A stretch of 64,000 bases of DNA from Pelomyxa schiedti (lineage: Eukaryota > Protista > Evosea). Each line of letters opens with the position of its first letter. The first letter of the stretch is position 1. The translations under genes were made by a program, and so were the position numbers. The notes under the pieces were generated by a model that was not told the origin of the DNA, did no database searches, and saw only the letters and a list, made by a program, of their open reading frames with translations. Positions 1 to 64,000 of the stretch are shown piece after piece. The stretch covers positions 62,001 through 126,000 of the forward strand of contig JAHLWZ010000721.1 of assembly GCA_020536535.1 (NCBI GenBank). Reading direction: 5' to 3'.

Positions 1-117
1 CACCTTCCCCCAAGCAACAAGCCAAGTCCCTTGATAAAACTGGCCACTAATACCGCAACACACCAAAAGGCCAAAACTTTTTTCCCTTTTTTTCTCTTTT
101 TTCGTCGAAATCGGGGA

Positions 118-2189
118 ATGACGACCCACCCGACTCGGAACGACGCGAGCGGCGACGAGAGCGGGGGAGGAGGGGCGAGCTCGGCTGGGGCCGGGGCGAT
201 GGACCTGCCGAGGGACGTGGTGGGGAGGGTGCTGGTGTACGTCGCGGGGGAGCCGAGGGCGACGCCCAGGGGGTGGGGCGCGAGGCTGGGCCCCCTGTCC
301 GGGCTGCTGGCGTGCGCCCTCGTGTGCAGGGCGTGGCGGGACTATGTAATTCGCCACCCACCCACCCATCTCGGCACCAGCGCCCATAATGCCCACCGCA
401 CCCCCCACACACCTACCTCGTCGTGGTTGTGGCTGTTGTGGTTGTGGCGCAGGCTGATGTTCTGGTGTTCATTATGGGAGTGTTCATTTGTGTTTAAACC
501 AAAAACCAAACCAAAACAGGACAAATAAAAACAAATAAAAGCAGCACCTGAACAACTTTAGGTTTATGATATGTGCCAAGGGCCACCTTGCAAAGGCACC
601 AATTTTTTGAGTGCTGTTGAGCCAAGAAATGACCCTCTGGTCCTTGAGTACACACCAGCTGCCCCTACCCCTCCCCCCTCAGGGGCTTCTTCTTCTTTGG
701 CCTCTTCATTTTCATCACTTTGGTCATATGTTCCTAAAGTGTGGGGCACTAGCAGTTCAGCGACACCCAGCACCACCGCTCCTCTTATAAATAATGCCAG
801 TGTCACTTTTTCGCCAAAGCAGTCATCCACCCTTCTTGCCCATAGCGGAAGAGTGACTGCTGTGGCCTGGATGGATGATAAAGGAATGGTATCAACATCA
901 TTCGACAGCACAGTCTTACTCACAGTATGAACTTCTCAGACCACTTATTGTATATGTGGGTGGGGAATCAAACCTGAAGAAGTTAATAAAATAGATGTGT
1001 AACAATGCCGTCTACAGCGTTGGTCCAACGACTATGGTGCTGTCTATATACAGAGTGTTCTTAGAACACACTCCAACTCACTGCTCTCTTGTGATACATC
1101 GCCTTCTGGATCCATAGCGGTAGCTGGAGGAATGGATGGTACTGCTCTCAAAATACCTAAATGATGAAACAATAACTATGGTGCCATTATAAGGGATCTT
1201 GACTGCGATTGATACTAATGGACGAAGCATTATCAATGATTTCCACATTGACCATAGTGAAGATGGCCCTGGAGCAATGGCAGTAAAATTCGTTGATAAT
1301 GATCACGTCATTGTAGGATGTTCTGACGGCACATGCATTGCACTCTCCTTACAAGGGTGGAAACAGAGCACCTCATTTTCGACTGGAAAGGTTGTTCAGT
1401 AATATATTTGCTTGAGTAATAACTACGATAGGACGAAATAACTTGTATTTCTCACAATCCTGTGTTTAATCTTCTGGCGGTTTCTACTCTCCAATGTGCC
1501 AAAATTTATGACTTGCGGTGTGCAACAAAACAAGCTGTCACTTTGGGGTCAGGGTGGACCAGTGACATCACGTCTATTTCTCTATCTCCCAGTGGACACA
1601 TTGTTGCCACAGGCGGTACAGGTGTGTTTCACGTTCCATGGGATTAAATATATTCACATTCACAAACAGACTCTTCTTGCTCCGTCTATGATATCCGGCT
1701 ACCCAGTTTCGCAACAGGAACTCTCAAACACCCATATTACCCAAAACACCGGGTCATTACACACTCCCCCACCGCCTTCACCAAGCCACTCACTCCCCCA
1801 CTCCGCACCGGAGTTTCCGGCATAGGATTCTCCAGCAGCGGCTACCTCCTGGCCAGCTACTGTGACCCGATTCCAGAGGTCCGCGGCTGGTGCATATCAA
1901 CCAGCACACCCCAGTGTGTATGGACCAGCCCAAATAGCTTCCCCCTGCCCTCCACATGCCTCTCTGTCAACCGCACTTACTCAGCCTTTGCTGTTGGCTC
2001 AAGGGACAAGCAGACGCGCTTGTTCTTTGGTCCTTCCTCACAGAGAGTGTGAGTACAGTTGTAGAATTAAAAACAAAAACAGTTCTTAGCAGCACGAGTC
2101 CCAACGTATCACGAACCGGCTCTAATTCTCTTCTGGTTCACCAGCGTTTCCTTCTCTTCTGGGGGAAAAATTCTTTTGATCCCGCATAG
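118..2189 (+). CDS. F-box-like / WD40-repeat protein (multi-exon; 3' end uncertain)
   Basis: N-terminal LPRDVVGRVLVYV...LLACALVCRAWR resembles an F-box. WD-like segments follow across several exons: AHSGRVTAVAW...STSFDST, HSNSLLSCD...AGGMDG, ITSISLSPSGHIVATGG. Confidence 0.65.
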
Positions 2190-2369
2190 ATTTCGCCAGT
2201 TTTTCGGCATCACTTCCCCGGTTTTTCACTTTTTTGTGTAACTCATTGTTGGCACACGTACGTACAAAAGGAAATTAAAAAACCAGTCATAAAAACAGAA
2301 AAAAAACACCGAATAACGAAACACAGTCGAAACAACAAACAACAGACAGCGATTAATAAAGCGTTTTGA

Positions 2370-3507
2370 ATGGCATCCGTAACCCAAACACCAAATCGAC
2401 AAGACCAACAACACGCCCCTTCCGCCAAGGAGCAGCCACCCACAATGTGGTGTCACAAGTGCTCGCGGACATTCAAGCCGTTGTCACCTGATTCGGCATG
2501 CCCTTACTGCTGGGATGGCTTTGTTGAAGTTGCAACGCCAGAGCAGCTGGAGGCATACAGTAAAGCCGCTCAGCAAAGGGAGCAGCAGCAGCAGCGCAGT
2601 TCAGTTCCGCAAGCATCCCGTCAGAATCAACAGACTCTCCCGCGGAATAACGAGAACGCCACTGCAGCTGCCCCGCAACAGCTGCCGCCCCCAACTAATG
2701 AAGCGTGGAGTGAATCCAATGCTGGCCGGTGGATGCCGCATCTGATGACTGCCTTGAGAAGATACGAAGAGATACAACAAACTCCATCCCCCTCTGCGGC
2801 TCCAGCGGCAGCTCCAACACCAACACCAACAACTGCTCCCACTCCAACGCCAACACCAACACCAACTCCCGAGACTCCAACAACTCCATCGCCATCGAGT
2901 CAACAAGGAGCAGCTCGCCAGCCAATACTAGTCCAATTCGTGACCATCAACTTCTCTGACACAGAAGGCACACCCTCGTCGGGCGAGAGCTCGGCTCAGG
3001 AGAGAAGGCCTCCAGTAACACTCGTGTTTGTGAGTCAGCTTGGAGAAATGCCAGCCGACTCAGTTCCAGGATCAGCACAACCTCCAAGTGGATTCTCCTC
3101 AGGAGATTACATTGCCAGCAACGACGAGTTTCAAGCTCTCCTTAATCACCTATTCAGACAAAGGTTTGCAATTCATTTATCTATAAAGTAATAAGAAACT
3201 AACATCTCTTTTGTGCAGCCAACCACAAGGAGCTCCTCCGGCAACCGAAAAAGCAATTGAAGAACTCACAAGCATACGCGCTACTAAAGAGCAAATCGAA
3301 CAACACGAAGAGTGCTCTATCTGCAAAGACGAGTACGAGGAGGGCGCTGAATTGCTTCAGTTGCATTGCAAACACAGTTATCATCCAGATTGCATCAAGC
3401 ACTGGCTCAAGATGCACAATACATGCCCTGTATGTCGTAGCCCCGTTTCGGCGAATAAACGCGAAGACGAAGAGGTACAGCCAGCCGCACCTGCCGCATC
3501 CAATTGA
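2370..3507 (+). CDS. RNF126/RNF115-like E3 ubiquitin ligase (N-terminal zinc ribbon + C-terminal RING-H2)
   Basis: WCHKC...CPYCWDGFVE zinc ribbon; GDY...LLNHLF..PPA motif; RING-H2 CSIC...CKHSYHPDC...CPVC; one intron at about 3163-3217. Confidence 0.85.
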
Positions 3508-3792
3508 TCGAAATCCATCAATTGATCTCGAATGTAACCAATTACAATTGTGTGTAAATATAAAGATCAGTTTCATTCCTATTTCTATGGTTACCATTTT
3601 CAATGAAAAAACCCGAAAAATCCAGAAGCAGAAGAGTGATGGTTTTCCACAATCAAAACGGCGAAAAAAAGAACTTTTTTTAACGACGACAGGCAGCCGG
3701 AAAAAACCACAACAACAAAAAAAAGAAAACAAACAACAAGCACAAACAACACAAGCCTAGTAAACAACTCAAGATCTAACAAACAACACACA

Positions 3793-4747
3793 ATGGGATC
3801 TGACGCGTCAAAGCCACATGCGCCTAGTGACTCCGAGGTGGATTCTTTGGCTTCCGACCTCAACTTGACAGTTGCGCAAGTAAAGACCATTATGTCGTAC
3901 TGGCCCGCGAGGAAAGACGAGTTGAAGTTGTCTCGTTTCAAGCGCTTCATCGAAACTCTGAGTACGAACATGCCCGACATCGAATTCCTGTCAACCAAGG
4001 GATTTGCCGAACAACTGTTCTGGTTATTCGACAAAGATCACAATGGTACTTTTGCTTTTGTTTGTTTTTTTTCTCCAATCATGTTTAATAGTTAACTGGA
4101 TTTGTAGGCATGGTGTCCAAGCGCGAATTTCTCGCCGGGCTCAGCATTTTGTCTGCTGGTGACCCAACGGAACGTGCGAAACTGTTCTTTGAAGCCTGTG
4201 ATCAAGATGGCAATGGCCAAATCACCAAGATGGAGTTTGTTCAGGCGCTCAGGGTCTCTCTTAATTCCTGCACAAATATTGTCAAGATGCAAATCGAGGC
4301 CTATATCAGGCAAAATCCTGGTAGAAAACTCTCCTGTATGTGGTACCACCCATGCATATCAATCAATTGACCATTCTCGCAGCAAAGCTGATCAGCAAGA
4401 TGCTCGCAACCACAATACACATTGATGCCGACCAGTTCGCTGAATTGGCCTTCCGGGCCGATACGGATCACACTGGGACTCTCTCACTTAGCGAGTGGAT
4501 GACCAGCTGCAATCAAAACGCGGCGATTTCCAGGATTCTGTCATTTGCCTGTGGCGACTTGCTTGTGGACCTCGAAGAAGTCAAGCTCAACACCGACGCT
4601 GGGAAAATAGTCACGGTGCTCACGCAGGAGTACCCCATACTTGACAGGCCCACAATTGAGAACCTACTGCGTGAGTATGACAATGCCGCGGCCTTGCAGA
4701 AACTCAAGCGTAGGTGCCTCACTGGGTCTCTTGGCTTTGGCTTCTAG
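3793..4747 (+). CDS. Recoverin/calcineurin-B-like EF-hand calcium sensor with a possible C-terminal CUE-like domain
   Basis: Myristoylation-type N-terminus MGSDAS; EF-hand loops DKDHNG, DQDGNGQITKME and DTDHTGTLSLSE; at least two short introns. Confidence 0.8.
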
Positions 4748-4888
4748 CCAAGTGCCTTTTGGCGATTTTTTGTGTAAATTACAAGTAACTGTGAGAATAA
4801 TACAAACGGGAAATTTTAACTTATCGTACTTTTTTTTTTAAATTCAACTGAGTCACAGTTGCATCAGGTAAGCGGGGAAGGTAGTGTA

Positions 4889-5889
4889 ATGTCGTTGCTG
4901 GAGAAGGTATACACAGCCAGGAGCGAAATCAAAATTAGTAAGCAGAGGTATGTCGGTGTCTAATTCCGCGGCATTATTCTGTTCGTGCGGGAGTTGTTAC
5001 AAAAGTGCACAGAGTTCTTCAGGCTGAAAGGAAGAAACAGAGAGGGTTATGGTGGTGGTTGGTTGTGGGTGCACTTGGGGAAGCATGGTTTATGGCTGCT
5101 GTAGTTTTGTGCTACCGAGAAGGAATGGCAATTGTAGTGGTGGTAACTAATGGGGTTCCAGCTATGATATTCCCAGTATTGTATGTTGTGCAAGACTGAA
5201 TGCTTTGCGGCTCATTTTACCAGGTGGTATTGCTTTTGGTCTTGCTTTGTACAATGGTGCAAGTTTGCCGTGGATAGAGCAGGTGAAATCCCTCCTTTTC
5301 CTTGTGAATTAACAACAGTACCAAAGTTTTTTCATGCATGCAATATAAAGACCAAGAGCGAGCACTTATCGAACAGATAAAGAGGGATACCAACTTCGAT
5401 GAACTGGCCACAGTATTCTTTGGCCCGGAGTGGAAAACTCCATTATCAAACAGTACTGATGAAACTGCAAAGAGACTCCAAGAATCACAAACTCCGAATG
5501 TTTCAATGCAACAAAGCAACCTAAAAGGTCAGCAGAACACACCAGAACAGCCACAATCCAAGCCAGAGAAAAGTGTGGTTGCCCGTTTTCTTGGATTGCT
5601 TGTTGGAACTGAGGTGAATAATTCCTATGCTCTGATTTGCAGGCACTGCTCTGCCCACAATGGACTGGCCTTAGCTGAAGACTTCCCAAACCTAAGTCAG
5701 TTTGATGAATCTAAATAATACATGCCAGAACCCCGTTGCACACAAATTCTCATACAGTTCTCTTTAGACTTTACCTGTCGGAATTGCGGAAAAATGAACA
5801 CAGCAAAAGAAAGACACACTCAGCTCAAACTGCAGCAACAAATGCACACCACTGAACATTCCAGCAGTAGACTGCCTTGCACCTTGTGA
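4889..5889 (+). CDS. Lunapark-like ER junction protein
   Basis: Two hydrophobic TM segments (5040-5180), a coiled region, and a Lunapark-type zinc finger ALICRHCSAHNGL...FTCRNCGKMN after splicing. Confidence 0.7.
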
Positions 5890-6303
5890 AAGAAATGAAT
5901 TCATCAACCACCAGAACAGCAACAGCTCAGAAAAAGGGAAAACTGAAGATCCCTGATTTGATTTTCGACAAGGGCGGAAAACCATTTGATGTGATTTCCA
6001 GTGCATGTCACTGAATCAGATTTGAAAAAGGGAAACATTGCGTGCAACTCGATTCCGGAAAAAAACTTTGCTCGGCCTTTTCCTGCCACCAGCACGATTC
6101 AAAGGCCCCCCTTGTTGCGTGCAATTTTGGTCGGTCTCTCTCATTGTTCTCGACCCGACCTCGTTTATTTGGTGGTGCTAATCGATTGGCACCTCACCTT
6201 CGTGTTTCAAGTTCTATCCGCTTGATAGTGAATAGAACCCTCCTCGAAAACCAGGAACGAGCATAATCGCTCCACGTTGTAGAACTAAAACCGAAAGCGA
6301 ATC

Positions 6304-9300
6304 ATGCATAGGAGGTCAGACCAAAATTTGCCCGATGTTCAGTACCTACGGCAACAAAAGGTAGTTTTTTTTTTCCCCTCTGCTATTTAGTATACGTTCT
6401 GACACTCTTTTTTTACCACCTTTTTTTTTTTTTTTAAAACAAGGAAATTGTGTCAGGTGAGGTTACAGTGACAATTAATGGAAAGGTTGTACAGTGCCCC
6501 CGTGACTGGACCATACTGAGAGCGTGCTATGAAGTCCATATTAATGTGCCCACATTGTGCCATCATCCATCACTGCCCTCCACTGGAAAGTGTGGTCTTT
6601 GCGTTGTTCAGGTGGAACGGATCCTTCCCTCGCTCCCAACAACCTCTTTGAGTTCTTCTTCTTCTTCACACAAGCTTAACGTCTTGGGAGGGGCCACAGG
6701 CAGTAGCTCCACGGGAGGTTCCGTAGGAGGTTCCACGGGTAGCCTATCAGCACAAACTGCATTGCGCTCTCACTCAACTGCACTTCCAGCCTCACCGTCT
6801 GCAACACCCACGTCTTCTCCTATTCCCTCGCCTACTGTGTCACCAGCGGCCTCTCCTGGTGTGTCCCCATCAGCCTCGCCAAATATCTTTGCGTCACCAA
6901 GTGGTGAATTTACACCAGCTACTGCCCCACCACCTGTTTCATACTTCTCGTTAAATCTGGGACTACACCGTAGTGGCTCTATAGTAGGTGGTGCCAGTGG
7001 GAGTGCTGGTGCTTCGTCTTCTTCCGCTGCATCTGATGGGGATCACAGTAGCTTGTCCAACTCGATCGTGAGTTCAAGTACTACTACTACCCAGCTCCAT
7101 GGAGGAGAGGTGAGGACCTCCGTTGAGTTTGTTAAGGCATGCAAAACTCTTGTAGAAGATGGCATGGTTGTTACTACCAACACTCCTGAAGTGTATTACA
7201 GAGGTACGACTAATTTACAAGAATTTCTGGGTACAAGAACTCTTGAGTCTATATCACCAAGAACTCCTGAAATAGAAGACATTCTTACATTCACTCGCGT
7301 GTGTTTGAATTCCTTATGTTTCTTTATTCTTTATTCATCCTGGATAAAAGAAAACTTCCACTGTTCCTGAGGTCCAGCAGCAGTATGCCCTAGTTCGGGA
7401 CCAGAACCTATGTTGCCTATGCACACGTTGTGTACGTGTCTGCTCTGAAGTTCAGAACATGAATGTACTTCAGCTGAACACTCACAATCCACTTGCTCCA
7501 ATAGCTTTTGAGAAAAACCTTCCCCTTCATGCAACAAGTTGTATTGCCTGTGGCCAATGTGCTGCTGTTTGTCCTACTGGCGCTGTTAGTGAGAGAAATG
7601 ATGTTGATATTGTCTTACGTGAACTGGGTGTGGATAAAACTGCTGCCAACAGAAAGACCGTCATCCTTCAAACAGCACCAACAAGTAGAATTTCTGTTGG
7701 CGAGCTTATGGGGGAAGGAAGTGTTAACATTGACGATAACCCCAATCTATGGCGTCTTGTTGAAGCGGCACATGGAGCTGGGTTCGACTTTGTCTTTGAC
7801 ACAACATTTGCTGCAGACACTTGTGCCACATTGGAAGCAATTGAGTTACTGCAGCGAGTAAAAGCGGGAGGTCCATTCCCTCTTTTTACATCCTGCTGTC
7901 CTGGTTGGGTTCGACTTGTGGAACATGTACTCCCTTGACATTTTTTTTTCTTTTGCCAACAATAGTAGAAATATCCCCACCTGCGAGCCCTTGTTTCTAA
8001 ATGTAGATCACCTATGATGATGCTCGGGTCAATGATTCGTAGCTGGATGAAGAATAACAATGTCCCTCGGACTAAGTACTTTGTAGTTGCAGTTATGCCT
8101 TGTGTTGCTAAGAAAGAAGAAATTAATAAACCTGAGCTCCGTGATTCACAGTGTGTAGTACACCATACTTTATTCTATTCAACAATTGGCAGTGGTCACA
8201 AAGATGTTGACGTTGTATTGACGGTGAGGGAAATGGCACTACTTTTGAAATCCAGACTTAGTCCCTCAGCTTGGAGTTCTTATGCTGGAAAAGGGAAAGC
8301 TTCCTATGACGAACCCTTTGCAGTTGCAAGTGGTGGTGGAACGTTATTCTCATCAAGTGGTGGCGTAACAGTGTGCTAGTTGTACCTCTTTTCAAAATCT
8401 AACTATTACCAATGTAGGAGGCAGCACTTCGAGTGGCGTTCACCTGCCTGACACAGGATAAGGTTTGTTCTTCCAATTAGTATAGAACCTAATAGGACAA
8501 CAAAAAAAAAGTTTCCCAGGGCTGATGTTGACATGTTTGATCAATGTCGTCAAGTCACCAAGTCTGACTCTTGGATTGAAACGGCAATTGACGTGTCGCC
8601 AACAAAACCTGAGAAAAACAAGCAACTTGAAGTTGCTATTATAAGTGGGGCACGCAAAATCCAAGAGTTCCTCTCGTCGCAAGGTCTTGAGGATGCTCAT
8701 CACGCTGGAAAAACAACAGTGAGAAAACATTTTGTTGAGTGCATGGCTTGCCCTGGTGGTTGCATAGGAGGTGGAGGTCAGCCTCGCAGCAATGATCCTT
8801 GCATAATACCCAAGCGTAAATCACAAATCTACAAATTAGCTGCAGCCTGTGAGGAACCCTCCTCTTACTACCAACAACAGCAGTTTCAGGAAACTGAGTT
8901 GTGTGGTGTGGCATCAAAGAAAGCAAGGAAACTTCTTGAATATTACCCACCGGTCTATACACCTCCACCAGCTGCCCTGCGAAAAGGCTTACGCTCAGGT
9001 GATGATTTTATAGGTTCTGTGGGTAATGTGGCGATCCTTTATGGTTCTCAGGGAGGATTCACTGCATCTTATGCATATAAACTTCACAGTGCTCTTGAAA
9101 AAGTTCTTGGGGAGGGTGGTGCGTCAATACACGCCATGGATCATTTCCCAATTCAAGCACTTGGGCATTGTACAACACTGATCCTCCTCACTTCAACATG
9201 GCAAAGTGAGAATAACCGGAATATGCCTTATAATGCCCAGAAGTTTTGGGACTATCTGTGCAATCTACCTCATGACCATCTCAGTAGTTATCTTGCAGGA

Positions 9301-12300
9301 ACTCGGTTCTCTGTTCTTGGTTTTGGGTCAAGTATTTATGACAAGGTATATTTTCTATTGAGAACTGTCACTCTTATTTATTTTTTTTAGTTTTGTGTAT
9401 TCGCTGATCAATTAAATGATATGTTACGACGCCTTGGAGCATCTCCTATGTTGCCTGTGATCAAAATTGATATTGAGCGCCCTGATAAGTAGTACCTGTA
9501 CTTGGAATTTTTGTGTACTGAATGATTGAATAGAGGCCAAAGGCCATTTACCAGATGGATGAAAGAAGTGGAAGTAGTACTGATGCGCACTGAATTACCG
9601 GAACCACAAGTTGCCATCATTCCTGCCATAGCAGGTTTGTATCCGTTTGTAGTTTAAAAACAAACACTTTGCCAGCTGGAAAGCCCCCTAGCAGAGTTTG
9701 CCCTCGAGGGTATAATATGGCCACAGTTAAGTCCATATCGGAGTACAAGAACCTCAGTGGAACAGGAAAAAAATTCTTTTGTGTGCAGCTTTCTGTCTCC
9801 CTCAAGTGTGCTTCTTTCCTGAATCTTCTTGTTGGTGACTGTACTTTTTTTGATACAAAGCCCACAACCTGGCGAGCATCTTTATATCCTGCCTTGCAAC
9901 CCCACCCATGATGTAGAGCAGTTGCTTTCAACCCATTTTCCAGGTGTTGCAAATGTATCAGTTAACCTCTTTGCAACAGGAGGTCTGTTCTACTCTTCTC
10001 ATAATAATCTTTTTAACTCTTTTTGTTAACAGGGAAACCATATGGCCATTTCCCAACCCACATAAGTGTCAAACAGTTGTTTGAACAATTTTTGGACCTG
10101 TATGCCAAACCACATAAAAAATTCTTAGAAGCCTTGGTTGACGCAAATACACAGGACCAGTAAGTAACTTGTCTCTTGAATTTCTGACACTGTTAAGTTC
10201 AACACAACCCCCCTTCGACTTTTCCAAGGACTGTACCTACATGAGCATTCTAATGCAAATGAAAGTTGTCCCTTCATTAGAAGTGCTAGTTTCTGTTATA
10301 CCCCCTCTTTTACCTCGTTGTTACACTCCACTTTTTGTGGAAAATTGCCCACCGAACTGCCTATTCATATGTGTGAAACAAATTGAAAATGGCTTATGTT
10401 CTCAATTTTTGATAAACGGCAGTATGTTGTCTGGTCATAGACATTTTTTCTGAAAAAAAAAAAAAGAGAAAGGTGACAAACTACCTGTCTTCTTGGGGCA
10501 TAGTGATTTCCCACAGCCCAATCTTCTAGATAGCGAACCTGAAGCCCCAAAAACAGCACCCAAACTGTTTCCAATGTCCCCTAAACAGATGACTCCCAAT
10601 CGACGGACAGCAGCCACCCCACAACTGCCTTCAAGATTCCAATCGCGGCTTGGTTCTGTAGCCGATGCCACCAACCCACCTGATTGTACGGCACTCACAC
10701 CCTCTGTAAAGAATACATTCTCTTCTTCGCGTCAGCTGGAAGTAAACCCCCCACGACTCTTGATCCTTCATCAAAATAGCACATTTGCTGCTTCATCCTC
10801 AGCTTCCCTCGAAGAAGCTGCTCCTGTATCACTCTCCAAAATTACACAAGTGCACTTATTCATTTATTTATAGCATCTGGATGATCCCACACAAACTCCG
10901 CCTGAAATTTTTCAGAAATTTTCAGAGTACTTTAAGCACTTTGAGGAGCCTGACACTAACGCAAACGTTCGATGGACAACCCTTGCCACACCTGAAGGAG
11001 AACCGGTACGAACTTTCCTTTTTTGCAACAAAAAATCTAACAGAAAAAAAGGGTTCCTTAGGTGTTTCTCGGCCATTCACCATCCATGGCGGAACCGTTT
11101 TCAAACTTGTTCAATACCTGACACATTCCGAGGAATGTGGTTTGTTACCCCCAAATTTTTTTTCCTCTCTCAAAATATTTAGACCCAGATTTCTCCCAAT
11201 CGTTTTTTGTTTCATATGTTGCTTTCGTTGAGGAATCCAAACTCATTGATATGCTAATTGCCCGGTTCATCAACCTGCTGCCATTACAAAATCTAACAGG
11301 CTTGCAGTTTCTTCATTCGAAACCCAGAAACCCTTGATCCTTCCATGTTTTCCAATATTAGAACGACTGTTAGAGCGAGAGTTATCAATGTTCTGAAGAC
11401 TATATATGAAGACATTTCTGATAACCCGGAACTTGTGCAAAAAGTAACAGATGCCCTGACACTTTTCTCTGGTTACACAACTGTGGCTGGGGCCGTTCTA
11501 AAAAAGCTGGTAATAATGTCATTTCCTTTTTTCTTACTTAAGCATGTAAACATTTGGCCATGATAGCAAAACTCGGTTCCACCTGTCAACCTAACTGCCG
11601 ACTGTCCACCTCCCATTGTACTCTCACCTGTGGTGTGCTCCATTTTAGATATGCACCCAGAGGAGCTGGCAAGACAGATTTCCATCGTAGAATGGAATCT
11701 ATGGAAAAAAATCAAGCCAAAAGGTACAGAAAACGGAAGAATAATTCTAATGATCTTCCAGAATTTGTGACCAATTCCTGGAACAAAACAACGAAAGGAA
11801 GACTTGCGCCAAACATAACCGCCATGATATTGGAATCCAATAAAGTAATACTTGTGTTGGTTCAAGTGAACTCTTACAACCACCTTAAAGAGAACATTGT
11901 GGGCCATAACTGAAGTGATAAGTATTGCAACTGAAAAGGATCGAGCTTTAGCAATACATCGCTTGATACTTGTTGCTGATGTATATCTCTCTTTTTTTTG
12001 GGCTTTTTTTTTTTAATCTGTTTAGATTTGCTATAAAATAAGGAACTTCAATGGATTGTTAGAAATAGTATCGGGACTTCAAAACTCCGCAGTCCACAGA
12101 TTAAAGAAATCATGGGCGGTATTTTTTAATGCGTTTTGGTTGCAAAAGTAACACTAACACTACTAGTATGTCCCGGCGCAATCACAGGAACTCTTCGAAA
12201 AATATTGTGTCCTTCTTGATCCATCTGCTAATTTTGCTGCTTACCGAAATGTCATTAAATCTGCTGTGGCTCCTTGCATTCCGCACCTAGGTTAACTTAA

Positions 12301-12649
12301 AGTACAATTGCCGTTTTACTGACAACTCCACCCATTTGTGGTTACAGGAATGATTTTAACTGATGTAACCTTTGCAAACGACGGAAACCCCGATTTGATA
12401 GCAGGGACATCACTTGTGAACTTTGCGAAATGGAGAAGTATGAGCGGAATCGTCAAGTATCTACTACACTAAACACCCGGTTGTTTCTTACACATCTACA
12501 GAGGATTGAAAGTGTGGCAGGTTGTGGGTCCAAATTTCAGGGAGGTGGAAGCCATTCAAGCATATTTGAGGATCTATAAACCAAAAACTGCTGATGACGC
12601 CTTTGACATCAGTAAATGCCTGGAGCCTACAACTACCCTCACCATGTAA
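6304..12649 (+). CDS. [FeFe]-hydrogenase - flavodoxin - FAD-binding - RasGEF (REM+CDC25) fusion protein, multi-exon
   Basis: 2Fe-2S (TLC..GKCGLC..AC); 2x4Fe-4S (CCLCTRCVRVC, CIACGQCAAVCP); H-cluster motifs TSCCPGW (7888), MPCVAKKEE (8095), ECMACPGGCIGGGGQP (8737). Flavodoxin ILYGSQGG..LLTST..FSVLGFGSSIY; FAD-domain PGEHLYILPCN..IPPLLPRCY..GLCSQFL..GDKLPVF. REM FEEPD..IHGGTVFKLVQYL..DPDF; CDC25 PEELARQI..NFNGLLEIVSGL..CIPHLG..DGNPD..VNFAK. At the junctions traced, in-frame GT-AG splicing links the parts; stop TAA at 12647-12649. Confidence 0.85.
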
Positions 12650-13033
12650 ATACCCTTTTCACCTTTCCTTTTCCTGAACGCTTCAACAGAGCCGCTATAA
12701 AGGCACAAAACTCTTCCATTGACAAAAAATCAAAGGTTACTTCTTTTTTCTACTTGTATGCTCTCACCAACCCTCAAACAAGGAAATTTTTGTGAAGGAT
12801 GAAGCTCTTCTATCCAAGGCAAAGAAGGCGGCACTCAAGTCTTAGTGTAAATTAAGTACATTTGTATTGAACAACCTAAGGTTCTGTCCCTCCTTCACCT
12901 AACCAAGACTCACCTATTCCAGAACTATGCATTACATGAACTTTGCTTTTTCGGCAAGGAAATCACCAACATTGGTATTGTTAAAAAAGAGACATTCGCT
13001 TTGTTTCTTGTAGAAGTGCTTTTTTTTTCCCCA

Positions 13034-15738
13034 TTAGTTGACAGTAGAGTGTGTCAAAAGTCTTTTGGCTGCTTCTTCCACTTTTTTCTGTGCACGGTGC
13101 AGCATCCATAGGATAATCAAACAAACAACAGCTGATCCTGCGAGTAATGTAACACCAGCAATTAATCCCATTGGGTAATCGGGAAGATCAAACCAGGCAT
13201 TGCAATCTTGTGTGAATAGTTCAATGGTGTCAGCCTCCCTGTTATAATTTAGTTGCGGAAATCGAGATTGAGGCGTGGATACGGGCAGTAGTCCACATCG
13301 TAGAGATAGCACTGGGGATCCAAAACTTCGGGCCAGCAGATGTCTCCATTATCAGTTTCGAAAGTGACAGTCATCTCGCGCTGGTATCCAGTGTCTTGTG
13401 AACAATCTGTTTCAATCATATAACACTCGGTTACAATAACAGTAGTCTCCACAGCCCTGCTGTCATCAAGCGCTGGCACAAGAGATAGCACGGCCACTAG
13501 GCACGTGGCTACACAAAATCCAGCTAAGAGCAGCCCAAATACGAGCTCGAGTATTCGTATGCGCTAGAGATTGTAAGGTGTAATAGTGTATCTACAGTAG
13601 TGGCACACCAGAGTGGCCTTCTTCTGGGCGGCAGTGATTGCGTTTGTAACTGCTGGTGATGGTTTTTTCCTTGCAGGACGCACCACTGGAGGACGGGGAT
13701 AATGAGTCGCACTACAGGATGAATCACTATAACTGGTTGAGAAATTGAAAGGCTTACATTCCAGTGGCTTGTTTGTGTAACCATAACCACAAGTGGTCAT
13801 GAATCTGAACATAACCGTGAATGACAGAATTGAGCCTTATAGTATCGGCCACAACTGAGAAAAGGAATAGGTACAAAAAGGTCATGGCGTTGTAGGTTGC
13901 TAAATTGCATCAGGTGGTAGGAGACAGAAAGGTTACGTTACAAAGACAACGAAAGTGGTTAATCTCCAGAGACATAATGAAGATGCTGGCGAGCATAGCA
14001 AAAAAGTTCAATGTTACATCTAATTTCTTGTTACATCTCTTGAAATGCAATGTAAATAGGGTACCACACTGAGCGAAAAAAGCTGTGAGAAAAAAGTGCG
14101 CCAAAACACCGCACGCACTACCACTCAGACCAGTAACAATAGCGACAAGATTAAAGTATTCTTTTTTCAAACAGGCAACAACAAGCAGAATCTAATAAGG
14201 GATGAAAAAGCACAAGGAGAGTACTTAGATACCACTTCATAGAAGACCTGAACTACATGGTGATAGATATGTTGCGAATCAATTGAGGAATTGCGGAGTT
14301 CTTTACGGCAAGACCTGGGTGCTATGAGACAAGTAATGCACATGGTGAAGCCAGTGATGCAGTGCTCCAGCTTGGGGTAGTGAGGTGAAACCTTTGAGTA
14401 CTTAGAAGTTGGCCGGCCAGTTAGAGAAAACAAACCCTCAGGGTTTTCTCTCGTGTTGACGTAACCACAGCCTCTTCGGGTCTGGATAACATAAAGCAAT
14501 CAAAGGCACTGTATCCTACAAATGGAAGGGGCCACAGGCTAAGCAATATCCTTGTACAAGCCAAGGTCATGTCATTCCATTCTATCAGTTCTTGTTCGGC
14601 GCAGTTTTCCTCTGCGATTTTGAGGGGACAGTACTTTCACTCAGTTCACCATACCTTGGGCTAAATCGACAAGATCGATAAGGGATAGAATTGCACAATA
14701 CAGATAGAAACCTCCTGCAATAATCATAAAACACCTGTCAAGTAACAGATAAGACATATAAATACAAGTAATCCCTTGCGCACCCAGTGTACATAAAGAT
14801 AAACCACTGTCGCACTCTCCCCCATAAAAAAGCGAATGCCACAAGGGCATTTAAGAATACAAGAGCAGAAGGAAGCCACTCAGATACACTTTCAAAGCTT
14901 CCAACAATAGACTTGTAGTCTTCCTATAACATTGGGGTAGTAAATAAAATACGGACAGCTATCACGCAGCGAAATTCTGTTGAATATCGTGTTTTGGATT
15001 CAGTGGTTTTTTTTGGTGTGTGTGTATGTGTGTGTTTCCGCGCATATATACCTCCAGGCATCTCATTAGCAACTGCACAAACAAACACACAGCCGCTACT
15101 CCACAAGCCAAAACGAGGGTCCACCTGAACCTGTGATACATGAAAGTCTGCTTGATTCCAGTAACCCCCGGCACCACCGGCGGTGCCTTGAGCCTGTGAT
15201 CTGGCGCACCCCCGTGCCCGCCCCCGCCTCCGTGGCTCGCAGGGGGCTCCCCAATGGCCGCGGATTCCCCGGGCGGGGGGTCAATCGCCCCCGCTGAGGG
15301 AGCACCATCGGGTCCGCTGAGGTTGTCGCGGGACATGCTGATGGCCTCGGGGTCCGTGATGGAGCCGTAGCCGTCGGGGTGGAGCAGGGGCTGGGCCTCG
15401 TCGTAGCTGACGGGTGCTGTGGGGGTGTAAGTGGCACCTTGGTCCGCGGTAAGAAGGAGTGGCTCCGGGACTGGTGGGGCCGTGGGGTAGGAGTAGTCAT
15501 CCGCCGAGTTGGGGGCAAGCCTGCTTGTGGGTGATGAATACGACGCCGAACCGGCTTCTTCTCCTTCTGCTGCTGCTGGTGATTTCGGAGATGTCATCGG
15601 CGCCAGGGTGACGAGTTCCTGCTCTTGTTGTTTGAGTTCAGCATGCTGAGGGGGCACTTGGTCGTGTAGTTGTTGTGGCGGCGGGGGGGCCTGAGGGTTG
15701 TCAACCTCGCCAGGCGAAGGGGATGTGGGGTGTGACAT
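13034..15738 (-). CDS. Hypothetical multi-pass membrane protein with a Pro-rich N-terminus (multi-exon; could be two genes)
   Basis: A series of minus-strand ORF fragments with many hydrophobic segments, joinable by GT-AG introns (e.g. about 13240-13280). No family recognised. Confidence 0.5.
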
Positions 15739-16247
15739 TTGCTCAGCGCTGAGAAAAAGTGTCACTTTTGCTTGTGTTTTTACGGCAGCCGGACGAAACT
15801 TGGCGGTTTCTTACGGTACTTAACGAGAAGGCAGTGCCACGAACAAACGAAAAGGGACACGAGCCATTTTTTTTTTTTGTTTTGGGTGCCCCTTTTATTT
15901 CATCTGTTTCTTCAACCGCCTTCAACGGCAGTGACGCAATCAGGGGATGTGGTGCGACCTCAAAAGACTTGCACAACCTCCAACGTTGACTGTTTTGATG
16001 AACAATCTGAGCGACGAAGCTGAGGTGCCACCCCTAGAACAACCCTACTGATACTAATGAACAAGAAGGGGCTGTTCCATCTCAGTCAAACTCGTTTCCC
16101 AAGATACCAGCAAAGACAATGCAAACAAAGGGAGAAAATCCGGAGAATCTCCATCCAGGTTGGTTGGGTTTGGCTTCGTGGTTGTGGCCGTTTCGTAGAC
16201 GTATTCAACGACTAACGAACACCAACCAACCAACAACAACGCAAGCC

Positions 16248-19200
16248 ATGGACGACGTCGAGCTGTCGATGGCGGAGCACGAGGTCGAGATGGTGGCAGT
16301 CGGCGCTGCCGTTCTTGCCGACGCCGCGCCCCCCTCGCCGACCCCCACGTGCGCGTGCAACTGCGGCGGCCGAGTTGGTGACTCGCTGTTCAGCGGCACC
16401 GCCGTCGCCGCCCCGGCCGCGGCAGCCACTTCGGCTTCTACTTCTGCGTCTTCTTCGCAGTCGTCGAGGGCGGCGATTTGTTGCTGTGGGTGTGGGGGCG
16501 GGGGAGACGTCATTGAAGCAGGGGAGTGTGAGGGAGGGGGAGGGAGTGAGATGGACACTCGCACAAGGGGGTGCTTGTGTAGGGCATGGAGGAAACTCAC
16601 AAGAATGGTTTTTTTTTTTTTTTTTTCTTCTTGTTTATGTTGCTGTATTATGGGATGTTAATGACAATTGTGAGAAATGTTTGTTGGTTGGCGTTTTCTA
16701 ATGTGGCGGGATAAGGGAAGCGGAGTGGGAGTTTTGAATATCTTTAGTCTGAGATTTGAGAACGATTATGTGGAACAAATGTTGAAACATCTTCCCCTTC
16801 TTTTCTCAGTTGTTGGTTATGGCCCTTTTATAGACACTATGGTAAAGGTATCACCAGTATGCCACCTTACACCTTGATTGTGGATTCAAGAAGCAAAACA
16901 CGATTCTATTATTCCTCTTGATGCTACAAGCCATAGCCTTCCTCGTTGTCAGGTAAATTACTACTACCACAAAAATCCCCTTGATGAAGCAAAATCAGTG
17001 GAAAGAGGAGAGAAATTTACTCAATAGTATTGCCCCTCATCAGTAGCCCAGTTGCTGTTACAACCCTTATGTCCTGCTTGCCACTTATCAGTCATTCTAA
17101 GAGATCCAAGCTACTTCTTACCCAACACACATTTGTATTCTCTTCATTGAGTTATCCTGGTCACTTACAGCTGCGATTACAGATTATACTGGAGGGTGTC
17201 TGCCTCATTGCAATTGCCGTAGGGCAACCTTACCTGGTTCCTGCTTGGAACCCGTCAAAGGACATTGTAGCATTGACAGTAAATGATGTCATTGCACTGG
17301 GTTCCTCTGCAGTTGTCTTCTTTTCTGTTACTTTGTTACTCACTGCCGTTAATGTGAGATCTACTGCAGGTATGGAGCCAACACTTTTTCCGTTCTCATT
17401 GGTTTCTCCCATACAACAGTGGGATGTGTATGTGTTGCCCTTGCAATTGGTATTCTTGAAGTTGCGCTGTGGAACGCACAATTGTGTGATATTGTGCCAT
17501 TTGCATTTTTTATCATTGCAGGGGCCTCCTTGTGGTCAATGCAAGCATATCAATTACGTGAGTACCCAAGGGGAAGTGGGGGCATAGAAACTTACCAAAT
17601 AAAAGACATCTTCCATAGACTAGACTATGTTTCCAAGACTTGCCTTCAATTTGAACAGCGTAAATTGGAGGAAGAACAGCAAAGGAATATGGACTTACTT
17701 CACATGATCTTGCCACCAGAAATTGCAGAGAAGTTGAAATCTTGCATGGGAAGAGGTAAACGCCTCCAAATAGAGTCTCTATTGGATGACATTTAAATCC
17801 ACAGATAACCTTGCCACAAACCACCCAATGGTATCAGTACTGTTTCTTAATTTCAATGGACTCGAGGGACTTTCCGCTAAAGATACAGTTTTAGTTCTTG
17901 GGAAACTATTTGTTTCTGTAGATAATGCTTGTTCTTTGTAAGGTTCTATTGTTATTTTTTTATACTTACATAGGAGAGGTTTCACATAGAAAAGATAAAA
18001 ACGATAGGAACAGCAATAATGGCGGCAGTAGGAATACCGCGGTAATACCGCAACTTACGTGATTTCTTTCTTTTTACTCACAGAAAAGAGCAAACTGCGA
18101 TGATGCTACCAGGGCTGCCTTATTTGCATTACATGTACAGCACATAGCAACCCTCTTTGCTCAGCAGAGAGGATTAGATATTTCTGTGAAAGTTGGGATT
18201 GCTTCAGGGTCAGTTACAAGTGGTGTAATTGGTACTTCTCTTTCTACTGGCACAAAACCTTATCCCCTAAGCAGGGTTCGAGAAACCAAAATTTGGTATT
18301 TCACCATGATATTTATTGTTTTCAATTCTTCCTTTACAACACCCAGACATTTTTGGAGATACAGTCAATACAAGTGCCAGAATGATGTGTGTACAAAATA
18401 TACTTTTGACCTTTTTTAACATCCCCCAGGCAGACTTGCCCTCGAGGATCCATACAACTTACAGATTTTACCGTACACCAACTTTCTGGTGGTTTAAAGC
18501 TTGCAAAGTCACCAACCCCAGTTTTTGTTAAAGGTAAAGTACTTGAACAATCAATGCAGAATATTTATTTACCATTTGACAGGAAAGGGGGATATGGTAA
18601 CCTATTTTCTGCTTGGTTCTGAGGGTGATGTTCACCTTCAAGTTTCACGGTTGGTTATTCTCCTTCTTAAACTTCTCTTACATCTTATTAGAGAGAATAT
18701 GTCTCAGGACTCCATACTGTAGGAAAATTGTTCCCCAACCCATTTCTCAAATTTTGATAGGACTCCCTCATACCCCAAGGCACTACTGAAAACAAATAAT
18801 AAACTCATCAGTGCGTAAAGTCATCCCACATAAACACTTTCCAACCACCTAAGGTGAATCTGACTTCACAACATTGGAGCATGTACGCCTGCAACCTTTA
18901 CCATCGTTAAATCGAATCTTGCTTCGTTTCTCCAATATTGAAGCAGAATTGTAAATTACTTTGTCTTCTTTTCTGAAATAATTGTTTTTTTCCTGGTTTC
19001 CCCTTGTACTAATTTCCACCAGTTTGCATAATTACTTCACCGTTTTCTTTGTCACTCTAAGACCTCATATGCTAGTACTTGGTGTATGTACTGCCACCTC
19101 TGTCCTCGTGTCCTACTTGGTTGGGTGCTTCTCTATCAATTATGCAATGCTAGCAGAGACCCCCACCCTCATAATAGTTCTATTATGCTTTACACCGTAC

Positions 19201-20711
19201 GTCAAGTGTTTCTGCAATTTACATGTAGATAACCTTATGCAGCTTGCTGACACGATTTCCTTGCCAAGTTCATTACTCAATCTTTGTCATTTGCATTTCG
19301 ACGTCTTTAGCTTGGCTTGTTGTCTATTCACTTGGGTGGACAAATGATGCCTGGCCAGTATGTAGGGCTGAATTTCCAAGGGTTAACCATTCCTAGCTCA
19401 TGGTCATTGGTCACCTGGCTGTACTACACAGCTTCTGCCGAGTTCTTTTCCGATTTGTAACATGTGCTAGCATTATAATTGCTCCGGTTGCCATCATTTG
19501 TGGAATAGGTATGAGTGCCTTTAGTACCTCCTTGTTAAGATTATGAAAGTAATCGATGACTGGCCGTGGGGTCGAATACTTGTTTCCATGATCACTATTT
19601 TGCTTGCTCTGGCTTATGGGCACTACGCCACTGAAAAAGCCATGCGAATCAACTTCGGGCTTGAAAAACTTTTTGCTGAAAAGAAACAGTTACTATTAGA
19701 AGTGCGAAGCTATTATTAATAACCTCTTATTCTACTCACTTGGAAAAGGAGCAAGAAGCTTCCAACCAGCTTTTATTAAGCATACTTCCCCCGCAGATAC
19801 TGCAAGAATTGACTGCATCAGAAGAGACTGATGAAGTTATTGCAGAAACTGTCTCGAGTGGCTCTCTTCTAATGGCCGATATTGTTGGTAGGTATGAACC
19901 GAGGCGAGATTAATGAAACATCTGGGCAGGTTTTACAACAATATGCGATTCAATTCCTGCCCATACTGTGGTTACGATGCTGGATACCTTATTCCGCGAG
20001 CTTGATTCTTCAATAGCTGGGCTAATTGCAAGTGGAGTACAAAAGTTGAAAACCATTGGCATGTTCCCTGAATTTTGGCAAAATAGGCTGAACCTTTCTC
20101 ACAAAGGTGATGCTTACGTTGTTGGTGCCAATCTGCCTTTTTGTCCTTGTGTTGATCACGCAACAAAGCTCACACAAGTTCGTAACATCGCTTTGATCTG
20201 AATTTATATCTTTCTGAAAGGTAGCCCAAGCAATGGTACGTGCAATTGCTACTGTCAACAGAGACCATCGAAAAGGACTTCTGGAAAATCTACCAGAAAT
20301 CAGAATGAGGATTGGCGTGCACTCTGGCCCTGTGGTACAAGAAACAAACAAGAAACAAACAAGAAACATTACAACTAACACCCCTGAACAAACACAAAAA
20401 GCTAGCTGGTTTGTCCAACTTCCCCTCTTGTATGTCATTCTTTCTCCAGGAGTGATACGAATGAAGAGTCTATCTTTTGACTGCTGGGGACCCTCAGTGT
20501 ATATTGCTGATGCCCTTCAGACATCTGGTGCAGCTAACCAGATTCACATTTCCGGTAACACCACCCCCACTGGAGTACATTAGCTCACATAACTAAATAC
20601 AACTAAGATTCCGTCAAAGAACTGTTGGATGATAGACTATTTTCTTGTACACCGGCTCCAGATATGCCTTATGGGGACTCTGTCTACAAAACTTATTTCG
20701 TGGCTGGATAG
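16248..20711 (+). CDS. Transmembrane class III nucleotide (probably adenylyl) cyclase with two TM clusters and two catalytic domains
   Basis: Domain 1: LLHMILPPEIAEKL, EKIKTIG, VKVGIASG, FDIFGDTVNTSARM, KGKGDMVTYFL. Domain 2: LLLSILPPQI, MADIVGFT, QKLKTIGDAY, RMRIGVHSGPV, FDCWG. Confidence 0.9.
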
Positions 20712-20762
20712 TAGATAGTAAATAAAAGAAAGGTGTTTTTTTTAATTGCCTTGACAGGAAAA

Positions 20763-21970
20763 TCAGGAGTTCCTTGGACAGTTTTTGGAGTTGGGTTGTC
20801 GCTTTGCGTTAAATGAGAGAAAAACTACGGAAACAGTAGGGTCCTTGGGTCCCTTGCCAGTCTTAGGTCCAAAGCTAGTCTTTTTCCACTTGTTGCCCAA
20901 ATCTTTAGAGGTTTTGTATTTGGTCCATAAGTCACATGGGGATTGGGAGCGAAGCTTTTCATTCTTCTCCCCAGAGTCTTTCCACCCATCATGATTCTGT
21001 AGACAAAAGAAGGGAGTGCACATGAATCTCGGAATTACTGTAGGTGGTAAGAAAGAAGCTTCTACATGGCTGACGCTTACAATCCCTCCACAAACAAGAC
21101 GGATCATCAAAGCAGATCACCTGGGCACAGGGGTCACGGCTTTTGTCAACCCTCCAAATAACTAATGAAAAACATTACAAAATGAATAAGTGGAAGGGGA
21201 AAAATTGCAACGAGTACAAAAGCCTTACACTCTTCAACTGTTTCGATGTCAACGCGTTCCAGTGCACTGAGCCCAGGGGCAGAAAGCCAAAGAATGGCAC
21301 ACTGGACAAATTTTTCGACTACAAACTCTCCTCGGCAGTAGATCGGGAATGGCATCTGCAGGCAGTCGCTAGTGGTGAAAGATTCCAAAGACTTTGGTTT
21401 TAGAAAGAGCTGTTTCCCATCGCACAGAAGACGAGATGCAATGCCAGGAAGAGATTTAATACTCGAAGGTACAAGCGCAGCACGGATTGGATACGGCGTA
21501 GGTGTGTAATTCCTCAGGGGGTGTTCAATTGAAGGAACCCACTGGACGTTACCATTCGGCTGGGAGCTTGAACTAGTAGTAGTACTGGTACTAGTGGTAG
21601 AGGTACAACCACTAAACGTAGGAAGAGCGGACGAAACGGCCGCCTCATTAGTCGTGTTGTTGCTAGCGGCACAACTTGTTGCCAACGGTGGCGGACGCGT
21701 GGGGCTTAAGGTATGGGCCGTGTAGCCAACGGTTTGTACTGGGACACCAACGGGATCGTTGGGTCCCGTTTTCGGATCTACACCCTGGGGCTGAGGGGGC
21801 GCAGGTGGAAAAGGGGGGGAAGGGGTTCGGGGGGTTAGGGTTGGGGTTGGGGTTGAGGGCGACGCGGTGAACAACGGGCAAAATAGAATGTCGAGTTCCT
21901 CATCAAACTCGGTGAGGTCCTTAAAGTACGGAGAACTCGGTGGCGCGGTTGGCGGCACTATGTTCGTCAT
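20763..21970 (-). CDS. Hypothetical protein with a Pro/Ser/Thr-rich N-terminus
   Basis: Long open frame from ATG 21970, continuing into a downstream exon (20763-21110). No recognisable domain. Confidence 0.5.
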
Positions 21971-22061
21971 TTTTCCTTCTTTTCTGTGTTGGAACACAAA
22001 ATTTTCTGGAAGTACCCGGCCGGGATTTGGGGAACAAGTTTGGGGTCGGTGCGCAAGTTGG

Positions 22062-23226
22062 TTACTCCCAGAAATGCGCAATTGCGTCGGCCTCATTACC
22101 ACAACGATGCAATGTGAGTGACCTATCTTTGGAAGTAAGGGTGCACTCTGGGGTAGCATCCGGTTTCACTGTAACTGCGGCCAGATATCGCAGGATCATG
22201 GGGTTGTTCTTGAGGCTTGTGTAGCCCACGAACATGCCCTGTGGGTTGAGTGCCAGCCGGCAATTGGCAGTAGCCACAATGGAATGTGTGCTGGGGTCCC
22301 ACTCCCAGGTGCCCCTCAATTCGTAGTTGCCTGTTTCGTCCACTGTGCTTCTTTGACTTTTGTTTGGATTGTTAGATAGAAATGAGCAAAAAGGGGAGGT
22401 CCTTACCACTCAGTGTAGTGCCCCCGATGTGAGAGGATAATTTGGGAACCACAGTAAATATCACCAGTTGGTGCATATACACCGGAAACATGCCGGTTTA
22501 GCCATGTAACTTGCGCTTTTTTGCCCAAATCTGCAATGTGCAGTATCTGGTAGAATGTCAGATAATGAGCCAAATGATGAGGGGAAAAAAGTGTTGAACG
22601 GTGAGAATGGATAATACCACTTGACAGGGGACGTGCTGTGTAGGGGAATTAGCTCCACATCTAGGGTGATGAGCGGTCAGCAGTGCCAAGGCAATGCATC
22701 TTGTGCCTGACCGCATCACATCCAGTTTTCTTTGGCGTTCATTTCTCTAGAGTCAATCAGTAACACGAAATTGAGGGAACTGACGTACGGTGATAAGTTG
22801 GAAGAGTTGCCCTACAGAAGTTGCTACGGCATCAAAGGTGTTTGGGTGAGGAGTGCCTCCTTCAATAAGCAAGTCTTTCACACCTTGGAGTTCCACTGTC
22901 AGGGCTGTGGTAGTAGGGAGTTGAAACCATATTGCTTCTCTATCATTGATGAAGCAAGAGTCAGATTGCTAATGATATCATCCGGACCCAATCTTGTAAA
23001 ATCAATCAAATTTGGGGTATGGGCTAGTGTAAAACACTTAAAAAAAGGCGAAATAACAAAAAATAAAACCATGAAGGAGGGCACAATATCCTAAGCCATC
23101 TGCCCATGATGTAGATAGATCTGTTATATGAACTCCTGCATAGCCTTCTGTCACAGATTGAGACCACTGCAATATTCCGTTATATTGATCTTCACTCTGA
23201 CGGGGAGTCATAGCAATGTGACTCAT
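22062..23226 (-). CDS. Calponin-homology (CH) domain protein with an HPRCG motif and an unknown C-terminal domain
   Basis: ILQWSQSVTEGYAGVHITDLSTSWADGLGYCALLH..PNLIDF is a type-2 CH signature. The spliced frame continues to ALLTAHHPRCGANSP (about 22654-22668). Confidence 0.7.
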
Positions 23227-24034
23227 CTCATTGCAAAGTGAGATTAAAGCATCTCAGTGGACCAAATACTAATGCAAGGATCATGCCATGATTACCGGTG
23301 GCAATGTGAATTGGTTTGATATCGACCCCAGGAAATGCCTTCTCTAGCATCTGAATACTGTAATAGCATATCAACCCAGGAAAAACTGAGTGAAGAAATG
23401 TACGCTAGTACTGCATTATCCAACTTGTGGGCAATCAAGGCAGGCGCCTGCATGAAAAAAGTTTCACTAATGGAATGAATGTACATTGAGAATTCTACCT
23501 TGTTGTACTTCCTTGGCATTGGCACTCCAAACATCGCATGCACCAAATGCATGAGAGTTACACTACACCCATTTTTTTTTTTTTTTTGTCATTTTAGCAA
23601 ACAACAACAACATGCCTTGTGGTGAAGCTCTCAGCAAAGTGGTTTTTATCAACAAAAAGGCCCAACCTCTCAACTTCTCTTTTTCCAAACCTCCCGCGCA
23701 AGTGTACATTGAAAAGCTGCTCACAAGTAGGTTATGGGCCATCAGTGAATATTTTGTGTTGGGTGCAGGCTTTCCCCATACTCTAGAAAAGGTAGCGTGT
23801 TGTACTTTGACCCATGGTTCCTGCGACCCACAATTACCTCGTAAGGCGTAAAATTTAAAGACTCACGTAGTCTTGGGCTTGTTCTGTTGGCGTTCCGGAA
23901 CTCATTTTTTTGTTTTTATTTTCCCCAAGACTTGCTGAAACTTGGTGCTTTTTTTCAAAGAGCAGTCCCCTTCGAAAAAATAAGCAGGGGGAAATCCCGC
24001 AAGTCATTCAAAGTGATGGTGTTCATCGCCTGCT

Positions 24035-27000
24035 CTATGTCCTTTCCCAGAAGCCAGTGCCATAACTGATTTTGGTGAGGTGCATTGAAGAAAAAAAGAA
24101 AGTACCGTTGATCAGCCAGTGGATATTCCTTCCGCATTTGTTCACCACAGTCCTTACCAAGCGTGCAAACAACAACTCCATTGAGAATCACGCTGTGGTC
24201 TTGAACCTTCAGTAAATGAGAAAGGATAACAAAGAGAGGCCAAAAAACCTGAGGGCCACCATCCAACACGAAATTGAATATTGTAAATGAAGCCTGTGGA
24301 ACGGAAATTGGCTCGGCGATATCAGAGCTTCGTTGCCACTTGCTGTTAATGAAAACGGGGTGGCCTGTAGTGAGACCAACTCCATTCAAGAACACCATCC
24401 TATGATTTAAGGGTTGATTTTTCAGTGCGTTATTGCTTTAGAGTAGAAAGTAACTTGAATGGTTTTTCTATCTTCTTTGTGTGAACCTCTTTAATAATCC
24501 TGGGGGAATACAGCTCGGACATCACTGAGTCTCCAACTTTGATTTCATCCACACGACTGAAAGTGTTACGTATTAAACGAAACAAACTGGTAACTACCAA
24601 GTTGAGAGATCAGCTCGAAGGATTTTGGCATCTCCAAGAAAGCATTCATACTGAATAGGTATGGGTCTCTAGTTGGATCAGATTTTAAATATTTTGTCTC
24701 AGAAGAGTACGTGAAACGGTCGAGGCGTATATTTCAATTCTCCTGGAGAAGGATTTATCCACAAACAGGCATAAGCAAGGTCTAAAATAGCCATTACCAA
24801 AGAATATTGGATATATGCAAAAACATTTGTTTTTGAGATTGCCTCCTATCCTCATTGGTTCGGGAAAGAAGCGGGCCCAGAAATGATCGGCACTGCAAAG
24901 GTTGTAGAAGTATCTGGAAGTCTGCAATAGCCATGTGGATAAACTTTTCAGTATAAAGAGATACTAACATGACTAAATCGGCACAAATCAGTCGCGTCTA
25001 AGAAGGAAAATATGATGGCCCACACATCGGAAGGCAAACAAATAGAAGGAGTAAACATGGAAAGAATGTGAACATCTCCAAGAACTTCTGGTCTTTCCTT
25101 CCGCCACATTCCACAGGAGATGATGAGAGATTCCCCGGCAGGGACAACAGAGTGGAACTAGGAATGACTTAAAAACGAGCCCTAGTCCAAGATGACCTGC
25201 CTCTCGCGCAACAGGAAGGGAACTTGCCAAAATTTTTGTCCACATAAATGAATGTAAATCTAACCTGTCTTTGAGTGAGGTCATTTCTAGACAATTTGGC
25301 ATACTTGAAGATTTCACACAGGGGATTCTGATTAGAAGAGCCAACAAGAAAGAACGAATTCTCAGCAGGCCAGAAGCACCCCACATGCCCTCGCTGCGGG
25401 GTGGGCTTTATAACGCCTGTGGTATCAATTTGTATGCAATTTGTCGTGTACAAATTTAGTGCCCACAGGTCACTTAGCTTAGCATTTTCTGGTCCAAGTC
25501 CTCCATAAATATACAAAATCCTTTTTATGTGTTTATTTTTAGAAGAATGACCGATTTCAAACCTATTATGTACAAAAGCGTTATGATGGTATCTGGGAAT
25601 AGGGGATGTGGAAACTTGCAGAGAAGTCCAACTATTCGTAAGAATAGAGTAGCCTTGGAGAAGATGAACCAATAAAAAAGGAAGGAAAAAACCTAACTAA
25701 AGAATTGAGAGCAGGCTCCTGCAGTAGAGCACCCGCCAAATAAGATAAGAGAGTCATTATAACTGTTTGAAGTTTAGGACTCAGACGTAGAGCAGGGGTA
25801 TAACTCACTACACAAGAGAGGCACCATAAGCGTGTTGTGGGGCACCTTCCCCCACTGTGTGAGGAAAGAGTGTTGACCAAGTTTGTTCAGTCATATTATA
25901 GGACATAAGGCGGTTCGTGTAGCACCCTGCATGTAAGCCGCCAAAGAGGAAAGCTATTCTATCTCCATTGGTGCAAGTGGCGGGAAAAGACCCAACTCCT
26001 ATGAACTTGGTTCCTGGTGTGCAGGACGAGGAGAATGAAGGGGAAGCCACCAAAGTGGACTGGGCGGAATTGGAGTCTGAATTTTGCGTCGTAGTGGCGG
26101 GGTCCCCTACTACACTGCCAGTGTCAGAGGGTTGCTCGATGGGAACCCAGTGAGGAAAGGGTTGAGCGATATCAAGCACGCGACAAGGTGAAAGTCTGAG
26201 TTCTCTCTCTGGCCCTGTTCCCCCAAAGAAGAAAAGGTGGTTGTGATATATCACAGATGTGTGGCCGTAGCTAGTTTTCAGGTTACGATTTTTACATCGG
26301 GTCACAAAACCTAGGGAAATCTTTACTTCTAGAGCTTTTTCCAAATAACTCCTTCATAGAATGTGTTTCACTTGTCTTCTTACCAAAGAGAAAAGACAAC
26401 CATCCCTCTATAAAGAGATCAGTAGACTACAAAAGAAAATCCAGAAACACTTGGAGGTGGTGGCTGCGGATCTGCAAGTAGTGCACCAGGGATTGTGACA
26501 TGGATAAGTTTGCACACAAGATTGAGCAGATTCTTAATTCCCTGATCTTGAGAAGAATGATTATCTTAGGTCCAACTATACTGTGCAGACATACCACTCG
26601 CAATATTCAGCTCAATTGCTGCATCAAGTCCCATTTTTGAGCACGCCTTAGAAGAACATATATTAAACTATTACTACTCTAAACTTACCTCACGGATTTC
26701 CTCCTCAGGGATGCACTTCTGTGGTGGATTTGTATGTCTCAGTTCGGAACCAATTCCAACTAGAATTACAGGGACAGAGGGTAACACGGCGTGCACCTCG
26801 AGAAAGTACTAGGGAAAAATCGGAGGGAATAACAATGTCAGGCTGGCACTTGATGCGAAAATAGCTACCTGGTCAAAAATGGCTTGTAGGGATGTTGGGC
26901 GATTGATCTCAAAGCACAACAGAGCTAATGAAGCTCCGTCAAAGCTGTAGTATCGGTCCCAGTCATGATAAGTGGGGTAGTATGGACCCACATCTTAAAC

Positions 27001-27295
27001 ATATTGTCATACACTAGGGCCAGTAGAGTTACAACAGACCTTCAAACACGAGAATTCTTTGTTTTCCTATACAATTTTGGGTTCGTTGGCATACATGGCC
27101 AAAACAAAAAACAAAAAACAAAAAAAATCCAAAGACCATGTGGTGGTAGTGGTATCTTTGCACTCAAAGCTCTGCTCAAAGGAGTCTAAACAATATGAAA
27201 AGCCAACAAAGGATAGGTTTCCTGAATATTTCACAGATGCACACAGTTGAAGCCTCTCCAGTGATCAACACCATATGCGGTATCCCGTCACCCAT
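24035..27295 (-). CDS. Degenerate Rho-like GTPase - Kelch repeats - F-box - Hint (Vint-type) domain protein, multi-exon
   Basis: Rho-like LLCFEINRPTSLQAI..VHAVLPSVPVILVG; Kelch YGHTSV..LFFFGG and PRYHH..LYIYGG..LSDLWAL; F-box LPSDVWAIIFSFLDATDLC..LQTSRYF; Hint CFLGDAKI..RVDEIKVGDSV..GLTTGHPV..IFNFVL..HSVILNGVVVCTLG. Confidence 0.75.
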
Positions 27296-27738
27296 CACGA
27301 AGTCGCTGCGCTGGTCAGTCAGTTATGGGACCGTCGACCGTTACAAATTCCAAGGTGAACTTGGAGCTTCCAGTAACACAGGTACTTTGTCCTTCCCGAG
27401 GGGAGAAACCCTTTGAGTGCACCACAGTACTATAAGTAGTGTTTCCAGACCCGTTGTCCCTTCGAAAAGTTCATCCCGCTCTTGCTAGTCAGACACCAGA
27501 TACCAGATCTTTTTTTTTACTGTATTTAATGCAGCGCCGGCAAAGACGCCTCCACGACACCGAGTTCCTCCCCTCTTTTTCCTTTTTGTTTTGCTTTGTG
27601 GCCTCTTACCTTCAGTAAAGGTCATCGTCGTCCGACGGCGACCGCCCACGGTCATCCACAACAAACACCGAGAGCGAGGGAAGCAGCTTCGACCCCCACG
27701 CAACCGCGCGCCGCGCGTCCCATAACCACGACCCCGCA

Positions 27739-30700
27739 ATGGCAGCACAGCACCCTCAAAAGCAAGATCGGCAGCAACACCCCCACGGGCAACACCGAGG
27801 CGGCTACGGAGACGGCGGCGGCAGCAGCGACACAGAGCCAGAGCGAGACGACGAGGGGTTTGCGCCACTGGACAAGATATTGGTTGGCGATGTGGAGTTA
27901 TGGGAGGGCGAGGCGTGCGACTCGCCGGGGTTGTCTTGCGACGTGGTACCTGCCAAAGTTGTTGTTGTTGGCGGCGGCGGCGGCGCCGTCGAGGATGGTT
28001 CCCGTGGTGCTCCTTACAACGTGGGTGACGACGACGACATGAGCGAGAAACCTCAATCACGACGAAATGATCTGATATCACAACTGCAACTGCAAGCACA
28101 ATTGGCAAAAACAAAACAAAAACAAAAACCAACAACACCAACACCAACACCAACTCCAAAAACAGAAGCAATACCAATCACAGCACCAACTCTGAAGCTG
28201 AAGCCAAAGTTAAATCAGGGTTCTAGTGATGAATCCCTCCCCGATGTTGGCAACGTAGCTGATTCCCATATCCCAAATACAACCACTGCATCATCTCCCA
28301 TTTCCAACTCTAGTTCCAATTACACTTCTACCTCTACCTCTTTCTCCTCTGCTTCCGCGGCTGTATCATCGGCTGGTGATTCACATCCTACTGTGCCTTC
28401 GCGACCTCGTCCACCCCCTCCAAAAAGGCCAACGAAGGTGAAATCAGTTCCCCCGCCTATGCATTCTCAATTTGGAGGGGAAGTTCCCTTGTTTTCCGAA
28501 GTTCCTCCTCCTCCATTTCAGCTCCACGCTCCTCCTGTTGCCTATCAAGTCAGCCCCTCCTCACCTCAAAGCACACATACTCACAGTACGCCATTAGTAT
28601 ATCCGACCAATGTCCAAGCTCTTCCCCCACAAGATACTCAACGATATAACTGTCCATTCTGTTCTGATGGGTATACTTATGATGACCTCGTTTCTCATTT
28701 ACTTTCATCTCACGGTGGTGATCCCGCTGGTGTGGTGTGCTGCTTCACTCACTCGTTCGTCTTTTTATGCCCTCTAGGTGTGTCCAATTTGTGCTTCCCG
28801 GCCTGGTGGAAATCCCAATTATATTTCACAAGGTGTTTCCTAGTCCATTAGTTGGGTGAACTAATCCTCTTGTGATTAAAAGATTTCTGGGGGCACTTGG
28901 AGCTTCGACACATACGAGGACAACAGGACACCCGCCTTCACCCTCCCTCCTTTTTAAGGAGCACTCAAAGCTACCACCCTCCTCAGCCAACAATCATCAG
29001 AGTTACTCCAAATTTTGTGGGCCTTACCAAACACTTCCGTCATACCAGAGCCCTTCGTAATCGATCTGAGGATTCTGAGGTAAGCAGTGAGAGTGAGAGT
29101 GAAAGTAATGGGGAGAGTGATGGCGATTCTGGGGAAGGTTAGTGTTAATTACTTTTAGAGTGCATCTAATGGTGGAGTTGCAGAGGAAGATGAAGTCCTC
29201 ACAATGAAGCTGTGGAATTATGTCATTGACAACGACATCAGACCCTGTCGCGACTCTTTTCTGTGTTCACTCTGTAAAATGAAGTACGAACTGTATGATA
29301 AATGTTGTGTGTTAATGGAGAAATAGGCGTTCACTTGATGAGACCATTGTAGTCCCGCCTGGCTGCGAGCACATGTTCCATGACACTTGCTTTCAGGGAA
29401 TGCGTGCACCAGATAAATCTTCCGTTCTTCAATGCCCTCTCTGTACCAATGCCAAATTTAAGGCAAAACAACCCATCCCTGTGCGCAGACCGCCACCAAG
29501 AACAACCCAACCTATTTCAACTCACCCACAATTAACTCCAACAGCACCTCTTCCCACCACCCCCAACACAGACCCTACACTCCACCGCGTTTCAACTGCT
29601 GCTGCAGCCGGAAGCCTGAGGAACGACAACCCCCTGCCGTTCTTTCTGCACCATTTGGAAGAACTAGTGGCATCACCGGGATCAGTGGAACCATTGTTCG
29701 GCCTCCCCATGCAACCCCCCAAGACACAAACAGAACCCACAATACACCACACCCACAATTCTCATCCACAACTCCATACCAGAATCACCACTCCACCAAC
29801 AGCAACAACTGCACAAACACCCAAAGAACCTCATCAGCTATCCACAAGTACAAGTCAGCAGTTGGGAAAACTAACTGCTGAACACACTGGACACCATAAG
29901 AAGCAGCAGTCTCATGCACAACAACAAGCTAAACCGAAATCAACACGGAAGCAGTTCCACTATCTTTTTTCCACTTTTCTTATTTTTCGGCGACCCACAG
30001 ACACAGGCATTAACCCTTTAGCTCCAAAGCGGAGTCTATCGGGGATCATCGGATCTTATCCTACTTCTTCGCGAGGTATCTTGATAGTCACTAGGCCCAG
30101 TGCTTTTATTGGGGAGTTTCCCTCTTCGGTACCAACTTACTCCTTACGCCAACTCCCCAATAAGTTGGGGTGCGGCAAACTTGGGGTTAAAAAGCGGGTC
30201 TTGCAGAAACGTGTGCGATGCTGTGGAGGTGGTGTTTTGTGAACCCGTTGGGAGTGTCTTTGTACCCTACGTTGTATACACTACACGACTAAAGTCGCAC
30301 AGCGTCATACGCCCGCACTGATGACAGCTATACAGCACCTACAGCAACAAATGAAGCTTCAAAACTACGTTTTATTGCCTGCGATGCCCACTGTGTGTAT
30401 TTCTACAAATTCCTCCGCAAGAGCCGCGGAACGCAGTGTAGCTCTACCACAACATGCATCGAAGCGGCACCCTCTACAGGAGACATGGCCATTTCCCCGA
30501 ATGTCGTGCTGTGTGCGATGTTTGTAACGGTTCTAATCACTGATGGATCTCTGGGAAGTCTACCCCGTATCCCCTGGAACAGGGAGGGAAGATGTTGGGC
30601 CGAAGGTATGAGCAACACATTGCACAAACACCAGGCAAGCAAGCCACACTGTATGGAGCTATTAACCTTTCAAGAGCCAGCTTTATTATGGGAAGAAACT

Positions 30701-30783
30701 CTCCTACCTTTCAGGTGATTTATGACCCGTTTCGTGCCTCCTTTCAACCACCTTGGATGTCGACAGGAAAATGGTTGGAATAA
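27739..30783 (+). CDS. Di19-type zinc finger + RING-H2 protein with low-complexity linkers and an unknown C-terminal region
   Basis: YNCPFC..LVSHLLSSH..VCPICAS.PGG..DFWGHLELRH (zf-Di19-like); CSLC..CEHMFHDTC..CPLC (RING-H2). The 3' exon structure is uncertain. Confidence 0.65.
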
Positions 30784-31396
30784 ATACCAAAAAAAAAAAA
30801 AGAAAAAAAAAGGTGAGGGGGGAGGCCTTTGGGTGATCAGGTGATTTGACCCACGGGGAAGCATGGACGTGGGGAACTCGCCTCCGAGCGACGTGGTCTG
30901 CGCCCGTTTTTTGTGAGACCGGTTACCGGGAAAGGATTCCACCTCCGATACCGATTCTGGTCACCCCCCCCTCCACCCTCACATGAATTCCAGATATCTT
31001 CGTACCGTGTTCCATGCCGATTTCTTTCCCGAACCGTACTTGTGGGTGAAAAAAAATCTGAAAAAGTTTTTCAAACAAAAATGAAAGACAATCTCAGTGT
31101 TGACCGCGCACAGGTTGTTGGGTGGGTCTCCTTCTCCACCACTGCTCTTCTTCTGAAGAAGACATCGTCTTTCCTCAGAGTGTTCATTCCGCGAAGGAGG
31201 ACAAAAAAAAAGAAGGCGAAGGAGGTGGGTGGTGCGCGGTGGGAGTGTGTGCGGACGCTCCCCCCGAGTGATTTACTGATTTCCCAGAGCAAAAGGGGAG
31301 ATTTTAGATAAAGGGTTAAAAAAAAAAAAAAAAGGCGAAAATGGGGTTGATATGACTGGTGCCTATGAGATGCACATTCTAGTGAATTTGGTGTGC

Positions 31397-33465
31397 TCAC
31401 GGTTTTGTTTGGGGTGGGATTGCTTTGTCTGTGTCCTCTCTTCCTCTGTAACAAATGAGCTTGTGTGCTGGCCAATCTTGCCGCTGGCATGTCTTTTTTG
31501 TTGTGTTGGAAAACATTCTTAATGTGTGTTTGAAAGTTTACCTTGGAGCAATACCGCACTTTGCCGCAGACACCGCACTGCTTTGTTGTAGGCTTTTTGC
31601 ACACGGTACAGTGTGGTAAAGGCCGCTCAACGTGTGCCTCCGCCTGTGCAGTCGCCAGGTTCTCGGCCTCTTCCTCGGTGAGTTCTTCCTTGCTCCCAAC
31701 CACGGTCTGTATGACGCCTGTGATGCCCTCATGGCGGAGTTTGGTTCCCATTCCCAGAATCCTCTTTGCCTGAATCAAACCTTTGGATTGAGACCTGGAG
31801 CGCTTCTCCTCAAATTGGTTCCATATTCTCATGAGCTCTGCGTTGTTGTTCCTGGCAGGTTCCAAGGCAAGACCAAGCATCATTTGCAATGTCAGTGGAT
31901 TGCCCTTTGACAGAAATTTGATCATGCGAGATGGCTTCTCTGACCAATATCTTGCAAGGAATTCCACAACTCCTGGCACGCTTTCCAGAGTATCCAAGAC
32001 AGGTAGCAACTCAAACACGGCGACGTTGTTTGAGGTGAACTCACGGAGGGAGAACAGTGCAAGGGACTGAACAAAGTTGGGATCCAGAAGAGAGGACTCT
32101 TCTGCGGAAAGAGTGGTCAAATGTTGAGGTTGAAGGCACCTGAAGCAATTCGCAAGAATTTTGGTGGCACCAACTTTGATACACAAATTCATCTCAGGGT
32201 GAAGATAGAGCAGCCTTGCACGTTGCTCCATTTGAATCCGTGTATCTGATTGGAAATGGAGGCACAAGTCAGACGCATTCGACAGCATGCACATTAAGTC
32301 CTCTATGACGGAGACTGGCAGTGATTCTGATTCTCGATTGAGTAGCCGTAGCACTGTGGCCACGGCTCTCTCGATTATGGTGGAAACCTCGGGATCCTTT
32401 GCAGCAGGAGGATCGGCGTGAAGCAAGGTGCTCAAAAGAATGCCAAACCTCCCGAGCACTGCAGCACAGATAATCTTTCTATCCCCAACTGCTGCCAGGA
32501 AGCTAGGATAAAGGAGACTGTGCAACGGGCATGACTGCACCACCTTTTTCGGCTCTGTAAGCATCAACTCGAAGATAAAGTCCACCTATCAAGAAAGTAA
32601 AAACAAGGAAGGAAAAGAAGCCGTGAAGATTACTATGATCGGGTACGAATCAGCTTTTTCAAGAATGCATATCATCACGTCAATGAAGTCTTGTTTGAAA
32701 AGTTCGGACATGATGGTTTTTGTGGGAACAGGTGGAGTGAAAAAGATGAATACTTCTTTGTTCTTCAGGAAATGTAATATTTGTGCAACTTCCTGGTTGA
32801 GGGAATGAGGGAAAAAACGGACCTACAATGCATAGATTTGTAGCAAAGTGAAAACGCACCACTGGGTGAGCCTCACGCATGAATCTAAGCAAAACAGAAC
32901 ACTTGTGACTCAATGTTGCATTGCTTTTCGTATACAGGTCAGATTTCAAACTGTTTGTCAACTCGGGGAAGCAAGTGATGTGAGTAGGAAGTTCCACCCA
33001 TTTGAGTGGCCCAGTGTGCCCCCCACACATGCAACAGGTGCAGCTCCCCTCGCCATCACCACGGCTCCCATCTTCCTTGTCGTTGCTTTCTGGTTCCACA
33101 GCCAACTTCGGGTAGGAGGCTCCAGGGGGAAGCTTACAGCCTGAGATTGGGATGTACTTGTGTGATTCATCATTCAAGAACGCCGGAATCGTTGGAGGCT
33201 TTGAGGCGGCTGTGCCCACGCTCACTGACCGGTCAGCACGGCCTGCTGTTGCTGACTTTTTTGCATCAAATTTTGTGCTCACAGGGCCGTTGTTTTTGCC
33301 AGCACCATGACTCGGTTCACGCGGCTCGTTTTGCTGTGGTATTGCTGTCGCAGATTCGGCAACAGGAACAGCAGACGCAGATGTTGTGGTTGTGCAGACG
33401 CGCAGATCTTGCGTGTTAGTCCCACTGAAAGATGTCTCATGTGTATGCGACGGAGATCCAGACAT
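31397..33465 (-). CDS. MYND zinc finger protein with a helical central region
   Basis: CTVC..CGVCGKVRYCSK|TCQRQDWPAHKLIC after removing a short intron; long open exons. Confidence 0.8.
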
Positions 33466-33782
33466 TGTTGTTGCAGCCAGAATATTTTCCTTCTCTTGTC
33501 TCCATGCATGGTCGCGCACCCCACCGTGTTTTACTGTTACGTGTGCTCCTCCCAAAACCCAAATCCGTTTTTTTACTTGTCCTCTGGGTCCCCTTAGGAG
33601 TTCTATTCTGCTCGACGTCCACGTGCACGGCACGATTGATGCTGACCCGAAGGGACTCTTCAAAAAAACCTGACTGGGCAATTTGAAATGCCGAACCCGC
33701 CGAAAAAAACGGAACAGGGAAATTACTGGAGCTTTGATGGGGCAGTTTTTAAAAACAAAATGGCTTTTCTTTTGTTGCCTCT

Positions 33783-36700
33783 TCAGAAGAGGGCAAAGCG
33801 CAGTCCAGAACTCTTTGAGACCCATGGTGTCTGCTCGTCATGAGATTCCGTCTGCACAATCTGAATGATGGCGGACTCGACGTCGTTCCACGATGTGCCG
33901 GGTTCTGCATCCTCAACAACTGGGCGTGTGTGATGTCAGAAAGTTGTAGGGGGTTGGAAATGGAGGTGAAGCAACCTTTGAGGAAACAACCAGTGAAGAA
34001 TCCATGGTTCTGCTTGTTTGGGAGAGTGCAAACATCCAGTGTTGCCCTCCCTGTGCGTTACAAAGAAGTGAAACGGGTTGATTCAGGGTGAAACCCAAAG
34101 GAGGGGGAAAAAAACCTGGGCTTGTTGGATAAATCAAAATGCACCCAGCTCGGAAATCTTCTTTCGTCAGTTGGAGTTCCTGTGTCGGCTCAGCTCCACG
34201 TGTCTGGGCCCATTTGTGAGAAAATCAGTGTGTGGCTGGCTGAATGTGAACTTGAACTCACCTTGGAGCCACCCTTCTCATTGGATTGGCGGCAAGCATC
34301 AAGAATGCCGATTGTCAGGTCAGAGTACTTCTTAATTCCATCAATCACGGTGCCAAGCATCGGTGCTTTGAGTTCCATGGCGGCAAAATCGGCCTCCTCG
34401 AAAGCAGCCTCGTCTTCTGTCATCAGCAGGAAGTTGTGCCCGTTCACCTGCCTTCCGTGCCCTGCAAAATAAAAGATGCTTGCAACCTGATGGATGTCTG
34501 TCATTCCCAAGATTCGACAACACAAGGAGACTGAATCAAACCTTGTTTCCTGCCCTTTGTTGCTTGATCAGTGTCAATTGGAATTTTCGCAAGTGGCTAT
34601 CAAACACGTCGAGATTTGAGATGTTCTTGAGGAAGAGCACTTCAAATTGACATTTGTTCTTCAAGAACTGCATTGTCCTCGATGTAAAAAAAAACAAAGA
34701 TTGTTTGAGAATCGATGACCTCACAAATAGCTTCTGCATCATTGACGGAGTTTTTGAGGGAACGTGTCCCATAAGATTCATTTCCAACAACAAACGCAAA
34801 GCACTTGTAGTTCATCTCAGCACCGAAGAGAGGTTCTGCTCCCACTGAAAAAAAATGTGAGAAAAACACAGTGGAGAGGATTGTTTTTGTTGCACCTGTC
34901 GATTTCTTGAGGGGAACCTGAGATGGTTGCTCTTGACGTCTTGATAAATGTGCTTTGACTTCGTCCACAATGAATTCTGCGTCACCGATAACGAGGCCAA
35001 GGCCACACAATTGTTGCACAGAGTAATTGGCAAGTGTTCTTCCTCTCAGTTTGGACGCTCTGATGATTTTCAGGCAGTCGTCATCCACGCCAACAGATTC
35101 AAGCCAGCAACACGTTTGTTCTGGGTTGGCTATCTGAATTTGAAATGGTGTTGCTGCAGCACTGGTGAGTTTTTCAGGTGTTGCTGTTGCGGGAGTGTCC
35201 AGTTTAGATGTTGTTGATGGTGGGTCAAACGGGGTGGATAACTTTGGAGAATTCAAAGGTGTGAGGGCTGTGGCTGTTTGTGTGTTTGTTAGAGGCGCTG
35301 AACTCATTGAGGAGTTTGGCAAGGGCAGTGGTTGATGGTTGTGTTGAGGAATTTCTTCGAGTTGTGTTACTGTTGCAGCACTTGTGAGTGTTTTAGGTAT
35401 TTGTGCAGGAGTGTCCAGTTTACATGCTGTTGCTGGTGGGTCAAACTGGAGTGATACATTTGGAGAATTCAAAGATGTGAGAGCTGTTTGTGGGTTCATT
35501 ACAGGCGCCGAATTCAGGGGTGGAGCCCTTGAAGAATTTATGGGTGAGCTGTTGAAGTTATTATCAAAGTATTCTTTGCCTCTGGCAAGGGCCATTTCAG
35601 TAGGTTGTGACCCTTTTTGAGAGAGATGGGAAGATTCAGTAGATAGCAGAATAGGGACATTGTACTGGGAGGGCGATTCTGTGAATCCAGAATCTCAAGG
35701 GGAATTTCAAAAATGGCATCAGAGGGAGTGTTTTTGGGGCCTCCTGAGACAAGCCAAAGCTCCGAGGTCAGACGGTATATAGTGCCACTAGCAGTAGGGC
35801 ATGAAAATGCAGAAGCATAAGGTTGCAGAAAGACTAGAAGAGAAGCACCCAAAGTGGGGTGTATCAGCCAGGTAAACCAAAAGAGCTGTATCTCTGTGGA
35901 TGAATTGTCACGACCGTGTTGGAACTGGGAGAGTACAATGGAACAATGAGACATACCTCCGACATGCTGAGACGTGGGTGACTTGTTCGATTTGACTGGA
36001 CAATTTTGTTTTGGAGAGTCAATCATCATTTGAGAACTGAGAGAGAGCAATCGGAACACACGTGAGAAATCCAGGCCTACTAGTGACGTGTTCGATTCAA
36101 ATGCTGTTGCAATGCTTGTTGCTTCTTCACCCCCAATCTCGTTGCCTTGGTGATGTTTGTTTTAGAGAGAGTCAACCATCATTTGGGAATTGAGGGAGAG
36201 CACCACTTATATGCAGATACACGAGTGACTTGTTCGATTCGAGTGCCCTCGCAATGCTTGTTGCTCCCTCAGTCCCAATTTGGTTGTCTGAGTGATTTTG
36301 TTTTGGAGAGTCAATTCATCATCTGAGGAACACAATGGAAACAGGCCTGGTATATACAGAAATACGAGTGATTTGTTTGATTTGAGTGCTCTCGCAATGC
36401 TTGTTGCTCCCTCACTCCCAATTTTGTTGTCTGGACGATTTTGTTTTGGAGAGAGTCAATCCTCGTTTGAGAATTGAGAAAGAGAGAGCACAATGGGAAC
36501 GCACTTGACATATCCAGGCATACCAGTGACGTGTTCGATTCAAGTGCTCTCGCAATACTTGTTGCTCCCTCACTCCCAATCTCGTTGTCTTGGTGATTTT
36601 GTTTTGGAGAGTCAACCCAGCATTTGAGAATTGAGAAAGAGAGCACAATGGAGACACACATGATATCTCAAGAGACACAATTGATTTGTTCCATTCGAGC

Positions 36701-38079
36701 GCTCTCGCAATGCTTGTTGCTCCCCCATTCCCAATCCTGTTGACTGGGTGATGGTTGTTTTGGAGGGTAAGTCATCATCCAAGAGTTGAGAGAAGAAAAT
36801 GGGAACACACGTGATATATCCAGAGACACAATTGACTTGTTTGATTCGAGTGCTCTCAAAATGCTTGTTGTGCCTTCACTCCCAATTTTATTGCCTGAGT
36901 GGTTTTGTTTTTTGGAGTCAACCCCATCCAAGAATTCAGAGAGATCACAATGGGAACACACGTGATATATTCAGATGCACGAGTGACTTGTTCGATTCAA
37001 GTGCCCTCGCAATGATTGTTGCTCCTTCACTCCCAATTCCGTTGCCTGGATGGGTTTGTTTTGGAGAGTCGATCATTATTTCAGAATTGAGAGGGAATGG
37101 GAACACGCCTGCTATATCCAGAGACATGAGTGACTTGTTCGATTCAAGTGCCCTCGCAATGCTTGTTGCTCCTTCACTCCCAATTTTGTTGTCTGGTGCA
37201 TCAGCTTCTGTGAATTGGGAGAACACGATGGGAAACACACCTGCTATACTCAGAGACACGAGTGACCTGTTCGATTCCAGTGCTCTTGCAATGATTGTTG
37301 CTCCTTCACTCCCCATTTCGTTGGCTGGTGATTTTTTTTTGGAGGGCAAATCATCACTTGAGAATTGAGAGAGGACAACTAGCACACATGATATACGCAG
37401 AGACACAAGTGATATGTTCGATTCCAGTGCTCTCATGATGCTTGTTATTCCCTCGCTCCCAATTTCGTTGCCTGAGTGTTTTTTGGAGAGTCGACCATCA
37501 CTTGAGACTTGTAGAGAGCACAATGGGAACACACCTGCTATATCTAGATACACGAGTGACTTGTTCGATTCGAGTGCCCTCGCAATGCTTCTCGCTCCTT
37601 CACTCCCAATTGCATTCCCTGTGTGATTTTGTTGAGTCCACCATCATTAGAGGAGAGAGAGAACAATGGCAGAAAGGCACATACTACTGAGATTCAGAGA
37701 CACGAGTGAGTTGTTCAATTCAAGTGCTCTCGCAATGCTTGTTGCTCCCTCGTTTCCAATTTGGTTGCCTGGGCGATTTTGTTTTAGAGGGAAAATCACC
37801 ATTTGGGAATAGAGAGAGACCCTGACGAGGGCACATACTTTCGAGTTTCAAGTACACGAGTGACTTGTTCGATGCGAGTGCTCTCGCAATGATTGATGCT
37901 CCCTCGCTCCCAACTCCACAATCCTCAAGGTTCAAGCGCCTGCAAGCACAACGTGGAATCGCCAGCTCAGCGCACACCCTCCCCAAGGTTGTGTGGCCTC
38001 CCACTTGAAAGTCAGAGGCATGGAAAGCTTGGTCACTTTGCAATAGACTGCTCGGGAGTGTTGGTCTGCGCCACAACAT
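33783..38079 (-). CDS. LRR (RI/NLRC3-type, 13 repeats) - SAM-like - caspase-like peptidase C14 protein, multi-exon
   Basis: Repeats NxIGSEGATSIARALESNKSLVxLDI; SAM-like WLESVGV..LRGRTL..LCGLGLVIGD; C14 AFVVGNESY..LKNSVNDA, FYFAGHG, ILDACR, LIYPTSPG..HGFFTGCFL..QTPWVS. Start codon and LRR-to-linker splicing are inferred. Confidence 0.75.
35960..37930 (-). repeat. Tandem array of ~150-bp exon+intron units encoding LRRs (13 full + 1 partial)
   Basis: Recurring plus-strand core gagtgacttgttcgattc.agtgc.ctcgcaatg.ttgttgctcc.tcactcccaat, with homologous intron sequence (ttttgttttggagagtca...gagcacaatgggaacac). Confidence 0.9.
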
Positions 38080-38384
38080 GGGTGGTGAACAAAATAACAA
38101 GATATTCAACGGACCTGGAACTCTAATGACTTCCAGCTTTTTTCCAAAACCAACCAGCTCCTTGACACTCTCGGTTGGTAAGTCAGTTCCCGTCCGTTCT
38201 GCGGTTCTCCTGAACTGGGGTAAAGTGCGTGCGCATTTGCGGCTGCGATGTACTTGGCAGGTTTGACCCACAGTGGAGATTGATGGTTGGGGTTTTCCTT
38301 CGTCGTTGTGTTTTGCAGTTGCAGGCACTTTAATTAATTATCTTTTCCGCGATCAAGAGCGAGCGAGAGCCAGCAAGCGAACAA

Positions 38385-41300
38385 ATGCAAGATCCGGCGA
38401 CGTCGGGGCCTGTGCAACAGAATGCAGCAGATCAACAGCGACAACAGTCGATTAACTTATTGGTTGCGCTACTGAGCGCCGACAATCCCACGCGAGTCGC
38501 CGCCGAGATGCAACTGCACACCCTGAAGCAGAGCGCCCCCGACGCGTTCGTTACCTCTATGCTCGAAACCGCCTTGTCGCTCCTGGCGCAGGCTACGTCG
38601 GCTCCGTCGCCGGGAATTGACGAGGCAAGTTACCGCCAAATGCAAATCACGACGGGAACTTGGAGGCAAATGATAGTCACACTTCTGCGCCCAATGTTGA
38701 TTGCTGGTGAATCGTCGAAGCACAAAGAATCGGTCTGGAATTGTTTGAGCCTGCAGACCAAAGCCCAAGCGAAGGTGCATGTCAATTCAATTTCTGAATC
38801 ATGCAAAAGCTGTGTTAGTTTCAGATTGATTGTGGCACACACACCCTGTTTGTTGTTGTTACTGCCGGCATCATGCTGGTTTTTTCCAAGGCAAACAATT
38901 CTCACACTTTCCAAGGTTTATTTGCTTCAGTTCATGGAACACGAGGTTGACCGCAAAGTTATCAGGAAGCTTTCCAACACTGTGGCTGAAATCGGGGGCT
39001 CTCTTTTTGCTGCTGGTAAGACAATATACCAGGTTTCACCGTTCACTTTCCAGACATGTAATCATACTCCCAGGTGAATGGCCTGATTTATTACCGTTCC
39101 TCTTTCGATGCAGTAAATCTACGGTGGCTCAAATCCCTTATCCTTCGCCTTTCTCAGTTGCTAACCAAGCTTACACAGGTTCCCACTCAGAGGATAATCT
39201 CGCTTGGTGTTATTTCCGAGCTTGCAGTGGTGTTAGGAGCAGAGACATTCCGAACCTTCCTGGCATCCATTGGAGAAATTCTACGTGCTGCCTTGACCGA
39301 TGCGGACAATAAAGTAATTGAATAAGCTCCATAATCAAATTCACACCTCTCTCAAGGTGAGACTGGAGGCACTTCTTTCTACTGCTATTTTCTTGCAACT
39401 GATGGAAGCGCAAGAGGAAAGGCAGTTATTTCAACAACTGCTTCCCATGATGCTTGAGGTATTCATCCACCAATTTTGTGCCCGTTCCAATGTTGTATTA
39501 GTGTGTTATGTCATCTCTTAAACTGGGAAATCAAATGGAAGCACGACAAGCCATGGAAGTCTTTATGGAGTTAGCAGAAAAAACTCCAACCTTTTTCAGA
39601 CCTTGCCTACCACAACTCATAGCAGCCATGCTCTCCATTGGAAATGCTCAGTCAGGTCTTGAGGATGGTGTGAACCGCAACACTCTTTCCCCCTTCGCTT
39701 CAAAATATATTTGTAAACTACATTTCATAGAGACCAAACGATCTGCTTTGGAAGTTTTACTCGAATTGTGTGTGGCCAGACCGACAACTATGAGGTTTGG
39801 TGTATCCATTCTGCACTTCACGTTTATGAACATCGGGACAGGAAACAAGAAAACTTCTTGCACTCAATTCTTTCTCTCGTTCTTTCATGGATGGTTGAAG
39901 TTCCGGATAATGAAGGGTGGTATGCGTTCGAGGAGGAAGAAGAGTGCAACTCCACTGTGGGAGAAGAGGCTTTAGATAGAATCTGTATGAGCTTTGGTAT
40001 GTAAATATCGTAATGTACCCAAATGCTGACTTGTACGGTACTCTTATAGGTGGGAAAGTGATTGTACCAGTTCTATTCCCGTTCATTCAGAACCTTGTTG
40101 GTAATTCCACTGATTGGCGCCATCGCTGGACAGGAGCAAAGGCAATCAGCATTGCTGGTGAGGGATGTAAGTTTGTACTGAAGGAACATCTTGCTCAACT
40201 AATAAAGTATGCGTTTTATTTACTTATTTGTTTGTTTTCTTTGTCCTCTTTTGACTTGGATTGTATGTTCAACAAAAAAGGGTAGTTCAACCACTAACAA
40301 ATGACCCGCACGCACGTGTGCGATGGGCAGCCATGAATTGTCTGGCACGCATGCTTATTGACTATGCAGTATGAGCACCCATATTTGGCTTTCTTTTTTA
40401 CGTACATCAGCCGGAAATACAAGAAGAGTATGGAAGTGAAATTGTTCCAATAATACTGGGCAAGTCAACTGATGCCTGTGTGAGGTTTAAACCCAACAAA
40501 TTATCTCAAAAGCAACCAACTGAAGCAAAGGGTGCAAGCACACTGCTGCACAGCTATTTCACGCTATTCTGAGACATGCATGAAGTCTACTCTCACTCCG
40601 TACCTGGATTCAATTCTTAACCGCTTATCTCAGATTTTATTGATACAGTGTGTCTCTTTATTGTCTTATTAATCACCTAATTGAAAAACAAAAGGAACAA
40701 GAACCTGCTAGAGGTTGCCCTAACAGCACTATCCTCTGTTGCTGTTGGCGCAAGAGAGGGTTTTAAACAAGTAGTTAGTAGTAATGGTTCTCTATTTCTA
40801 ACACCTGGCAGCACTATGCTTCTTTCATTCCTTATTTGAAGTCTCTTATGTTACTCGATGGTAAAGATATGGCATCGATCCGAATCAAGGCTATAGAGAC
40901 AATAACCCTTATAGGTGATTTTTTTTATTGTTTGTTTTTTCCCTCCATCTGAAATAACTGTAAGGAGTGGCTGTCGGGAAGGAAATATTCGCCAAAGATG
41001 CAGTTGATGTCCTACAGATTATCCTTCATACAAATGGTTACATTCCTGTGTAAAACGTGAAACATGAATAATTCGGGAAAACAGTTGCCCCAGATGATCC
41101 CAATGTTTCTCTGCTAGAATCTTCTTGCAGTAGAATTGCAGAATGCTTGGAAGACCACTTTGCACCATACTTGCCCTCTGTTCTGCCTTCCGTATTAGCA
41201 AGAGCTTCTGCACTCGCTGATTTCTCGTATAGTGAGGATGAAGAAGATGAAACATCATCAGATGCTGGTTCACTCACTCCTTTATATAAGTACTGACCTA

Positions 41301-43144
41301 AGTCACAGACGATGAAACAAGAAAAACTTCCATTATCGAAGACAAATCGGAGGCGTCACATTTATTGTTAGTGTATGCGTCTCATGTTCCCACAGCCTTT
41401 CTACCCTACGTGGAACAAGTCGCTAAGATATTTGTGGAAAATATGGATTTTGAATATCATGAAGGTGTCAATGAAAAATTCCCTACGTGAAAAAGATCTT
41501 AATATGCTACAGGAGTTCGAAGTGCAGCTGCACTCAGTCCTCCTCATCTCTTGGGATGCATAAAAGAAAACATGGCAAAATGTTTGTAAATTCCCCCGGC
41601 ATTGGTACACTTACCATGACTACCTACAGTGGCTGCAGCCACTGGCCAAGCAACCGGAAACACGATGCTGGTTCAATTGTGGCAGTTCATGTTCCCTGCA
41701 CTTCTAGAAGCTGCAAAGAAGGAACCTGATTTAGAAGTATTAGTCGAACAGCTTCGTTCTATTAATGAGGTTTCTCCCTTCTGGTTGAAAAGGAACTGGG
41801 TACACTTACTCTGTCTAGTCAATGACTGATATTGATGGACCATCACTTACTTCCCAAATGGTGGAAGATATGGCCGATGGCATTGTATTCTTCATAAAGG
41901 AATGGCAATCAAGAAGTCTCTTACGCGATAGTATGTCAGTCCTACGTATTCTTCATTTTTACACTCCTCAGGAGCTAGAAGAAAAGCTCTTTCTGACGAA
42001 GAAGAAACTGCTAAACTTGAAGAGGAAGATGAAGAAGAGTTCGAAATTCTCGCCCAAGTTTTTTCAAGAAAAAAGCTTGTACCCAATTAATATCTTGTTT
42101 CAGATTTCTGAAAATTCTGGAATGTTAGCGCATTACCACAACGACCAATACTTACCTTTGTTCCAATCCAAGGTGTTACCCGTTGTTCTCGAGATGATGG
42201 TACGGGGAGTTTTACTTGAGTCCTTCATTTGACACTTCATCCATAGTCAAAAAACAGATCTTTATGCGAACGGCAGAGAGCTTTGTGCATATTTGACGAT
42301 CTTATAGAGTTTTCAGGGTAAGTTCTTGTGACTAAAAACAGTAATGTAAAAGCATTATCTAGCCAAAAAATTATCCCACTTATGCCATATTTCTTCAACT
42401 CCCTGCTGGAATCTGTATCAGCTGAAGAACCCGAGTTAAGACAAGCTGCTGCCTATGGTCTCGGAATGTGTGCAAAAAATCTTGGCCCGGCTTTCTCTCC
42501 TTATGCATCAGGTAGCTTTCCAAACTGACCAGATCAAGCCAACTCTTTCTTAGATGTATGCAATAGACTGCGCATGCTAATTCAGCACCCCGAATCACGA
42601 GAGACTGAAGACAACATCCACGCGACTGAAAACGCAATTTCAGCTTTGGGGAAAATATGCCGGCATCAAACTCAACATATCAATCTCAGTGAAGTTCTTC
42701 CTCTGTGGCTGTCATTTCTTCCCGTCACGGAAGATGCTATGGAAGCGCACCAGTGTTACGACACACTATGCCATTTCATAGAAAGGTATAATTTCCTTCT
42801 CAAAGTTCTACCACTAACTTGCTTTTCACAGTGGAAATCCTCATATTCTTGGAGCCAATTACTCCAACCTCCCACATCTCGTTAAAGTATTTGTAACCGT
42901 GCTAGATACAACCTTGGTAACAGCAGAGCTGAGCGCAAGGATGTGCAAGGTGTTGCAGTGGGCAACGCAATCAGCAAGTACGGGCGCCCCGAGTGGTGGC
43001 ACACCTCCTGTATCACCACAAGTTTTACAGGCTTCCTGGGGCAATTTAACACCTGAAGGCCGAGCCAAAATACAACAAATTATGGCAAGCTACTTGACAA
43101 CGCAGAGCAACACAACCAGCACAAACACCAGTAATTCTACGTGA
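38385..43144 (+). CDS. IPO5: Importin-5 / karyopherin beta-3 family HEAT-repeat protein, multi-exon
   Basis: WPDLLPFLF; EEALDRI..LIGGKVIVP; DWRHRW..ISIAGEGC; DPHARVRWAA; RQAAAYGLGMCA; ATENAISALGKI; WLSFLPVTED.EA. Confidence 0.85.
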
Positions 43145-43438
43145 AAAACACGGCCGTACTCCAGTAATAGACAACACCCACATTTCCTGCATTAAGGTAA
43201 CTGATCCCCACACATTCCACAAACGAGGAACCCATCGCCCATGTATAAAACGTGCACCTTATCCAGAGCCAAAAACAGCTTTTTTTTTGGTCCCCGCATT
43301 TTTGTTCCATAAAAGGTTACTACTCGGCGACATCACAACTCCCGGCCCCGAAAGTCCACAACGAACAAACAAAAAACAAAAAATAAAAAAAAAAAACACC
43401 CACAACAAGCCATAGAACCAGGAAGAAGAGACAAAAAG

Positions 43439-45057
43439 ATGTCGTTCCAGGAGTGTAAGAACGTACTACGAAAGTTATTGAACTTGGCTGTGTTGTGGAC
43501 ATGTGGTGCCGGATGGCTGAGTTGCAACGCACAGCCGATACTTACTGCTACCGATTTGATAGTAGGACAAGGGTATTCTACCTTTTCTATGGTTTTTTTT
43601 TTTTAATTAAAAAAAATAAAATAAAAACAAACACTTCTCGCGGTGTTGTATGGCTTGGTGATTATCGTTATACTAACGCAATACGGCTTTGAAGATATCC
43701 AGCTGAATTCCACCGTGCGTGGACAGCAGATAATTTTGAACTGGGAATGCAACGCATTCCGCCAACGAAGGCGGGGTCACGGGCCGTGCTTCTTATGCAC
43801 GGTGTGTTTACCAATGCCGGCTGCTGGGTCGCCAACTTCCCTTTCAATGTACGGGCATTTTCGCGTCGCCTTTATTCCATTCTGCTATTTGACAAAAAGA
43901 TTTAGGATCTAGCCTTTATGTTGCATGACGCAGGCTGGGATGTGTGGCTTGGCAACTTCAGAGGCACAGTGTATTCTTATTATAACGCCAACTACACGGC
44001 GGACGAAGAAAAGTTTTGGGAGTGGAGGTAACTTTTCATCTTGCCTTTAAAAAATGACTCATCACATATAGCTGGCCTGAAATGGGAACATACGACGTCC
44101 CTGCTATGATTGATTATGTTCTTGACACTACCGGGCATAAACAGCTCACTGCTGTGTGCCACAGTGAAGGTTGTGCCAACTCCTTGGTAGCACTCAGCAC
44201 CCTACCTGAGTATGCTGACAAAATTGGATTTTTGATGGCTTTAGGTAATAAACTTTTTGTATTTTTTTCACTAAATCTGTGTTAGCTCCAGCTGTTTACG
44301 TTGGGCATACAACCAGTTTGCCTGCTGTGATTGGTCTGAAGTTGGACTTTGGCAATGTGCTCTATGACCATAACATTTGGCATATGAAGGGATTAACGAA
44401 ACTTGAAGGTAGCATTTCCCTTCACGCTTTCCAGCTTACACATGTTTAGAATTCCTTCTCTCTGAGTTTTGTGAATCGTACCCTGAAATTTGTGCACTCA
44501 CTTTAGATGTTGTATAGCCTGCATGTTGTTTTCCTCTAAATTATGAAAAGGTGGTGATGGGCTGGGACATGACTAACTGCAATGCCTCCCGCATGCCCGT
44601 TTATCTGGAACTCACCGACTCCACTTCCACACGAAATTTGCAGCATGGGTTCGAAGCTATGGCCACAAATCTATTTGCCTATTACGATTACCAAGATGTA
44701 CTCTTCCCAAGCATATTGCTCATTTCTTACACTGTTAGAATGCAACGAACATAGAATACTACGGAGCAACAACAGTTCCCCTCATACCCCTTTGGAACAT
44801 TAAAAACAAAATGGCACTATACTACGGAGGCAGGGACGCACTTGTTACTGAATATGATGTCATAAACTCCCTTCTCCCATCGTTGAGCAATGCAGAGTTT
44901 GTAATACCCCCACAAGAAATTCCAATGTGGAACCACGGTACACTTCTTTCTTCGGCAACAAAAGAACTTAAACCAACAAACAGCTGACTTTGTGTTGACC
45001 ATGGACGGAACCTGGTATACACAAATGGTGGATGTACTCGACACTTTTGGCATCTAA
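43439..45057 (+). CDS. Lysosomal/gastric acid lipase family alpha/beta hydrolase
   Basis: Signal-like N-terminus; GYPAEFH..RIP; VLLMHG; LAFMLHDAGWDVWLGNFRG; SWPEMGTYDVPAMIDYVL; nucleophile motif CHSEG; WNH.DF. Confidence 0.9.
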
Positions 45058-45140
45058 AAACAAAGACAAACAAAAAAAGTACTTTTATTTTGAAACAAAC
45101 GAAATTTTTTTTACGAAACACTTTACACGAAAAAGTTAAG

Positions 45141-48100
45141 ATGAGCGTGTGGTCGTGGCGTAGCAGCGACGCCAGCGAAATTGAGACCGAACAAGATAAC
45201 GCGTTGTCGTTGTGTCACACGATATTGGGCCAGTTCCAGCCGCTCTTCCGCAGATCTCTGCGCGAGACGCTTTTCCGGCACCTCAAGGAGGAACGCGTCG
45301 CACGAGAAAAAGCGGCGGCGGAGAAACGCAAATACGTAAGATCTAGATCTACGCAAGTCACTGCATGTGTCGGCAAACCGGCGTCGGCTACGTCAAGTTC
45401 ACTGGCAAAGTTACGCTCCGGCGAAGAAGCACTTGTTGACGACGACGGTTGCTCGTCGTGCGGAACCTCGACGTCGGTCACGTCACAGTCGAGCCGCGTT
45501 GTGTGTGGAAAGATACCGCGGTGCATTGATAGATCAGTCTTGCTTAATGTGGTTGGTGACTATTCCTTGCAATTTCAAGCAACAGTTGTTTTGCACACAG
45601 TGACATTTTAACCAGTGGCAATATTAGATGGACAGGGACTTGAAGTTTGCTGTTGTACAGCAGAAACCGCCAGGTAAAATTTAGTTCCTTTGGACTGCTA
45701 CAAGTCTCCCTTAATGTCTTTCTACCTCAGGTGATCAAGAATTACCTTTTTACATCATTTTCTGCTCTTTGGGTGAAAATCAGCATGTTGTGTATCGTGG
45801 TGCTGACCAATTTAGAGCTCTTTTCCAGGAGGTATCCCACTTGCATTCAACAATCACTCACATGCTTGGAAGTTGTTTAACCAAGCTGGTATCGCTCTAT
45901 GGTCTCTTTTCGCAGATTATAGTACTCCAGAGAATGCCCAGAAATTTCTTATGCAGTGTGTGCATATAAAATCAATCGCCCGAGCAGGGCTTTTAGCGCG
46001 ATGGCTAGGGTTGTCAGGTACTTGCTGTTAATCTTACCACAATTTAATGAGCATTCCTGTCAAGCCCCGAAATACGATCCTATTTTGTCGGCAACCTTGT
46101 TGAATACCTTCCAATCACTAATGAAGTTTGACCACCCCATGACCGAGCAACCAGTTGATGCACTTGTGCAATATATAGTTACTGAAGTGGAAAAGACTTT
46201 TCCCCCAAAATGGGCCATTTCATGTACCACTGGTAAAAGTAAACGGTTTATGGCGAAGTATGAGTTGAAAAGGCAAGAGTACCGCGCATCATTGAGTGAA
46301 ACAATTACCCCTGAGGTGAAGCTAGAATGGAAAAGTGGGACAAACTTGTTTGAATGAAAAATATATTGACATTTTTCCAGCCACCATGAATTACTACAAG
46401 CAGAAATCCCACGTAGATGCTCGATACTTCGAGAGTTCGTTAAGTCTGGAACAACACATTAAACATGACATCAAGTCGTTCATTGGCCACGGTAAGTTCA
46501 ACTGTATGTTGCATTTACTAAAACATCAAGAAATGGAAAAGATCAGTAAGGCACTGTGTGACTTGATATCAGACATTCTTGGCTTCTTAAATGAGCCACT
46601 GAGCACTGTTACTCACCACATGCTCATAAACAAAAACTCTTTCTCATTTTTGGCAACCTTGCGGAATTTTACTTCCACAAGTTCGTTAAATGAACAAAGA
46701 AGTGCCATGACTGCAGAACTTCTTGCACTGCAGAGAAGTACCAACGAAACTGTAGTGTACCAAAAAAATTTGCCAATGTACAAACAAAGTCAACACAGAT
46801 TGAAGAGAACATGTTCCCATTATTTGGAGCAATTTCAGAACAGCTAATGACCTGGGTAGTTCGAAATATACATTTATTCGAAACTAATGCCTCCAAGGCT
46901 CTCCCTCAAATTTTCCAGCCTCTTGTAAATGTATTTAAAGTCTCTGGCACAGTTTGGAGAAGATTGATACAAAATTTCTACAGTAGTGTTTTCATGAACA
47001 CCGTAACTTTCAGTTATCGACCTTTCTTATCTGAAAACCAACACAAGATATCTTCCATTCTGCTCGTGAAGAAAAAGCAACTTATGTTGTTGTACTCTGA
47101 ACCAGCACCCACCTCTGACCAAATAAGAAGGCAGCTTGCAGATGATGAAGAATACTTAAGGCAACGGGTGTTGTACGCTGACTGTGAATTAAAGGCACGT
47201 GAAACATATGGCCGGCAAAAAAAGTCACACACTACAGTTTGACCTGTGGAAAGCACTGCGCGAAATACGTAATGACCTGCGCAACAACGGGTCCAGGGTC
47301 AGTGATGACGTAGGTACGACTTTGATGTCGCTCCTATCCAGTAATCCCTCTCCAAAAAACAAAAAGTTGCTTTCCTAGGAGGTGTTCAGGAATTCTTGAC
47401 TTCTCTCTTGCAGCTACAAACTGATTCCTGGTTTAAGTTTGTATCAAAGATGATCGACTTCTTAGCATTCAAGGCTTCTGATACTAAGTGGCTATCCAGT
47501 CGACATAGGATTGAGCAGGTTGTTACCAAGGCCCATGACTCCGGCGTTTCACTTGCCATGAAGCATTTCTACAAGCACTCAGCCATTGTATGCGTCTATA
47601 AAAAAATACAGCATGGTGACTAACATCTTTCATCAGTTACTCCCTCAATCTATAGCTAAGCTAATCTCGAGACCTCTAGTGACACCCATACTGTCCTCAC
47701 TCTGGGACAGCTTAGTAAATGATATCAACTTCCGGAATACTTCAACATTTCTTCAGTTACACTCACTTCTTGACATGACATCATTGTGCAACTCATGTAT
47801 TGAAGACTTACTCGAAAGTACGCCTACAGTGTGATTACTGCCTATTAATGTTCCTACCCTAGATTCCCCTATACAAGGGAATAACCTGACCTCTTTGATT
47901 GGTGGATTTCTCAACAATGTCCTAGAGAAGGCAAGACAGAAGGCGAGAGCTCCAATTCCACGCAAGAGGCCGGCTGCTAACGCTTCCATTATATCCCAAG
48001 ACTCATCCCGGGTTAGCCTGCACATACACGCCAAGAAAAACGCAGGCGGGGCCACGGTACTGGAAGAGGGCAGCGAATCAGACAGCGTCACCGTCGGCGA

Positions 48101-48296
48101 CAGTACATCCACCTCCGGCTATTCCTCAGCCAGTGAGGATGATGATTACGATGACGATGACGAAGATGACTCAATAGAAACACCACTACACACAAGCCAG
48201 CCCTCCACAACAACCACCACAACAACAACAACAACAAGCACAGGCACAAGAACACTATCAAGAGATGTCAAACTGCCAGCTGTTAATAATCCTTAA
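45141..48296 (+). CDS. Large helical protein, possibly Niban/FAM129-like, with an acidic/Thr-rich C-terminus
   Basis: Chain of plus-strand exons. The N-terminal ILGQFQPLFRRSL and C-terminal helical segments only loosely resemble the Niban family. Confidence 0.4.
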
Positions 48297-48370
48297 CCTC
48301 CTATTAATGCAGCTGTGATGTAGACTATGTGACAAAAAAAAATGATCAAAACATTCTTCATCGAGACCGA

Positions 48371-49510
48371 ATGAACTCGAAAGAACGGGTTCTCAGAGCG
48401 CTGTGTGGGCACAAGCGCGGGCTGGGAGGGCCCGACCGCGTGCCGGTTCAGTTCGACCTGTGCTCGTACCTGCTGGAGCGAGCCGCTGCGAAGTACGGCG
48501 TCGCGGTCGACGTCACCCCCGCGTGGTACTCGGACGTGACGTGGCGAATCTCGGCGAACGAGCTGCGCATAGCCATGGGCAGCGACTGCGCGATTGTGGG
48601 AGCGTCGGTGCCTAGCGGCCACGTGGATCCCATAATGCCGGGGGAGGGACCCGCAGCGGCCGCGTGCTATGTGAACGAGTTCGGGATGACCCTGAGGCGC
48701 GGCGAGTTTTACGCCGAGCTTGTGGGCGTGCCTGCCAGCAGGCCCGTGACGGTTGACGCGGTTATGGGAATGAGGTTCCCGGATCCTCTCGCTGACGGCA
48801 GGTATGATGCGGCAAAGAGGGACATTGAGAGGTGGGGACCCAGCCACTTTGTGATTGGCGACGCGGAGTTAAGTGTGTTCGAGCTGGCGTCCCACATTGT
48901 GGGATTCGAGGGCCTCCTTGAGGACCTAGCCTCTGGCTGTGACTACATCCCGGCGCTGCTGGACAGATGTCAGGATTTCACGACCGCCATTGCCCTCAGG
49001 CTGTGTCAGCTTGGAGTCGATGGGATATGGCTTGGTGATGACTTTGGCACTCAGACCGGAATGCTTATCTCCCCGAAGATGTGGCGGTCTGTGTTCAAAC
49101 CGAGATACGCCAAGATAATATCCACGCTGCGGGAAGCAAGGCCGGACGTGGTCATCATGTTCCACTCCGACGGCGCCGTCAGGCCCATAATCGCGGACCT
49201 GGTGGAGATAGGCGTCGACGTTATGAACCCCGTCCAGCCCAACGTACCCGGCCACGAGCCCGCGGTCCTCAAGCAACTCTTCGGCACCAAGTTGGCGTTC
49301 TGGGGCGCCATTGACCAGCAGAGGCTCTTGCCAGCAGGCACTGCGTCCGAGATTGATTCCGAGGTCAGAAATGCAATTGGTGCACTTGGTGCTGGTGGTG
49401 GTGGGTACATGTGCAGCCCTGCTCACATTGTGCAACACGACACATCTCTTGAGAATCTGGAAGCATTTTTGCTTGCAGTTAAAAAATATGGTCCATGCTC
49501 ATCTTCTTAA
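48371..49510 (+). CDS. Uroporphyrinogen decarboxylase (URO-D)/MtaA-CmuA superfamily protein, intronless
   Basis: MNSKERVLRAL..PDRVPV; GVDGIWLGDDFGTQTGMLISPKMWR; FHSDG; GVDVMNPVQP; FWGAIDQQ; GGGYMCSPAH. Confidence 0.9.
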   Translation: MNSKERVLRALCGHKRGLGGPDRVPVQFDLCSYLLERAAAKYGVAVDVTPAWYSDVTWRISANELRIAMGSDCAIVGASVPSGHVDPIMPGEGPAAAACYVNEFGMTLRRGEFYAELVGVPASRPVTVDAVMGMRFPDPLADGRYDAAKRDIERWGPSHFVIGDAELSVFELASHIVGFEGLLEDLASGCDYIPALLDRCQDFTTAIALRLCQLGVDGIWLGDDFGTQTGMLISPKMWRSVFKPRYAKIISTLREARPDVVIMFHSDGAVRPIIADLVEIGVDVMNPVQPNVPGHEPAVLKQLFGTKLAFWGAIDQQRLLPAGTASEIDSEVRNAIGALGAGGGGYMCSPAHIVQHDTSLENLEAFLLAVKKYGPCSSS

Positions 49511-49567
49511 ATTGGGTGAAAAAAAAAAAAACAAAGGCTATTCTCTTTTATCAGAGAATCAAATCAA

Positions 49568-50782
49568 TCAATGGAAACAGAAGGGATGCCAAAGTTCAGA
49601 GAGACTATCCAAAGGGAGAGTGGCATGAAGCACAGTGAACCCTGTGAGTGGTTCCATCACTCTCAATTCATTACCATCAAGTGAAAACAACAGGCCCGCC
49701 TCTGCCTCAACACCGTGGGGCACAATTTCCTCTGTGTTAGGAGTTCTCAACAGTGGCTTGGTCGAGTCATTGCAGTCCCAAATATCAAACAGCCAATCAT
49801 TTTCGGGAAGATAAGAAACAACAAACAGATGTGAAGTCAATTGTGAGACTGTCTTTGTGAATCTAGTCTGTTGGAGAATAATCCCTGTGGTTCTCCTTTC
49901 AGAAAACTGTATGGAGTACACACTGCCACGTGGTGGTGGACACAACACAGCTTTCCCAAGGAAAGACCTGGAGCCATCTCTCTTCACAAGAACTGGAGAA
50001 CAGAATATTGTGCCTTTGGCAACCTCACAGCTCGTTTCACTCAACACACACAATTCCTTGGAACTGAATGACTTCTCAACATCTATCACCAAAAATGCAG
50101 TAGATCCTGGTGGGTTGCGCCAAGCTACCACAGCAACGAGCTCGTTTGGTGCCCACTTGTTGAAGGAAAGCATACTTACGTCGTGAGTCACAGCAGAGTA
50201 GCCAAGCCTGACAACCACAGAGGTGACAGCAGGCCGCTTGTCCGCCAACCTTCCAATCGAGAGCCCCAACATGTTTCCTTCCCGAAAATCACTTTCATAT
50301 CCACAAGCCACGAACCACACGTGATTCACTGCGTGCGTAGGAACGCCCCTCCATGGGATCTGTTGTGGCATGACCCTCGGAAAGAGTGACACTGCGTAAC
50401 CAGTGACCACGTCGTGCAACATATAAGGTGGCTCCAGGCGCCGCCTGCTGTCGACCCACTGGGCGTTGAAGGCACAGTTCCTTCTCACATCCTCGAATGT
50501 GAGCACGGGATCGCCTCTGATTCCCAGCACAAGTGGTGACACCTCAAACTTGATCAGCCACGGAATATGGCTGCACAAGGAATCAGACCCAACGGCAAAC
50601 TTTTTGAGGGTCTCCTGGACCATCTCCCACACCAGCCTGGCTGCATCTATTACCTCTGGTGCTGCTATTTGCTTATGGGAGGATGACGACGACCACCAAC
50701 CGCACCTTGGGTGCGACACCAGGCACAGCGCAACAAACTGGTCTATGGCGCGGAGGGTCCCATAAGCTTGTCCGTTGTTCAT
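49568..50782 (-). CDS. Lineage-specific HPRCG-family hypothetical protein, copy 1
   Basis: 404-aa intronless ORF beginning YGTLRAIDQFVALCLVSHPRCG; closely similar to the neighbouring ORF. Confidence 0.8.
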   Translation of the reverse strand: MNNGQAYGTLRAIDQFVALCLVSHPRCGWWSSSSSHKQIAAPEVIDAARLVWEMVQETLKKFAVGSDSLCSHIPWLIKFEVSPLVLGIRGDPVLTFEDVRRNCAFNAQWVDSRRRLEPPYMLHDVVTGYAVSLFPRVMPQQIPWRGVPTHAVNHVWFVACGYESDFREGNMLGLSIGRLADKRPAVTSVVVRLGYSAVTHDVSMLSFNKWAPNELVAVVAWRNPPGSTAFLVIDVEKSFSSKELCVLSETSCEVAKGTIFCSPVLVKRDGSRSFLGKAVLCPPPRGSVYSIQFSERRTTGIILQQTRFTKTVSQLTSHLFVVSYLPENDWLFDIWDCNDSTKPLLRTPNTEEIVPHGVEAEAGLLFSLDGNELRVMEPLTGFTVLHATLPLDSLSELWHPFCFH

Positions 50783-51154
50783 TACTTAAAGCAAAAATGC
50801 CTCGATGGCTGGCACCAAGTTGGGGCAGTTTTAGTTTAGGGGTGTCGTTTACCATGCAGCATGTGTTGGTGAATGATGGGTTCTGTTGTTGACAAACAGC
50901 ATGGAATCTGGAGTGCAGTGCATTTGGAGAGTGGTTGCAGCTTGGTGCATTTGGAGCGGGCGCTGCTGCAGTTATGTTTAGTGGTAGGCACGATGTTGTT
51001 GGTGGGCAATTACTGTTGTGGTGTAAATTCCTTTGTTACTTCTGATGGTTGGAGTATTTGATCTTTTTACCTCGCCAGTGAACACAGAGGTGGCATGCCG
51101 TATGTTCGCAGCTTGAAAGAAACAGACGGAAAAAGCTTTCTCCTCAGGAGTGAA

Positions 51155-52438
51155 TCAATGAAAACAGAAGGGACGACCGAGATCATAGGGACGATCCAAA
51201 GGGAGAGTGGCCTGAAGCACAGTGAACCCTGTGAATGGTTCCGTCACTCTCAATTCATTATCATCAAGTGAAAACAACATGCCAGCCTCTGCCTCCACAC
51301 GACGTTGCACATTTTGGTCTGTGTTAGGAATCCTCAACAGCGGCTTGGTCAAGTCATTGCAGTCCCAAATGTCCAACAGCCTAGCATAAACAACAACGAA
51401 CAGATTTGAACTCAATTGCGACACGGTGCTGGCTCTTCCAGTTTGTTGGAGCAAAACCTTTGTGGGAGTCTTTTCAGAAAACAGGATACAGAAAGCACCA
51501 CCAGGTGGACGAAACAGCGCCTTCCCAATGAAACATCGGGAGCCATCTCTCTTCAAAAGAACTCCAGGATAACACAGGAGTGTCCCTTCAAGAAACTCAG
51601 AGCTTGTTTCACTCAACACACACAATGACTGGGAATTGAAGGACCTCTCAACATCAATCACCAGAAATGCAATGCATCCAGGAGACTTGCGGACATGCAC
51701 CAAAGCAACAACCTCGTTTGGTGCCGACTTGTTGAAGAAAAGCATATTTACGTCGTGAGTCACAGCAGAGTAAGAAAGCCTTACAACAACAGAAGTGACA
51801 GCAGGCTCCTCGTCCGCCAACCTTCCAATCGAGAGCCCCAACATGTTTCTTTCATCGAAGTCACTTGGAAATCCACAAGCCACGAACCACACGTGATTCA
51901 CAGCGTACCCCGTACTGCTTCTAAATGGCTCCTGTGGTGGCATAGCCCTCGGATACAGAGACTCCACAGCGCCAGTGACCAAGTCATGCAACATAAAAGG
52001 TGGCTCCAGGCGCCGCCTGCTGTCGACCCACTCCATGTCTAGTTGGCTCCTTCCTCTCACATCCTCAAACGTGATCGCTGGATCATCGCGGCCAACGAGT
52101 CCCAGCACAAGCGGCGACACCTCAAACCTGATCAGCCACGAAACGTCGCAGGCAAAGCGAGCGGACCCGACGGCAAATCTTTCGCGGGTATCCTGGGCCA
52201 TCTCCCACACCAGCCGCACTGCGCTCGCTGCCTCTGAAGCGGAATTATGGGCAGCGGTTGTGGCCGTGTCGTACTCGAGGGAGCGACGGGGCCACCAACC
52301 GCACCTTGGGTGTGAAACAAGACACAGTGCAACAAATTGGTCGACTGCACGAAGTGTCCCATAAACTGTTGGTGTTGGCACCCCCTGAATAACCGACTGT
52401 ACTTGTGGTAGCGTCGTTGCGTAAAACCATTTGTCCAT
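51155..52438 (-). CDS. Lineage-specific HPRCG-family hypothetical protein, copy 2
   Basis: Intronless ORF with YGTLRAVDQFVALCLVSHPRCG; same C-terminus PFCFH as copy 1. Confidence 0.8.
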   Translation of the reverse strand: MDKWFYATTLPQVQSVIQGVPTPTVYGTLRAVDQFVALCLVSHPRCGWWPRRSLEYDTATTAAHNSASEAASAVRLVWEMAQDTRERFAVGSARFACDVSWLIRFEVSPLVLGLVGRDDPAITFEDVRGRSQLDMEWVDSRRRLEPPFMLHDLVTGAVESLYPRAMPPQEPFRSSTGYAVNHVWFVACGFPSDFDERNMLGLSIGRLADEEPAVTSVVVRLSYSAVTHDVNMLFFNKSAPNEVVALVHVRKSPGCIAFLVIDVERSFNSQSLCVLSETSSEFLEGTLLCYPGVLLKRDGSRCFIGKALFRPPGGAFCILFSEKTPTKVLLQQTGRASTVSQLSSNLFVVVYARLLDIWDCNDLTKPLLRIPNTDQNVQRRVEAEAGMLFSLDDNELRVTEPFTGFTVLQATLPLDRPYDLGRPFCFH

Positions 52439-52470
52439 TATTATTAATAATGGGACGGCCAATCAGAAGT

Positions 52471-53060
52471 TGGGACTCACACTAAAAAATTCGTTTTGAT
52501 GAATCAGAGTGTTGTTCTCAGTCGGGGGTGGATGGAAAAATCTGCTCTTTTGGATTTAGCTGGCCCAAAGGGTGGACCAGAAAATGTGCTTGGTCCTGCA
52601 GCAGTCTCTGTGCCCTGAAGGGAGAAAGGAATTTTTTTTGCCCAAAAGTGCCCTGGTCCAGAAAAAAAAAAATCCGGTCCGGAAAAATAATTCTTTTTTT
52701 CTGTGAAATAAACACACATGCAGCAGGCACAGAGGACATTAAATGTGCATGGCAATGCTGTTGTAGTCACCCATAACAAGTTGTACTGAGATGGCACAGT
52801 GTCTCTCTGGAGGTGACTTGTCCTCAGTGTGACGTTGACTCAATACCTTGGTTTTAAGTCATTACTGTTGCTGGTTGTGACAATAATATTGAGTTGTCCA
52901 TGTTACAACAAGCTCTGACAACCACATGCCTCACACCCTGTGACAAAACCACAGGCCACAGAAATTCACAGAAAAAAAGTATTTTTTTTACGGACCGGCT
53001 TTTTTTCCCCTGGACCAGATTTTCGTTTTTTGGACCAAAAACCCCCTAGTGTGAGTCCCA
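52471..53060. mobile_element. Non-autonomous MITE-like element with 14-bp terminal inverted repeats and a 5-bp flanking direct repeat
   Basis: tgggactcacacta (52471-52484) / tagtgtgagtccca (53047-53060); gaagt on both flanks (52466-52470, 53061-53065); internal imperfect inverted repeat at about 52651-52709 / 52962-53018. Confidence 0.6.
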
Positions 53061-53316
53061 GAAGTGTAGTTAACTACAAATTCTGTGAAATGCATTTTCT
53101 AAGTCGAGTAAAACCAATCACGACTTGTTTATTGACCAATGAATGCTCTCCCAAGAATAAGTAGTAGTAAGTTTCGATTTACTAATGGTGGTCTTCCTAT
53201 TCCCACTTTTTCAACGGGATTACTCACAGAACACACCAAACCAACTTGGTGTTGTAGTCAACTACATTGGCCGTCCCAATTCATAATTAATATGAATAAT
53301 TAATAATTATGATGAG

Positions 53317-55890
53317 ATGGAACTTCTGGGGGTGTATTTTACTACTTTTCTCCCACACATGACATCCAGTGCTCCGATTAACGTCACATGTTCTTTCGCG
53401 CCCAGTCTTCGTAGTCCTATCGATGTTCGCGACCCAATGGACATCCAAGTGCAGGTGCACACGAGTATGAATATCACCAACTGGACAGCAGAACACTTGT
53501 GGGCTCCCACCACAGGTGTGTTGGTGTTTGTTCTATTATTTTTTTTGTAACCTCTTCATAAGCCTCTCTCGACTCAGATGTTATTTCTAATCTGCACATG
53601 GAACCTTTGAGTGATGTGACCTTTGAATCCATTCCTGGTTGCCTTGTAATCACAGTTTATAATGCATCCCACAGTACTATGAATAGAACTCGCATCCAGA
53701 TTCCACTATGTATTTTCAATGTCCCCAGAATTTCTAACTACCCCACGTAAAAGATATTTTCTTGAAGAGACTTTATGAGCCGTACAAAACCAGAAACATC
53801 ATTATTAATTTACTTGTGTTTGGGATGTCAGGAGCAGGGAAGTCTGAATTCATCAACAGCTGTACAACTGCAATTTCCCAAGTCAAAGTACCTTCAGTAT
53901 GTTATTTATAGTGAAGTGCAAATATTTCAACTAAATAGCCAAGATTGCACTAGCCTCAGGAAGCACATCAATGGTAACAAATACGTTTCGTGGCTATCGC
54001 CTGATACCTTTTGAGAGTGAATTTACCCTCTTAGATGATATGAAGTCTTGTGTTGAAAGGTGAAATGGCGCACGGAACATCTCTGACAGCCAGGGTTTAC
54101 ATTCCCCAAAATTCATTGATAATTATCCACCTCGGACAGAGCGGCTACAGCAAAAGAAAAGCGCCAATCCACTGTGTTATTTTCTTCCTCCCAGCATCTG
54201 AGCTAGACACCTCTCCCCCCAGTACTCTCTGTAAGAGAATCCAGCCATTTATGGAAATCACAAAAAGGCTTGGTAACTGAGGTCTCGTTCTTTTCGTTCT
54301 CATGTTATTTTTTCAGGAATTCCAGCCATTTTGGCTCTTAGTTTGGCAGATCGGCTTGTTTCAGATTGGGCCAACTTTCCTAGATACTATGTGCAGACAG
54401 CAGCAAGTATGTTCAGCCTGCCTGAAACCTGTGTTTTTCCACTGGTTTCCTACTATGGGGCATCAATAAAGAACAGTGTGACTGACAAGATTATTCTACG
54501 AGTATTGTTTGGATCTGAGTTACTGGACTGTTTCTTTCAATTATTGGGAAACTTGGTACCTGTTCCTTTTCTTTTTTTTTTTCTTTTTGGAAGGATTACC
54601 TGTTCATGGGATTCCTGTATCATTGTACTTCTTCCAATATTCCTGAAGAAACCATCTTCCAACGTATTTTGATGAGGGACTAGTAGAACCGGCACTGTTG
54701 TTGCTGAACACATTCCTATGGCTAATTGCACCTATTGCAGAGGAATAAGAAGCTCTCTGGAGAAGACGGTGATATAATAAGCATGGAGATGAACCCTTTT
54801 GGCAAGTATGGGCAAACAAGAAACTTCTTTTTTGGCACCCTAAGTACTGTGTAGTAATGAGCCTATAAAGAGTTCAGCACCCCAACATCCCAAGGTTTTA
54901 CACAAGTGTTGAAACAGCAAGCGAAATTTACATCCCCATGCAGCTGTAGGCCAAACTCCCCCATCTCTGTGGTTTAATGGACAATGATTCTGTGCTTAGG
55001 ATTGATGGCGTTACCTTGCGTTCCTGGCGCGAAAAGCAACATGGAGTTCAGGAAGAGACCGCAAACACCAAAATCTAGGAGAAAGATGTTTCCCGTCGTG
55101 GCTTCAAGGGGCTTGCCCACCAGGACATCAAGGTTGGTGTTACCTTTGATGTACTAAATAAATACTGCTGTTTGCTAAGTTGCATGGCAATCCAGCCCGA
55201 CAATATCTTGGTGGAAGCCACGACGGGAAACATCTTTCTCCTAGGTTTTGGTGTTTGCGGTCATTCTGATTACTTGCGAACCTTCGTTGGTACCCGTGGG
55301 TACCAAGGTGTGCAACTCTCTAATGTTACACCATTGACTTGAAGAACAGCGGTCCAGTGCAGGCCACTACAGCAATAAAGTGGATATTTGGTCCTTTGGA
55401 GCAGTTATCCATTACATGTTTATTGTAAACCATCCTTTTTACCTGGTGACCAATTAATATAGATTCACGGGGAAATCACCATTTAAGACTTACCATGAGG
55501 TGAAGGAAGGACTGAATATTGACGGGCTATCTGCTTCTGATTCTGGTGTGTGGGTTGCCACTTTTCGCATTCCCTTTCTCACGCAAGTATGAAGCCCGAG
55601 TGCTATTAAGAAAGATGCTGTCGTACCATGCAAGAAACAGGCCATCAGTAGAAAATCTGTGTGAAAATCCTTGGTTCTTGTTGGCTGCATACACACCTAT
55701 TCCTACAGCTACACCCGTGGCTACACCTGCAGCTACTACTGCACCCAGTCACCAATCCCAAGACAGCGACAGGGTCCATCTTTTTTTTTGGATTTCCTCT
55801 GTGGACCTCAATGGACCTCCCGCAGGCTGCAACATCACTGCCCGCAGTTCGTGGCCTGTCCCGGTTACTCTTATTTGTACACAGTATTAA
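53317..55890 (+). pseudogene. IFI44-like P-loop GTPase fused to a disrupted Ser/Thr protein kinase domain
   Basis: INLLVFGMSGAGKSEFINS P-loop and IHCVIFFLPAS. Kinase remnants HPNI, HQDIKPDNIL, LGFG (for DFG), TFVGTRGY, KVDIWSFG, with an in-frame TAG at 55076-55078. The GTPase part could still be expressed. Confidence 0.6.
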
Positions 55891-55918
55891 CACGGGGTAT
55901 TTTTTGTGTTTGCTTTTT

Positions 55919-58900
55919 TCAAAGTGATGGTGAAGGGATGGGTGCTGGACTTCCAAGCTGTTCTTGACTACTTCCCAAGTACTGGCTGGAATTCTCACTG
56001 AACGGCGGTGATGGTGCATTAGGAATGGTGTTTGTGCACATCTGAGGCGGCTTGATTTGTGCCGGAGGCGGGGCCGCATCGCCCTTCTCCTCATCATCAT
56101 CCCTACTAGCCCGGGCTTCCTCATCCCGGCTTGACCTCCTGATGGTTCCGTCGAAGGTGGTGTGCCTGCTGGAAACGTGGTCCTCGCGGACATGTGGAGC
56201 CGGTGCTTCGCGCTCCTTCACGCTTACTTCGCGGTTCACCAGATTGAACATCGGGCGTATGGCCTGGTCGATGTGGTCCGGGAATCCTCGGTGGTGCCCA
56301 AAGAGCATGCATACGGTAAGAATTAGTTTGGATGATGTGTGCCAGGTTCCGCTGAAGCTGAACGGCTTATTGGGGTATCTTGGTGTAGAAATTAAAAATG
56401 AGGGCTTGCCAAATTTAGGAGAAAAATATACCCAAGAGATAATCCGACATTGGCATAGCCGGAAATAACTTCAAAGAGTACCTAATGAACAAATTTGGTC
56501 AACTATATGGTACACATATAAATACCTTGAAGTGAGTGAAATTCGGGTCAGACGTGATTTTATTACCCTCGATGGTACAAATAACGAAGAAAGGAAGCAC
56601 AACCCAGAGGATATCCGAGATCATTTGTTTCTTGGTGTGATACAGAGCACCTGCAGATTAATCTTGATAAGTACCTTTCCTTCCAACAACAAGTGGATGC
56701 ATACGTGAATCGGATCCACCAGGTGTTTGCATGAACGAAGGAGTAGTGGATGTAGACCTCATCACAATTGTCATGGGGTAGGTTGACATGTACAACATAA
56801 TAGCAGTCAAGACAAGCATCCCTATTTATTTTAAATGCTTATCCCAACTGGTAGCAAACAAACCCGGTTGTAGGAGATTCATATCAAAAACATTAAATCC
56901 AGTAGTTCTAGAGCATATTGCCTGAAATAGGGTCATCGTAACTTTTTGGAACCAGTTGCATCCAATTCCAACACTATCAAAGTACATTATCAATGAGGAG
57001 ATGGAAGTGCAATGTACATGTTCCAGTTTAGACCCATTAAGAAAGACCATTCAATGCCCGTAGCAGCCAACAGAATGAATAAAAGGTTTCTGTTTTCATT
57101 TTTTGGGAATATTACAGTAGTTACACTCCGGGAGTTGTGCTTGATATAATACAGAGTCCCATAATCTTGGTTAAATTTCTTCTTCAGCTGGTAGATGCCA
57201 ACAACAATTAAACGTAACAATACAGGAAGCCTATAAACAGGTAATCTTTCCAAAAGAAAGGAAAAAGAAGATGTACCAAGTTTGACCCAATAATTGAAAC
57301 AGTCCGGTAATTATGAGTGCAAGTGGGCTTGTATAAAATGCCATCATGCCCTCTGCCAGTAATGAGAGGCCAACATTATTTACAGCACTTATGGACTGAA
57401 ATACGGCAAACCAGAAAAGAGGGATGTTACGGGACTTGAGGAGAGTCTGGGTTGGATTAGATTCTCTGTTGACTGTGTAATAGCAGTCTCCATTTTTTTG
57501 CTCACCCTATAATCTGTCACGTAGACATAGATGGTAAAGCATATGACGGCTAGGATAATGCACGAAGCTACATATAACGGAATGAGAACCACCAAGAAGT
57601 CCACTGCATTATCTTCCACAGCTTCAGTGTTCCTCACAAACTTATTGTTCAGAGTTTCAAACTCGGCTGAGGTTGTGGTGGTGGAAGTTGCAGGTTGTTT
57701 GGTGGAGTCAGACTTGTCTTCTTCCTTAATTGCGTCTGGTGACTTTCCACCATTCGAACTTGTTTCACTGTCAGTGGTTTTGGCAGTTGTACCAGCTTTA
57801 TCTCCTTCTCGGTCCTTTGATTGGAGTTCTGCTTTTTCTTTTTTTGGGTCTTTCGGTTCCTGTGGGCGTTTCCACACAAATTTCCGCAGTAGAAGCGGAA
57901 TTGTAGAGTCAAAGCCAAGGCCCCCAAATAACATTAGAAAACACGCCACTGCTTGCGTTGCATGTGTTGATGCAGGGAAATCGAGAGTCGTTAGTCCAGT
58001 GACTGTAGCAGCTGACATGCACAAGAACAGGGAGTCGACATAAAATGCCCACGTTGATCCTGCATCAGTACCAGTGGGAATGGTTCCAGTATGTTTCTCA
58101 ACAAAGAAAATAATCAAGGAACAAAACAGTGCTTCTAGTATTACATAAGCCACGTGAGCATACATGTAGTTGAAGTTTGCTCGGGAAAAGGCTTTGAAGA
58201 AAGCCGTTCTTAGTATACTCTTGAGGCGAGTAATGCAAAGGCACCGACAGCAACAATTCCTATGCGCAGGAACAGTGTGAACAGTAGTAGACGTGACACA
58301 AGTTGCAGTGTTTGAAGTCCGGCCGCTTTCATGATAGGAAGTTCTCCTATTAGCAGCGAATTCCAAGTCATCCAATTCCAGGGTGGAATCCAGGCTCTGC
58401 TCCCTGGCATTCCTTGTGGCCCTTTCCACAAAGCAAAATCTATCAGGGTCATTTATAGCGGCATTAACGGCCCCAAATGAGCCAATTCCGCCCGTGCTGG
58501 ACTCAAAATGCAACTGATCACCATCGGGATCCCCCAAGCTCTCGCGGCTGTGATAGTGACGGGAGGTGACGTCATAGAATCTGGCGCCGTTGTCGTCAAA
58601 TCCAGGAGACTGGGAGTAATCTGACTTCCTCAATCCCAAACGGCCACCACCGTCGCCGACTGGAGCAGCGGCGGCACCAACGGCGAAATCACGGTGGAGT
58701 CCCACAATCCCCGCGTCGGGCTCGGCGCCGGCGACGGGGTGGCCGGAGCCATTCCAAGAAGACGGCGACGACCGCGAAAAGGACGAGGAAGGCGAGGGGT
58801 CGTAGGGACTGGGGCCCGAGGGCGAGGTTGATTTCGACGGCGAGGTGTCGTGGTTGCGGTGGTGTTGGCGGCGGTGCCTGGGGTGGTGGTGGCGGTGGTG

Positions 58901-59064
58901 CCGGTGGTGGCGATTATGGGTGTGGCTGTGGTGCGCCGGGGTGCTGGTGTCTCCGTCCGGGTCGGCGTCTGCGTCAGAGTCAGACTGCACCTCTGAGGAC
59001 TCCTGCAAAATTTAAGGAAGCAGTAAAAGCGCAAGCGCATCAGGCATACACTTCCGGCTCTCAT
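55919..59064 (-). CDS. Trk/HKT (TrkH) family cation (K+) transporter, multi-exon
   Basis: Pore-loop motifs DSLFLCMSAATVTGL, SAVNNVGLSL, FQAICSRTTGF, FEVISGYAN; C-terminal MLFGHHRGFPDHIDQAI. Confidence 0.88.
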
Positions 59065-59845
59065 TTCACAGGCAGTTCTCTGAAAAAAAGCGAAGAGAAG
59101 GGGAAACACAAACGCAGAAAAGGAGTAAAAAAAATAAAATAACAAAAAGGAAATGACCCAAGCGGTGGTGGGACCACATGGTTGGTAACCGAGGTCCAGT
59201 CGGATTGGATAGTCCGTAGATCCCGGTCGAAGCATAAGCCCCCCCCTGCCTTTTGGTGGTCCCTCGGTGGGGGTGTCGCATTGTCTGCCCTCGCCGTTGA
59301 AATTGCCCCCAGCACGCAGAATCACAGAGTACCCGTACCCCCTCGAGCGGGAGGAGGGGCAGAGAAACTCCTGACGGAGTCTCCTGCGCCCTCCCCCACC
59401 CGGGGAGGCCTGATAGGGTCCTGCTGTTTTAGCATGTGGGAACCGGCGGGGACATGCCCCCTACACTTTACCCCAGAGACCAGACAGAGAGGGGCTCATT
59501 TCTTGCGAGTAGTTGAGGCGATGTTTTATCGAAGTAACCATGCCAGTATTTGAGCACCTTTTTTCTCAAGTCAGTTTCCGAAAAACAAGCCCAACACTGA
59601 GCCTAAAGTGCGTAGGAAAAACTGCCTCCTGATCCCTTATGGGATAGCCTCTGCTCATTTCGAAATCTCAAAAATCACAGCACTGGTAACTCCTGTCCCT
59701 CTTGCACAATGCATCTATTCCTCTCCACGTTCCTCCTTTGCTCTCAGAACTCCCACACAGCAGGAGTTCTTCTTCCCGGAATTCGTGTTGCTTCAGAACC
59801 AAAAAAAAAAAAAAGAAAAAAGAGAAAAAAAAAATCACCAACTGA

Positions 59846-61367
59846 ATGTTCACGTCGCCGTGGAAGAAGGGGCTCGCGGTCGCCGCGGCCGCCGTCGCGG
59901 CGACAGCCACGGTGGCGCTGGCCGCCACGAAGCTGTACGAGGTGTCGGTGGGCGCGGGGGGCGTCCGCGTGCCCGACGACGCGGTGGTCATGACCCGCGA
60001 GCAGCGCGAGGACGAGCTGGGCCGCATCCGCGCGCAGGCCGAGGACCTCGACGCCCTGCGCTCCAAGGTCGGCGAGCTGGAGCGCCTCCGCGCCCTGGTG
60101 CAGGAGATCGACGGGCTGCGGGCGCAGGTGCTGGACACCGACCGCCTGAGGGCGAGGGTCGCGGAGCTCGAGGCGGAGGGACGCAGGGCCGAGGAGGACG
60201 CCCAGGCCGCGGAGACCGAGATGGGCGACCTCAAGGGCAAAATGGACGACATGGCCAAGCAAAACGACGAACTCAAGAAGAAGGTTCACTCTTTGTTTTA
60301 AATTCGTTGACTAGTTGATAAATTGAGAAATTGGTTCTGATATCGGTCAAACTAATAAGAAAAGTAACCAGTAACAGTGCATAATGTAATTAACAATTGA
60401 ACCAAAAAGGGTGAAGCGGCTGAAACGGCTCAGTTAGAACAGACCCAACTGGTGCACCTCCACTCTAAAAGAAATACTCAGTAACGGAAACAATAGGTTG
60501 CAAAGTTACAAGCTGAAAACACTGCCCTCCATAATGAAATCTCGGCATTCCCGCACCAGTTGACTGATTGTATATGGAAGCACCCTATTCTCTGGAGTCT
60601 TACTTTTGGGGATACTCTCAAGAAAATGGCACTCCCACTGGAATGCACTAATGTTGTCAGTAACAATAGCTGGACTGGTATTGTGACATCACATTCCAAC
60701 TTCAAACAAACCAAACAAAAAAGTTGAGATGAAGGTTAAGATCAATGCCTTCGACGAACGCCAAGACACCTGCCTCCTTGCCAGCCAAGTTGCCGCTCCC
60801 GAAAGAAATGGATTTCTCCACCTTGTGCTCCGAACCAAGAAGCCATATTTGGGTTTCTGGGATAATGACACATGGGCAAAGGATAGGCCACTCAATGTTG
60901 GCCATTGGTTTGTACCACCAAAACTCAACCCCAATCCACAAATAAAAATGAAATACAATAAAATGCAACAAACAAACAAACAAAAAACAACCCGGCAACA
61001 TTTACCAACCTTCCAAAACAAAAGGTACCACCTGGTGTTTGCCTACGATAAGGTGAAGCAAGGCCAGTACATATACGTGAACGGCAGTGCTTCCTCCACC
61101 ACCGGCGTGATATTCTCCACCGGTCAGGGTCAGTGCGTGCCCTCCACTGTCCACCCTCCACTTGTCATACAGCAGCAGCAGCTTCAGCCCCTGGTGGTCG
61201 GAAGCTGTGATGTCCCTATCACAGAAGCTGTGCACTACACACCGCAGCTCAATGGCGAGATTGAGTATCTGTGCATCTATCCATATGTAGTACCCTCTGC
61301 AATTATAAAGGCACACGCCCAGGCCTCTATCCCAACCCTTGCTGCTGCCAAAACAGCCAAGTCCTAA
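59846..61367 (+). CDS. N-terminally anchored coiled-coil protein with a C-terminal LamG/concanavalin-like domain
   Basis: Hydrophobic Ala/Val N-terminus; heptad coiled coil; YHLVFAYD..YIYVNG..LVVG..LNGEIEYLCIY. Confidence 0.65.
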
Positions 61368-61608
61368 CCCTCCCACTCTTAATACTCAAAAACCAAAAAA
61401 AAAAAAAAAGAGTGTTTTGTCTAAACTTCGGATTTTCGACACCCTCGAGTTGCAAAAATGCTGGCTGAGAACAGGCAGTGCAAAAAGACTGCACAATGCC
61501 TGCACCTTTGTTCAGGTAAAACGGAACAAAAACTGGAACGTGAATGTGATTTAACAAAATCAAACAAAACCCAATCAACTGCGCAACCAACGAGAAAAAA
61601 AAGGGAAG

Positions 61609-62779
61609 ATGTTGCGGCAGGAGGACCCTCTCATAGGTGGCAGCAGAGAGAGTCGCAGTTCCGGGGGTGACGTAGACGTAGAAGTAGATCTGGCTGCTCG
61701 TTCGCCTGATGGCGGGAGAACGACACTGGAGTTTGGCAATGGCAATGGAAATGGCAATGGCCCTAGTTCCGCGTTTCAGTCTATTGCAGCAGGAGGAGGC
61801 ACATCCCATGCGGTCCTTGTTGGATCTTTGGGTGTGTTTGCTGTTATGACTGCCGCTGCTGTTTTTACTGCTGTGCTCGTTGTTGTTATTGCGCGTTCTC
61901 ACCGACGGCGTGACTTTAAAGAAGATCATGTTGACTCGCTGCTGACCAACGAAACTGAAAACAGACGAGCACCGGGGTTTACCACAGTCGAGGGAATAGT
62001 TGTTGCTGTAGTGGCTGTGACTGGGATCAGCGTTGTTTTTCTGGCATTCACTTTCATGCCTGCAAAGGTGCGGTTCTACAAATACACTATTTGCAAGACT
62101 CATTATACCACTTAGGTAAACAGTGGGTTTTTATCATTGATGATCTGGCTTGCTATTATTACAATCCTGTTTGTAGTAGCGCAGATGCTTTTGATCATAA
62201 TACGGAGACAGCACTTACCTGAACCTGAACTGGTGGTGGACACCGTGCAAGAAGAGCCCAGAGGGCCACTTGTATTATTAGGACGTACTGGAAGACAGAA
62301 TCATCTTGTATTTATCAACCCACTAAACTTGCGGCTGTCGCTTGTTGATAGAGATTTCACGGAGAATGGTTTGTTGTAAGAAAACCATTGACCTTTACTG
62401 AACTTAATAACCAGACTTCGATGCTTTGGCAGCACTCGACACTGTTTCTGATAGGCTAGACCAAATTATAGTGGATCCACGGAGCCTACAACATACCCGA
62501 GAGAGGATCGAGCAACTCCCTGTTCACGAATTCAGTGCAAACCCGAACCACTCTCCGGCACCAAGCGGAACACCGCAGGACAACAACGCTCCACCCACAG
62601 TTAACACTAGCAACACCATTGTACTATCTTGCCCCATCTGCCTGGATAATCTCCAAGCAGGTGAGAAAGTCAAAGTTTTGCCATGTCTTCACCAGTTCCA
62701 CGCTGAGTGTGTGGACAGATGGCTTGTAATTAAGCCCCACTGTCCCATTTGTAAATTTGACGCACTCCACACCACATAA
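61609..62779 (+). CDS. Transmembrane RING-H2 E3 ubiquitin ligase
   Basis: Three hydrophobic segments; LSLVDRDFTEND; RING-H2 CPICLD..LPCLHQFHAECVDRWL..CPIC. Confidence 0.85.
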
Positions 62780-62843
62780 GCAACACATTGTACAGTAACA
62801 CCCAAAGTAAAAAAAAAAGGCTGTAAAATTTTATTTGTTTCCT

Positions 62844-64000
62844 CTACAATAGAACACAGCTGTCTGGGACGCCAGTAGAACAACTAGGAGGCATGTCAGT
62901 CTCAGTGTTCTTGAATAGTGGGGTTTTGTAGGTACCGAATACAACCACACTTACAGGAAGGCAGTAGGAAAGAGAGGAGTCCATGGGGTTTATGATGCGG
63001 AATCCCAACTGAGGGATGTCACGTGTAAACGGGCCGCGAAGCAGAAGGCAAGCCAGCATGAAGTTCCCTCCTTTGCAGTTTGCCTTCGAGGCAGCAGAGC
63101 TCAGGTAAAAGTACTCGCCGAGTACTCTGGGGGTCCACCCTTCTTCGCAAGTGTTCAGAATGGAATCCTCATCAGAGCCGTACCACGCAAAGAATGTGTT
63201 GTGCCGGTGCAGCCCTAGGTTCCCGCCAATGGCCTTGAGGAATTTCTCCATAGCGCGGCAGTTCCTCTCAAGCCCTGGGTTGTGTGCGATTTGTGTGATT
63301 GCGGGCATATCCAGAGACCAGTTGGTTCTTATCCAGCAGGTTGCTTCGGTGAACACTTTTTTGATTTCGGAATCGGTACTTGTAGTGTGTACTTGGGGTA
63401 ACGCGGGAATTATGTACTTGGCGTTTATCTCGTGTTCGGACATGTATTCCTGAAATTGCTGACAGGTCCGGCCCAAATGCAATGCGTTTGATGTGTTACA
63501 CATACCACAGACATCAACACCACAGCTGTCACAGGGATGATAGCTTCTGTTCTTATCCACGAAGCCTCTACATCCATTAGGGCAAGTCACAAAGTTGTGC
63601 ACAAAAAGCTGGAAATCCTCACAGGTTCGGCCAAAGTGACTAGGTTCTTCAACAGCCCTACAAACAGGGCACACACCTTTGCTGCATCCTTGACACTCTT
63701 GGTAAAAAGCATTCGCCGGTAGTATGGATCCACAACCTGTTGGGCACTCTATAATACCCGGAATTGGGCGTTCTTTTACGTAAGCTGCCACGCTACTCTC
63801 GCAAGCCTTTTTCCATGCTTCTTTTGACAGGGAATCGCGCAAGTCTCCCAACACAATAGGAGTCGCACATTGGGCACAACAAACTGGAATGTCTCCTGAT
63901 TGTGTCACTTGCTCCAAGCAGTCTGTGCAATAATAGTGACCACACATGCTTAAGGGTATACCACTCGCAGCGGAACACCCGGGGCCAACACAATGGGTAC
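62844..64000 (-). CDS. RBR (RING-IBR) E3 ligase-like protein with a C-terminal degenerate PARP-like domain (5' end outside the window)
   Basis: CGHYYCTDC..C..C RING; two IBR-like CP.GC..C..C...C..C..H...C units; FAWYGS..I..EGW..GEYF..MLACLLLRG. Confidence 0.75.
   Translation of the reverse strand, partial: THCVGPGCSAASGIPLSMCGHYYCTDCLEQVTQSGDIPVCCAQCATPIVLGDLRDSLSKEAWKKACESSVAAYVKERPIPGIIECPTGCGSILPANAFYQECQGCSKGVCPVCRAVEEPSHFGRTCEDFQLFVHNFVTCPNGCRGFVDKNRSYHPCDSCGVDVCGMCNTSNALHLGRTCQQFQEYMSEHEINAKYIIPALPQVHTTSTDSEIKKVFTEATCWIRTNWSLDMPAITQIAHNPGLERNCRAMEKFLKAIGGNLGLHRHNTFFAWYGSDEDSILNTCEEGWTPRVLGEYFYLSSAASKANCKGGNFMLACLLLRGPFTRDIPQLGFRIINPMDSSLSYCLPVSVVVFGTYKTPLFKNTETDMPPSCSTGVPDSCVLL

What the first reader, a model, noticed from the sequence alone, without database searches (positions are those of the whole stretch)
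6304..12649. [FeFe]-hydrogenase fused through a flavin module to a SOS-like RasGEF: candidate H2/redox sensor driving Ras signalling
Seen: one in-frame spliceable gene carries Fe-S domains, an H-cluster domain with intact TSCCPGW / MPCxxKxxE / ExMACxxGCxxGGGQP motifs, a flavodoxin domain, an FAD-binding domain, a Pro/Ser linker, and then REM and CDC25 domains. The exon that ends the FAD domain (GDKLPVFLGHSDFPQP, about 10470-10520) runs on without a stop to a phase-0 intron ending at 10873, then enters FEEPD..GGTVFKLVQYL, the SOS-type REM entry. Established: hydrogenase-diflavin (CysJ/CPR-like) fusions occur in anaerobic protists, and bacterial group C [FeFe]-hydrogenases are putative sensors linked to signalling domains. 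Inference: here the electron-exit domain is replaced by a eukaryotic GTPase exchange factor, so H2 level or redox state could gate Ras activation, for example for chemotaxis or interaction with H2-consuming symbionts. I know of no described example, but could not search.
Basis: partly seen in the sequence, partly recalled or inferred. Interest (0 to 1): 0.96.

Follow-up and report, generated by a model that had tools for sequence, protein, structure and literature searches.

The report
Hydrogenase fused to a Ras activator
An oxygen-avoiding amoeba has a gene that joins a complete hydrogen-converting enzyme to a switch that turns on Ras signalling proteins; it belongs to an undescribed family of such enzyme-plus-signalling fusions and may let these cells sense hydrogen gas or redox state, which is inferred from sequence and not yet tested.

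Summary
The fusion is real at DNA level. Window 6304-12845 is a stop-free 27-exon gene (1766 aa) identical to the public Pelomyxa schiedti protein KAH3758981.1 (Pelo_9198), published only as an energy-metabolism hydrogenase. Order: 2Fe-2S, two 4Fe-4S, H-cluster domain, flavodoxin, FAD domain, linker, REM, CDC25. The NAD(P)-binding domain is cut off at its hinge. One exon carries both the FAD-domain end and the start of the RasGEF module; an intact paralog repeats the junction; the next intron matches one in the donor ankyrin-RasGEF genes. No RNA contig spans the junction. The hydrogenase belongs to a long-branch clade (100/100) from Pelomyxa, Mastigella, Mastigamoeba and environmental samples whose members all lack the NAD(P) domain and mostly carry a protein kinase instead; RasGEF is a later swap. 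H-cluster ligands and the group A proton path are kept, so it is not group C. Best reading: a dead-end cofactor chain reporting H2/redox state to Ras (0.55, untested). No paper describing it was found. This scan noted the paralog and the kinase fusions on other DNA of this genome.

The parts
6304..12845 (+). Whole gene, 27 exons, 1766 codons; = KAH3758981.1 / Pelo_9198 of Pelomyxa schiedti
6459..7172 (+). 2Fe-2S domain (aa 25-262) split by a ~160-aa Ser/Pro/Gly-rich insertion (6621-7106) between the third and fourth Cys
   Evidence: Pfam Fer2_4 E 9.6e-15, two stretches
7399..7602 (+). Two 4Fe-4S motifs (aa 321-388)
   Evidence: Pfam Fer4/Fer4_7; intron 7299-7350 RNA-supported
7654..8775 (+). 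H-cluster domain (aa 406-719): four ligand Cys (487, 541, 711, 715), K544, proton path C486-E466-S506-E469-R473
   Evidence: PF02906 207 bits; alignment to CpI; site table; model matches CpI, rmsd 2.6
8776..8943 (+). Diverged small-subunit-like segment (aa 720-775); no PF02256 hit, as in the whole clade
9022..9570 (+). Flavodoxin (FMN) domain, aa 802-954; phosphate loop and both aromatic positions kept
   Evidence: PF00258 57 bits; introns 9346-9390 and 9489-9533 RNA-supported
9717..10522 (+). Connecting plus FAD-binding domain, aa 990-1195, ending at the hinge where the NAD(P) domain would begin
   Evidence: PF00667 36.5 bits, over cut-off; profile aligns to NOS/CPR reductases up to the hinge; cysJ model matched only to position 440 of 597
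10467..10825 (+). Junction exon 14: last strand of the FAD domain, ~70-aa Pro/Ser/Thr linker, and the first motif of the RasGEF module, in one stop-free frame of 119 codons
10826..10873 (+). Phase-0 intron holding the TAG at 10871-10873; same position and phase in the paralog and in two ankyrin-RasGEF genes; not covered by RNA
10874..11497 (+). Pre-REM helices and REM domain (aa 1297-1460)
   Evidence: PF00618 53.6 bits; RNA contig 11114-11619
11633..12613 (+). CDC25-type RasGEF catalytic domain (aa 1487-1720)
   Evidence: PF00617 183 bits, full profile; Cdc25 E 5.5e-47; model TM 0.71-0.77 to SOS1 REM-CDC25
12614..12845 (+).

Best explanation
One cytosolic polypeptide whose N-terminal 1195 residues are a group A [FeFe]-hydrogenase wired to FMN and FAD domains, and whose C-terminus is a REM-CDC25 exchange factor. 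Shown: the architecture, loss of the NAD(P) domain, retention of cofactor ligands, membership of a clade in which that slot holds signalling domains. Inferred: with no NAD(P)H site the Fe-S/FMN/FAD chain cannot run the NAD(P)H-H2 reaction; it equilibrates through the H-cluster with dissolved H2 (and possibly ferredoxin or O2), and the redox-dependent open/closed movement known for diflavin reductases releases or masks the GEF, switching a Ras-family GTPase. It would work like a bacterial sensory hydrogenase but arose independently from a metabolic enzyme.
For: Stop-free model equal to the public protein; both modules in one exon; intact paralog with the same junction and codon-type divergence across it; orthologous intron in donor genes; no in-frame start for a separate RasGEF after the TAG. 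Clade 100/100: 0 of 18 members have the NAD(P)-domain glycine motif, 17 of 22 ordinary fusions do; the catalytic YSIAS motif is changed in all 13 members scored while R-x-Y and the G-x-C-S FAD contacts stay. Outputs are kinase (intact motifs in 6 of 8), RasGEF or Ig plus propeller-like; 1602- and 1692-codon intron-free ORFs join hydrogenase to kinase. H2 potential from 1e-2 to 1e-5 atm is -355 to -266 mV, the range of diflavin semiquinone/hydroquinone couples (from memory). The host depends on low H2 kept by a methanogen (PMC10579272).
Against: No biochemical data. No RNA across the junction. A ~70-aa low-complexity linker separates FAD domain and GEF, so direct allostery is not assured; domain packing in the model is unsure (pTM 0.55). 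The maturases are predicted organellar (PMC8887013), so cytosolic H-cluster loading is unproven. A conserved Tyr/Phe of the GEF hairpin is His in both fused copies. The active site lacks the hallmarks of characterised sensors.
Confidence: 0.55

Rival explanations
1. Tethered bifunctional protein: a working hydrogenase that exchanges electrons with another partner (ferredoxin at the N-terminal clusters, a haem or flavin protein at FMN), joined to a GEF that is controlled by other inputs; the fusion co-locates H2 metabolism and Ras signalling, e.g. at membranes around symbionts.
For: Full group A proton path and relay clusters kept; long flexible linker and Ser-rich insertion with basic-Ser motifs conserved between paralogs suggest phosphoregulation.
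Against: Does not explain why every clade member lost exactly the NAD(P) domain and gained a signalling domain there, with at least three different outputs; two ordinary NAD(P)-domain hydrogenases exist in the genome for metabolism.
Confidence: 0.18
2. Redox or oxygen sensor without a 2Fe subcluster (Nar1-like use): only the 4Fe-4S clusters and flavins are loaded, and O2 or cell redox, not H2, is the signal.
For: Maturases predicted in the organelle (PMC8887013); exposed FAD should react with O2 (inference); long stem branch and changes at E278, I276, G418, T420 (CpI numbers) in all 15 members; TIGR02512 score under cut-off.
Against: Residues that matter only for the 2Fe subcluster and proton transfer (K358, C299, M353, M497, F417, E279, E282, R286) are kept in 14-15 of 15 members.
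Confidence: 0.13
3. Signal runs the other way: Ras binding or phosphorylation controls hydrogenase activity.
For: REM domains can bind Ras-GTP allosterically (established for SOS); Ser-rich insertion inside the 2Fe-2S domain.
Against: Catalytic output domains at the C-terminus, swapped freely between kinase and GEF, fit an input-output grammar with the hydrogenase as input.
Confidence: 0.08
4. Two adjacent genes or an assembly/annotation artefact.
For: No RNA contig between about 9560 and 11113; DNA contigs spanning the locus may be the source of the assembly; the public model is a prediction (Augustus, PASA, EVM).
Against: Both modules share exon 14; independent paralog on another scaffold; orthologous intron; no conserved start codon for a separate RasGEF; two runs give the stretch in one contig.
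Confidence: 0.05

Closest known systems
CysJ/CPR-fused group A [FeFe]-hydrogenases of anaerobic protists (Trichomonas, Pygsuia, Stygiella; PMC4989108, PMC10579272)
   Same: Same N-terminal clusters, H domain, flavodoxin and FAD domain in the same order; nearest relatives by sequence.
   Different: NAD(P)-binding domain absent, YSIAS motif changed, small-subunit segment diverged, RasGEF appended; separate long-branch clade.
Bacterial putative sensory [FeFe]-hydrogenases, groups C and D (TmHydS, TamHydS; PMC10055695, PMC10407848; subtypes C1-C3 in PMC5037454)
   Same: Hydrogenase coupled to signalling (kinases, phosphatases, chemotaxis proteins).
   Different: Those replace the proton-transfer Cys by Ala and carry a PAS domain; this keeps Cys and both Met, has a diflavin arm and a eukaryotic output in the same chain.
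Group 2b regulatory [NiFe]-hydrogenase with histidine kinase (PMC5037454)
   Same: Proven logic of H2 oxidation controlling a signalling enzyme.
   Different: Unrelated enzyme class, multi-subunit, two-component output.
REM-CDC25 RasGEFs (SOS1, Cdc25; Pelomyxa ankyrin-RasGEFs)
   Same: Complete REM and CDC25 domains, SOS-like fold; 52-53% identity and shared introns with ankyrin-RasGEFs.
   Different: Input module is a hydrogenase-diflavin instead of ankyrin, DH-PH or cNMP domains; hairpin aromatic replaced by His.

Membership tests
Group A [FeFe]-hydrogenase | Three H-cluster motifs with four ligand Cys and the CN-binding Lys | tested here: met
   C487, C541, C711, C715, K544
Group A [FeFe]-hydrogenase | Proton path C299-E279-S319-E282-R286 (CpI numbers) | tested here: met
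   all five kept; path described in PMC10407848
Group A [FeFe]-hydrogenase | Curated family score (TIGR02512) and small-subunit domain PF02256 | tested here: not met
   343 bits against cut-off 406; no PF02256 hit; best family is still group A/A6
Group A [FeFe]-hydrogenase | H-cluster loading and H2 turnover | not testable with these tools
   needs protein
CysJ/CPR-fused hydrogenase | Flavodoxin and FAD-binding domains after the H domain | tested here: met
CysJ/CPR-fused hydrogenase | NAD(P)-binding domain with its glycine motif; RxYSIAS motif | tested here: not met
   no PF00175; cysJ model ends at 440/597; motif absent; RCYTP instead
Group C/D sensory [FeFe]-hydrogenase | Cys299 replaced by Ala, Met353/Met497 replaced | tested here: not met
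   C486, M539, M709 kept (features)
Group C/D sensory [FeFe]-hydrogenase | PAS domain (group C) after the H domain | tested here: not met
   no PAS hit
Group C/D sensory [FeFe]-hydrogenase | Placement in the group C/D clade | not tested
   no group C/D sequence was in my trees; all nearest hits were group A
CDC25-family RasGEF | REM plus complete CDC25 domain and fold | tested here: met
CDC25-family RasGEF | Helical-hairpin catalytic residues | tested here: inconclusive
   motif intact but the usual Tyr/Phe is His in both fused paralogs, Tyr in the ankyrin-RasGEFs
CDC25-family RasGEF | Nucleotide exchange on a Ras-family GTPase | not testable with these tools
   needs assay
SOS | Histone-fold, DH and PH domains before REM | tested here: not met
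   absent

The most novel reading that the evidence does not exclude
Archamoebae evolved a family of eukaryotic hydrogen receptors: a metabolic hydrogenase-diflavin enzyme lost its NAD(P) domain, became a dead-end H2 'voltmeter', and was coupled in one chain to kinases and, in Pelomyxa, to Ras exchange factors, giving direct H2 control of eukaryotic signalling in a host that depends on methanogenic symbionts.
Probability: 0.4. Interest if true: 0.96.

Novelty: new variant of a known kind. Interest (0 to 1): 0.88.

Why it matters
No eukaryotic H2 sensor turned up in the papers searched, and sensory hydrogenases are described only from prokaryotes. This gives a concrete, testable candidate with a standard read-out (nucleotide exchange or kinase activity), and an independent origin of hydrogenase-based signalling from a group A enzyme. 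It bears on how anaerobic protists manage syntrophy with methanogens. It also changes the published metabolic picture: four of the six long P. schiedti hydrogenases, described as having an NADH pocket (PMC10579272), lack that domain and carry a kinase or RasGEF instead. The architecture is undescribed and fails the membership tests of both nearest families; I file it as a new variant rather than categorically new because hydrogenase-linked signalling is a known idea in bacteria and function is untested.

Tried and rejected
RNA: the only RNA holders are assembled contigs with partial cover; none bridges 9560-11113. A 24-nt junction intron (donor 10850) was rejected as shorter than any other intron here; donor 10826 fits size, the paralog and the donor genes. 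Stop at 12649 rejected. Separate RasGEF gene rejected: no in-frame ATG after 10873 before the REM core; the two ATGs in exon 14 are not at matching positions in the paralog. A hydrogenase-RasGEF outside P. schiedti was sought and not found; these searches are length-limited and Archamoebae are thinly sampled, so this is not absence. Ten paper searches found no description; Smutna et al. on the Trichomonas fusion was not held, and most subscription papers are not covered. The C-termini of the Mastigella members stayed unnamed (Ig-like domain, then weak propeller signal). Exon 14's 3' motif alone is a weak match (E 0.15); it counts only as a collinear extension seen in three donor proteins.

Full report
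Source. The genome has 52,367,397 bases in 5337 contigs, matching Pelomyxa schiedti (52.4 Mb, 5337 scaffolds; PMC8887013). A search with exon 7 returned a 1766-aa protein, 100% identical at 632-909, which is KAH3758981.1, Pelo_9198, listed as 'Fe-hydrogenase, energy metabolism'; 'RasGEF' does not occur in that paper's supplements.

Gene model. I built an exon model by hand before seeing the public protein: 27 exons, 6304-12845, all introns GT-AG, 38-83 nt, no stop. All 27 exons match the public protein at the expected residue. Eleven introns are supported by RNA contigs, in the hydrogenase, flavodoxin and RasGEF parts; none covers about 9560-11113. Two runs hold the 5951-base stretch in one contig, but they may be the source of the assembly. 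The public model is a prediction aided by transcripts, so it agrees with my model but is not proof.

Is it one gene? Four lines say yes. (a) Exon 14 (10467-10825) is one open frame of 119 codons; its first 19 residues align with the end of the FAD domain in every full-length clade member, and its last 28 extend collinearly the match to three Pelomyxa ankyrin-RasGEFs. (b) A second locus (contig C930) has the same domains in the same order (77% identity in the H domain), intact throughout, with the same junction exon, a phase-0 intron at the same place, and differences concentrated at third codon positions in exons 13-15. (c) The introns at 10826-10873 and 11006-11051 fall at the same residues and phase as introns in two ankyrin-RasGEF genes, so they came in with the GEF module. 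(d) After the TAG at 10871 there is no in-frame ATG before the REM core. I put the fusion at about 0.95.

Anatomy. Pfam gives 2Fe-2S, two 4Fe-4S, H domain (207 bits), flavodoxin, FAD-binding, REM and CDC25 (183 bits). Mapped on CpI, the four H-cluster cysteines, K358, M353, M497, F417, V423 and the proton path C299-E279-S319-E282-R286 are kept; the model superposes on CpI at 2.6 A. The flavin arm aligns with NOS and P450 reductases exactly to the hinge before the NAD(P) domain and stops; the cysJ model matches to 440 of 597. FMN and FAD contact motifs are kept but YSIAS is YTPLF. The GEF folds like SOS1 REM-CDC25 (TM 0.71-0.77); its hairpin has His where relatives have Tyr, so activity or specificity may be altered.

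Family. The nearest proteins are not ordinary hydrogenases but other fusions with the same truncated flavin arm: Pelomyxa KAH3758890.1 and KAH3732501.1 (kinase follows), Mastigamoeba balamuthi models with kinases, two Mastigella eilhardi transcripts with an Ig-like and a propeller-like region, and environmental contigs with kinases. Three of the latter are intron-free ORFs of 1089-1692 codons that join the parts in one frame, one seen in two samples. In a careful tree these form one side of a 100/100 branch about 1.0 substitutions per site long; the RasGEF protein is sister to the Pelomyxa kinase fusions (100/99) inside kinase-bearing members, so kinase output looks older and RasGEF a swap in the Pelomyxa line (the larger quick tree agrees; roots are midpoint only, no group B-D rows, C930 left out because it has no protein id). 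None of 18 members has the NAD(P) glycine motif, 17 of 22 ordinary fusions do. All 15 scored members differ at E278, G418 and T420, which are invariant or nearly so in 52 other sequences, and have Ala/Ser at I276. What these changes do is unknown; a paper search on them found nothing.

Mechanism. Shown: intact cofactor ligands, no NAD(P) site, a signalling enzyme in its place, conserved across three genera. Inferred: the chain cannot do the NAD(P)H-H2 reaction of its ancestors and should equilibrate with H2; the H+/H2 potential at 1e-2 to 1e-5 atm is -355 to -266 mV, overlapping flavin couples of P450 reductase (from memory; loss of the NAD(P) domain may shift them). Diflavin reductases open and close with redox state (established knowledge), which offers a way to gate the domain attached at the FAD C-terminus. 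P. schiedti needs its methanogen to keep H2 low (PMC10579272), which gives a reason to sense it. Weak points: a 70-residue flexible linker, unsure domain packing (pTM 0.55), organellar maturases, no assay. I give redox/H2 gating 0.55, tethering 0.18, a 2Fe-less O2/redox sensor 0.13, reverse control 0.08, artefact 0.05.

Comparison. It descends from CysJ-fused group A hydrogenases (PMC4989108) but fails their NAD(P)-domain test. It would work like group C/D or group 2b sensors but lacks their hallmarks. Searches pairing hydrogenase with RasGEF, exchange factor, kinase fusion or eukaryotic sensing found no description; the library omits most subscription papers. The published statement that the long P. 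schiedti hydrogenases have an NADH pocket holds for two of six loci (C594, C579) and not for four. Earlier notes of this scan on the paralog and kinase fusions were read after these results and are not independent support.

Verdict. Observation confirmed; fusion very likely; architecture undescribed; sensing plausible and directly testable but unproven. Interest 0.88.

Noticed in passing
G000 C930 about 14000-20450 (-), locus L024: Second intact hydrogenase-FMN-FAD-RasGEF gene with the same junction; not returned as a protein by the homology searches.
   Followed up: yes
L027 (C730) and L025 (C1164): Two hydrogenase-FMN-FAD-kinase genes; in C1164 an N gap with a duplicated stretch cuts the public model short of its kinase.
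   Followed up: partly
L023 (C594), L028 (C579): Only two of the six long hydrogenases keep the NAD(P)-binding domain, against the published description.
   Followed up: yes
window 6966 and 10634: Basic-Ser motifs (HRSGSI, SRLGSV) are conserved between the two paralogs inside otherwise divergent low-complexity stretches; possible phosphorylation sites.
   Followed up: no
window 12272-12290: GEF hairpin reads PCIPHLG in both fused paralogs, PCIPYLG in the ankyrin-RasGEFs.
   Followed up: partly
L031 (P0009): Clade member on a poly(A)-ended contig whose kinase lacks the HRD and DFG motifs: a pseudokinase output.
   Followed up: partly
P0162, P0157 (Mastigella eilhardi): Clade members ending in an Ig-like domain, a propeller-like region and helices, with no kinase; output unidentified.
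   Followed up: partly
P0165, P0166, P0238 (Anaeramoeba flamelloides): A separate group of WD40-hydrogenase-flavodoxin fusions without FAD domain.
   Followed up: no
P0002 (Cyanophora paradoxa), P0163 (Mastigamoeba): A 4122-aa model with many hydrogenase repeats, and a hydrogenase-kinase model running into an MFS transporter; both may be merged gene models.
   Followed up: no
window 2370-5890: Upstream neighbours are ordinary: RING-H2 protein (3211-3507), EF-hand protein (about 3793-4747), lunapark-like gene (to about 5890).
   Followed up: partly

Follow-up and report, generated by a model that had tools for sequence, protein, structure and literature searches.

Caspase-fold proteases in animals are activated by induced proximity through death-fold adaptors and NTPase hubs, and those of bacteria occur in conflict systems beside repeat modules. 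Activation of MALT1 proceeds by induced proximity and dimerisation in the CARD-CC/BCL10/MALT1 signalosome. In SARM1, a SAM ring gathers the effector domains; SAM domains may also be monomeric or function as heterotypic adaptors. The extra domains of bacterial caspase homologues are commonly C-terminal (PMC5756287). The literature that we searched does not mention a SAM domain coupled with a C14 protease, or caspases in Pelomyxa. Here we describe a locus of Pelomyxa schiedti, an anaerobic amoeba, in which leucine-rich repeats (LRRs), a SAM domain and a C14 protease are joined in one predicted gene.

The locus lies on the minus strand of a 64,000-nucleotide stretch of contig JAHLWZ010000721.1 (positions 62,001 to 126,000), hereafter the window. 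Its features are listed in Table 1, and all elements described in the initial annotation were found where it had placed them, on that strand. The single predicted gene looks intact: a script check of frame and length found no internal stop in the joined exons, usable splice sites are kept at all 21 introns, and the exons join up with no gap when they are placed on the paralog proteins. The public protein model, KAH3758988.1 (P0155 in our numbering), has 921 aa against the 1002 codons of the present model. Its splice junctions agree with ours all the way from the LRRs to the protease, and from LRR 12 onwards the two models are identical down to the stop, while residues 1-81 and 877-921 of P0155 correspond to 38079-37837 and 33920-33786, each with 100% identity. 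A splice path from 35957 to an acceptor at 35679 was dropped since the paralog proteins show the exon 35893-35666 followed by a 52-nt intron (35665-35613). Searches and structure predictions were run on exon references or on the public proteins P0155 and P0007 (a paralog), and the joined 1002-aa model served for the frame and length check only. The four sequencing runs that contain the locus are genomic DNA contigs from one sample, whose joints remove no intron and reflect only repeat collapses in the LRR array; a search for contigs encoding P0155 gave no match.

Table 1 Features of the LRR-SAM-C14 gene in the window (positions are those of the window).
Feature	Coordinates	Strand	Remarks
Whole coding region	33783..38079	-	22 exons, 3009 nt, 1002 codons in present model
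Exon 1: ATG at 38079, N-terminal stretch, LRR 1; without the MGxxxS of the paralogs	37839..38079	-	
LRR units 2-13: twelve 84-nt exons	36062..37768	-	Homologous introns of 48-74 nt between them
LRR exons 2-5	37768-37685, 37618-37535, 37471-37388, 37324-37241	-	
LRR exons 6-9	37192-37109, 37045-36962, 36894-36811, 36743-36660	-	
LRR exons 10-13	36588-36505, 36430-36347, 36287-36204, 36145-36062	-	
Exon of 39 nt: second half of truncated 14th LRR	35957..35995	-	P0155 residues 337-348
Junction exon: conserved hydrophobic stretch LFWFTWLIHPTLGASLLVFL, then motif DAIFEIPLEILDSQNRPP	35666..35893	-	
Exon with Pro/Thr/Ser-rich linker (internal Met at 35595) and SAM domain	34896..35612	-	
SAM domain, five predicted helices	34945..35124	-	AF2 and Foldseek
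C14 exon a: strand beta1 and helix 1, conserved NDA Asp (aligns with MALT1 D365)	34720..34844	-	
C14 exon b	34542..34667	-	
C14 exon c: catalytic His (FAGHG, 34459-34457) and Cys (LDACR, 34294-34292)	34262..34486	-	
C14 exon d: TRG loop (candidate autoprocessing site) and strand beta5	34116..34203	-	
C14 exon e: starts RATLD, Asp aligning with MALT1 E500	33976..34050	-	
C14 exon f: last helix, C-terminal strand beta6 (RFALF), stop TGA 33785-33783	33783..33919	-	

The count of 13 RI/NLRC3-type LRRs in the initial annotation holds. All 13 units are of the form xNxIGxEGAxxIARALExNxSLxxLxIx, and units 2-13 occupy one exon each, exactly 84 nt long, in phase 1 and with AG/GT flanks (two have GC donors). 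These tandem 28-residue units match the Pfam family LRR_6, with 44 bits on P0155 and 118-162 bits on the paralogs; single LRR exons gave half-repeat matches only (16-18 bits), since their borders fall inside the repeat model. The unit count rests on the assembly, since the array is collapsed in short-read contigs from the same sample. The units vary mainly at their positions 1, 3, 24 and 26, which lie on the concave beta-strand face. A variable concave face suggests that the LRRs are sensor-like and may bind a ligand.

The GenBank record is automatically named "Protein NLRC3 [Pelomyxa schiedti]". Pfam found no NACHT, NB-ARC or AAA domain in P0155, so that this name is misleading and the absence of a NACHT domain, as initially proposed, is borne out. 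True NACHT-LRR proteins with a phospholipase effector are encoded elsewhere in the same genome, and the SAM-C14 family therefore need not be the main sensor system of the amoeba. A role for the SAM domain as an adaptor to NACHT proteins was rejected, as five NACHT ORFs of this genome lack SAM.

The SAM-like domain, initially placed at about 34950-35130, was recovered at about 34945-35124 when the window's own exon was folded with AF2 (pLDDT 85). The top 50 PDB matches in Foldseek were all SAM domains (rmsd 1.3-1.8 A over 65-70 residues, TM 0.73-0.86), and the SAM domain of PHC3 superimposed on the model with a Z of 11.0 and an rmsd of 1.5 A over 69 residues. Profile searches had been suggested for this domain as well; the window exon reaches 12 bits, below the Pfam gathering score of SAM_1/SAM_2, while AF2 and Foldseek find the fold. 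Nine family members were scanned with Pfam, and in eight of them the corresponding position scored 13-22 bits for SAM. An in-register alignment was obtained between the window SAM and the canonical SAM domain in family member P0015 (SAM_1, 55 bits). By these models, the SAM fold is real and consists of five predicted helices.

The profile searches proposed for Peptidase_C14 and LRR_6 both gave matches on P0155. Peptidase_C14 (PF00656) matched at 76.7 bits (E 2.9e-21, cut-off 21.4) over profile positions 3-226 of 233, and the His/Cys exon alone scored 23.1 bits. Together with the location of FAGHG and LDACR, this confirms the complete C14 domain with its His-Cys dyad, SKTRG segment and p10-like part. 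The SK|TRG segment is split by the intron after exon 34486-34262, and the p10-like part is spread over three further exons; C14 exon a is preceded by a 51-nt intron (34895-34845), and exon d supplies the Pro and the Gly junction codon before RATLD. Across the 59 sequences of alignment A3 the His never varies, and the Cys is conserved in at least 90% of them. The structure was modelled on the paralog P0007 (residues 505-857, SAM-C14), which is 66-89% identical per exon. This AF2 model (pLDDT 88.7) has a six-strand caspase-type sheet and a disordered TRG loop (pLDDT <50). Membership in family C14 is thus indicated by the Pfam score, the position of the dyad and the caspase/haemoglobinase alpha-beta fold, the last judged on the paralog.

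Fold and profile comparisons agree with the earlier suggestion that the protease is nearer to paracaspases and bacterial caspase-like proteins than to metacaspases. With the paralog model, Foldseek ranked MALT1 first (E 1.7e-12), and the VIA-align Z values were 24.4 for MALT1, 22.4 for caspase-9, 19.4 for AtMC4, 16.8 for Yca1 and 13.6 for TbMCA2. The sequence profile gave an E of 2.8e-34 for MALT1 versus 9e-14 for caspase-1, and no metacaspase was among its best 60 matches. This required the deeper profile A3: a PDB search with the Pelomyxa-only profile A1 returned weak CNK2 SAM matches only, and one with the single His/Cys exon returned no match. Three Asp residues of the S1 pocket align with D365, D462 and E500 of MALT1, the second of them lying two residues before the catalytic Cys; since the acidic S1 residues match, cleavage after Arg is predicted. 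The protease thus resembles a type 1 paracaspase in its closeness to MALT1 and its acidic S1 triad but not in its flanks, as Pfam found no Death or Ig domain in P0155. Metacaspases share family C14, the dyad and the basic P1 preference expected here; they differ in their lower fold rank, their eight-strand sheet as compared to the six main strands of the model, and a Pro-rich/zinc-finger prodomain that the Pelomyxa protein lacks.

MALT1 is the best match in both structure and profile. Both proteins have the AGHG and LD-x-C-R motifs and the aligned acidic S1 residues. Both also have a sheet of six strands with an exposed beta6 at its end, and carry a non-catalytic module for oligomerisation on the protease chain. 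Their identity is only about 15-17%, however, and the Pelomyxa protein has neither death nor Ig domains, would oligomerise through SAM rather than BCL10 filaments, and carries its sensor repeats on the same polypeptide. The nearest sequence relatives outside Pelomyxa are prokaryotic caspase homologues (orthocaspases, EACC1-associated), which match the C14 part only at 90-150 bits. They share the consensus YYAGHG...ILDACR...PG..A.DG and the joining of the protease to repeat modules; their fusion partners are TPR, WD40, Sel1, GUN4, FGE-sulfatase, PEGA and MORN, and the homologues checked all lack SAM. The NCBIfam model NF047832 (caspase_w_EACC1) scores 24.6 bits on P0007 against a cut-off of 140, and 96-120 bits on the nearest outside relatives. 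The Pelomyxa genes, unlike the prokaryotic ones, carry spliceosomal introns. The protease part looks like a bacterial-type gene acquired and expanded in a eukaryote.

Two further systems resemble the locus in layout. NLR inflammasomes (NLRC4/NLRP with caspase-1) likewise combine RI-type LRRs, for which the Pelomyxa gene uses one phase-1 exon per repeat, with the output of a caspase-fold protease, and the induced-proximity logic would be the same. Here, in contrast, there is no NACHT/NB-ARC and no CARD/PYD, and sensor and protease share one chain. SARM1/TIR-1 (ARM-SAM-SAM-TIR) also places repeats, then SAM, then an enzymatic effector on a single chain, and the SARM1 SAM is among the structural matches to the Pelomyxa SAM (Z 10.1). 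The Pelomyxa effector is a protease rather than an NADase, however, and its SAM is single rather than tandem.

The paralog census suggested at the outset revealed a family of at least 24 genes in which the same SAM-C14 cassette follows different N-termini: LRR, Sel1, MORN, ankyrin-PARP_reg, Ras/Roc and dynamin-kinase. The C14 core exon has at least 31 matches (24 at E <= 1e-15) and the SAM 28, and at least seven paralog loci are colinear with the present gene. The combination of SAM with C14 is restricted to Pelomyxa among 1.84 billion representative proteins. Judged from its sequences, this is a lineage-specific family with a constant SAM-C14 cassette and interchangeable N-terminal modules. 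It has undergone recent tandem expansion with low dS. Two paralogs, gene A and gene B, sit on the same contig as the present gene.

We consider the chances about even that the locus is one gene encoding a cytosolic modular protease, in which LRRs, junction, disordered linker, SAM and paracaspase-like C14 follow each other, and that SAM-driven proximity is how this protease is activated. The N-terminal repeat module would bind a ligand or partner, or release autoinhibition. Self-association of the SAM domains would then bring the C14 domains together, and these would become active by dimerising through the C-terminal beta6 edge in the manner of MALT1 and initiator caspases. The active C14 would cut after Arg, possibly in its own (K/R)xRG loop first, and lead to signalling or cell death. 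The gene structure, the domain assignments, the catalytic and S1 residues, the variable concave LRR face and the family with its restriction to Pelomyxa are results of the analysis. What we infer is that a ligand binds, that SAM polymerises, that dimers drive activation, which P1 residue is preferred and what the protein does in the cell; ligand-triggered, SAM-driven proximity activation is plausible.

The most serious competitor, which we nonetheless regard as rather unlikely, holds that SAM is a constitutive scaffold and that the N-terminal modules only position a housekeeping or signalling protease at membranes or substrates, with neither a ligand switch nor a connection to immunity or death. 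The MORN modules and myristoylation-type N-termini do suggest membrane localisation, the Ras/Roc and dynamin-kinase partners look more like parts of signalling or trafficking than of pattern recognition, and MALT1, the closest solved relative, is a signalling and not a death protease. The LRR variation on the ligand-binding face, the recent tandem expansion with low dS and the combinatorial N-termini speak against this view, all three being hallmarks of recognition or conflict families.

The 5' end of the gene raises the question whether the present copy has recently become a pseudogene or is a paralog that is not expressed, its start exon and acceptor lost, its ATG at 38079 in frame by chance and the rest not yet decayed. 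In the paralogs an upstream exon ends in ATG|GT and the acceptor reads GAAG|GGCGC; here these sites read CAG and GTG, and the stretch after the former acceptor is 1 nt shorter. Compared with its paralogs, the present copy has lost the ancestral ATG exon, the acceptor and the MGxxxS myristoylation-type N-terminus (retained in P0001, P0006, P0007 and P0012), and it may therefore be regulated differently or be decaying. Three independent 5' changes against four paralogs (ATG to CAG, acceptor AG to TG, the 1-nt deletion) favor decay, as does the dS to the nearest paralog of only 0.13-0.14, which leaves little time since that split. At least one sister locus (L027) is frameshifted in the junction exon. 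We still judge decay to be improbable, because the 3009 nt are open with splice sites usable at 21 of 21 introns, the catalytic and S1 residues are intact, and the in-frame ATG falls exactly at the old exon-2 boundary, where the annotators chose the same ATG. Moreover, dN/dS against the paralogs is 0.35-0.49 and below 1 in every comparison, although values of about 0.4-0.5 in these alignments indicate moderate constraint only.

The junction exon is restricted to the LRR subfamily and was found at 9-12 loci. Aligned for seven loci, it shows indels of +3, +3, +30 and one of -1, while the indels in the flanking introns have lengths not divisible by three. The hydrophobic stretch gave no match in an Atlas search. 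Its Kyte-Doolittle mean of 1.4-1.6 is borderline for a transmembrane helix, and this assignment was rejected as the topology would also clash with a myristoylated N-terminus.

Very improbable, finally, is a split into an LRR-only gene and a SAM-C14 gene starting at the ATG at 35595: this ATG is present, and some paralogs are annotated as short (P0005, 495 aa; P0010, 431 aa) or split (gene A, as KAH3758964.1 and KAH3758965.1), but such models occur where there is an N-run, a frameshift or a degenerate LRR array. The Met, raised initially as a separate start, is internal and conserved in the paralog proteins with in-frame coding upstream in all of them (RPPR-SxPxA-MA...). Conservation extends to the exon 35893-35666 and to the acceptor at 35613, and in every one of the Sel1, MORN, ankyrin and GTPase relatives the N-terminal module is fused to SAM-C14. 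The initial reading of LRR, SAM and C14 as one gene is thus supported by the conserved in-frame junction exons, by the identical junctions in KAH3758988.1 and by the Sel1 paralog, whose Sel1-SAM-C14 is a single uninterrupted ORF.

If SAM-driven proximity activation of a one-chain protease is correct, the family would represent a third solution, in a eukaryote that is neither animal, plant nor fungus: one chain carries the sensor repeats, the oligomerising SAM and the MALT1-like protease, and the sensor module has been swapped many times. The family would then be a compact, testable model of proximity-activated proteolysis wired without an NTPase. GenBank names such as NLRC3, NOD3, protein kinase and caspase 8 hide it from keyword searches. 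More tentatively, and as a possibility that we hold to be somewhat doubtful, the proteins with SAM-C14 behind varying modules may form an NTPase-independent repertoire of modular receptor-executioners, with diversifying sensors, SAM polymerisation in place of the death-fold filaments of animals and a bacterial-derived paracaspase-like protease, that would police obligate prokaryotic endosymbionts and prey. Pelomyxa hosts obligate bacterial and archaeal endosymbionts (PMC10579272), which makes the SAM-C14 family a candidate for symbiont or prey surveillance.

The genome studied is that of Pelomyxa schiedti, an anaerobic archamoeba sequenced from single cells (PMC8887013) and host to obligate prokaryotic endosymbionts (PMC10579272); the source assembly comprises 52 Mb in 5337 contigs, and the window is C721:62001-126000. 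The exon model of the window gene was read on the minus strand and anchored on the LRR repeat motif, by which 13 LRR units were found. The donors after the 84-nt LRR exons are GT in 10 of 12 cases and GC in the other two, and the introns of the array measure 48-74 nt. A constant exon length alongside intron lengths that drift by non-multiples of three is the pattern that genuine introns should leave. The 22 exons total 3009 nt with no internal stop, and the C-terminal exon pieces tile annotated paralog proteins without gap or overlap. The initial annotation of a minus-strand LRR-SAM-C14 gene is confirmed. Short-read contigs at 36425-38023 join far-apart LRR units, with 353, 1230 or 1597 nt left out in between; such joins reflect collapse of the repeats, and the count of 13 units therefore comes solely from the long-read assembly.

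Coordinates and members of the features discussed
Feature	Location or proteins	Strand	Remarks
LRR units 2-13		minus	twelve exons, exactly 84 nt each, phase 1; AG before each
Half-LRR exon	35995-35957	minus	39 nt; 3' of LRR array
Junction exon	35893-35666	minus	after half-LRR exon; then 52-nt intron
Linker and SAM exon	35612-34896	minus	Pro/Thr/Ser-rich linker, SAM; then 51-nt intron
C14 exons (six)	end at TGA 33785-33783	minus	
LRR N-terminal module	P0006, P0007, P0012, P0155		
Sel1 N-terminal module	P0001		
MORN N-terminal module	P0004, P0013		
Ankyrin and PARP_reg N-terminal module	P0008		
Ras/Roc N-terminal module	P0014		
Dynamin and kinase N-terminal module	P0018		SAM not detected in P0018
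LRR-SAM-C14 gene pair (L025, L026)	C721:20.1-30.1 kb		same contig as window gene
Second C14 group (L001-L007)	C511:3452-4195, C511:41952-42630, C511:59664-60443, C165, C406, C694		
NLR-like proteins (L035-L039)	C682:8835, C951:4650, C231:3276, C820:108586, C185:4245		

A cluster look-up retrieved a public model of the gene, KAH3758988.1 (P0155; 921 aa), deposited as "Protein NLRC3 [Pelomyxa schiedti]". Its first 81 residues map to 38079-37837 and its last 45 to 33920-33786, both at 100% identity. P0155 and the 22-exon model agree exactly over exons 1-2 and again from LRR 12 through the stop, and the same junctions therefore tie the LRR array to SAM-C14 in both. Inside the array it retains several in-frame introns and omits LRR exons 7-11, apparently an artefact of automatic prediction. 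Pfam matched Peptidase_C14 (76.7 bits) and LRR_6 (44 bits) on P0155. No NACHT domain was matched by Pfam on this protein, in agreement with the proposed architecture, and the name "NLRC3" is misleading for that reason.

We considered whether the LRR array and the SAM-C14 part, which has an ATG of its own at 35595, could be two genes. In every paralog protein that Met lies inside the chain (...RPPR-SxPxA-MA-x-A-x-GKEYF). The order LRR array, junction, SAM, C14 is identical and colinear at seven paralog loci, and in a seven-locus alignment of the junction the donor and acceptor sites are conserved. In the two introns of this region the indel lengths are not divisible by three; those of the junction exon are +3, +3 and +30, with a single -1 in L027, exactly the locus to which the annotators gave a different model. 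The Sel1 paralog on contig C423 runs from Sel1 repeats through SAM and C14 to the catalytic Cys in one uninterrupted ORF. Compared with five paralogs, the window gene shows dN/dS of 0.35-0.49 at dS of 0.13-0.39. The four DNA sequence sets that contain the locus are genomic contigs from one sample, colinear through the introns. Taken together with the junctions shared with P0155, these comparisons favour a single gene. Between LRRs and linker, the junction exon also encodes a hydrophobic segment that is conserved (LFWFTW-x-IHPTLGASLL-x-FL). This segment is confined to the LRR subfamily (about 9-12 loci), is borderline in hydropathy for a membrane helix, and matched no family and nothing in the Atlas.

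The start of the window gene differs from that of its paralogs. In four of them (L025, L026, L027 and L030) the first coding exon ends ATG|GT and is followed by a 45-60-nt intron and the acceptor GAAG|GGCGC, yielding MGAE(T/Q)SS. At 38079-38260 of the window (minus strand) the ATG is CAG, the acceptor AG is TG, and the next stretch is 1 nt shorter. The window copy therefore lacks the myristoylation-type start and begins instead at an in-frame ATG at 38079 (MLWRRP...). The copy could represent a soluble form or a pseudogene at an early stage, though the remainder is intact.

When the 13 LRR units are compared, unit positions 1, 3, 24 and 26 alone show high entropy. They correspond to x8, x10, x3 and x5 of LxxLxLxxNxL, which are exposed on the concave beta-sheet; the helical half hardly varies. 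Such variability is what would be expected of a putative recognition surface and does not in itself prove ligand binding.

The SAM assignment held at the level of fold but not in the Pfam check, where SAM_1 and SAM_2 reached 12 bits on the window, under threshold. Eight of nine family members scanned have a sub-threshold match of 13-22 bits at the corresponding position. P0015, a member with a canonical SAM (55 bits), aligns in register with the window-type domain, with invariant W, L, G, L and G. AF2 modelled the window's own SAM exon as five helices (pLDDT 85), and Foldseek's top 50 PDB matches were all SAM domains (rmsd 1.3-1.8 A over 65-70 residues), including those of SAMHD1, CNK2, Shank, Scm, PHC3 and DGK-delta. 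The SAM part of the SAM-C14 model gave Z 11.0 against PHC3 SAM. At 35054-35055 the plus strand reads GA in the assembly and TT in all four DNA runs of the sample; a 1714-nt contig clearly from this locus has the change. It turns Ser to Asn in the SAM domain (RASKL to RANKL, the paralog consensus) and probably reflects either an allele or a mistake in the assembly.

The protease was modelled on residues 505-857 of P0007 (pLDDT 88.7), the gene B paralog on the same contig, 66-89% identical to the window exons, with a 59-sequence alignment (A3) as input. The model contains a six-strand sheet whose last strand is the C-terminal RFALF. Foldseek placed MALT1 first (E 1.7e-12), followed by caspases 7, 9, 3 and 8. 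A Foldseek-independent search ranked MALT1 (Z 24.4), caspase-9 (22.4), caspase-3 (21.5), AtMC4 (19.4), AtMC9 (18.9), Geobacter GSU0716 (18.7), Yca1 (16.8) and TbMCA2 (13.6). The A3 sequence profile matched MALT1 at E 2.8e-34 and caspase-1 at 9e-14, with no metacaspase among its best 60 matches. In MALT1 the P1 Arg of the substrate is held by D365, D462 and E500. Conserved Asp residues of the family (in NDA, LDAC and PGxxxxD) align with these three positions in the profile match to MALT1, which leads us to predict, by inference from the alignment, that the enzyme cuts after Arg or Lys. In the model the loop after the catalytic Cys is disordered; it contains the conserved motif (K/R)xRG, a candidate autoprocessing site.

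The C14 core exon has at least 31 matches in the genome, 24 of them at E <= 1e-15; the SAM exon has 28, on contigs shared with the C14 matches. The N-terminal modules vary (see table), and P0001, P0006, P0007 and P0012 begin with MGxxxS, a myristoylation-type N-terminus. The two further LRR-SAM-C14 genes on the window's contig lie head to tail; gene B corresponds to P0007 (857 aa), gene A was split by the annotators into KAH3758964.1 and KAH3758965.1, and an N-run lies upstream of the L025 coding start. A second C14 group, distinct from the SAM-C14 family, is mostly intron-free and matches Pfam better (up to 115 bits). The genome also holds at least 10 NACHT ORFs, and thus the NTPase-less SAM-C14 family coexists with NLR-type genes. 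Of the five examined, four are PLA2_B-NACHT proteins, in which a PLA2_B lysophospholipase domain stands at the N-terminus, and one of these four also has RI-type LRRs (LRR_6); the remaining protein is NACHT-WD40. SAM was absent from all five, and a genome search for NB-ARC found none.

Searched in full by HMMER with a SAM+C14 profile, a set of 1.84 billion representative proteins yielded 24 at E <= 1e-30. All matches spanning both domains (160-616 bits) are from Pelomyxa schiedti; the next tier (<=150 bits) covers only the C14 part. Partner domains in that tier are of prokaryote type (GUN4, TPR, PG_binding_1, PEGA, FGE-sulfatase and MORN). The contig that encodes one of these relatives is compact and also carries CHAT, C14 and TPR genes, and a Microcystis protein falls in one of the clusters. 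These relatives, the fold ranking and the A3 profile support the earlier suggestion that the protease is nearer to bacterial caspase-like proteins and paracaspases than to metacaspases. One of the closest outside relatives, P0116, is a metagenomic MORN-C14 protein of prokaryote type. It parallels the MORN-SAM-C14 members of Pelomyxa, which may be a hint that a repeat-protease fusion was acquired as a unit.

Among p20-only homologues, extra domains have been seen solely in prokaryotic orthocaspases, commonly C-terminal to p20 (review, PMC5756287). The Pelomyxa genome paper mentions neither caspases nor LRR proteins, and a literature search for SAM with C14, or for amoebozoan caspase-like LRR proteins, found no description of the architecture. 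The gene is already in GenBank under its automatic name, and its architecture and family appear undescribed. Our results support one gene, LRR-SAM-C14, paracaspase-like and without NACHT. We infer that its protease would be activated by ligand-triggered, SAM-driven proximity, with a role in immunity or in relations with symbionts.
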